From: a virus
IMG/VR virus record: IMGVR_UViG_3300006141_000001
Reading direction: 5' to 3' (one strand)
Length of the DNA: 64,000 nt
Part shown: positions 1-64,000 of the stretch, one piece after another
Position numbering within the stretch: position 1 is the stretch's first letter
Layout: each line of letters begins with the position of its first letter
Program-made: the position numbers and the translations under genes
Notes under the pieces: model-generated
Told to the model about the DNA's origin: nothing
Database searches by the model: none
Seen by the model: the letters and a program-made list of their open reading frames with translations, nothing else

Positions 1-2
1 CC

Positions 3-290
3 CCAACGGTAACAGATGACAGCACAAGCGATACAGTCATTGAAGTTTCTCTGGGAAAGATTGCGCCAAAAGAATATATCCTGGATGAAAACCTTGACAT
101 TGCTTTTTCTGTTGATTCAAACCGCATCGCAGAATCTGAGCTGAACAGTGTCTTGACGACAAAACCACTGGTAAGCCAGGCAAAAGTGGCCGTGTTTAAG
201 GCGAAAATTATGGAAGCAATTTCAGAGATTTTAGAACAGGCACGGAATGAAGATAATCTGTTTGAACAGGAGACAGAGACAATATTATAA
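3..290 (+). CDS. 3' end of a hypothetical phage protein (partial, starts before the window)
   Basis: Open frame from position 3 (PTVTDDSTSD...) to TAA 288-290, followed by the RBS of the next gene. Confidence 0.7.
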   Translation, partial: PTVTDDSTSDTVIEVSLGKIAPKEYILDENLDIAFSVDSNRIAESELNSVLTTKPLVSQAKVAVFKAKIMEAISEILEQARNEDNLFEQETETIL

Positions 291-302
291 GGGGGTGTAA
301 AA

Positions 303-611
303 ATGTATTCTATTTTGATAAAAGATAAGGGGAATCTATATCGGTTTCTTACTGTGAAGCAGGATGTCATGAAGGAAGAAAGCAAAGAAATCACTGACCC
401 TGATACCAAAGAAGTGAGGACTGAGACTGTATTAGTGCCAACAGGGGAGACAGAAACTGTAAGGTTTGAAGCCGAAACCAGGGATAAATTAGAAGAAAAG
501 TGTATAGAAATTTTAGGAACATATAATAAAAATCAATTCATCCCTGTAAATACAGAACCATTCGATATGGATTTAATCTGGCATTCTGAAAATCAAGGAG
601 AAAACAGCTAA
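303..611 (+). CDS. hypothetical phage protein
   Basis: 102-aa ORF with GGGGGTG RBS. Confidence 0.75.
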   Translation: MYSILIKDKGNLYRFLTVKQDVMKEESKEITDPDTKEVRTETVLVPTGETETVRFEAETRDKLEEKCIEILGTYNKNQFIPVNTEPFDMDLIWHSENQGENS

Positions 612-659
612 ATTATTGCATTTCTTATGTTTATTCTATTTCGTTTCATCTCATATTAT

Positions 660-699
660 GGAGGGCAGTGCTGCTATACTGCTCTCCCACTTCTATTTT
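660..699 (+). terminator. hairpin / probable intrinsic terminator
   Basis: GGAGGGCAGT...ACTGCTCTCC stem followed by a T-rich tract. Confidence 0.5.
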
Positions 700-1098
700 G
701 ACGTAACTATATCAGTATCTCATGAGGAAAAGAAAAAATAAAACCAGAATTTCATTTATCATGTTTTCTTATCTTCTTTCTATCTTATTATCTTATATGG
801 GGTGGTTATTCACTCTATCTGAAATACTCTCATTTATACATCCTTTCTGAAATGGGTGGCTATTTGATAGCCGCTCCATATAAGGTAATAAACATTCACA
901 CAAAGTAATCAAAACAACTATGGAAAGCAGAGATATTTTTATCTCTTTTTTTATGTTATTTTTTGACAGAGAAAATTTGGGAAAGTGAGAATAGTCCCTA
1001 TATCGTATGACAGCGAATGAGCCATATGGTGAGATGAATATGCGACAGGGAGGAAAGAAGCAAAGGTGAGACGCTTTGCAGAATAATTCGAGGTGTAT

Positions 1099-1872
1099 AT
1101 GGTTCAAAAATTTAGCAGGAAAGAATTAGAACGGTTAAATTGTTCAGAGGAAGAAATCAGTTTGGTGATGAAATATCAAAAATTATTACCCATGCCTACT
1201 GAAGATTTTGAAATGAACGCAAGGACTTTGCATGAATATTTAGGTATCGGTAAAAGGATTACTACTTAGATTAAAGGCAGAATTGATAAATATGGGTTTG
1301 TAGAAAATAAGGATTATAAAATTGAATATGTTTCAAGCACTCCCAATTCCGGGAACGCTGATTTTTCAATGCTTTCACAAGCCGAAGGAAGCTCTTTGGG
1401 AATAAAAACCGAGTATTTTTTAACAGTGAACATGTGTAAAGAGTTATGTACAATTGATAATAATGATTTGGGTAAGTTGGCAAGACGATATTTTATCCTC
1501 ATGGAAGATGTTCTAACCCGTAATAAAGAATGGCTTGCAATTCGTGATCCCGAAAAGGAAGAATACAAGAAAATGACCGCAGAAATTGATGCTTGGTGTT
1601 TCCGTGTCTGGCATCATCATGCAAGTCGCTCCGAATATGCTGTGGAGGCAAATATGCTGAATAATATTGTAACTGGAAAGACTTCACAGGAATTAAAATC
1701 TGAATACGGCGTATCTTCGTATGACTTAATCCGTGACTATCTGAAAAAAGAACATAATGAAGAACTGTTATTTTTAGAGCAACAGAATCAGGTGCTATTA
1801 CTTATGGATATGGGATTTAGGGAACGCGAAAAAATATTAACTAAAATGCATGAGGTAAAATTCAAACATTAA
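1099..1872 (+). pseudogene. AntA/AntB-type antirepressor interrupted by an in-frame amber codon at 1267-1269
   Basis: RBS GAGGTG and ATG 1099; NARTLHEYLG...TT*IKGRIDKYGFVENKDY matches the AntA N-terminal motif, with Trp expected at the stop; same frame as ORF 1369-1872 (EYFLTVNMCKELC...ARRYFI). Confidence 0.75.
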
Positions 1873-1950
1873 CGTAACCAACTTCTTTCTTTAGAGGTTG
1901 GTTTTTTACTATAAAATCAGCCTAAAAACAAAAAGAAAGAGAGGATTCAT

Positions 1951-2175
1951 ATGTTTACAACAACTGGAATTGGAGGAAGAACTACAGCTAATGTACGTGA
2001 TTTTATGCTGGATACTCCAGACGATATTAATTTGTTACCAACGCAGACAGCACTCGGGAAAAGCACAAAATATACTGTGGATAATCAGGTCTGTGGTACT
2101 GGCAGCTCCGCATTTATCATCTCTACTAGCCAACTATTTATGTTAAATTCTGAAGGAATTTGGTGCGAGGTGTAG
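1951..2175 (+). CDS. small hypothetical (probably virion-associated) protein
   Basis: 74-aa ORF with GAGGA RBS at the start of the fibre cluster. Confidence 0.7.
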   Translation: MFTTTGIGGRTTANVRDFMLDTPDDINLLPTQTALGKSTKYTVDNQVCGTGSSAFIISTSQLFMLNSEGIWCEV

Positions 2176-2190
2176 GGAGGTGAATGATAA

Positions 2191-2910
2191 ATGACAGCGT
2201 TACAGGTCTATGCAATTTTAAACAAACGTGTAAGGGGCCTTATCAGCGGCGTGAAATCTGCCGTTGTCAGCGGGACTACAATCACATTCACCATGAATGA
2301 CGGGACAAAAGTGCCAATGACGTTCCCTACGCCAAAGGACGGGAAAGACGGCGTATCCGTCATCAATATAGAAATAAAGATGGCTACAGACAGTGATAAA
2401 AAGCATCTTATTTTCACGATGTCTGATGGAAGCACAATAGACAGCGGGGAATTAGACATGTCTGGCGGCGGGCTTGTACAGAAGGACAAAAAAAGCGATT
2501 TCCCAACGGTTGGGGGAAACGAAATACTTTATCTGGCCAAAAACAATGGGGAACTGTTTTATTGGGATGGCTCAAAATATGAGGGCATAATCTCTAATTC
2601 ACCCTCACCCGCATCGGAATTAAAAACGTTGTCGCTGGATTTTGATGGCTCTAGGAACACGTTTAACTTGCCAATAGACGGTATACCGTATAATGTATTC
2701 GTAAATGGCATGTACTACACGGAAGGTTCTGATTATGCGATTGATAGGGCAGTATCCCCAAATAGGCTAATATTTAATGACATATATGACGTATATGACA
2801 CATGTACATTAACATATTTTAAATCTATCGGCTCTGTATCCAGTCCATCTGGGGGAAATGTGAATTTAGATTTTGCAACAGAGGAAGATATTGATAAGAT
2901 GTTTACTTAA
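2191..2910 (+). CDS. putative virion fibre/appendage protein
   Basis: GGAGG RBS; KDGKDGVSV...LIFTMSDG motif typical of fibre proteins. Confidence 0.6.
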   Translation: MTALQVYAILNKRVRGLISGVKSAVVSGTTITFTMNDGTKVPMTFPTPKDGKDGVSVINIEIKMATDSDKKHLIFTMSDGSTIDSGELDMSGGGLVQKDKKSDFPTVGGNEILYLAKNNGELFYWDGSKYEGIISNSPSPASELKTLSLDFDGSRNTFNLPIDGIPYNVFVNGMYYTEGSDYAIDRAVSPNRLIFNDIYDVYDTCTLTYFKSIGSVSSPSGGNVNLDFATEEDIDKMFT

Positions 2911-2921
2911 AGGGGGAATGT

Positions 2922-3737
2922 ATGGCTACAAAAATTAGTTTAAAGCAATTAGGTAGTGATGTATTGGCTTTGATGAGTGGTGGCAAAAACACATCACTTG
3001 AAAAAGAAATAATCTCTAATACAGGATGCGGTGCAGCGCCTAGCGGATCAATCTTCCCCCAAGGGCAGACATTCACACAATTTGCGGAAAAAATATTAAG
3101 GAAAGATATTACACCAACTATCTCGACTGCGTTTAGTGGAACTGGCATAAAAGAAATAGGGACATCTGTTAATGGCGTAACAATGGTCTTGAAAATAACA
3201 AATTTAAACGCTGTTACAGTCCCGATAGATGAGGTTAGGTTTTATGTAAATAATGCATTAGTGGATTCGCAGGTATTTGTGGATGGAAAATCTGACTACA
3301 AATATGCGTACGGTGATCCAATTTCTGTAAATACGTCTGTAAAGGCAGAATTATTGTACCAAACTAACCAAAAGATATCTGGATCAGGGAATTTTTCCTT
3401 TGTATATGCTTCGTATTACGGTACTACTGCCCTATCTGGAATATCTGATGTAGATGCCACGTCATTGGCCACATCTTTTTCTAAGAGCATTAAGTCTACA
3501 AAATCATTGGCATGGGAAAATATTACACTTGCAGATGAGAGGTTCTGCTATATGTACCCTACATCATTTGGCACATTATCAAGCATAAAAGACGGGAACG
3601 GATTTAGCCAGATAGATGGGTATATCGTATCAACTGTCAATCTGACAAGCCCTGTCAATGGAAATATTGTCCCATATTTTGTATATTTACTGAAAGATTC
3701 AGCAACAGGCACTGGATTTAAGCAGATATATAGTTAG
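2922..3737 (+). CDS. putative virion structural protein (beta-rich)
   Basis: 271 aa, Ser/Thr-rich, tightly packed in the operon. Confidence 0.55.
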   Translation: MATKISLKQLGSDVLALMSGGKNTSLEKEIISNTGCGAAPSGSIFPQGQTFTQFAEKILRKDITPTISTAFSGTGIKEIGTSVNGVTMVLKITNLNAVTVPIDEVRFYVNNALVDSQVFVDGKSDYKYAYGDPISVNTSVKAELLYQTNQKISGSGNFSFVYASYYGTTALSGISDVDATSLATSFSKSIKSTKSLAWENITLADERFCYMYPTSFGTLSSIKDGNGFSQIDGYIVSTVNLTSPVNGNIVPYFVYLLKDSATGTGFKQIYS

Positions 3738-3751
3738 GAGGGAGTTTAAAA

Positions 3752-6700
3752 ATGGGAATATTATTAGCTGATAATTTTACTTACAAAGCAAAAAAACCAA
3801 TAGACTCCCGTATAGTCTGCGATACAGTTGCTGATATGGTAAGCTTAGCTGAATCAACAATATACGAAGGGATATTGGTATATAATAAAGAAACTGAGAA
3901 ATTTTATGTATTCAAATCAAATAATGTTGCTGCTCCTGTTCTTGGGAAATGGGAAGAATTTAATTCCAGCTCTTCTCCCACTTATGATACGCATAGTGTT
4001 GAATATAAGCATGGGACTCAATATAAAAAAGGAAATTTAGTTGTTTTAGACGGAAGGTTATATATCGCACTGGCTGATTTCATATCCGATGTATCTGGAA
4101 GTACGTTAGAAGACAGCTTGGCAGGCGATATTGGGAATGGCAACTTAACAAGCGTTTATGTGGATACAGATACGAATTGCAAAGAATATAAGCAGAATTA
4201 TGCGTATACAGAAACAGATTTAGTCCGGTATGACAATAACCTATATTTTGTTAACGCAGGTTTTATTTCTGACGCAACTGAGGCAAATTCCGATGACGCA
4301 TTTAATGCGGACATCCAAGCAGGACATTTAATTCCCGTAGATGGGGATGGCGGGAATGCACAGGTGCTGGAATATGCACAGAATACAGGGTTTAAGAAAA
4401 ACAGCCTGGTATACCTAGGAAAATCAATGGCAAGGGCAGAGAATGATTTTACTTCTGATAATACAAAACCTACTATTCAGGAGTCCTTTGACTTAGATTT
4501 AAATTCTGGGAATTTATCGTTCATCAGCACTGGGGAAACCGCCGTAGTAGCATATTCGTCAGAAACGGATTATAAAGAGAATACTTTGGTATACTTAAAT
4601 GACAAAATTGCGCGTGTCGAGCATGATTTTAAGTCAAGCGACATTTCTAATCTGGTTATGGAATGTTTTGAGGATGACATAAAAAATAACCGTATCAACT
4701 TAATTAACACAGACCATGTTGATATCATGAATGAATATTCTTATGGGAATATGTACTTTAAAGACACCCTTGTATACCATGGTAATTTAATTGCCAGGGT
4801 TCTAAAAGATTTTATTTCAGATGTCACAGTTGGGAATACATTAAATGACAGTTTTGACTCTGATATAACTTCTGGGAACATTTTAATACTGAATAAAGAG
4901 GCAGAACCAGGTATCAAGCCATATAAGCAGAATACATTTTTTGTGAAAGATAAGTTGGTATTCGCAGATGGACGGATTGCCTGTGTTTTAAATGATTATA
5001 TTTCTGATAATACTGCAACTACCATTGAGGAATCTATTAATATTGACATTGCAAATGGCAATTTGAGGGAAATGAGGGAGAATTATAAATTTAAGCTTTA
5101 TAAGACTTCCAAGGATATGGACAAAGCGATTGATGCCATAAATATTATCCCTATAAATACGATAACATTTGAAAATGGCGAAAACGCCCAGAATATGCGG
5201 ATCAATGAAGGGGTATATGGCCCTCTTGGGACGCTTGCGTTGATAAAGGAAATCGACGCAAACTTAGGGATAATTAAGGCAAAGACTGTAAACAGCAGGG
5301 AAATGGAATTTATGCCGCCAGCTCCAAATACCTATGAATATGCTGTAATTTTGCAGGGTACTGGGTATTCCGTTGGTGAAACTGTGCCAACATCCCTGCC
5401 TAATGTAAATGCTAAGGTTGTATCTGTAGACACTAGTGGCGGAATAACCGGGGTGTCATATACAGGGGATACCATTACAAATGCAAATGGCACAGGTGCT
5501 TCTGTTGATGCAGAAATAATTTTTCATGTAGGCAATGGAAAGCAATGGTATGAACTGCCACAGAATAAGAAAAACGCCGTCATTAAAGAATATGTGCAGG
5601 GTGAATCTTATGAAAAAGACAATCTGATATATTTGGATGACATATTAGCAAGGGCACTGCAGGACTTTATTTCTGACAGTTCATTGCCAAATACGGAAGA
5701 CAGTTTTAATTTTGATAAAGATAGTGGGAACATTACAAGGATGACACGCGAGGATGTCAACGTGCCTGAATGCTTGGGTTCTGTTAAGACTGATTCTGTT
5801 GCAGATTTGCCACCTATTGCTATTAAAGGAAATTGGGTTCTCATAGAAGATTGTGTAAGTTCAGCACCTGGGCAAGCTGGGATCGGGTTATATAATGGAA
5901 CAACATGGGATATTAGTCCCATCCCCCAAGGTACTTTTACATTCCCAGAGCCTAATAGTGACGGGAAGCTTTATTTTAGGAAAGTTGATATTGGGAATAC
6001 GAATGGGCAATGGGAAATGTTTTCTTCTGTTGATGGGAACGAAATTGATATTATAGTCAAAACTAAAAACGATTTGACCGACAACACTTATGTCCCAAAG
6101 AAGAATGAACTCATCTGGGATTCTAACCGTGAAATATTGGTGATTGGTGACGGTTCTACATCATTAGGAGGACTTAAGGAATTTTACGGGCAGGGCGTAA
6201 CTTCTGCTGATATACTTGCGGCAATTGGGTACGCACCAGAGGATTCTGCCAGTAAAGGGCAGGCAAATGGGTATGCGCCACTTGACGCAAATGGTAAAGT
6301 CCCAGCAGGAAACCTGCCAGACTCTTTGACTGATACATATTCAAAAACAGAGATAGACAGTAAAGACACTGCCATCACAACAGCTGTTGCAGGATTAGTT
6401 AATACTGAGGCTACAAGAGCTAAGGGGATTGAAAGCACCCTGAGATCTGACCTGGACGCACATGTTTCAGATACTGTAAAGCATGTCACGCAACCTGACC
6501 GGGACAGATGGGATGCAAAAGTGGAGGATAGCGATTTAACACTATATGATAACCATATAACAGATACTGTAATACATGTAACCCAATCTGATAAGGATAA
6601 ATGGGATGGCATGAACAAGGCATATTACGTCACAAGTATTTCTGACCTCCCTTCAACAGGAAACCAAATTGGCAATATAGGATACGTCCAAGTCAGTGCG

Positions 6701-7450
6701 CCTGGTGTCACGCCTGTAGTGTGTGACCAGTATCTATGGGATGGTACAAAATGGAACCAGTTAGACTCAAGCAAAGTGTCATTACAGTTTAATTGGGGAA
6801 GCCTGCAAGGCAAGCCTGCTTCTACCCCGCTTTCCATAGATAATGCTGTTACTGTGGCACATTCCCACACCAATAAAACTGTATTAGATAAGATTGGGCA
6901 GTCCGCATCCGGGAATTTTACATATGACGGCGTTGAGATTGGAGTAAAAGTTATATTTTTAACAAATGAGAACTTGCTTCCTACTACCGGTGAAGAAGAT
7001 ACACTATATGTAATATATGAGGATTCCAGGGTAAGGAACTACCCTTCTATTTCTGTATGGAGGGGCGGATCATATCAAATTTTAGGCCGCGGCACACAGG
7101 ATGCCCCACCAGTCGTTGGGGATATGAGTATCCTGCAGTCTGAATATTTCTCTGTGGTAAAAGGGAGTAAATATAATATTACGGTTTCACCAAATCAATA
7201 TTTTGCATTTATGCCCGTGGAAATTTTAAAGGAAATCGAAGGACTTAAAGACCAACAGAAAGAAATTATTACTGTCAGTGATCCGTCCATGTTTTCTTAT
7301 AATGAGGATTTGCTGGACATTTCTGAGTCTACCAAATTAACGATATCAATAAAAGAAAAGGAAACCATATTAGATACTGTATCGAACTTCTATTTTTCAC
7401 ATATAGACATAAATTTAGATAACTACAAAGACATAGACAATATAGGCTAG
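3752..7450 (+). CDS. large fibre/appendage protein with internal repeats
   Basis: 1232 aa; about 7 repeats of the form EY..Y.K.LVY....ARV..DF.SD; C-terminal H..D...HVT..D...WD coiled repeats and a KGQANGYAPLDANGKVP fibre motif. Confidence 0.65.
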   Translation: MGILLADNFTYKAKKPIDSRIVCDTVADMVSLAESTIYEGILVYNKETEKFYVFKSNNVAAPVLGKWEEFNSSSSPTYDTHSVEYKHGTQYKKGNLVVLDGRLYIALADFISDVSGSTLEDSLAGDIGNGNLTSVYVDTDTNCKEYKQNYAYTETDLVRYDNNLYFVNAGFISDATEANSDDAFNADIQAGHLIPVDGDGGNAQVLEYAQNTGFKKNSLVYLGKSMARAENDFTSDNTKPTIQESFDLDLNSGNLSFISTGETAVVAYSSETDYKENTLVYLNDKIARVEHDFKSSDISNLVMECFEDDIKNNRINLINTDHVDIMNEYSYGNMYFKDTLVYHGNLIARVLKDFISDVTVGNTLNDSFDSDITSGNILILNKEAEPGIKPYKQNTFFVKDKLVFADGRIACVLNDYISDNTATTIEESINIDIANGNLREMRENYKFKLYKTSKDMDKAIDAINIIPINTITFENGENAQNMRINEGVYGPLGTLALIKEIDANLGIIKAKTVNSREMEFMPPAPNTYEYAVILQGTGYSVGETVPTSLPNVNAKVVSVDTSGGITGVSYTGDTITNANGTGASVDAEIIFHVGNGKQWYELPQNKKNAVIKEYVQGESYEKDNLIYLDDILARALQDFISDSSLPNTEDSFNFDKDSGNITRMTREDVNVPECLGSVKTDSVADLPPIAIKGNWVLIEDCVSSAPGQAGIGLYNGTTWDISPIPQGTFTFPEPNSDGKLYFRKVDIGNTNGQWEMFSSVDGNEIDIIVKTKNDLTDNTYVPKKNELIWDSNREILVIGDGSTSLGGLKEFYGQGVTSADILAAIGYAPEDSASKGQANGYAPLDANGKVPAGNLPDSLTDTYSKTEIDSKDTAITTAVAGLVNTEATRAKGIESTLRSDLDAHVSDTVKHVTQPDRDRWDAKVEDSDLTLYDNHITDTVIHVTQSDKDKWDGMNKAYYVTSISDLPSTGNQIGNIGYVQVSAPGVTPVVCDQYLWDGTKWNQLDSSKVSLQFNWGSLQGKPASTPLSIDNAVTVAHSHTNKTVLDKIGQSASGNFTYDGVEIGVKVIFLTNENLLPTTGEEDTLYVIYEDSRVRNYPSISVWRGGSYQILGRGTQDAPPVVGDMSILQSEYFSVVKGSKYNITVSPNQYFAFMPVEILKEIEGLKDQQKEIITVSDPSMFSYNEDLLDISESTKLTISIKEKETILDTVSNFYFSHIDINLDNYKDIDNIG

Positions 7451-7462
7451 GAAGGAGAAAAA

Positions 7463-9190
7463 ATGGGAAAGATTTTACAGTTTAAATCCTGTGCTGTTGG
7501 CGGGGAATTTAATGGCCTTGGTACAGTGACCCCTTCCAGCTATGGATATATAAATGTGCAGACCCCTGCAAATATAGTCAGCCATATAAGCGCCTGTTAT
7601 GCTAATGATCCTAATTTGGCTGGTAAAGTAACTGGCATAGGCTATGGATGGCAGAAATATATAGTGCCTTCTTCTGGAAAGGTAAAATTCACGGTAAGGG
7701 GGGCTGCTGGCGGATCGACTGGAAAATCAGGCTATTCAATAAACCCTATAACAGGGGCTGTGTCTGGAAGCGGAAACAGGCCTGGCCGTGGGGCAAAAAT
7801 TGTTGGAATATCAAAGCTAAATAAGAATGATATTTTATATATCCTTGTTGGTATGCGCGGCTGGTGCAACAATGGCAATGACTGGGGTTCTGGAGGCGGA
7901 GGTGCTTCTGTTGTCTTAAAAGACAATCCATCAGGAACCTATACATTGGCCCCGCTTAACAGAAAAGTGGAGGTATTGTTTGTTGCAGGCGGTGGCGGCG
8001 GATGTTTTGATTCATCTTTCGGAACTGCTTATTATGGCGGTGATGCTGTTGTGACAAATGGAACTAACACAAACGGAGGGTCTGCATCTGGCGGATCTGG
8101 TGGGGCAGGATTGACTGGGAATGGCGCAAAAGGAAATGGCCCCAGTGCAGCATATAGCCTGCTTTCTGGTTCAGCCCAGTCAAGCTCTATATATGCCATC
8201 CATTATGGGGGATGGGGCGGCGGCGGATGCTCATACGATGGGGGCGGTGGCGGCGCTGGCTATTCTGGAGGCAATGCCTGGGGCAATAACAAAGGAGGCG
8301 CAGGCGGAACTTCTTACATAAACCCAAATCTTTGCGAAGAAATTTCACGGGGATATGCTACCGTTGAAGCTGATTCAGGACGTAACTTAACCAACCCATG
8401 GGCTGCATATGGCTTCGTTGAATTAGAATTAGGCCGTGACGAAGGGAAATACATTATAGCAAAAGATGCGGAAGGATATAAATATTTTGATGGGGCTGAG
8501 TGTATTGACGGCACAATAAATACGTCATTTACAAATCAATGGCAGTTAATTGGGTCGCAATCCACTCCTGATGAGGACACATATGCAGAATATGGGAATA
8601 CAATCATCAATAACCGTACAGGACTTTTAGACGATGCACGTTTTCTTGTCATGTCAAAAAACCCAAAAGAAACCATCAATATTTCTGGGCATGTTAATGG
8701 CGCATTGGTTGAGCAGACACAGGATGTAAGCATTTCAGATATTTCCCTGATAAAAAGCATCACGTCAACGCATAATGTCGATAACTTAGACGTGAGGTTC
8801 GCCATGTCAAAAGACAATGGGAAGACATGGCAAACTTATAATTCTGGAAGCTGGGATAACATTGACATACATAACAAACAGGAATTTATGAATAATGGAT
8901 GGAGCCTCGCCCAATTCTCTACAATTCCATTGGAAGACTGGAATAGCTATAAAGCTAAAACAATACGCTTTGCGGCATGTGTTACGCAGAATGGGGCAAA
9001 CGGGAAGACTGTCCTGGATAATATAAGGGAAATAGCAGACCTTGTGGGGTCGTGGAGGCATTTTAAAGAATCTGAGGCCACATATGAATATATATCTGAT
9101 ACGGAACTTAGGGTCACATTCTTAGAGGGGGGAAATTACAAAGTAAATTATTTGGACTCATTAAATCCATCCATAACCCCTGCATCTTAA
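7463..9190 (+). CDS. glycine-rich virion protein (polyglycine domain)
   Basis: GAAGG..GRGA..GSGGGGAS..VAGGGGG..GGGGAGYSGG..GGTSYI pattern of glycine-rich (ALK/LTK-like) phage fibre domains. Confidence 0.65.
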   Translation: MGKILQFKSCAVGGEFNGLGTVTPSSYGYINVQTPANIVSHISACYANDPNLAGKVTGIGYGWQKYIVPSSGKVKFTVRGAAGGSTGKSGYSINPITGAVSGSGNRPGRGAKIVGISKLNKNDILYILVGMRGWCNNGNDWGSGGGGASVVLKDNPSGTYTLAPLNRKVEVLFVAGGGGGCFDSSFGTAYYGGDAVVTNGTNTNGGSASGGSGGAGLTGNGAKGNGPSAAYSLLSGSAQSSSIYAIHYGGWGGGGCSYDGGGGGAGYSGGNAWGNNKGGAGGTSYINPNLCEEISRGYATVEADSGRNLTNPWAAYGFVELELGRDEGKYIIAKDAEGYKYFDGAECIDGTINTSFTNQWQLIGSQSTPDEDTYAEYGNTIINNRTGLLDDARFLVMSKNPKETINISGHVNGALVEQTQDVSISDISLIKSITSTHNVDNLDVRFAMSKDNGKTWQTYNSGSWDNIDIHNKQEFMNNGWSLAQFSTIPLEDWNSYKAKTIRFAACVTQNGANGKTVLDNIREIADLVGSWRHFKESEATYEYISDTELRVTFLEGGNYKVNYLDSLNPSITPAS

Positions 9191-9199
9191 TTATTTTAA

Positions 9200-9226
9200 G
9201 CACCTTAGATAAAATCTAGGGTGCTA
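9200..9226 (+). terminator. hairpin after the glycine-rich gene
   Basis: AGCACCTTAGAT AAA ATCTAGGGTGCT inverted repeat; weak U-tract. Confidence 0.4.
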
Positions 9227-9250
9227 TATTATCATATGGGGAGGAATCAG

Positions 9251-9865
9251 ATGGACGAAAATAAAAAAGCAATAGACCTGGAATTGATGAGTTATTATGA
9301 TACAAAAGTAAAATTCTGGGCATTGAATGAAATAGAAAAAAACACAGAAGAAGTTACTGAATTAGTTAAAAACTGTAACATCTGGGAACTGAATGAGGGG
9401 AATTATGTGGCAAAATCAGCATTAAAATGTTCATTAGATGTAGATAATTATATAATGCTTGGCGGCTTGAATACTAAGGCGAAAGTGACCAGGAAAGATA
9501 ATTATAATTATTACATGGTATTAGATGAAAAAGATTCTGGTTCCCTTATATTAGCGTTTGGCTTTGTGGAATGCGCTACTGGCGTAGGCCAACGTACAAT
9601 ATTTGATTTTGGGAATATCTTATCTGATATTACAATATTAAAAAATGATGTTGTGATTAAATCAGGATCCATAACATCTTATGAACTTGCGGATAATTCT
9701 ATCATTACTGAGAAAATCGATGATAAAGCTGTCACGCTAGATAAACTGGCAGATAATGTTGTAAATACATTTGATATAAAAGGCTCAGCAGATGCTGCGG
9801 CAAACACGGCATTGGTATCTGCAAAAGAGTATGCTGACGATAAGTTTTCTTGGGGAAGTTTTTAG
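9251..9865 (+). CDS. fibre-associated hypothetical protein
   Basis: GGAGG RBS before ATG 9251; SITSYELADNSIITEKIDDKAVTLDKLA fibre-type repeats. Confidence 0.6.
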   Translation: MDENKKAIDLELMSYYDTKVKFWALNEIEKNTEEVTELVKNCNIWELNEGNYVAKSALKCSLDVDNYIMLGGLNTKAKVTRKDNYNYYMVLDEKDSGSLILAFGFVECATGVGQRTIFDFGNILSDITILKNDVVIKSGSITSYELADNSIITEKIDDKAVTLDKLADNVVNTFDIKGSADAAANTALVSAKEYADDKFSWGSF

Positions 9866-9886
9866 AGAAAGGGGGTTTAGTGAAAC

Positions 9887-12655
9887 GTGGCGTTAAATTT
9901 TTTAAAAGGGGAGCAATCCACATATAACAGTATGCCAAGTAAAAGTCCTGAAACTTTTTATTTGACAGAGACTAACTTATATTTAGGAAACATTCAATTA
10001 AATAATCAATGCCTTATTGGTGATTTAAGGGATTTGGCAACTGCTGATAAAGAAAACTTAGTGAATGCTATAAATGAAGTAATTACCGAATTGGCTACAA
10101 AAGCAGATTTAGTAAGCCCAAGTTTGACTGGTACTCCTACTGCTCCAACAGCTTTGGAATCTTCAAATGATACTACACTTGCAAACACCAAATTTGTCAA
10201 AACCGCAATTGCAAATTTAATCAATGGCGCACCAACTACATTGGACACATTGAAGGAATTAGCTGATGCTATTACTGCAAATAAAACAATTATTGAGGCA
10301 CTTCATGATGCAATTGGCAATAAAGTGGATAAAGTAGAAGGGAAAGTATTATCTTCAAATGACTATACAGATGTGGAAAAGGCAAAATTAAATGGGATCC
10401 AAAGTGGCGCAGAAGCCAATGTTCAGCCTGACTGGAATGAGACGGTTACGACTCACAATGCTTATATTAAGAATAAGCCAAATTTTCTTGTATCTGGCAC
10501 TCAGACTGTTACTGCCACTGCTGATGGCGGTGTCAATACATATACATTTACAAATAGCAACGGCACTACTTCTACTTTTAACGTGAAGAACGGATCCAAG
10601 GGTTCTAAAGGCGACCCAGGCGAAAAGGGAACAAAAGGTGATACTGGAGCAGCTGGCGTAAGGGGTTCATATATTTATCAAGGTACTGGGATTACTGGCA
10701 CTTCTACTGTTGAAACTGTATTTAGTAATTCTGGTATTACGAACGCTTTGATTAATGATGTTTACATCAATAATAAAACTTCTATGGTTTACCAATGTAC
10801 GGTTAGCGGGGATGCTTCTATGGCTAAATGGGTATATAAAGGTTGTATAAAAGGAAATAGAGGATCTTCTATTTTTGTTTCAACTGGCGATCTGAATTAT
10901 GCTGATGCAACATCTTCATTCAAATTAACTGAAAGTGAAATACCATACTTTTTAAACGGAACTTTTCCTGAAATGCTTGATTTATGTATTAGCACAAGCA
11001 CATTCAATATAGTTAGATGCGTTAGTGCTTATGGAGATCCAAGTAGTTCTTACAATTCATTTAAAAATTCTGAGTGGGAATATGTTGGATGCATAAGGGA
11101 TAATGATTCTGGTAGTTCTATTTTGGTTGGGGAAACTAGTGGAAATTTTACTAGTTTGGGTCAAAATATAAGTTATTCTGCAAATAATGGACGTGTAATA
11201 TCTAGCGTTTTAATAGGGTATGATCATAATATTGTAACACCGAATACAACTACAAATAATATTTTTATCGGTCATGGAATTACGTCTCGTACAAATCAAA
11301 GTTATTATACAAATTCAAATATAATAGCTATCGGATCTGGAATAGGAATAAATGCAACTAGTGTTGGTAGTGTTTTAATTGGACAAAATGTTAAATCAAA
11401 TTCTAAGCATACTGTTTTGATTGGCACTAATGTATGTACAGCTTATTGTAATTCTTCATTTGGCGGTAGTGGTCAAATACTTATAGGATATAATACTTCA
11501 TCAGGTAATTTTGGGTATGACGTTGTAATAGGTTCGGGTGCTTTATCAAGAGAAGGACATAGTATAGTTATTGGTTGTAGTTCAAAAGCTATCAGTTCCA
11601 GCAGTGTTGCCATAGGAGATTCTGCATATTCTTCTATTCCTTGTTCTGTAACTATTGGTTACAGAGCTTGTACTTATGGTTCAGCTACCGGCAGATCTAT
11701 GATTGCAATAGGAACTAATTCTCGTGCAAGTGGAAATTATTATAGTATAGCAATAGGCGAGAATGCATGTGCATTATTTAGTGGAAATAACACGATTAGC
11801 GGAAGTTCTGCAATAGCTATTGGGACTGCTGCTTGTGCATTGAGTTCTCAATCTATAGGTATTGGAAGTGGTGCATATGTAAGTGTTAATTCAAACTGCT
11901 CAATAACAATAGGCAGAACTACTGCCCCTACTTATGGAATATTTAGTAATTCACCTAATTCAATTGTTATTGGAACAAATTCTGTAATAAGAGGAAATTC
12001 GCCTAATTCAATTGTTATTGGAACAAAGTCTTCAATATCTATTAATTCGCTAAGTTCAATTGCAATTGGGGATAATGCCAATGTACAAGCTAGTTTTTCA
12101 ATTGCAATAGGTCACAATGCAACGACATCAAACGCAAATTCCATTCAATTAGGAGACAATGCAAATCTCAGCTCCATCACAGCAAAAGTAGAATTGACTG
12201 TCACATCAGATGAGCGAGACAAAATAGATATTAAACCTATTGATTATGGGGCAATTAAATTCCTAAATAAAATAGAACCAATTACATATCACTCAAATCA
12301 GCGCATTCTTTATATTGACAATGACGAGAATTTATCAGAAGAGGATAAAGAAAATAAGTCAAAATACGGTATATGTAATTATAACCGCAAAGAACATGCT
12401 AAAGGCACAAAAAAAGGCTCAAGGTTAAGGGTTGGCGTATCAGCGCAAGGAGTACAGAAAGCATTAGAGGAAGCGTACGGCACATCCTCATATGCAAACC
12501 TTGTAAATGATAACCTTTTCGATTTTAATAAAGATGAAATACCTGAAGGGATTGAATCACAATTAGCGGTCAACTATCCTGGATTCGTGCCATTTTTAAT
12601 AAAGGCAGTCCAGGAACTGTCTCAAAGATTAGATAAATTGGAGGGAAAAGCATAA
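9887..12655 (+). CDS. tail fibre / receptor-binding protein with collagen repeat, YadA-like beta-roll repeats and C-terminal peptidase S74 chaperone
   Basis: SPSLTGTPTAPT and APTTLDTLKELADA fibre motifs; GSKGSKGDPGEKG collagen; many SIAIG/SIVIG repeats; TSDERDKIDIK...GVSAQ...VNY..FVPFLIKAVQEL S74 signature. Confidence 0.85.
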   Translation: MALNFLKGEQSTYNSMPSKSPETFYLTETNLYLGNIQLNNQCLIGDLRDLATADKENLVNAINEVITELATKADLVSPSLTGTPTAPTALESSNDTTLANTKFVKTAIANLINGAPTTLDTLKELADAITANKTIIEALHDAIGNKVDKVEGKVLSSNDYTDVEKAKLNGIQSGAEANVQPDWNETVTTHNAYIKNKPNFLVSGTQTVTATADGGVNTYTFTNSNGTTSTFNVKNGSKGSKGDPGEKGTKGDTGAAGVRGSYIYQGTGITGTSTVETVFSNSGITNALINDVYINNKTSMVYQCTVSGDASMAKWVYKGCIKGNRGSSIFVSTGDLNYADATSSFKLTESEIPYFLNGTFPEMLDLCISTSTFNIVRCVSAYGDPSSSYNSFKNSEWEYVGCIRDNDSGSSILVGETSGNFTSLGQNISYSANNGRVISSVLIGYDHNIVTPNTTTNNIFIGHGITSRTNQSYYTNSNIIAIGSGIGINATSVGSVLIGQNVKSNSKHTVLIGTNVCTAYCNSSFGGSGQILIGYNTSSGNFGYDVVIGSGALSREGHSIVIGCSSKAISSSSVAIGDSAYSSIPCSVTIGYRACTYGSATGRSMIAIGTNSRASGNYYSIAIGENACALFSGNNTISGSSAIAIGTAACALSSQSIGIGSGAYVSVNSNCSITIGRTTAPTYGIFSNSPNSIVIGTNSVIRGNSPNSIVIGTKSSISINSLSSIAIGDNANVQASFSIAIGHNATTSNANSIQLGDNANLSSITAKVELTVTSDERDKIDIKPIDYGAIKFLNKIEPITYHSNQRILYIDNDENLSEEDKENKSKYGICNYNRKEHAKGTKKGSRLRVGVSAQGVQKALEEAYGTSSYANLVNDNLFDFNKDEIPEGIESQLAVNYPGFVPFLIKAVQELSQRLDKLEGKA

Positions 12656-12656
12656 T

Positions 12657-13640
12657 TTGAGGAAATTTTTGAGTATCATTATACCACGATACAAGGAAAC
12701 TGAAAAAGAAATCTTCCCGCTCTTGACAAGCATCACTAACCAGACTGGGATTGACTTTTCAGATATTGAGGTCATTATAGCCACCGATGGGGAAGGCGGG
12801 AATTCTTTAGATCAAAATTTTTTAAAATTGTTTGATGTAGATATTAAGCAGATTAAAAATAATGGGAAAAACATGGGGCCAGGCGTGACACGCCAGCAAG
12901 GGCTGGATGCTGCGTCAGGGGATTATGTAATGTTCTGTGACGCAGATGATGTCCTACATAATGTCGGCGTACTTGGCGCATTGATTAAGGAAGCAGAGGA
13001 TACCGTTCCTGACATTTTATGCACGTCATGGATAGAAGAAAATTACGACCAAAATGGAAATTATGTTTATATTACACACGAGATTGAAAATACATGGATG
13101 CATGGGAAACTGTTGCGCAGGAGATTCTTGCGGCAGAACAATATCCGTTTCCATAATGAATTAAGAGTCCATGAAGACAGTTATTTTCTTTGTATAGCAG
13201 AAAGCTCATCCAAAAGCCATCGGTATCTGCCAATCACCTCATACGTATGGAAATATCACCCAGACAGTATCACGCGCAGGAATAATGCAGTCTACACATA
13301 TGACAGCATCCCAGAGTTCATCCGTGCATGTAGCCTCGCACACAAGGAAATTGAGAAAAGGCATCCAGAGCAGATGGAGGGAAAAATTGTGCAGTTCATC
13401 CTGTATAATTATTTCAGCTTCCATCTGCCAAATTGGCAGGAAGAAAGCGTCAAAGAGTATTTAAAGAAGGGCGAAGAGACTTTTGTTGAATATATCAGAC
13501 CAATGTTTCATTACTGGACGGATGCAAAGGAAGATGTCATTGCGAATATATACAACGAAGAACGCAACCGTACATTCAAAGGGGCTGTGGAAACAGAGAC
13601 AATTCAAGAATGGTTCAAAAGGTTAGGCTTAATAGAATAA
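12657..13640 (+). CDS. glycosyltransferase family 2
   Basis: LSIIIP...EVII..DG...GPG..RQQGL..ASGDYVMFCDADD (DxD) ... HED motifs. Confidence 0.9.
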   Translation: MRKFLSIIIPRYKETEKEIFPLLTSITNQTGIDFSDIEVIIATDGEGGNSLDQNFLKLFDVDIKQIKNNGKNMGPGVTRQQGLDAASGDYVMFCDADDVLHNVGVLGALIKEAEDTVPDILCTSWIEENYDQNGNYVYITHEIENTWMHGKLLRRRFLRQNNIRFHNELRVHEDSYFLCIAESSSKSHRYLPITSYVWKYHPDSITRRNNAVYTYDSIPEFIRACSLAHKEIEKRHPEQMEGKIVQFILYNYFSFHLPNWQEESVKEYLKKGEETFVEYIRPMFHYWTDAKEDVIANIYNEERNRTFKGAVETETIQEWFKRLGLIE

Positions 13641-13659
13641 ATATTCTATAAAAAATCAT

Positions 13660-13688
13660 TTGACAATTATTATCATTTGTCTTATAAT
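13660..13688 (+). promoter_or_regulatory. consensus sigma-A promoter of a moron gene
   Basis: TTGACA-17 bp-TATAAT. Confidence 0.85.
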
Positions 13689-13726
13689 ATTAACATTAGT
13701 ACAATAAGAAAAAATATTATAAGAGG

Positions 13727-14785
13727 GTGATTGATATGTTTTCACAAATTATTCCAATTTTACTTTATTTCGTTAGTTTTATTTTATTGTTAGTTGCATT
13801 TATAACAATAGTTAAACAAAACGAAGGAAGTTTGAAAAAAGCTATTTTCGAATTACTTATTTCTATAATATCAGTTACTATTGGTTGTTATATTCAATTT
13901 GGTTTTGACTATATTAGCAACATTGTGTCAAATAAAACAAGTGTCGATAATAAAAGTAATGACACTTATGAAACAAATGATAATACGCAAGACAATAGGA
14001 CACAGGACAATAATAAAATGCAACATAAGCATACTGCTGATATGAAGAAAAAAGAAAATATTATTAACCCAACTTGCATTAAAACAGGTAGCTATGAATA
14101 TGTCATATATTGCAAATGCGGAGAAGAATTAAATAGAGAATTATTTACAATTGAAGCCAATGGACACAATTATATTGAAACTATAAATGAACCGAATTGT
14201 ACAGATCAAGGTTTTACAGAATACATTTGCAAAGAATGTAATGATAAATATTTCGATAATTACACCGATGCTCTTGGTCATGATTTTAATGAAGGTATTT
14301 GTACTCGATGTGGATATCAAAATCCGGACTTTATAATAAATAATAGTGAAGGAATAATGAAAATATTGTCAAATTCTGTAGTTAGTGATAGCGGAACATA
14401 TGCTTATTACATTGGATCCGAAAGTATAAGTGTTTTTGCAGAAGAATGTTACAATTGTTTTTCTATTAACACAGCTGTCAGCTATAATCTATGGGGAGGA
14501 AATGTCCAAAATGTTGTTTTTAACATTTCTAAACTTAACGAATTTAATGAATTACATTTTAACATTGGAGGAGAAACTGGTAGTAGTGGAACTATGGGAG
14601 TAGAGATATTTATAGATAAATCATTTGATGATTCTGCTGATTACATATATGAACTTGATGCTTCAGCCATACCTATTGACGCAAAAATAAATATTGCAAA
14701 TGCAACATCATTAGGAATTAAAGTAACAAATTATTCTAACAATGTAAACCGCTTAGTTTTTTACAATTTTTCAGGAAATATCTAA
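13727..14785 (+). CDS. membrane-anchored moron protein with Cys/His repeats
   Basis: Two N-terminal TM segments; PTC..G...Y.C.CG...GH repeats; very AT-rich; own promoter and terminator. Confidence 0.7.
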   Translation: MIDMFSQIIPILLYFVSFILLLVAFITIVKQNEGSLKKAIFELLISIISVTIGCYIQFGFDYISNIVSNKTSVDNKSNDTYETNDNTQDNRTQDNNKMQHKHTADMKKKENIINPTCIKTGSYEYVIYCKCGEELNRELFTIEANGHNYIETINEPNCTDQGFTEYICKECNDKYFDNYTDALGHDFNEGICTRCGYQNPDFIINNSEGIMKILSNSVVSDSGTYAYYIGSESISVFAEECYNCFSINTAVSYNLWGGNVQNVVFNISKLNEFNELHFNIGGETGSSGTMGVEIFIDKSFDDSADYIYELDASAIPIDAKINIANATSLGIKVTNYSNNVNRLVFYNFSGNI

Positions 14786-14841
14786 CAAAATAACCAAATA
14801 CATAATTCACAATACTACTTAATTATATGTCCCAATATTTT

Positions 14842-14872
14842 GGCAGTAATAAGAATTACTGCCTTTTTATTA
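14842..14872 (+). terminator. intrinsic terminator
   Basis: GGCAGTAAT-AAGA-ATTACTGCC followed by TTTTT. Confidence 0.8.
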
Positions 14873-14894
14873 TGCAAAAAGAGGAGGTGGCTAT

Positions 14895-16070
14895 TTGCCA
14901 AAAATTAAACAGCACATATCTGGCGATAGCTTAACGCCAGCAAATAAGCAGAAAGGGAACAAAAAATGCAATTTCTGCTACAAAGAAAAGAAACTGATTG
15001 ATTTTTATATCAGCAAAAGCCCATTATATTCTATTGACGGGCGCGTCCCAATATGCAAGGAATGTGTAATCAGCAATTCCTTAAATGATGACGGGACTAT
15101 TAATGAAATAAAATTAAACGAAATCTTAAAGATGATTGATAAGCCTTACTATAAAGATTCCTTAGAAGCCTCAGTAAAATCCTTTAAAAAGGAAAATTCT
15201 TATGTAATGGAAAGCGATGTGCCTTATTATGGAAAGGAAATCTTACAGAAGTATTTTAAGCAGATTGCCATGCAGCAAGACCGTTCAAAATCCTATGACG
15301 ATTCGGAAAAAGAAGGATTTATACATTTAAAGTCTAATACAAAAAAAAGAATAAAGGACGAGATAACTAAAAAATATTCTGATATAAAAACTGCCAGCAA
15401 TATTCAAGCTGATCCTCAAAAATCCCAAAACACCCAAAAATATAAAATACATGTAGACGATTTTGAAATTACTGATGAAATGGTCGGATTACTTGGTGAC
15501 GGGTTTACTAAAGAAGAATATAAAAAAATGTTTGAAAAATATAAGAAGCTGAGGATAAATTATTCCCTGCAGACAAACCTTCATCAGGAGGCACTCGTCA
15601 CTTATGTCAGGTTCAAAGTTAAGGAGGAAATAGCGACTGCCGAGGGGAATGTTGAGGAAGCAAAAAAATGGTATGACGCAGCACAGAAAGCGGCAAGCGA
15701 TGCAAAGCTTACGCCAAAACAGCTTACCCAGGCAGATTTACACGGGGGGATAAACAGTTTTTCTGAAATATTTAAGGCCGTTGAGCAGGCGGTGGACATA
15801 ATTCCAATCTTGCCACAGTTTAAATACAGGCCAAATGATGCGTGTGACTTTATAATCTGGTGCTATATAAATTACATAAGGGACTTGCAGGGACTGCCAC
15901 AATGCGAATATGAGGACGTGTATAAATTTTATGATAAGAGGAAGGGTGAATATATTGAACAATACGGAGACCCTTATGGGATTTTCGATGAAGACCCTAC
16001 TGAAGAGATGCGCCCTAATATAAAGAAGTTCATTACATTGCCAAAGGATTATCATGACATGGGGGTGTAA
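14895..16070 (+). CDS. putative terminase small subunit / packaging-associated protein
   Basis: Immediately upstream of TerL; N-terminal CxxC...CxxC; GAGGAGG RBS with TTG start; function inferred from position. Confidence 0.55.
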   Translation: MPKIKQHISGDSLTPANKQKGNKKCNFCYKEKKLIDFYISKSPLYSIDGRVPICKECVISNSLNDDGTINEIKLNEILKMIDKPYYKDSLEASVKSFKKENSYVMESDVPYYGKEILQKYFKQIAMQQDRSKSYDDSEKEGFIHLKSNTKKRIKDEITKKYSDIKTASNIQADPQKSQNTQKYKIHVDDFEITDEMVGLLGDGFTKEEYKKMFEKYKKLRINYSLQTNLHQEALVTYVRFKVKEEIATAEGNVEEAKKWYDAAQKAASDAKLTPKQLTQADLHGGINSFSEIFKAVEQAVDIIPILPQFKYRPNDACDFIIWCYINYIRDLQGLPQCEYEDVYKFYDKRKGEYIEQYGDPYGIFDEDPTEEMRPNIKKFITLPKDYHDMGV

Positions 16071-16078
16071 ATTAAGGC

Positions 16079-17782
16079 TTGACAAAACAACAGATTATTG
16101 ATTTACAGGATGAATCTGTATTCGGGAAAAATCTTTATAAATATGTGCAGCTCGCAAGCTGGGTTAATTGGTATCCAGACTTATTTTTAGATATGATAAC
16201 ACCTGAGTCTGGCGGAATAAAATTGCATGTTGACCAAAGGATATACCTGCGTTCCATTATGAGGTTTGCAAGCACTTATGGTGTTTTCCCTAGGGGCTGG
16301 GGAAAAACCTTTGACGAAGTGCTTGCAATGTTTCTTGTTGGGATTCGATTCCCAGATATAGAACTTGCATTAACTGCCCAGACAAAAGAGAATGCGGCAG
16401 AGCTGCTAAAAGATAAGACACTTGAAATTTTAAAGTATTATCCTTTGCTTGAAAACGAACTTGCAGGAGGCACTAGAAAATCAGGGACAAGCTTTTCTAA
16501 AAATGATGGAGAAGTAAGGTTTAAATCTGGTGCAAGGATAGACGTGCTTGCAAACTCGCAGTCCTCAAAAGGACAGCGGAGAAAGAGGATAAACATAGAG
16601 GAAGCCGCATTGCTTAATGATGTGCTTTACCAAGATTGCTTAAAGCCAATCCCAGAAGTGCCACGCTATACCATCGGGAAACTAAGCGTAGTCAACCCAG
16701 AAGAACTGAACCAGCAAATCAACTTCTTTACTACTGCTGGCTTTAGGGGGAGCGATGAGTTCCAGAGAAGCATCCGCATGATTGACAGTATGGTTCATCT
16801 GAATGGCGAAATGGTTCTTGGCTCTTCTTGGTTCCTGGCCTGCTGGTACGGCAGGGGGAGTTCCAAAAGCCAAATATTAAAGAAAAAACAGGATATGTCA
16901 CCAATCGCTTTTGCGCAGAACTTTGAATCACGGTGGGTTGGCTCAACAGATGACGCATTGGTAGATATAAATAAGCTGATGAATTGCCGTTCCCTGACAA
17001 CGCCCATGATTAGTTTCAATAAAGAAAATGAGGAGTTTTATATGGGAGTTGACGTTGCGAGAAGCCAAAAAGCCTCTAATAACCAGTCGTCTATGGCAGT
17101 CGGCAGGGTTATCAGGAACAAAGACACAAAAAGGATTATATCTGTAGATATCCCAAATATTATGACCATATCAAATGTGCTGAATTTCTCCGCGCAGGCA
17201 TGTTTAGTGAAAAAGACAAAAGAAAGTTTCGGTGCCAAGGTTGTAATTGCTGATGGGAATGGGTTGGGCGCTGGCCTGATTGACGAATTATTGAAAGAGT
17301 CGTACGACCCAATCACAGGGGCATATCTTGGATGCTGGAATACCATCAATACTGACAATGAGCCTGAAATAAAGGGTGCGGAAAAATGCCTGTTTGACAT
17401 GAAGGCAACGCATTTACAAAGCAAAGTACTGACAGATTTTATTGATATCGTAGAAAGCAAGAAACTTAAATTGCTTGAGCATAGACAGGATTCTGATTTT
17501 TCACAAAAAGACAAGCAGAATATTGACTTGAATATCGTCCCATATCTGCAGACCAATTTACTGTTTGAGGAAATAGCCAATTTACGGTTAGTCCATAACA
17601 AGAATGGCTCCCTTTCAGTAGAAAAAGTGGTAAAAAAATTGGACAAAGACCGGTTTTCAGCATTAAGCTACCTCATATATTACATCACAGAATACTGCAG
17701 CATTATCAAAGAAAAGAACCACGATATAAACATATCGAAAATAATATCCCTTGCAAGGAAGCCAAGGCTATATTCATATTAA
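16079..17782 (+). CDS. terL: terminase large subunit
   Basis: Walker A PRGWGKT, Walker B INIEE, FTTAG coupling motif, RNase H-like MGVDVAR...IADGNGLG...KDRFSA. Confidence 0.9.
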   Translation: MTKQQIIDLQDESVFGKNLYKYVQLASWVNWYPDLFLDMITPESGGIKLHVDQRIYLRSIMRFASTYGVFPRGWGKTFDEVLAMFLVGIRFPDIELALTAQTKENAAELLKDKTLEILKYYPLLENELAGGTRKSGTSFSKNDGEVRFKSGARIDVLANSQSSKGQRRKRINIEEAALLNDVLYQDCLKPIPEVPRYTIGKLSVVNPEELNQQINFFTTAGFRGSDEFQRSIRMIDSMVHLNGEMVLGSSWFLACWYGRGSSKSQILKKKQDMSPIAFAQNFESRWVGSTDDALVDINKLMNCRSLTTPMISFNKENEEFYMGVDVARSQKASNNQSSMAVGRVIRNKDTKRIISVDIPNIMTISNVLNFSAQACLVKKTKESFGAKVVIADGNGLGAGLIDELLKESYDPITGAYLGCWNTINTDNEPEIKGAEKCLFDMKATHLQSKVLTDFIDIVESKKLKLLEHRQDSDFSQKDKQNIDLNIVPYLQTNLLFEEIANLRLVHNKNGSLSVEKVVKKLDKDRFSALSYLIYYITEYCSIIKEKNHDINISKIISLARKPRLYSY

Positions 17783-17820
17783 GGAAGGCGGTGTTTTGAA
17801 TAGGCACAGGAAATAAAGGC

Positions 17821-19344
17821 GTGGAGGATGCTGTAAATGCAAATTATAAAGCAGATAAAAATAATATAGATAATTTTTTGGAGAGGAAAACGCCATCTTT
17901 CTCATTCTCCAGTTTAAGGCGCGTAGTATTGTCAGAACTTAGTTATAGGGGAGCATTTAAACATAATAGGATATGCGGATTTAGCAGGCAGAATATAATG
18001 AGCATGGCACAGTACCCAGAAAGGTATGGCGACCAGATTGTAAGGCTGTCAAAATACATGGTCACGAAAAGCGGATATTATAAAAGGCTGGTTGATTATT
18101 TTGTGAATATGGCCATAATTAACTGGACGGTTGACGTGGAAATCAAAAATGAAAAGATGTTTTCCGTAAATCAAAAAACATTCAGGAAAAACTTTGTCAA
18201 TTTCGTGGCGCAAGCCAATAAATTCAAGATTGACAATAGGATTTCAGACATAATGAGGAAGTTATTTGTGGAAGATGCCTGCTTTGGCTTTATAAATGAA
18301 GACGCTATTGACTGCCCCATATACTTTATAGATTCAAAATACTGCGAGATAAAAAAAATAGTCAATGGGAATGTCTATGAATATGCAGTGAACAGAAGCC
18401 TGATAACCAATGACTATTTTGAAACCCTCCCTTCTGACCTGCAGTCTGTCCTGACCAAATCTAAGGAAATATCTTTGAATAACTTGGTAATGATTCCTTA
18501 CGAAAATTCATTCTGCATAAAGTATAATAATGATTTCACATATCTGTACCCACCATTCCTGCCGCTTATCCTGGCAATCCTGGACATAGAGGACATAAAG
18601 GAACTGAATAAGGCAAAATCAGAGGCAGATGCATACAAGCTGATTTATTTGAAGATACCGACTAATGACGAAAGTGAAATTTCAATGGGCGATGAGCTGA
18701 TATCAAAATTCGTGAGCATGACCAGGGAAATCCTGCCAGACAGGTTCGGCGTAGTGCCGTCCCCAATGGACTTGCAGCTTGTCGAGTCAAAATCCACCAT
18801 ATCGGATGACAAGAATAAGGTTGAACAGAGCGTTGACAATTTTTATGGGGAGGCAGGCGTGTCAAAAGCACTGATATCTTCCGCATCAAGCGGGTCAGAA
18901 CTGAAGCTTTCCATGAAGGTAGACTCGTCTGATATATATAGGATATACAGGCAGATTGAAGCATGGGTAGACCTACAGATGAAAATCAGGGGATATATCT
19001 ATGATTCCTACCAGTTTGTCTATAATATAATGCCAACTACTGTATTTGACATTGATGACTTTATTGACAGGCAATTGAAACTTGCACAGGCATCTGTACC
19101 AAACAAAGGGATGCTCCTTGCAGCAAATGGGATAAATACAGCAAAAATGCTGGGAAATTCATTTATGGAACAAGTATTTAAAGAAGACATTTTTGATAAA
19201 TGGGAGGTCTTAAAGACATCTTATACTACTCCTGGCGGAACTGGAACAGAAGATGGCAGGCCTGAAAAAGAAGAGACAGAAATCAGTGATGTGACAGAAG
19301 CAACGCGGAAGAATGATGGGAATGATAAAGATAATAGGGTTTAG
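17821..19344 (+). CDS. portal protein
   Basis: 507 aa directly after TerL; C-terminal TSYT...GRP tail typical of portals of large Firmicute phages. Confidence 0.75.
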   Translation: MEDAVNANYKADKNNIDNFLERKTPSFSFSSLRRVVLSELSYRGAFKHNRICGFSRQNIMSMAQYPERYGDQIVRLSKYMVTKSGYYKRLVDYFVNMAIINWTVDVEIKNEKMFSVNQKTFRKNFVNFVAQANKFKIDNRISDIMRKLFVEDACFGFINEDAIDCPIYFIDSKYCEIKKIVNGNVYEYAVNRSLITNDYFETLPSDLQSVLTKSKEISLNNLVMIPYENSFCIKYNNDFTYLYPPFLPLILAILDIEDIKELNKAKSEADAYKLIYLKIPTNDESEISMGDELISKFVSMTREILPDRFGVVPSPMDLQLVESKSTISDDKNKVEQSVDNFYGEAGVSKALISSASSGSELKLSMKVDSSDIYRIYRQIEAWVDLQMKIRGYIYDSYQFVYNIMPTTVFDIDDFIDRQLKLAQASVPNKGMLLAANGINTAKMLGNSFMEQVFKEDIFDKWEVLKTSYTTPGGTGTEDGRPEKEETEISDVTEATRKNDGNDKDNRV

Positions 19345-19350
19345 TATTTT

Positions 19351-19562
19351 TATAAATATTTTAAAACATTCATACACTCTTCCTTTATATATTGTTGAAC
19401 CAACCCACATTTAGGGCAGATATATGTCTCCGTATCTGGTATAGATTAATCTCCTTCACATGACAAATATGGAATTACAGGTTTATCAATTCTAATTTCC
19501 ATTCTAATTACTGATTTTTTAGATAATTTCATTTCAGTTTTGCATTGTTGACATATTTTCAT
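19351..19562 (-). pseudogene. decayed small zinc-ribbon protein
   Basis: GGGAGG RBS, then MKICQQCKTEM and a stop; downstream YICPKCGLVQQY in another frame with one more internal stop. Confidence 0.45.
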
Positions 19563-19635
19563 GGTAATCCTCCCTTGCAAAAAATATATTATCATAAATA
19601 TATATATAAAACGCAATATAGATTAGAGAAAAATA

Positions 19636-19935
19636 TTGATTTGTAAAAAATGTAATCAAGTTGTAGATGGTGATTGTTTTTATACAATCCCAGTAGAACA
19701 AAGATTTTTAAGAAATGGAAATCCACTTCCAGAGATATATTCTGGGTTTAATCGGATACCTTGTTGTAAAAAATGTGGAGAAGTTATTGATTATAAAGAC
19801 TTACCATCAGAGAAATTTTGGACATGGTTCACATATTTAGATGAGTCTGTAAGTAGGGAATTAAAAGGGAAAGCACTTATTCGGTATTTTCAGCTGGATG
19901 ATCTGCTTGGAATAAAGAAAGACGTAGGTGATTAA
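19636..19935 (+). CDS. small Cys-rich hypothetical protein
   Basis: CKKC...CCKKC motifs. Confidence 0.55.
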   Translation: MICKKCNQVVDGDCFYTIPVEQRFLRNGNPLPEIYSGFNRIPCCKKCGEVIDYKDLPSEKFWTWFTYLDESVSRELKGKALIRYFQLDDLLGIKKDVGD

Positions 19936-20125
19936 AATCGGAGAAGTAATTATTTTAGATAAGGAAAAAGCAGATGCCCTGCAGTTGCTAGGGTTTAAAT
20001 ATGTGGTCAGAAACGTTGGAAATAAAGAAGCGTTTGTTTTTATAAAGACACATGAATTAATGAAGGAACTTAACTCAAAATTTGAGAAGGGTTCTTTTTT
20101 AATTACAAAATATCTATGTTTTTAA
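19928..20125 (+). CDS. small DUF5659-like protein
   Basis: L...GFKY......FVF..T.EL pattern shared with ORFs at 23332, 28840 and 37300. Confidence 0.5.
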   Translation: MIKIGEVIILDKEKADALQLLGFKYVVRNVGNKEAFVFIKTHELMKELNSKFEKGSFLITKYLCF

Positions 20126-20155
20126 TTTCATAAAGAAAGGAGGATATATTATCAA

Positions 20156-21664
20156 TTGAAATTCTCAAAAAATCAGATAGTTGGATTTACTTCAAAATTA
20201 TCTAATTTTGAAATAGTAAATAGCGAGTTTACAAGATGCAAATGCTACATACTTGCGACTGGCGATAATGTCAATGGTTCTGATATTACGTATGAGGCTG
20301 TCAAAAAAGCAATGGAAAGAGGGGAATTTTATAATAAACCAGTTGTTGCGCACCTTTACCAAGATCCAGATGATAATAATAAATGGCGAGTTGGCGGGCA
20401 TGACTCAAAATGGGTTATTACAAGGGATTCTATTGAGATTATTAATGAAACAATTCCGTTCGGAACCATCCCAGAATCTTCGGACTTAAAACTGGAGGAA
20501 GTTTTAGAAGCTGATGGAGAGACAATTAATACATACCTTACGTGCCAGCTAATTCTCTGGACAGGGAGATTTAATATTATGGATGCCGCTTATAGCGATG
20601 ATATTTATTTTAACCAAAGCTGTGAAATATCTATAAATGAATATCATTATAAAAACAATGATGTTCTTGCAATAGATGATTTTACTTTTAGTGCCATCTG
20701 TTTATTAAATAAGTCGTCAGACTCTTCTAAGAACATACGTCCATGTTTTCCATCTTGCAAGGTCGAAAAAATAAAATCATTTTCTATTGACGAATCCAAT
20801 TTTAAGAAAAACTTTGAATTGATGTTAAATAAAATCAAACAGTTTGAATCAGATGGGACTGCTGTCCTACCTGTTCAAGATAATGAAAAAACAAAAAATA
20901 AGAAAGGAGCAACTAATATGGAATTAGAAAAGTTTATTTCTCTTCTTTCAGAATTTAAATGCGAAGGCACAGATTCCTTGAAATACGAACTGCTGTCAGC
21001 AGACGGAAATAATGTCTATATGTTAGACAGGGAAAATGGATATAAAATTTTCTCAGTTAAATATGTAATGTCTGATAATGATCCAGTTATCAATTGGACA
21101 ACAAAGACAGAGGGTGATATCGCATTTACTGAAAAAAATGAGGATGCGGAATCTCATCTTACTATGATTTATAATGAGATTAATGATGCATTGTCAAAGA
21201 AATATAAAGAAGACTACTCAAAAATTATTGAGGATAGGCTTCAGGAATACACAAAAGAATATGAAGGCAGGTATGATGAATTACAAGCAGAATTTGACAC
21301 ATTGAAAGATTCTTATTCTGTAGCCAAAGAACAGCTGATGAAGTATAAAGAAATTGAAATGGAAGAAGCCAAACAACGTCATATTGATGCAGTTAAAGAA
21401 ACTCTGGACAAGTTTGAGAAAAAAATGGGCAAACATCCAGAGTTTATTTATTACAAGGCGAAAATGGACAAACCTGAGAATATTGATTTGAAGAAACTCG
21501 AAGATGACTTGACTATGATGATCGGTGAAATTTCAATGAGTGATAACAACACCAAATCTAAGGCTTACTCCTATAACCCCACTTCAACAAGCGTTAAAAA
21601 ATATGGAACTGAAAATGACCTAAAAAGCAGATATGGACATCTGTTTGATGGTTTTATTAATTAA
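20156..21664 (+). CDS. prohead protease / scaffold protein
   Basis: Between portal and capsid; N-terminal NGS.I...KPVVAH...QSCEI...F.FSAICLL; acidic coiled-coil C-terminus. Confidence 0.7.
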   Translation: MKFSKNQIVGFTSKLSNFEIVNSEFTRCKCYILATGDNVNGSDITYEAVKKAMERGEFYNKPVVAHLYQDPDDNNKWRVGGHDSKWVITRDSIEIINETIPFGTIPESSDLKLEEVLEADGETINTYLTCQLILWTGRFNIMDAAYSDDIYFNQSCEISINEYHYKNNDVLAIDDFTFSAICLLNKSSDSSKNIRPCFPSCKVEKIKSFSIDESNFKKNFELMLNKIKQFESDGTAVLPVQDNEKTKNKKGATNMELEKFISLLSEFKCEGTDSLKYELLSADGNNVYMLDRENGYKIFSVKYVMSDNDPVINWTTKTEGDIAFTEKNEDAESHLTMIYNEINDALSKKYKEDYSKIIEDRLQEYTKEYEGRYDELQAEFDTLKDSYSVAKEQLMKYKEIEMEEAKQRHIDAVKETLDKFEKKMGKHPEFIYYKAKMDKPENIDLKKLEDDLTMMIGEISMSDNNTKSKAYSYNPTSTSVKKYGTENDLKSRYGHLFDGFIN

Positions 21665-21681
21665 AAAGGAGGAATTTTATT

Positions 21682-22239
21682 ATGGCAAAACATGGAGTTG
21701 CTGAATCAACAAAATTACAGGGTTGCATGAACGTCAGTTTCATTGCAACTGAAGATGTGGACAATGGTTCTATTGTGGCAAATGGCGGCCTTGCTACAGG
21801 GTACAGGGATGTGTATACCGCAAAAAAACCAACTAAGACAGATAGGGTTTATATCGTAATCCATCCAGTTTACGGATATGACGAAAGACTGGAAGAGGAA
21901 AAAAATGAGGATAATTATACGAACGAGGCGGGGAAAATCTTTAGGACTTATGAAGTGAAACCTGATAGGAAATTTAAAGTTTCTAGCGATATGATTACCC
22001 CAATTGACAGTTCTACGCCAGTAGATGAAGGGCAGTATGTTGTTCCAGATGGCACTTACAAACTTTCAGCAGTTGCCACAGAACCAACTGACTCTAAATT
22101 TGTAGGCATTGTTGAATCAATTGAGGAAACAGGATTCCCATATTTTGGAAGTTCTAAAGGTGTGCAGATTTCAAGCATGGGTTATGTATTTGACACTCGA
22201 ATTGTAAAAGTAAAAATCCGTGTATTAAAAAATGATTAA
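21682..22239 (+). CDS. capsid decoration / minor head protein
   Basis: Directly before the MCP; DVDNGSIV motif; strong RBS. Confidence 0.6.
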   Translation: MAKHGVAESTKLQGCMNVSFIATEDVDNGSIVANGGLATGYRDVYTAKKPTKTDRVYIVIHPVYGYDERLEEEKNEDNYTNEAGKIFRTYEVKPDRKFKVSSDMITPIDSSTPVDEGQYVVPDGTYKLSAVATEPTDSKFVGIVESIEETGFPYFGSSKGVQISSMGYVFDTRIVKVKIRVLKND

Positions 22240-22260
22240 TGAAAGGCAGGTAGGAATATT

Positions 22261-23280
22261 ATGATGAAAGAAAACAACACTGTATCATATATGATTAACT
22301 TAATGAAGGATGCAGGTACAAATAGGGTTGTAAATTTTTCCGAGGGGGCAGCAAAGCATATTGATGATGCTTTAAGGCGCGGATATGATGAGATCTTAAA
22401 TGGAGAATTGAATTATACAAGTTTTAGGAATCACAAAAACGAGATCTTTACAATCTGGGAAGAATCTTTAAAACCATCACTTCCAGAATCCTGGAAAACA
22501 AATCCATTTTACAAAAGAGTATGTGAAACACGTAATGGCGCTATCGGTGAGAAAAACGCGTTTACAGTTAAGGATAAAAGCTACCTTGTCGCCGCAAAAT
22601 TTTCTGGTGGGACATGGGATGTGGAAAGGCAGAAAATTGGAAGGGCTAAAGATATCGCCATCGATTTGGAATGGAGTTATGTGTCATGTTATGAGGAACT
22701 GGACAGGTTCCTTAAAGGATATACAACCAGCATTGAAATGCTGAATGAAGTCAAGGAAGGATTCGCTATTGATATGGACAACCGTATTGCCACTGTATTT
22801 AATGGCATGGGCGCATATCTTCCAGCAAAATTCGTCCAGTCCGGTACATATAATAAAGATACATTAGTAGATCTTATTAGGCTCGTCCGCACAGCAAATA
22901 GGAAAAATACTATTGTTGCCGGCTCCCAAAGGTCTGTAAGTAAAATTGCAGATGGGACAAACTCAAACTGGATTTCCAATGCGGCAAAAGATGAATTGGC
23001 TACAAACGGAGTTGTTGTAAAAAATTTAGGGATTGGCTGTGATGCGATTGTTATTCCAGATTCTTTCATTCCTTATACCTATGATTTTGCAGGGGCAGAT
23101 GACACTCTTTATGTCCTTCCAGATGAAAAACTGATTAAAATCTTTTACGAAGGCAATTTAAGGGCAAGAGAAACAAACGAAAAGGATAACCATGACCAGA
23201 CTATTGATATCACGTTTGAACATCTTGTCGGCGTTGAGTTAGTTACATCTAACCTTTTTGCGAAATATACAATCGCATAA
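22261..23280 (+). CDS. major capsid protein
   Basis: 339 aa, position after protease and decoration genes, followed by a terminator. Confidence 0.75.
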   Translation: MMKENNTVSYMINLMKDAGTNRVVNFSEGAAKHIDDALRRGYDEILNGELNYTSFRNHKNEIFTIWEESLKPSLPESWKTNPFYKRVCETRNGAIGEKNAFTVKDKSYLVAAKFSGGTWDVERQKIGRAKDIAIDLEWSYVSCYEELDRFLKGYTTSIEMLNEVKEGFAIDMDNRIATVFNGMGAYLPAKFVQSGTYNKDTLVDLIRLVRTANRKNTIVAGSQRSVSKIADGTNSNWISNAAKDELATNGVVVKNLGIGCDAIVIPDSFIPYTYDFAGADDTLYVLPDEKLIKIFYEGNLRARETNEKDNHDQTIDITFEHLVGVELVTSNLFAKYTIA

Positions 23281-23286
23281 AATAAT

Positions 23287-23312
23287 AGGGCGGCAATTAT
23301 TGCTGCCCTTTA
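23287..23312 (+). terminator. intrinsic terminator after the MCP
   Basis: AGGGCGGCA-ATTAT-TGCTGCCCT followed by TTT. Confidence 0.75.
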
Positions 23313-23331
23313 CTATTTAAGGAAGTCAAAT

Positions 23332-23538
23332 ATGGTAAATAAAAAATTTTTTTACTGTTATTCCTATAAATTAATGTGTTTTCTAAAGTCATATGGGTTC
23401 AGATATATTTCAAAAGGAATAAATACAAATAGCAATTCCATTTATTTTGTTTTTAAAAAATCTAGAGATTTAGACAATGCAATAATTATCTGGAATACAA
23501 TAAAATTCAAGTTAAGGGAGAATAAAAATGGATTATAA
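23332..23538 (+). CDS. DUF5659-like small protein
   Basis: FYCYSYKLMCFLKSYGFRY.......FVFKKS..L pattern. Confidence 0.6.
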   Translation: MVNKKFFYCYSYKLMCFLKSYGFRYISKGINTNSNSIYFVFKKSRDLDNAIIIWNTIKFKLRENKNGL

Positions 23539-24292
23539 AAAGCTTTCTTTAGAAGATTTAAAGAAGATAGCACGGGAAAAAGGAATTACGTTTGGCAATA
23601 TTGGGAAAGAAAAATTGATCGAAAAAATTAAGAGTTTTGATTCAGAACATAGCGTGAAGTTATTGGCTGACGGAACAGGAATTGAAGAAGATATTACATG
23701 TCCAGAAAGCGATAATACTTCTGATATCCCGCCAGAAAACAGCATAGAAAGTGGCAAGAAAGAAAACGTCATTTGCGCAATCAATGATATTGTTTCAGAT
23801 TTAGAGGATTTTGAGGAAACTGACGAAAAGGATGAGACCATTGAAGAAATTGGGATGGATGAAGAAGTTCCATGCATGAGCATTACATTTGGAGGATTGG
23901 TGTATACATCACCAATTACTGGCGCTACTTATAAATGGCATAAAATCGGAGATGTCGAATACCTATCGGTAAAAGAATTAACTTCTATGAATAACTCTAA
24001 GCCTGTTTTCTTAAATAGGCCATGGATTATATTGCAGGATTTGCGGGCAATCAATAAATTTAGGCTTATGTCTAAATATGAAGAAGTTGCAAAAATCAAC
24101 CAGCTTAAGAAATTATTCGCCACTGGAGATATGGCTCTTATTGTATCAACAATTGATGGGGCGTTAAAATCTGGTATGCGGGAAGTCGTTATTTCGAAGG
24201 TTCGTACAATGTATAATAATGGAATTTTAAACAATACACATATCATCCAGATGCTGGAAGATAAACTACGGTTTGATATTGTGTCTGATTAG
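23528..24292 (+). CDS. protein with Rho-N/HeH-like N-terminal domain
   Basis: YKKLSLEDLKKIAREKGI....GKEKLIEKI motif; acidic linker. Confidence 0.6.
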   Translation: MDYKKLSLEDLKKIAREKGITFGNIGKEKLIEKIKSFDSEHSVKLLADGTGIEEDITCPESDNTSDIPPENSIESGKKENVICAINDIVSDLEDFEETDEKDETIEEIGMDEEVPCMSITFGGLVYTSPITGATYKWHKIGDVEYLSVKELTSMNNSKPVFLNRPWIILQDLRAINKFRLMSKYEEVAKINQLKKLFATGDMALIVSTIDGALKSGMREVVISKVRTMYNNGILNNTHIIQMLEDKLRFDIVSD

Positions 24293-24312
24293 TTTATAAG
24301 GCAGGTGTCCAT

Positions 24313-24786
24313 ATGGGAAACACAACATTTAAGGAATTAGCGGATTCTGTGTTCCTTAAAATAAAAGACATAGACCTTGCCAACCTTCCGGAGGATATTG
24401 CATACCAAATTGTAAAAGGATATGTAAGGCCTGCATGTGTCCAGTTCCAGTCATGCAATGACCAGGATTTATCTGACAGGGATGACGGATTGGAAGAATT
24501 TAATTTCCATCTGACGGATACGAATTTCGAATTGCTGTCTAATTATATGGTAGTTTCTTGGCTGGATTCCCAGATCCTAACAACAAATAATTTGCGTTCC
24601 AGGCTTACTTCAAGTGATTTCAAAAGCTTAAATTTACATAATCAGCTATCAAAATTAATTGAACTCCGTACAATGCTGAAATCTGAGAATGACCAGCTTG
24701 CCATCAATAGATCATACCTCAATTCCAGCATTTATGACATCGCAACAAAGAAGCCTAAGATGCGGAGGGAAAAATATGAGTTTTGA
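24313..24786 (+). CDS. putative head-tail adaptor
   Basis: Position and size (157 aa). Confidence 0.55.
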   Translation: MGNTTFKELADSVFLKIKDIDLANLPEDIAYQIVKGYVRPACVQFQSCNDQDLSDRDDGLEEFNFHLTDTNFELLSNYMVVSWLDSQILTTNNLRSRLTSSDFKSLNLHNQLSKLIELRTMLKSENDQLAINRSYLNSSIYDIATKKPKMRREKYEF

Positions 24787-25771
24787 GCTGATGAAGAAAC
24801 GGATTGGGCATAGCGGATCTTCCCTGTACCATGAGCAGGTCAAGGATGCCAGGGATATATTGGCATACGGCTTCCAAGATGACGTGTCGTATAACCCAAA
24901 TATATCAGATTTTACGACTGGGCATGGCATCCCCATTAAGATATATGACCAGAAATACAACGCGACATATGGCATAACGGCAAAATTTTTAGCATTGCAC
25001 GATATGCCAATTGAATTGGGGCAGCTTCTTTTTGATCCACCCAAGAATGAGTATTGGCTATGCGTGGAGTCTTATGACGTTTCTGGGATACATAACGAGG
25101 GGAAATTAGGCAAATGCATGTCCTTCCTAAAATGGCAGGATTCTAATGGGGCAATCCAGTCTACGCCTGTCATCATCACTTCTGCGTCAAAATACAATAA
25201 CGGCGAAATTGGATCGGAGGCTATAAAATTAGGCTCTGACCAGCTGATGATATTTGCGCAGCTGAATGATTCGACCGTTAAATTAGACAGGGGAATGAAG
25301 TTTTTCATAGATGAGAACAGGCAGAACCCAAGCGTATATGAATTAACCCGTATTGATACTGCCCTGTATGCATATATGGGGAAAGGCTTTGTGTCAATCA
25401 TTGTAACGGAATGCACCTATACCCCTACGGATGAGGAACTGAAACTTGGGGTATGCGATTACCATCAGACAGACAGGGACAATGGAACAGGGGAAGGGGA
25501 TAAAGACACTGTTTTTACAGCTTCCATCTCTGGGAACCCTGTTTTAAATGTTGGTTATCCTAGGACATTCCGTATATTGTCTGATGATGAGGGGTTAGAC
25601 TTTAAATGGAATATTGCCTCAGATTTTGACATCAGCATGGAACTAGAGGGCAGGAAAATCAGGCTGTCTACAGATAACAGGTCATTAAATGGGAAAACAT
25701 TTTTATTGCAGGCAGTTTCTAACGGGAATATCATTGCCCAAAAGAAGATTAACATATCGGAAGGATTTTGA
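24776..25771 (+). CDS. putative head-closure / neck protein
   Basis: GGAGGG RBS before ATG 24776; position in the connector module. Confidence 0.5.
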   Translation: MSFELMKKRIGHSGSSLYHEQVKDARDILAYGFQDDVSYNPNISDFTTGHGIPIKIYDQKYNATYGITAKFLALHDMPIELGQLLFDPPKNEYWLCVESYDVSGIHNEGKLGKCMSFLKWQDSNGAIQSTPVIITSASKYNNGEIGSEAIKLGSDQLMIFAQLNDSTVKLDRGMKFFIDENRQNPSVYELTRIDTALYAYMGKGFVSIIVTECTYTPTDEELKLGVCDYHQTDRDNGTGEGDKDTVFTASISGNPVLNVGYPRTFRILSDDEGLDFKWNIASDFDISMELEGRKIRLSTDNRSLNGKTFLLQAVSNGNIIAQKKINISEGF

Positions 25772-26379
25772 CGGAGGTGTTTTATATAAGGAATTTTTAT
25801 TCTGCTGCAGATTATAAAAACAGGATTATAAACCTTTTAATATCAAGCAAGGATTTTGTCAGGCTGATAAACCCAAAGCCTAGCACTTATGAAGAGATTG
25901 ACACCATAGACGTATTGCTAGGCGGGGAATGGGTCATTAATGGCAAAAAGCATACCGAGCAGGGTTATATATTCGATTACAATTTTGCAGACGACACGAC
26001 TACGGAAGACAAGACTTTTGTGTTTGTTGAAACTGATATAGAATCCATCCATGACAGCATATTTACGGACTTCAATCTCTATGTGGCCATGTTTACAAAA
26101 AAATCCCTTGTGAGGATATCGGACTATACTTCTCCAACTGTCACGCAAGTTAAGGGAATGGGATGCTTCGCCAGTAAATATGCCAACCGTATTGACGCCA
26201 TGTGCGATGTGGCGGACAGGATCCTAAATAAAAATGAAGACGTTAAAGGCATCGGCTTAATAGAGCCGTCACGCATTGGTTTCTGCACTATTTATTCCCC
26301 AAACAGGAATTATTATGGAAAGTGCTTAAAATACCATATACACAATTTAAACGAAAGGGATGATGGGTGTGGTTTATAA
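25768..26379 (+). CDS. putative tail terminator / neck protein
   Basis: Overlaps previous stop; position only. Confidence 0.45.
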   Translation: MTEVFYIRNFYSAADYKNRIINLLISSKDFVRLINPKPSTYEEIDTIDVLLGGEWVINGKKHTEQGYIFDYNFADDTTTEDKTFVFVETDIESIHDSIFTDFNLYVAMFTKKSLVRISDYTSPTVTQVKGMGCFASKYANRIDAMCDVADRILNKNEDVKGIGLIEPSRIGFCTIYSPNRNYYGKCLKYHIHNLNERDDGCGL

Positions 26380-27139
26380 TAAAGAAAATATGTTGCCATA
26401 CCTTATTTATAATAAGCCGTTCGAATATAACGAAAGCATTTCTGTATATCCTGTCACAATGAAGGATGTGATTACATTCCAGGTTTTATCCCAATCCATT
26501 ACGCTCCGGAAGAATAGCATTTTTAGAGAAAAAAAGATACTGAAAATGACATACCTTGATTTCCTGTTGTATTGCTTTGGCAATGAAGAGATTGAGAAGG
26601 AGTATAAAATATCTGGGCTGTCGCAGTATTTCTATTATGCCATCCAATTGCTGACATTATGCTGTAAGGATGCAGAGATTAAGCTGGATGGGCAGAATGG
26701 CGGCATCCGGATCAATGGATGCTTGGTTACGCCACAGGCCTTTGATGACCTGCGGAGGATTATAATCATTCAGAATGACATTGATTTTGACATTGACGAA
26801 TTTTTAAACTACGACACGGAGAAAAGGCTTCAGCAGGCACAGAAGGATTTGACAAAAGGGATGAAAGCAAATATTGAAGATTACATTGATTCCCTAGTCA
26901 TAGCAATCAATACGACTGAAGACAGGATAATGGATATGACCATAAGGAAATTCTGGAGGTATATCAAGAGATATCAGCTTCATGAAGGGTATACGATAGC
27001 AAAGACTGGCGAATGCAGCGGGTTTGTGTCATTTAAAGAGCCAATAAAGCATTGGATAGTTTCTTTGGATGACGAGGATGACAAGTACAAAGAACTTAAA
27101 ACAAGCCAGCATTCGCTGGCTAAGAAAATAGAAGGATAG
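26360..27139 (+). CDS. hypothetical tail-module protein
   Basis: 259-aa ORF upstream of the major tail protein; start uncertain. Confidence 0.55.
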   Translation: MMGVVYNKENMLPYLIYNKPFEYNESISVYPVTMKDVITFQVLSQSITLRKNSIFREKKILKMTYLDFLLYCFGNEEIEKEYKISGLSQYFYYAIQLLTLCCKDAEIKLDGQNGGIRINGCLVTPQAFDDLRRIIIIQNDIDFDIDEFLNYDTEKRLQQAQKDLTKGMKANIEDYIDSLVIAINTTEDRIMDMTIRKFWRYIKRYQLHEGYTIAKTGECSGFVSFKEPIKHWIVSLDDEDDKYKELKTSQHSLAKKIEG

Positions 27140-27166
27140 GGCAGGATCTGTCCCTGTTCTTTTTTT
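27138..27166 (+). terminator. intrinsic terminator
   Basis: AGGGCAGG...CCTGTTCT followed by TTTTTT. Confidence 0.6.
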
Positions 27167-27195
27167 ATACAAAAAAATAGAATGGAGGAATTATT

Positions 27196-28209
27196 ATGGC
27201 AAATAAACCAAAAGACTTTTTGGTAAGCGCAGCGGATTTTGCGTATTATGTTGATGACGTATTGGCCTGCACAGGCAACACAAACCTGAACTCTTCTATC
27301 GAAGTTTCCATGGAAGAACAGGACGTGAATGCGGGCAAAGGGAACAAGACTGTATTCTCCTTTAAATATGGCCGCCAGTTAAGCTGTACGCTTGAAGCCG
27401 CTGATTGGAAACTTGAATATTTAGCTATGGCATCTGGCTCTAAGATTAAGGAAGGGATGGAAGATGTTTATAAAATCCAGGAATGCGTAATCTTGACAGA
27501 TGGGATTGGCGTATTGAACACAGCTCCCATTGGGGATGTTGCGGTAGAACTGCCAAATGGAACTATTGTGACACTGACGCCAGTAGGGACATCTATCGAC
27601 CTGACCAAATATGGGTTTACTACAGGCACGGATTCTGTCAAGGCTACATACCGCTACAATAGGGTTGCAAAATCTATCGCAATTGATGCGGAGTCCACAC
27701 CGCTTTGCGGGAAATTAGTACTTGATGCGGACAAGTATGACAACAAGACTGGGAAGATTGGGAGCATCCAGATTATCATCCCATCTTATCAGCTAAATGG
27801 TAATTTCAACATTGAGTTCACCCCAGATGGCGTGACATCTACTTCCTTGGAAGGGAAAGCCCTGGCTGTTGAAGGGGAGACCTGTAAAGAAGGCGCTGTA
27901 TATGCATACATCAAAGAGTTCGAGGCAAAGGAAAGCGACATTGAAGTAATTGAAATCGCCGCAACCCCTGCCGCAATCAATATCAGTACATCTGATACAG
28001 ATAAGACTACTATTTCTGTTATTGGCCTTAAGGGGTCTTTGTACTCTCCCATTGAACTGGACAATGCAGACTGTACTTTTGTATGCGACACCCCGGCAAC
28101 AGCAACGGTTGATACGGCTGGCGAAGTAACTGCTGTAGCCGCAGGCGCAGCAAAGATTACTGTGACATATGGCAATGTTTCGGATGAGGTTGATGTCATT
28201 GTATCTTAA
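27196..28209 (+). CDS. major tail tube protein with C-terminal Ig-like domain
   Basis: GGAGG RBS; C-terminal TATVDTAGEVTAVAAGAAKITVTY Big_2-like motif. Confidence 0.8.
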   Translation: MANKPKDFLVSAADFAYYVDDVLACTGNTNLNSSIEVSMEEQDVNAGKGNKTVFSFKYGRQLSCTLEAADWKLEYLAMASGSKIKEGMEDVYKIQECVILTDGIGVLNTAPIGDVAVELPNGTIVTLTPVGTSIDLTKYGFTTGTDSVKATYRYNRVAKSIAIDAESTPLCGKLVLDADKYDNKTGKIGSIQIIIPSYQLNGNFNIEFTPDGVTSTSLEGKALAVEGETCKEGAVYAYIKEFEAKESDIEVIEIAATPAAINISTSDTDKTTISVIGLKGSLYSPIELDNADCTFVCDTPATATVDTAGEVTAVAAGAAKITVTYGNVSDEVDVIVS

Positions 28210-28265
28210 CGGCATATTATGGGGGTTATGTAAAATAGCCTCCATAAACAATAGGAGGTGATTCG

Positions 28266-28556
28266 ATGGAAGACAATGCAGTTAATATCCAAGGCAGTCC
28301 TGACATGAATAACCCTATCCCTGATGATGAGAAAAAAATTGCCAAGAATGAGACGGCCAAGAAAAACAAGGGCAGTTACAAGACCATTGAATGCAGAGTG
28401 CTTTCTTATGACGGGAAAACTATGGCATTGGATATTGATTTTAATGGATATGGCATCCGCATTAAAAATGTCAAAGATTTTTATGGGGATAGCGTAACCA
28501 TAAAATACAGGGGCGAAATTGGCAAGCCAAACTTTGACTTTAAGCTGCAGGTATAG
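28266..28556 (+). CDS. hypothetical protein
   Basis: GGAGGTG RBS, 96 aa. Confidence 0.65.
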   Translation: MEDNAVNIQGSPDMNNPIPDDEKKIAKNETAKKNKGSYKTIECRVLSYDGKTMALDIDFNGYGIRIKNVKDFYGDSVTIKYRGEIGKPNFDFKLQV

Positions 28557-28559
28557 GAT

Positions 28560-28739
28560 ATGTGTAAAAATGCTTATGAACGGGTTTCTGATAAAACTGG
28601 GAAAATGATGATTTTCTGCAAGAAAATGGGGAATGATGCTTCCTTATCGCAATTGTGCATTAGCCAGAAGTTCTGTCAGGACAAAGATAGGTATGTTGAG
28701 ATAAACCAAAAAAGAGACTGTAAATTTTATAATGAGTGA
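28560..28739 (+). CDS. small Cys-rich hypothetical protein (59 aa, not in the ORF track)
   Basis: MCKNAYE...IFCKK...LCISQKFCQDK...DCKFYNE; 3 nt after the previous stop. Confidence 0.6.
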   Translation: MCKNAYERVSDKTGKMMIFCKKMGNDASLSQLCISQKFCQDKDRYVEINQKRDCKFYNE

Positions 28740-28767
28740 ATAATAGATTAGCGTAAAAAAGATGTAT

Positions 28768-28824
28768 ATGGGCAAGTTATGCGCTGATCTGTTACGATTT
28801 TGCGTATAGCTTGCCCATTTTTTT
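28768..28824 (+). terminator. long hairpin / terminator
   Basis: ATGGGCAAGTTATGCG...CGTATAGCTTGCCCAT followed by TTTTTT. Confidence 0.7.
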
Positions 28825-28839
28825 ACAACTGAGGTGAAT

Positions 28840-29022
28840 ATGGCAAAGATTGATAGAGAATACCATTGCAACTGGTATGAAGAATTTTTATATTTAACGG
28901 AACATGGGATAAAGTACGAGTTTGTGAAGGAAATTAACGGCGTGCTTACATGGAAATTTAAGAAGAATGGGTTTTTATTTCGGACATTGGCGGATTTTTA
29001 CAGCAATGTATACACAAAATAA
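28840..29022 (+). CDS. DUF5659-like small protein
   Basis: GAGGTG RBS; clear paralog of intron ORF 37300-37473. Confidence 0.65.
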   Translation: MAKIDREYHCNWYEEFLYLTEHGIKYEFVKEINGVLTWKFKKNGFLFRTLADFYSNVYTK

Positions 29023-29039
29023 TTTAAAGGAGTGGACTT

Positions 29040-29306
29040 ATGGAATTTTTAAATGAATATATGATTCCGATCGTATTCGGGATGTGCCTGTGCGTTGGGT
29101 ATGTGATTAAAAACTGGATTAAGGATTTAGACAACAAATATATCCCAACTATTGTATGTGTTTTAGGTATATTTTATGCCGTATGGGTTGAAGGGAAATT
29201 TGACGCAAATGTAGTATTTTGTGGCGCTATCAGCGGGTTATCCAGTACAGGGTTACACCAGGCATTCAAGCAGTTTATTGAAAGCGCTAAAAAATATCGG
29301 CAATAA
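29040..29306 (+). CDS. holin
   Basis: 88 aa with TM segments; NKYIP...GAISGLSSTGLHQAFKQ holin motif; precedes the endolysin. Confidence 0.85.
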   Translation: MEFLNEYMIPIVFGMCLCVGYVIKNWIKDLDNKYIPTIVCVLGIFYAVWVEGKFDANVVFCGAISGLSSTGLHQAFKQFIESAKKYRQ

Positions 29307-29367
29307 CAGCTAGGCTTAAGCTTTTGTCTGCTTAGGCTTATTTTTAATAAAATAAGGAGGTATCATT

Positions 29368-30246
29368 ATGGCAATTACATGTGACAAAGTGATCAGTGTT
29401 GCAGCAAATGAAGTAGGATATTTAGAGAAAAAGAGCAATTCACAGCTGGACAGCAAGACAGCAAATGCAGGCTCCGCAAATTATACAAAGTATGGGAAAT
29501 GGTATGGGCTGAACCCCGATCTCTGGTGCGCAATGTTTATCTGTTGGATTTTTAATACAGCATATGGGGCTGCAATGGCTAAAAAATTGCTGTGCGGAAG
29601 TTTTTCTGCGGCATGTGAGACAATCAGGCAAAATTTCAAGGCCAAAGGGCAATATTATACTTCTAACCCACGTATTGGGGATGTGATATTCTTCCAGGGA
29701 TCAAGACATGCTGGCGCAAACCATATTGGTATTGTAGCAAACGTCTCAAATGGGACTGTCTATACTATTGAAGGCAATACATCTGGCGGAAGCACAGTCG
29801 TGGATAACGGCGGCGGTGTGGCAAGGAAAAGCTACCCTGTTTCTTATAGCAGGATTCTTGGTTATGGGAGGCCAAATTATGACGGCGCATCTGTACAGAA
29901 TAATAATCCATCTAATATGCCAGAAAACAAGTCTACATATTCTAAAAAACAGTTTATCAGAGATGTGCAGTCTGCAATCGGCGCAAAGGTTGATGGGGTT
30001 GCCGGGCCTGAAACATTGTCAAAAACAGTTACGGTTTCTAGGGATAAAAACAGGAAACATGCTGTGGTTAAGCCAATCCAGAAATATTTCAATGCTTTAG
30101 GATACAACTGCGGAGAAGCAGATGGCGTGGCTGGGCAGAAATTTGACTCTGCAACACAGGCATACCAGAAAGCAAAAAAATGCGTGGTGGACGGTGAAAT
30201 CACGGCAAAAAAAAATACATGGAAATCCCTGCTGGGATTACGTTAA
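29368..30246 (+). CDS. endolysin (CHAP domain plus peptidoglycan-binding domain)
   Basis: WCAMFI...GDVIFF...HIGIV...TIEGNT CHAP motifs; DGVAG repeats. Confidence 0.9.
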   Translation: MAITCDKVISVAANEVGYLEKKSNSQLDSKTANAGSANYTKYGKWYGLNPDLWCAMFICWIFNTAYGAAMAKKLLCGSFSAACETIRQNFKAKGQYYTSNPRIGDVIFFQGSRHAGANHIGIVANVSNGTVYTIEGNTSGGSTVVDNGGGVARKSYPVSYSRILGYGRPNYDGASVQNNNPSNMPENKSTYSKKQFIRDVQSAIGAKVDGVAGPETLSKTVTVSRDKNRKHAVVKPIQKYFNALGYNCGEADGVAGQKFDSATQAYQKAKKCVVDGEITAKKNTWKSLLGLR

Positions 30247-30270
30247 AAAATAAAAAAGGTGGTTTTATAA

Positions 30271-30786
30271 ATGGATGCAATACAAGAATTGACTAAAATT
30301 GATTACACTTCGCTTTTTATTTCAGTATTTGTTGTTTTATTTGGGATTAAAGCTATTGTATCTGTTTTCGAATGGTTTATTGAGAAGCTTGGGCTTGAAA
30401 CTAAAGGCATGAGGAAACGGCGGGAAGAGCATGATTTGTTAATCCAGACATCACAGAACATTTCAGAATTACAGCGGAAGCATATGGAAGATATGGAATA
30501 TTCAAACAGCCGTGACGAAGAAATCTCCAAAGACATCCAGAATTTGAATGGTATGTTCTTAGATAAGGAAATTGACGACTGGAGATGGAAAATACTGGAC
30601 TTCTCTTCTGCTGTTTCTAATGGCAGGAAATATAGTAGGGAAGCATTTGACCATATCATAAAAATATATAAGAAATATGAAAAAGTCCTTAAAGAAAATG
30701 ATATGGAAAACGGCCTTGTTGACGAAAGCATGGCATTTATTAAGCGAAGGTATCAGGAACATTTAGATAAAGGCGAATGGAACTGA
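30271..30786 (+). CDS. membrane-anchored lysis-module protein
   Basis: N-terminal TM segment, coiled coil, KYEK...NG..D C-terminus; follows the endolysin. Confidence 0.6.
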   Translation: MDAIQELTKIDYTSLFISVFVVLFGIKAIVSVFEWFIEKLGLETKGMRKRREEHDLLIQTSQNISELQRKHMEDMEYSNSRDEEISKDIQNLNGMFLDKEIDDWRWKILDFSSAVSNGRKYSREAFDHIIKIYKKYEKVLKENDMENGLVDESMAFIKRRYQEHLDKGEWN

Positions 30787-30820
30787 ATTACGTTTTTGAT
30801 ATAGAGAGGTATGGTTTAAT

Positions 30821-31006
30821 ATGGGGAATATAGATTATATAGACAGTTTAAAGCCTGGAAAACGGAAAAATGCTTTTTATATTAAAGCTGAGGCTATTGA
30901 CTATGAAAAAACAGGGATTCAATCATCTAAAAGTAATAAAGTTTATATCCATGTATGGGATCAAAAGCAAAAGAAGTGTGTCGGTAAATTAGTTGACCGA
31001 TATTAA
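30821..31006 (+). CDS. hypothetical protein
   Basis: GAGGT RBS, 61 aa. Confidence 0.5.
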   Translation: MGNIDYIDSLKPGKRKNAFYIKAEAIDYEKTGIQSSKSNKVYIHVWDQKQKKCVGKLVDRY

Positions 31007-31039
31007 CATTAAAAAACAACTTTAATATTTTACAGATAG

Positions 31040-31273
31040 GCACTCACTAATCATCCAGAAATGAAAAATATGAGAGTCTGATTTCTGGCTCTGGATGAAC
31101 TGATTAAAAATTACCTGGAAAGCAATCTTCTCCAACACTCACGGACAAATTCCCAGCAGTTAAATCAGAAACACCAATAAATATGGACATGTGCCATATA
31201 CGGAAATAATTTCACAAACATAAAACTTCAGCAGACATTTCCTTAGAATATGAACAGAAAGATTAGTGAGTGC
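31040..31273. repeat. element bounded by a 13-bp perfect inverted repeat
   Basis: GCACTCACTAATC (31040-31052) and GATTAGTGAGTGC (31261-31273). Confidence 0.7.
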
Positions 31274-31301
31274 ATTCTAATTATAATTAATATGAAAGAA
31301 T

Positions 31302-31772
31302 TTGTTAAATAAAAAGGAGAGGCTTAAAATCAGCAGAACAAAATTTAATGTAGGTAAAAATACAAACAACAGGACTTATAATGGAATAATTTTTGACTCT
31401 GTTTTAGAAATGAAGTATTACAAGGATGTTTTATTGCCATTAGCAAAAAGCGGAGAGGTTGTAAGCTATGAGCTACAAAAATCCTATGAATTACAGCCTA
31501 AATTTAAACATGATGGGAAAACTATTCAGCCAATCAAATATGTGGCTGATTTTTTTATGGTATATAAAGATGGGCATGAAGAAGTCATTGACACGAAGGG
31601 TTGCCCAGATTCAGTTGCTTTGCTGAAGAGGAAGCTTTTCTGGTATCACTACCCTAATATTGATTACAAATGGATCTGCTATTCGAAAATAGATGGGGGA
31701 TGGTGTGATTATGATTTTGTAAAAAAACAGCGGGCGAAGCGGAAAAAGGAAAAGAAAAATAAGGAATTATAA
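31302..31772 (+). CDS. DUF1064-like PD-(D/E)xK nuclease
   Basis: GIIFDSVLE..YY...LQP....IKYVADF.......IDTKG motif. Confidence 0.8.
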   Translation: MLNKKERLKISRTKFNVGKNTNNRTYNGIIFDSVLEMKYYKDVLLPLAKSGEVVSYELQKSYELQPKFKHDGKTIQPIKYVADFFMVYKDGHEEVIDTKGCPDSVALLKRKLFWYHYPNIDYKWICYSKIDGGWCDYDFVKKQRAKRKKEKKNKEL

Positions 31773-31791
31773 ATAGAAAGGAAATAATTTA

Positions 31792-31968
31792 ATGATAACA
31801 CTGGTACGCTGGTATATTTTAAAGGCAAAGGAAGTCAAAATGAAATTAACATTTTATAGGATTGCTGAAAAAGTTTTGAAAGAGACAGCAAAGATGGATG
31901 CCGAAGATTGGGCAGACAAATTTGTCAGTGCGTTTATTGAAGTTTTACATAAAAATGATGATAAATGA
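31792..31968 (+). CDS. small hypothetical protein (58 aa)
   Basis: GAAAGGA RBS; open frame. Confidence 0.45.
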   Translation: MITLVRWYILKAKEVKMKLTFYRIAEKVLKETAKMDAEDWADKFVSAFIEVLHKNDDK

Positions 31969-32029
31969 TTTAAGCATATTAAGGAAAACCTAAAATAATT
32001 TTATGCATTATTAACCCAATGAATCGGAG

Positions 32030-32236
32030 GTGAGGAATATGGAAAACTATTTTTATAGGCTGGTCTGCGTAGACGAGCATAACCCATTGGAATATTCCGT
32101 ATTAAAAGATGAGACTATCGGCGAATTAGAAGCAGTATATGAATATATTGGCCAGCATATTGGAGATTACACACCAGAACTGACTAAGTGGATGCTATTT
32201 CCAGTAAGAAGAGATGACGTGATTGTAAGAAAATAA
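32030..32236 (+). CDS. hypothetical protein
   Basis: GGAGGTGAGG RBS; followed by a hairpin and T tract. Confidence 0.55.
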   Translation: MRNMENYFYRLVCVDEHNPLEYSVLKDETIGELEAVYEYIGQHIGDYTPELTKWMLFPVRRDDVIVRK

Positions 32237-32475
32237 AATCGAAACTTGGGGTTGCTTTTGCAGGTTCTTTTTTGTTTTGGAAAGGAAGATTAGATGGATA
32301 TGTTTTTATCGGAAGATATTGTTAATTAGCGAAAAGAATTCAGAAATTAAAAATTCTATAATAAATACTTTATCTGTAAATAATTATACAATTTCACAGA
32401 CAAAGTATTTATTTAATAATATCATTGAACAATTTGAGAGAAATACGTCAGTAAGTAAGGTTACTGTAAAATAGA

Positions 32476-32655
32476 TTAAAGTATATTAGGCAGATAATTA
32501 TGTGCAATTGCTTCAAAGAAAGATTGATATGTTTTTGCAAATTCATTAACGATATCTGGAATTTCTTTAGAATCGCTTTTAAATATGCCGTTTTCCTTTA
32601 AATACTCGATAGATAATTCCTGCGCCAACGATTTCGCTTTTTCTCTATTCATCAT
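32476..32655 (-). CDS. small antisense hypothetical protein (59 aa)
   Basis: GGAGGT RBS on the minus strand; MMNREKAKSLAQELSIEYLKENG... Confidence 0.5.
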   Translation of the reverse strand: MMNREKAKSLAQELSIEYLKENGIFKSDSKEIPDIVNEFAKTYQSFFEAIAHNYLPNIL

Positions 32656-32735
32656 TTTTTACCTCCATAAATTTATTGTTATCGTAATATTAACATTTTT
32701 AGAAGGAAAAGTAAATATTATTCGGAGGTGATTTT

Positions 32736-32921
32736 ATGGCTAAATTAAATTTAAGGCAATCTTGTTACAGAGGTAGTGGTATTGAAAATGCAGTTGTCAA
32801 AGAAATTCATAGAACATCTGCACATAAAACATTGGTTGATGAGGCCAATAAGGAAATAGAGAAGAATAGGATTCGTTATGCAACTGCATATAATAAAGCG
32901 AAATCGTACTTGAGTAATTAA
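32736..32921 (+). CDS. hypothetical protein
   Basis: GGAGGTG RBS, 61 aa. Confidence 0.55.
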   Translation: MAKLNLRQSCYRGSGIENAVVKEIHRTSAHKTLVDEANKEIEKNRIRYATAYNKAKSYLSN

Positions 32922-32972
32922 GATGTTTTTAGATATATTGTTTCAATATTTTTATGAACAAAGGAGTATTTA

Positions 32973-33395
32973 ATGGCAAAATATAAAACATATAGCGCAT
33001 TGGTTAATGCTATGAATAAGAATGTGAATATTGCAGTAAAGAATGCCTGTTATAGAATTTTAGGAAGTTTGCAGGAAATTATTGATTCAGAGTTTTATGA
33101 TCTTTTTGAACCAGACTTTTATAAACGAACTTATCAATTTTGGAAATCGGCAACTACAAAAATGATAAACCGAAATTGTGGGCAAGTTTTTATGGATAAG
33201 TCTGCCATGAATTATAATAGTTTTTGGACTGGTGAAAAACAGCTTCTTGCTGCTTCTATTGGGTCTCATGGCGGCTGGGTTACAGAAGAAACAAAACAGC
33301 ATAGATTTTGGGATGTATTTATTGATTTTTGCGAAAATAACGCTGTGAACATCCTACGAGAAGAACTTTCAAAACAAGGCATAAAAACTAAATAA
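32973..33395 (+). CDS. putative tail-completion protein
   Basis: AAGGAG RBS; directly before the TMP; Y.P..YKRT motif. Confidence 0.5.
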   Translation: MAKYKTYSALVNAMNKNVNIAVKNACYRILGSLQEIIDSEFYDLFEPDFYKRTYQFWKSATTKMINRNCGQVFMDKSAMNYNSFWTGEKQLLAASIGSHGGWVTEETKQHRFWDVFIDFCENNAVNILREELSKQGIKTK

Positions 33396-33462
33396 GATTC
33401 CTGTGGCGGATGTTAATAATTAGCATACGCCTTTTAATACTTAAAAGAAGGAGGCATGTGGA

Positions 33463-36400
33463 ATGAATGATTTTATTGTCCAGCTTATAGCAAGATTAGA
33501 TGCGACAAAAGTGAGCGGTGATATAAAAAAAATAGAAGAGCAACTAAAATCTAAAGGCATAAAATTAAAGCCTGTTATTGACTCATCTGTGACTAAACAA
33601 GAATTGCAAAATTTGTCTGTAGAATTACAATCAATATTAAAAAAATCTGGACTGAATATTGATACGAGTAAAATTCTCAGTTCCATCAACCAGATTATTA
33701 GAGAAACTAATAAGGTTGAAAAAGCTATTGTTTCATACACTAATAAATTAAATGATTTTAAGACAAAATACTCAGAAGCCAGTATTGATTACAGTAGTTT
33801 TGAAAAAGTATTTACTCAATTTAAAAATGGTGAGAAAACTTTGAATGAATTAAGCGTTGCTTGGAATAGGTTAAATAACACTGCAAAGCAAGGCACGCAG
33901 AATTTAAAAAGCAAGTCCTCATCTTTTGACCCAATCCAGCAAACACTAAATGATATGAGAAACTTACCTTCTAATTTGACTTCTTTAGAGAAAAGTATGT
34001 CCTCGCTAAAAGACAAATCTAGTTTGGCTGGAGTTTCCATAAAAGACTTAATGACAGAATATGAGGGTTTGAAAAATGAAATGTCACAAAGCAATGGAAA
34101 AGTCCCATTAACAGATGATTGGACTTTAAGATATAGGACTTTAATGGAAACTGTTCAATCTTTAACGAAACAGGTTGAAACATTAAAAAAAGTCGAAGCT
34201 TCAGATAATTCACAAGTTACAAAACAAGCGAATTATTATTCTACTATTCTATCCAACTATAGGCAGATATACTCTTTAAAGCAAAAGCTATTAACTGCTG
34301 GTAAAGAAGAAGAAAAAATCATCAAAGAACAGCTTCGTTCTCTTAGAGCAAGCAATGCAGCAACTTATAAGCAGTTATCATCTCATGGTTTAAAAGATAA
34401 AGGTTGGCAGTCACAGGTCAATGATTTTAAAAAAAGTGCAGAATATAGTTTGCGGGCGGCAGAAGCAAGGCAAAAAGATAAACAAGCAACTGCTGATGCT
34501 ATAAATGCGGAAAAACAACGGCAAGCGAATTTAAAAGAATCAAACAATATTATTAAAGAGTTGGAAAAATCTTATAATAATATAAGCAAATTACAGATAA
34601 AGAAAAGCACTCTTGATCCATCTGTTGATTCTGAAAAAATCACGAAGCTAAGCCAGGAAATAGCCCTAGCGAAAAGGGAATATGATGCACTTTTGTCTTC
34701 TTATAGCAAGAATAAAAATTTTGATAATTCTGCGTGGAAAAATGTTAAATCTGATATAGATGCCGCAACAAAAAGCGCAATTGAATATAATAATGCTTCT
34801 AAAACTGATTACATAAATAAGCAAAAAGAAAGTTTTTCTATTAATCTCGCTGCTCTAAAAACTTCATTAATAGAAAGTGGAACGTATACAGATGAACTAA
34901 AACAAAAGATTTCTTTGCTAGAGTCCGAACTTGAGAAAGTTTCAAATAAGGGGGATCTGTCCACTTTTAAAAATAATTTAAAATCCATACAAACTGAAAT
35001 CAGTTCATTAACATTGGCAAATAAAATTCAATTGAAAGTTGACAGCGGAGATTCTGAGTCAAGGGTTGAAGCACTTATCGCAAAAACCAATCAATGGACA
35101 GACGTTAATGGAAATGCCAGGATTAGTACGACCAGTTTAAGTCAGGCATTGAATGAATTGACTGCTGCTTCTGAGGCTTACAGAAATAATAATACAGGAG
35201 AAACCCAGAAACGTCTTATTACCGCAAACGAAAAACTTACTGAGGAATACAATAAGGTGACAAGTGCCGTAAGGAGGATGAATGCCACATATGCGAAGGA
35301 TACTGATATCGCTTCTCTACACAATAAGATTGGGGATTTTATTGGGAAAAATGGGGATATCATAAAACATCTCGGCACTGACCTGAATGCGATGTTTAGC
35401 CAAACAGCAAAAGGTTCCCAAATTACAACCCAGGAACTGGCCGCATTAGAGCAGAAATTTATAAGTGTGAAAAATGCCGCCAATCAAATTCAAATGGCAA
35501 ATGCCATACACCTAAAAATAGAAACTGGTGAATCAGAGTCAAAAGTTGCGGCATTGATTGACAAGACAAAGCAATGGACTGACGTGAATGGTAATGCAAG
35601 GATCAGCACATCTAATCTATCTTCTGCCCTACATGAATTAGTCACTGCTTCAAACGAATACGCAGGCAATAAGACAGAAACTGCACAGAAAAAATTGATT
35701 GCGTCCAATGAGAAATTAGATGCGGAGTATAAAAAAGTCGCAAATTCTATAAGGCAGACGAATGCAGAGCTGGCAAAGGATTCTGCTGTGGCCTCCCTGC
35801 ATAATAAAGTTTCTGAATTTATGGGAAAGAATGGCAAAGCTGTAAAATATTATGGCACACAGCTAAAAGATATATTCGACAAGACTGCCCAAGGCTCTGA
35901 AGTGTCGAAACAAAAATTGGCACAGCTAAACCAGGAGTTTATAAAATTACAGAATACAGCAAGGGCTAACGGGAAGCTTGGAAAAACATTTTTCCAGACT
36001 ATAAGGGAAGGGATGAGTTCTTTTTCTTATTGGACAAGTTCTACTTTTATGGTAATGAAGGCTATCCAGTCCGTCAAAAGCGGGATAAGCACTATCAAGG
36101 AACTGGACACTGCTTTGGTTGACTTAAAAAAGACAACTACCATGACAGCAAGTGAGCTGGAGGAATTTTATTATGACGCGAATGAGACTGCTAAGGAAAT
36201 GGGCGTTACTACCCAGCAGATTATAGAACAGGCATCGGCGTGGTCAAGGTTAGGATTTTCCAGTGCAGACGCAGCCACTAAAATGGCGAAATATTCCTCT
36301 ATGTTTAAAACAATATCTCCTGGGATGGATTTAGATTCTGCCACCGATGGTCTTGTTAGCATTATGAAGGCTTTTAAAATTGGGCTGGATGATTCTGATG

Positions 36401-36821
36401 AAGTGGTAGACGGAATTATGAGCAAGATTAATGTCATCGGGAATAGTAAGGCATTAAATAATTCAGATATAGTTGAATTTTTAAGGCGTTCTTCTAGTGC
36501 TATGGCTGAAGCCAATAATAGTCTTGAGGAAACCATAGCCCTCGGTGAAGCGGCTGTGGAGATAACTAGAGATGCCTCAAATACAGGGCAAGTTTTGAAG
36601 ACTACAAGTATGAGAATTAGGGGTTATGACGAGGAAGCACAGAGCTATACAGAAGAATTAGAAAATCTTAAAGGGGAAATTGCAGATTTAACAAAAACAG
36701 CAAAAACCCCAGGAGGAATCAGCCTCTTTACTGATGACACAAAAGAAACTTATAAATCTACATATAAAATTATAGAAGAAATCTCTGAAATATGGGATGA
36801 CCTTACAGATAAAAATCAGGC
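33463..36821 (+). CDS. tape measure protein, exon 1
   Basis: Coiled-coil protein; TMP core (ELDTALVDLKKTT...WSRLG...LKTTSMRIRG) breaks off at DKNQA where a group I intron begins. Confidence 0.9.
35017..35970 (+). repeat. 160-codon tandem duplication within the TMP
   Basis: ANKIQLK..GDSESRVEALIAKTNQWTDVNGNARIST and ANAIHLK..GESESKVAALIDKTKQWTDVNGNARIST, 480 nt apart. Confidence 0.85.
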
Positions 36822-37299
36822 AAACAATATGTGCCTGTATGTACAGAAATGTGCATAATATAACACATCTAAAACCAGTAAAACCTAAAGCTCTATCACT
36901 ACAATACGGATGAAATATGCTGGTATGAATGTAACGAAAGTAAAACAACGATAGAGATTCCATATGGCCAAAAGCCTAAGTGGAGATTTTGTCAATTTTA
37001 TATAAATTGAAAATGGTAGCTTGGTCGCAAAGTCCCGAATAGGGATACGTCAAACGACTAGATCCATGTAGGGGTTTGGGCTAGAGAATAAAGGTAAAAT
37101 CCTGAATATCCAAACCTATAATCGTAGGGCGCAAATATATGGCGTGGGTGAGAACCCCTTAAATCGAAACGGTGTGGCTGCTACTCTAATCAGAGTGTGG
37201 TTAAAAAATAGTCTAAACATCTATGGAAACATAGAGATGTTATTGGTTAATTAAATGAGTCTGATTAACTCAAAAAAATATAAGCAGGATAGATAATAT

Positions 37300-37473
37300 A
37301 TGAAGAAATTTGACAAAGAATATTCGACACAATATACTCCTGAAAAAGAATATCTGTCAAAAAAAGGAATTAAACCTTCTTTTGTAAAAATTATAAATGG
37401 AGTAACCACATATAAGTATAAAAAGACACCAGAACTATTTTTAGCTCTAGTGTCTTTTTACATGAAGAAATAA
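37300..37473 (+). CDS. intron-encoded DUF5659-like small protein (57 aa)
   Basis: MKKFDKEYSTQYTPEKEYLSKKGIKPSFVKIINGVTTYKYKK; paralog of 28840-29022. Confidence 0.7.
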   Translation: MKKFDKEYSTQYTPEKEYLSKKGIKPSFVKIINGVTTYKYKKTPELFLALVSFYMKK

Positions 37474-37507
37474 ATATATGAAAGGATAATAAACTGGTGA
37501 TAATATT

Positions 37508-39019
37508 ATGAAATGGACTTCTGAAGAAGAACGAATAATAAAAGATAATTATAAAAATATGTCTGATATTCAATTGATGAATCTTTTACCAAATAGATCT
37601 AAATCTAGTATAGAATCAAAAAGAAAAGACATGGGATTTATTAGACCAAAATATAAAAAATATTCTTTTGATGATGTTATTGATGAATTTTCTAATAGGA
37701 ATAATTATATTTTATTATCAACAAAAGATGAATTTATAGACTGTAATTCAAAAATGAGGTACATCTGCAAATTACATACAAATAAAGGCGAACAATATAT
37801 ATCATTAAATCATATGATGTCAGGAAGAGGATGTAAATATTGTGGCAGAAAACTTGCCGCTCAAAAAACGATGATTCATCTTGATAAAGAATCTGACAAA
37901 AAATTGTGCGAATCTAAAAATTTTGAATATGTAGATACGGTTAGAGAAAATGGCAAAATTAAAATTGTATTTATCTGCAATAATCACCGAGATTTAGGAG
38001 AGCAAAAGGTATTAAAAAGCAATATGAATCGCAATCAAGGATGCAAGTATTGCTGTGGCAAAGAATTGCCAGAGTGGTATGTGTTGCAAAAATCTCATAA
38101 AATAAACCCAAATATAAAATTATTAGAGCCCTATAAGAATTTAACAACTCGTATAAAATGCTTATGCACGAAACATAATCTTGAGACAAATAAAACAATG
38201 CAACAAATATTAAAAGGACAAGGATGTTGTCTTTGTGGGAGTGAAAAATTATCAAAACAAAAATTTCTTTCTATTGATGAAGTCCAAAACAGTATTAATA
38301 AATATAACCCGCATATTAAAATACAAAAATATAATGGGGCAAACGTTGAATCTACTTTTTATTGCCTAAAGCATAAAAAGATATTCAAAAAATGCTATAG
38401 CACATTATTACATCGTAAAAGCGGATGTGATGAATGTTATGCTGAAAACATTCGCGAAAGACAAGGAATGGGGATTGAGGAATTTAAAAATAGATTGCAA
38501 AAAGTACATCCAGAATTAATAGTGACTGGGGAATATGTAAATAATTCAACACCAATTAATGTATATTGCCAGAAACATAATTATGAATATGCTCTTACTC
38601 CTGTTGCATTATTAGATAGATTGACCTGTTGCAATAAGACACGTATCACATATAAAGAAGAGAATATTTGTCAATTGTTAGAAAAGTGGGGATTTAATAT
38701 AACCAGGCAAAAAATATTTGATGACTGTATTGATAAGCGCGCTTTGCCTTTTGACATTTATTTTGATGATTTCAATACAATTATAGAATATCAAGGAGAG
38801 CAACATTATAAGCCGATTAAATATTCTTCACAATCATATGACGATGCTAAAATCAAATATGAATATACCAAAAAACATGACAAAATAAAAAAAGAATATT
38901 GTAAAAAACACAAAATCAAGTTTATTGAAATTCCTTATTGGGAATTTGATGATTTAGAATATTTTTTATTTGATCAATTAGTTAAGAAGAAGATAATTAT
39001 AGAGAACAAAGCGGCATAA
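37508..39019 (+). CDS. intron-encoded homing endonuclease (Zn-ribbon repeats plus Vsr/PD-(D/E)xK-like C-terminal nuclease)
   Basis: Myb-like N-terminus (KWTSEEERIIK); repeated C..H...GC..C; C-terminal LPFDIY...IIEYQGEQHY...D..K..YC....IEIPYW. Confidence 0.85.
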   Translation: MKWTSEEERIIKDNYKNMSDIQLMNLLPNRSKSSIESKRKDMGFIRPKYKKYSFDDVIDEFSNRNNYILLSTKDEFIDCNSKMRYICKLHTNKGEQYISLNHMMSGRGCKYCGRKLAAQKTMIHLDKESDKKLCESKNFEYVDTVRENGKIKIVFICNNHRDLGEQKVLKSNMNRNQGCKYCCGKELPEWYVLQKSHKINPNIKLLEPYKNLTTRIKCLCTKHNLETNKTMQQILKGQGCCLCGSEKLSKQKFLSIDEVQNSINKYNPHIKIQKYNGANVESTFYCLKHKKIFKKCYSTLLHRKSGCDECYAENIRERQGMGIEEFKNRLQKVHPELIVTGEYVNNSTPINVYCQKHNYEYALTPVALLDRLTCCNKTRITYKEENICQLLEKWGFNITRQKIFDDCIDKRALPFDIYFDDFNTIIEYQGEQHYKPIKYSSQSYDDAKIKYEYTKKHDKIKKEYCKKHKIKFIEIPYWEFDDLEYFLFDQLVKKKIIIENKAA

Positions 39020-39079
39020 TCAACCGTTGCAATAATTAACCAATAACTCGTAAACGTTATGAACTTACGGAATACAATG

Positions 39080-39224
39080 ACAATTGCTTGAAGCTTTAGC
39101 GGGGAAAAGAAATGGGCAGGCTTTAGCAGCTATCATCTCTAATTTTAATAGCGCCCGCGAATCAATGGAACTTATGGAAAATTCTGCTGGAAATGCAGAA
39201 AAGGAAATGTCAGTCGTTGTGGAC
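39080..39224 (+). CDS. tape measure protein, exon 2
   Basis: QLLEALAGKRNGQALAAIISNF...NSAGNAEKEMSVVVD continues the TMP core in frame. Confidence 0.88.
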
Positions 39225-39766
39225 AAACAAAACTGTCCATATGTACAGAAATGTGCATATAGTTCATATTTAATTGCAGGTAATGCGTAAGAGCCTTGCA
39301 CCACAATAATCAGGAAACTAGATTATGAAGGTACGAAAGTAGAAAAAACGCAAGGATGGTATATGGTCAAAAACCTAAGTACTACTCTTATATCAAAAAG
39401 AGAAAATCGCTGTTCATGCAGCCAAACACCCTAACGTATCCCATAGACCATATGGTATTTGAGTCGAGGGTGGAGGTTCAACGATCATTCCCCGTAAGGG
39501 GATTTAGGAATACTGAAAATTCAGTTATAAAATAAAGGTGGAAATCCTGAATACCTAAATCAAAAGAAGTACGGCTTAATCGCAAATGAAGTCGGTGAAA
39601 CTCCGTTAAATGGAAAAGGTATGCTCTTAACACATAATGGTGAAGATGGAAAAATGATCTAAACATCCATGGAAACATGGAGATGCTATTGGTTAACTTA
39701 GAAAATAAACATATTATATTTTAACCAATAACTAATTGGATGTTGCGAATCCGATTGAATATTTTG
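39225..39766 (+). ncRNA. group I intron 2 in the TMP (542 nt, no ORF)
   Basis: IGS ACTGTCCA complementary to junction TGGAC|AGT; P7 GATCA 39483-87 / TGATC 39655-59, covarying with intron 1; P2 and P9 hairpins near-identical to intron 1; ends in G. Confidence 0.9.
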
Positions 39767-39967
39767 AGTATCGACTACAAACTAAACCGTCTCAAGGAAA
39801 CAGCCACTGGCACAGCCCAGAACTTATTCAAACGCGAAGACATGAAAACCATCATAGATGGATTGACAGGTCTTTTAAGCGTAATTGACTCATTAACAGA
39901 GAAATTAGGCATATTAGGAACCATAGGATTTGGTGCAGGCCTATTCGCTGGGATTAAAAACGTCGGT
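39767..39967 (+). CDS. tape measure protein, exon 3
   Basis: SIDYKLNRLKET...LGTIGFGAGLFAGIKNVG; ends at the U of a U.G P1 pair. Confidence 0.85.
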
Positions 39968-40410
39968 AAGCCTAAAATGCGTGGCTTCATATTTTAAACG
40001 TGCCGACAATAATATGTGTTCTTTAGGATACTAAAGTTTCCATATTATCGAATGCGGGATATACGCATGGTAAATAAATAACAGGGACAATATGCGGGAA
40101 AAATTGAGGTACAACGGCTGCGTAATGGCAGTATATCACTACTCTCCTGCCCATGGGAACGTGTGCAGGTTCGTAAAAACGTGACGCTCCTCCAATCCGC
40201 AGGGACAGGCCTATGATGGCAAGCCCTCACAGAGCGGCAACTCCCACAATAAGTCTATTTGAAACGATGCTTATTGAATATGCGCTCGGTGCTGCCTGGC
40301 ATGACAGGTCAATCCGTGAAAAGATTGTACAAATGCGGGAATCTTATCTCCTGCTCATGCAATGTGGAACCCTTATTGCCAAGGGTTGGTAAGAATGGCA
40401 ATATTAAAAT
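39968..40410 (+). ncRNA. catalytic core of group I intron 3
   Basis: P1 GTCGGT 39962-67 / GCCGAC 40002-07 (U.G); P4 TGCGGG 40093-98 / TCCGCA 40196-201; P7 C(A)GAGCG 40230-36 / CGCTCG 40283-88; P8 CAATAAG/CTTATTG; several P9 hairpins. Confidence 0.85.
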
Positions 40411-40465
40411 TTGTGTAACTCAGAAAAAAGTCGAAAATTTTTTAAAAAATTTATTATAAATTATA

Positions 40466-40494
40466 TTTACAAATTTTACTAATTATGCTACTCT
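40466..40494 (+). promoter_or_regulatory. sigma-A-like promoter for the DUF262 gene
   Basis: TTTACA-17 bp-TACTCT with extended TG. Confidence 0.5.
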
Positions 40495-40522
40495 GAAAAT
40501 ATAAAAATTTCGGAGGTGTAAA

Positions 40523-41515
40523 ATGAAAACAGCCAGTAAGGAAAGAACATTACAATGGATTGTAAACCAACATAAAAAAGGAAATATTTCTTTTTCGCAC
40601 AAGCTACAGAGGCCGATTGGGCAATGGAATGCAAGAATGAAGTCCCTATTGATACACAGCCTTTTGTCTGGATTCCCAGTGAACCCCATTTATATAGTAG
40701 ATGAGGATGGAACGTTATATACGCTTGATGGATCGCAAAGAACTTCAACTTGCATCTCCTATATAAACAATGAATTTTCATTAAGCAAAGATACTCCCAA
40801 AATTGTAATTAAAAGCAAAAAAGATGGGGAAACCGTATCGACAGAGTATGATATAGCAGGCAAAAAATTTAGCAAATTAGACGAAGAGGTGAAATCGACC
40901 TTGCTTGCATGTAGTTTAGAATTTTGCACATTATCTGAATATACAGATAATGAGGTCAAGGAAATGTTCAAGAGACAGAATACTTCCAAGCCTTTAAATG
41001 GTAAATTATTGCGCATAGTCCATGAATCAGATGCCTTCAGTGATGCTGTATATTCACTTGCTACTCATCCATTTATGCTTAAAATCACAACGCCAACACA
41101 ACGTAAGAATGGGACAGATAGGGATTTAATCATCCAAACACTTATGCTTATGTGTACTGACAAGGAAAATGATTTTACTTCGTTTAGGACAAAAGACATT
41201 GATGCCTTTGTTCGTGATTATGGTGACAGTATTTTAAACAAGACAGAAGTATTGCAAACTGCACTGGACAATTTTAATAAATCATTTGACGAGATAAAAA
41301 TACCTGTCACATCTGTACCAATGGTGTTATATAGCGGATATCGTATAACCAAAGACAAGAAATCATTCTCAAAATTAGTTGAAATGATAAACGAATTCTT
41401 AAATGGATATGATGGGAACGAAGAATATAAGAAGTATGTGCAATCCGGAACAAGCAATTCTGATAATGTCCGTGGAAGGTTTGATTATTGGAGGGAAAAA
41501 ATCAAGACGGCATAA
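40523..41515 (+). CDS. DUF262 (GmrS/ParB-like) domain protein
   Basis: LQRPIGQW...SLLIHSLLSGFPV..IY.....LDGSQRTST...EMFKRQNTSKPL motifs. Confidence 0.85.
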   Translation: MKTASKERTLQWIVNQHKKGNISFSHKLQRPIGQWNARMKSLLIHSLLSGFPVNPIYIVDEDGTLYTLDGSQRTSTCISYINNEFSLSKDTPKIVIKSKKDGETVSTEYDIAGKKFSKLDEEVKSTLLACSLEFCTLSEYTDNEVKEMFKRQNTSKPLNGKLLRIVHESDAFSDAVYSLATHPFMLKITTPTQRKNGTDRDLIIQTLMLMCTDKENDFTSFRTKDIDAFVRDYGDSILNKTEVLQTALDNFNKSFDEIKIPVTSVPMVLYSGYRITKDKKSFSKLVEMINEFLNGYDGNEEYKKYVQSGTSNSDNVRGRFDYWREKIKTA

Positions 41516-41520
41516 ATTAT

Positions 41521-41562
41521 AGCCTGTAAGAAGAATGATTATTTTTCTTGCAGGCTTAATTT
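41521..41562 (+). terminator. terminator-like hairpin
   Basis: AGCCTGTAAGAAG...TTTCTTGCAGGCT. Confidence 0.6.
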
Positions 41563-41622
41563 ATAATATTACCATTTTTGTTACGCAAATATTAAGTTAT
41601 TATTAAATAAATGTTAATATAC

Positions 41623-41650
41623 TTGACATTTAGTATTTTTGTGATACACT
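41623..41650 (+). promoter_or_regulatory. sigma-A-like promoter
   Basis: TTGACA-16 bp-TACACT with TG. Confidence 0.55.

Positions 41651-64000: not shown

Follow-up and report, generated by a model that had tools for sequence, protein, structure and literature searches.

Two group I introns with an apparent C-G pair instead of the U.G wobble at the 5' splice site interrupt the tail tape-measure gene of a gut phage

Introduction

The U.G pair at the 5' splice site is a near-invariant recognition element of group I introns, with published exceptions, and it is built into intron-finding rules and into the design of trans-splicing and RNA-circularising ribozymes. How, then, might a group I intron choose its 5' splice site where this wobble pair is missing? 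The question is raised by the tail tape-measure gene of a gut phage (IMG/VR record IMGVR_UViG_3300006141_000001; the window analysed here is the whole stretch of 64,000 nt), which comparison with intron-less homologues demonstrates to be interrupted by two group I introns. A preliminary description of this DNA had noted C-G rather than U.G at the 5' splice site of both, and our comparisons at the sequence level confirm that pattern. We consider, with a probability of about 0.8, that these are mobile IA2-like group I introns in which P7.1/P7.2 are present and P5 is greatly extended, and which would be cut at the 5' site without a U.G wobble, and that they represent a large lineage colonising tape-measure and other genes of gut phages.

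Results

Exons and splice junctions

The interrupted region is made up as follows.

33463..36821, + strand: tape-measure exon 1 (ORF and translation; PF10145 homologues; colinear with intron-less homologues)
36822..39079, + strand: intron 1, a group I intron (IA2-like) of 2258 nt with G39079 as its last base (intron-less alleles; RF00028 at 24.5 bits; family covariation of the core helices)
39080..39224, + strand: exon 2, 145 nt, encoding (A)QLLEALAGKRNGQ...EMSVVVD (sequence; intron-less homologues)
39225..39766, + strand: intron 2, 542 nt, ORF-free, group I (IA2-like), ending in G39766 (intron-less alleles; family covariation)
39767..39990, + strand: exon 3 (SIDYKLNRLKETATG...), reaching a third interruption near 39990

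Intron-less homologues of 83-90% identity run uninterrupted across both sites (NQA|QLLE and V.D|S.D.) at the protein and the DNA level. Their protein reads without a gap as ...DKNQAQLLE(V/A)LAGKRNGQALAA...EMSV(I/V)(M/V)DS(L/I)D(F/Y)KLNRL, and the DNA of the intron-less alleles L118 and L126-130 matches the ligated exons base for base. The frame is exactly restored at both sites, and homologues exist with neither, one or both introns. The junctions put forward in the preliminary description, CAGGC|ACA and TGGAC|AGT, are thus borne out by colinear homologues, as are its 145 nt between the sites, which is the length of exon 2, and the gap-free alignment it had predicted, with NQAQLLE and (I/V)(M/V)DS(L/I)D(F/Y) across the two sites. 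The 48 residues supplied by exon 2 belong to the best-conserved part of PF10145, and the exon itself lacks both a start codon and a ribosome-binding site.

Since intron and 3' exon both begin with A at each site, DNA comparison fixes the junctions to within one base, and this 1-nt sliding applies to 13 of 13 verified cases in the family, verified 3' splice sites being only those matches that continue the tape-measure motif. Moving the cut one base later would put A-U at the splice site and A at the end of the intron; U.G occurs in neither register. A brute-force search for 3' splice sites by P10 pairing and an open frame was set aside, as it returned mostly false matches inside endonuclease ORFs.

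Guide sequences and the 5' splice-site pair

The internal guide sequences (IGS) were read directly from the DNA.

36830..36837, + strand: IGS of intron 1, TGTGCCTG
39232..39239, + strand: IGS of intron 2, ACTGTCCA

The reverse complement of TGTGCCTG, namely CAGGCACA, equals the ligated exons CAGGC|ACA, and that of ACTGTCCA, namely TGGACAGT, equals TGGAC|AGT; the earlier reading of each IGS as a perfect 8-nt complement that places C opposite the IGS G therefore holds at both sites. The chance of such a complement at a fixed position is about 1.5e-5, and it is seen twice, with different sequences. The last five bases of exon 1 (CAGGC, 36817-36821) form the P1 5' strand of intron 1 and pair with GCCTG of the guide (5 bp), with G36833 opposite C36821, and the last five of exon 2 (TGGAC, 39220-39224) do the same for intron 2 with GTCCA (5 bp), G39235 lying opposite C39224. 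In P10 the guide TGT of intron 1 pairs with ACA at 39080-82 and the guide ACT of intron 2 with AGT at 39767-69; T36832 of intron 1 has A36822 as its partner in P1 and A39080 in P10. The U.G wobble is accordingly absent from both introns, which have C36821-G36833 and C39224-G39235, the only other register giving A-U. Both introns end in G (G39079 and G39766), and the base just before the 3' exon is G in all 13 verified cases. Over at least five insertion sites in the intron family, the guide varies along with the exon.

A group I fold of IA type

The following elements were located within intron 1.

36838..36857, + strand: P2 hairpin, 8 bp with a GAAA loop, abutting P1 (sequence; exact copies in 111 IMG/VR stretches)
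36864..36869, + strand: P3 5' strand CACATC, partner GGTGTG at 37171-37176 (family covariation)
36873..37025, + strand: P4-P5 domain (RNAalifold)
37056..37060, + strand: P7 5' strand GACTA, inside AACGACUA (family comparison)
37171..37239, + strand: P3 3' strand, P8, J8/7, P7 3' strand and P9 (RF00028 alignment, high posterior probability)
37240..39046, + strand: P9.1 stem, 37240-51 with 39035-46, carrying both ORFs in its loop (inverted repeat TTATTGGTTAAT / ATTAACCAATAA)
37300..37473, + strand: 57-aa ORF that related introns also keep ahead of their endonuclease gene (ORFs like it in L058 and L116)
37508..39019, + strand: 503-aa homing-endonuclease-like ORF (PHROG 559, 9084 and 7140; Pfam DUF723)

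Their counterparts in intron 2 are these.

39240..39259, + strand: P2 hairpin, identical to that of intron 1 (sequence)
39265..39270, + strand: P3 5' strand CATATT, partner GGTATG at 39618-39623 (same pair in L057, L058 and L026)
39275..39420, + strand: P4-P5 domain with P4 TGCAGG / TTC(A)TGCA, P5 GCG/CGC and P5a CCTTGC/GCAAGG (RNAalifold)
39483..39561, + strand: P7 5' strand, P7.1 and P7.2 (sequence)
39618..39685, + strand: P3 3' strand, P8 (39625-46), J8/7, P7 3' strand (A)TGATC (39654-59) and P9 (39663-85) (family comparison)

The group I identity proposed for both introns is upheld by covariation in the core, by the P1 and P10 guide pairings and by the alignment of the 3' half of intron 1 to RF00028. 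The two introns share the start AAACAA, an identical 20-mer TATGTACAGAAATGTGCATA (8-bp stem and GAAA loop, at 36838-36857 and 39240-39259) and P9 hairpins at 37217-39 and 39663-85, and they differ in P7 (GACTA/TAGTC in intron 1 versus GATCA/TGATC in intron 2), all as first noted. Across the family P7 occurs in at least four variants, the other two found being GGTCA/TGACC and GATTA/TAATC. For P3, all 6 of 6 pairs form in 25 of 32 anchored relatives, compared with 14.5% for shuffled hexamers, in at least 12 pair combinations and with a fixed spacing of about 37-43 nt before the P7 3' strand. With P8 lying between the P3 and P7 3' strands, this gives a P3-P7 pseudoknot core. An assignment of P3 to ATTTAA/TTAAAT was rejected, since covariation in compact relatives puts P3 at the hexamer just upstream (CAYATY), with GGTRTG before P8.

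Compensatory changes support 16 of 27 predicted pairs in P4, P5, P5a-c and P6 (RNAalifold, 53 relatives), the helix labels in this domain being assigned by position only. In intron 1 these are P4 AACCAG/CTTGGT, P5 ACC/GGT and P5a CTCTATC (36891-97) with GATAGAG (36950-56), with hairpins closed by GAAA loops; further 3', P8 is ACTCT...AGAGT (37183-96), J8/7 is A-rich, the P7 3' strand is TAGTC (37209-13) and the P9 hairpin spans 37217-39. The IA subgroup is recognised by additional helices located between P7 and the 3' strand of P3. Intron 2 has P7.1 and P7.2 in this place, where the P7 5' strand GATCA(T) (39483-88) is followed by the P7.1 hairpin (39489-39502, GTAA loop) and the P7.2 stem (39501-08 with 39554-61), and intron 1 has an equivalent stem, GGTTTGG/CCAAACC. 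Intron 2 also carries a P9.1 stem like that of intron 1, with a loop of 24 nt.

RF00028 matched intron 1 at 24.5 bits on 37054-37236, in a narrow or a whole-genome search, against a gathering score of 50 bits; it gave no match to intron 2, and Rfam gathering and E-value scans of the whole region returned no group I match. A degenerate P9 pattern searched in viral contigs likewise gave no matches. Considering that introns with C.G continue to be counted among group I introns in published work (Hur and Waring, 1995, as its title indicates), we treat U.G as a conserved, not a defining, feature of the class.

The 503-aa ORF of intron 1 combines repeated CxxC zinc-ribbon motifs with a C-terminal nuclease domain and matches PHROG 559 (E 7e-47), 9084 ('homing endonuclease') and 7140 ('intron encoded nuclease'); the 57-aa ORF has no match in Pfam or PHROG. 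An endonuclease ORF in intron 1, together with presence or absence of introns at conserved sites among close homologues, is what is expected of mobile introns.

A lineage with a variable splice-site pair

The exact 20-nt P2 hairpin retrieved 111 IMG/VR stretches. Across 68 distinct contexts, which are phylogenetically non-independent, the pair between the -1 base and the IGS is mostly C-G (35) or U-A (9), with U.G in the minority. The main clade has C-G 35, U-A 9 and U.G 2, and throughout it the partner of the -1 base is the fifth nucleotide 5' of P2; the second clade has U.G 5 and, probably, A-U 8, the register of U.G and A-U members being assigned by analogy. At splice sites checked by the tape-measure motif, C-G occurs in the two introns of the window and in L013, L024, L026, L029, L039, L080, L084, L112 and L113, and U-A in L077 and L098. 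At one shared AG|K site, L112 combines GGC with a guide G, and L077 and L098 combine GGT with a guide A; the pair at this site stays Watson-Crick even though U.G was available. When J4/5 and J5/4 were inspected in the alignment of 53 relatives, no difference between U.G and non-U.G members was seen, and thus there is no hint of a compensating change there.

The two introns of the window had been called siblings, a description that does not survive comparison with the family. Outside the invariant P2 they are about 55% identical over P3-P6, versus 92% and 84% with introns of other phages (the core of intron 1 is 73% identical to intron 2 in a pairwise alignment), and intron 1 falls in a clade of 100/100 support that excludes intron 2; judged by sequence, they are cousins from different clades. 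The further proposal of retargeting through the IGS stands within the lineage, where introns 92% identical to intron 1 occupy a different site of tape-measure genes. Because introns 1 and 2 are not siblings, there is no support for a direct hop from one site to the other, 145 nt away.

The codon at site 2

At site 2 the codon is GAC in 6 of 6 intron-bearing loci (three exon haplotypes) and the synonymous GAT in 6 of 6 intron-less loci (three haplotypes); the upstream exons of L123 and L126 are identical except at the GAC/GAT base. Instead of selection, this association could reflect exon co-conversion, in which the C was carried along with the intron. Allele L120 (read-through peptide KQNYP) was considered as a U-A covariant at site 2 and rejected, as it has C opposite A.

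Discussion

Cleavage-site choice

We infer that both introns are spliced, their removal from the mRNA being expected to follow the ordinary guanosine-initiated two-step reaction. P1 would be a 5-bp exon-guide helix stacked straight on P2 with no linker, and the cut would fall after the fifth pair counted from P2, which is C-G in both introns. One more pair would follow the cleavage-site pair, between intron A+1 and a U of the guide; in P10 this U would later pair with the A that opens the 3' exon. The invariant terminal G and the canonical P7 point to a cut after C and not after the next A. Altered splice-site recognition, the term of the preliminary description, would then mean that the lineage chooses its cleavage site by helix geometry, i.e. 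by distance from the P1/P2 junction, and not by recognition of a wobble pair; such a choice would allow introns to settle behind a codon-fixed C (GCN Ala, ACN Thr, CAA Gln). A study of the Anabaena intron reports functional 5' sites with Y opposite a guide G (PMC12355055), which makes cleavage without a wobble mechanistically plausible. We suggest, tentatively and with somewhat less than even confidence, that a large gut-phage intron lineage has dropped U.G as its 5' splice-site marker and cuts after any Watson-Crick pair five pairs from the P1/P2 junction, which would free it to insert behind codon-fixed bases and to hop among conserved sites of essential genes by rewriting its guide.

Alternative explanations

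The most serious alternative, although we regard it as rather unlikely, is that the C-G pair makes these introns slow or helper-dependent, so that the non-wobble site, spread by homing and co-conversion, is a tolerated defect or acts to restrain late tail-gene expression, and is not a changed recognition rule. Replacing U.G by C-G slows the chemical step of the Tetrahymena ribozyme, and for that reason introns 1 and 2 might splice poorly or need a helper protein. Such established kinetics on other group I ribozymes, the homing endonuclease of intron 1 and the strict co-occurrence of C and intron at a synonymous site, which fits co-conversion, would all be in keeping with a tolerated defect. 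However, the tape-measure protein is essential and both introns must leave the same transcript; C-G or U-A is dominant over many sites and phages, U-A is used where one guide change would give U.G, and the C opposite A in L120 indicates that the -1 position is not frozen.

A cut one base later, after A36822 and A39225, with an invariant A-U pair and introns ending in A39080 and A39767, is considerably less probable. The mature mRNA would be identical, so that comparison with homologues is blind to the register, and across the main clade this A and its partner U are as invariant as U.G is in ordinary group I introns. Against this, the shifted register needs a terminal A, whereas G lies directly before that A in all 13 verified 3' ends; P7 is of the canonical GACUA/UAGUC type common to td-like introns that bind G; and the U.G members have U, not A, at the same distance from P2. 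That the insertions are not spliced at all, leaving the tape-measure protein in separate pieces (ending in read-through peptides ...NQANNMCLYVQKCA) or the gene dead, would agree with the lack of an Rfam match at gathering score and is very improbable indeed, given an exon 2 that holds a highly conserved PF10145 block with no means of initiating its own translation, exact frame restoration at both sites, a covarying group I core and the same arrangement in many otherwise intact large phage contigs.

Significance and comparison with known systems

Considering cleavage after C-G or U-A as the preferred reading, the lineage may serve as a test bed for cleavage-site choice without a wobble and, if it works with these pairs, would provide ready-made ribozymes with looser target rules. 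Annotation pipelines that rely on RF00028, or that require the intron to follow a U, will overlook these introns, and essential phage tail genes will be reported as fragments. Group I reviews and a paper on Bastillevirinae introns make no mention of non-wobble splice sites.

In relation to RF00028 (Intron_gpI), the 3' half of intron 1 aligns at P8, J8/7, the P7 3' strand and P9, but intron 1 stays below the gathering score and intron 2 is unmatched. The P7 motifs of the present introns, AACGACUA...AUAGUCU, are presumably those of the T4 td intron. With td and Twort-type IA2 introns they share these motifs, P7.1/P7.2, the P9 hairpin and a peripheral loop that houses an endonuclease ORF; unlike those introns, which cut after U.G, the present lineage has a larger P5 extension, no J1/2 linker and a weak RF00028 score.

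Two features have precedents: the retargeting of tape-measure introns by the IGS (PMC2504315), and C.G in two other group I introns (Hur and Waring, 1995). The latter report, by its title in the reference list of PMC6468297, concerns two group I introns with C.G for U.G at the 5' splice site and raises codon-level ('post-translational') selection. The introns of the window resemble these in their natural C.G, and the codon-level idea would fit the C of site 1, fixed by an Ala codon; they differ in that a whole lineage, with U-A as well, takes the place of two isolated introns, and in that the C of site 2 is at a synonymous position, where U would be cost-free. Related IA2 introns, TMP-IVS1 and TMP-IVS2, were described in tape-measure genes of Bacillus cereus-group prophages, with P1 adapted to different sites of one gene (Tourasse and Kolsto, 2008; PMC2504315). 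The present introns match these in host gene, in class, in number (several per gene) and in adaptation of P1 and IGS to different sites. They are set apart by description, as the text consulted mentions no non-wobble pair, whereas the lineage described here, from uncultured gut phages, has mostly C-G or U-A.

As judged from sequence, introns 1 and 2 of the tape-measure gene are most likely functional members of group I, with a C-G pair as the 5' splice site, set at a constant distance from the P2 hairpin, within a lineage in which the splice-site pair is relaxed.

Exon ends and junctions

The sequence of the window corresponds to the minus strand of an IMG/VR virus record of 169.7 kb, and a PF10145 tape-measure gene was located in the region carrying both introns. 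Its first ORF runs 12 codons into foreign sequence and then stops. The elements concerned, read on the strand of the window, are:

33463-36858, first tape-measure ORF
33463-36821, exon 1
36822-39079, intron 1
36830-36837, guide (internal guide sequence) of intron 1, TGTGCCTG
36838-36857, P2 hairpin of intron 1
39080-39224, exon 2
39225-39766, intron 2
39232-39239, guide of intron 2, ACTGTCCA
39240-39259, P2 hairpin of intron 2
from 39767, exon 3

The preliminary description had proposed two sibling group I introns with C-G instead of U.G at the 5' splice site. The motifs that it named are all found at the positions claimed: CAGGC (36817-36821) ends exon 1 and TGGAC (39220-39224) exon 2, both introns start AAACAA, ACA (39080-39082) stands directly after G39079, and AGT (39767-39769) directly after G39766. 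Used as a query, the final 240 residues of exon 1 matched thousands of tape-measure proteins; some homologues of 83-90% identity end in the same read-through peptides (NQANNMCLYVQKCA; MDKQNCPYVQKCA), and others, also 83-90% identical, continue uninterrupted (...WDDLTDKNQAQLLEVLAGKRNGQALAA.ISNF...EMSVIMDSLDFKLNRL...). The three exons of the window are colinear with the uninterrupted homologues, with no residues gained or lost, and the DNA of intron-less alleles (phage or metagenome stretches L118 and L126-L130) aligns base for base with the ligated exons, which supports the named junctions in both protein and DNA to within one base. The boundary is fixed only that far because both introns and both 3' exons start with A, giving two possible registers: a cut after C with an intron ending in G, or a cut after the next A with an intron ending in A. 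U.G is absent from the 5' splice site in either register, as claimed, and any in-frame alternative with a U before the cut would bring in extra residues that are absent from every homologue. The observations of the preliminary description therefore stand; its interpretation is supported in part.

Exon 3 ends near 39995 (..GKPKMRGFIF, then stop) and is followed by structured, GC-richer sequence (39990-43200 and beyond) with a DUF262-like ORF (40523-41515) and further ORFs. L118, which has no introns at sites 1 and 2 (the insertion points of introns 1 and 2), is interrupted at the same place as the exon 3 end.

Intron class and fold

Rfam gave no group I match at the gathering score and none in a 3.2-kb E-value scan; a focused search scored 24.5 bits (E 3e-4) for intron 1, aligning J8/7, the P7 3' strand and P9 with high posterior probability, and returned no match for intron 2. 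Because the Rfam model is weak here, the group I case rests on comparative analysis. In the RNAalifold prediction for 53 distinct 5' halves, 16 of the 27 pairs show compensatory changes. The helices concerned include a long-range helix (TGCAGG/TTC(A)TGCA, or ACCAG/CTTGGT instead in the intron 1 clade), an adjacent 3-bp helix (GCG/CGC, ACC/GGT, GTG/CAC) and three hairpins; helix names inside P4-P6 are guesses by position. Just 5' of the long-range and 3-bp helices lies a hexamer (CACATC in intron 1, CATATT in intron 2) with partners immediately before P8 (GGTGTG and GGTATG, respectively). Pairing is 6/6, some 37-43 nt ahead of the P7 3' strand, in 25 of the 32 relatives in which all anchors could be located, as against 14.5% for shuffled hexamers, and involves at least 12 pair combinations (e.g. 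CGAGTC/GGCTCG, CAAACT/AGTTTG, TGTATC/GGTACA). This covarying helix is P3, and with P7, itself variable (GACTA/TAGTC, GATCA/TGATC, GGTCA/TGACC, GATTA/TAATC), it forms the defining pseudoknot. The fold is IA2-like, since hairpins (P7.1/P7.2) separate the 5' strand of P7 from the 3' strand of P3; the motifs AACGACUA and AUAGUCU resemble those of the T4 td intron. The proposed group I identity is thus borne out by covariation of the core helices, and we conclude on comparative grounds that introns 1 and 2 are group I introns.

A 12-bp P9.1 stem of intron 1 holds two ORFs in its loop, and the 503-aa ORF matches phage homing-endonuclease families. Ahead of the endonuclease gene, a 57-aa ORF (MKKFDKEYSTQY...; 37300-37473, +) has clear similarity to ORFs in related introns of other phages (L058, L116) and no match in Pfam or PHROG. 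The sole gathering-level Rfam match in the window is a full-length Fusobacteriales-1 RNA (RF02920) at 49192-49311 (+), which scores 101 bits (gathering score, 52).

The splice-site pair

Each guide is the exact complement of its ligated exons (CAGGC↓ACA and TGGAC↓AGT; arrow, cut). A full eight-base match at a given position has a probability of ~1.5e-5 by chance, and such a match is seen twice, with different sequences. Directly adjoining each guide is an identical 20-nt hairpin (P2; 8 bp, GAAA loop), and this exact 20-mer is present in 111 IMG/VR stretches, with 70-90% core identity to the two introns. Throughout the main clade the guide adjoins P2, and the base before the cut has as its partner the fifth nucleotide 5' of P2.

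Splice-site pairs (base before the 5' cut : guide base) in 68 distinct contexts, a few of them mis-registered; some C-G and U-A cases are verified through their 3' exons, and the U.G and A-U classes are assigned by analogy of register.
Clade: C-G, U-A, U.G, A-U
Main clade: 35, 9, 2, -
Compact sister clade: -, -, 5, 8

Among the cases whose 3' exon was identified because it continues the motif of the tape-measure protein, C-G is found in 11 (introns 1 and 2, L013, L024, L026, L029, L039, L080, L084, L112 and L113) and U-A in two (L077 and L098), spanning at least five insertion sites (FKT↓ISMRIRG, Q(A/T)↓, AG↓K, GKRQG↓Q and VVD↓S). At AG↓K, where the third base of the Gly codon is unconstrained, GGC occurs with guide G in L112 and GGT with guide A in L077 and L098; Watson-Crick pairing is retained at this site although U.G is one substitution away.

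Intron 2 follows the third, synonymous position of an Asp codon, so that U.G would carry no coding cost at site 2, yet it is absent where the intron is present. In a small sample, the codon is GAC in all six intron-bearing loci examined (three exon haplotypes) and GAT in all six intron-less loci (three haplotypes); between L123 and L126 the preceding 17 bases are identical and the base before site 2 is the sole difference. This association could reflect selection for C-G, or could stem from co-conversion of flanking exon sequence in homing. An intron 2 orthologue in L120 (ERZ14241413 contig, ~3700-3750) has guide ACTATCCA instead of ACTGTCCA with the exon still GAC, which sets C opposite guide A (C.A apposition).

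At site 1, intron-less alleles (L118, L120, L121, L126) differ from the window at synonymous positions (CAA GCC CAG TTA, CAG GCT CAA TTA and CAA GCA CAG CTA; window, CAG GC↓A CAA TTG), among them the predicted P10 partner of the guide U; these differences may represent co-conversion or endonuclease-resistant alleles.

Kinship and retargeting

The two introns are not each other's nearest relatives, contrary to the sibling claim: they share ~55% identity over P3-P6 outside P2, as against 92% between intron 1 and L080 or L116 and 84% between intron 2 and L026 or L077, and the intron 1 clade (100/100 support) leaves out intron 2. Members of that clade with near-identical cores are inserted at different sites (Q-A↓ in L009 and L116, FKT↓ in L011 and L080), and guide retargeting is therefore real in the lineage. 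The suggestion of retargeting through the guide accordingly holds for the lineage; a direct hop between the two sites of this gene is not supported. Another phage gene (L096, 9330-10100) has two related introns at a spacing of 425 nt, with the same target AAAGAGAA before each and the same guide TTCTC; this pair is a repeated homing site in one gene.

Comparison with known systems

For a natural C.G at the 5' splice site there is a single precedent, which Hur and Waring reportedly described in 1995. The literature, partially covered, yielded no description of an intron lineage with Watson-Crick splice-site pairs as the rule. Among GenBank phage records, extended similarity to intron 2 is confined to the unannotated L004 (MT835469.1, Bacteriophage sp., human faeces, 176 kb), at 72% over 58% of the length, in two places. 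Sepunavirus phages (L005, Staphylococcus phage vB_SepM_BE06, MT596503.1, 1430-1750) have an unannotated ~490-nt gap directly after the tail tube gene with the same core motifs (GGTTACGAAAGTAGAAAAAA, GTTCAACGACTAT, ACAAATAGTCTAG) and no P2 hairpin; the gap could be a group I intron missed in annotation, or the remnant of one. Usable sites with Y opposite the guide G are described in an engineering study of the Anabaena intron (PMC12355055). Bacillus cereus-group prophages carry several group I introns in one tape-measure gene, among them 80%-identical IA2 introns with P1 adapted to two sites (PMC2504315).
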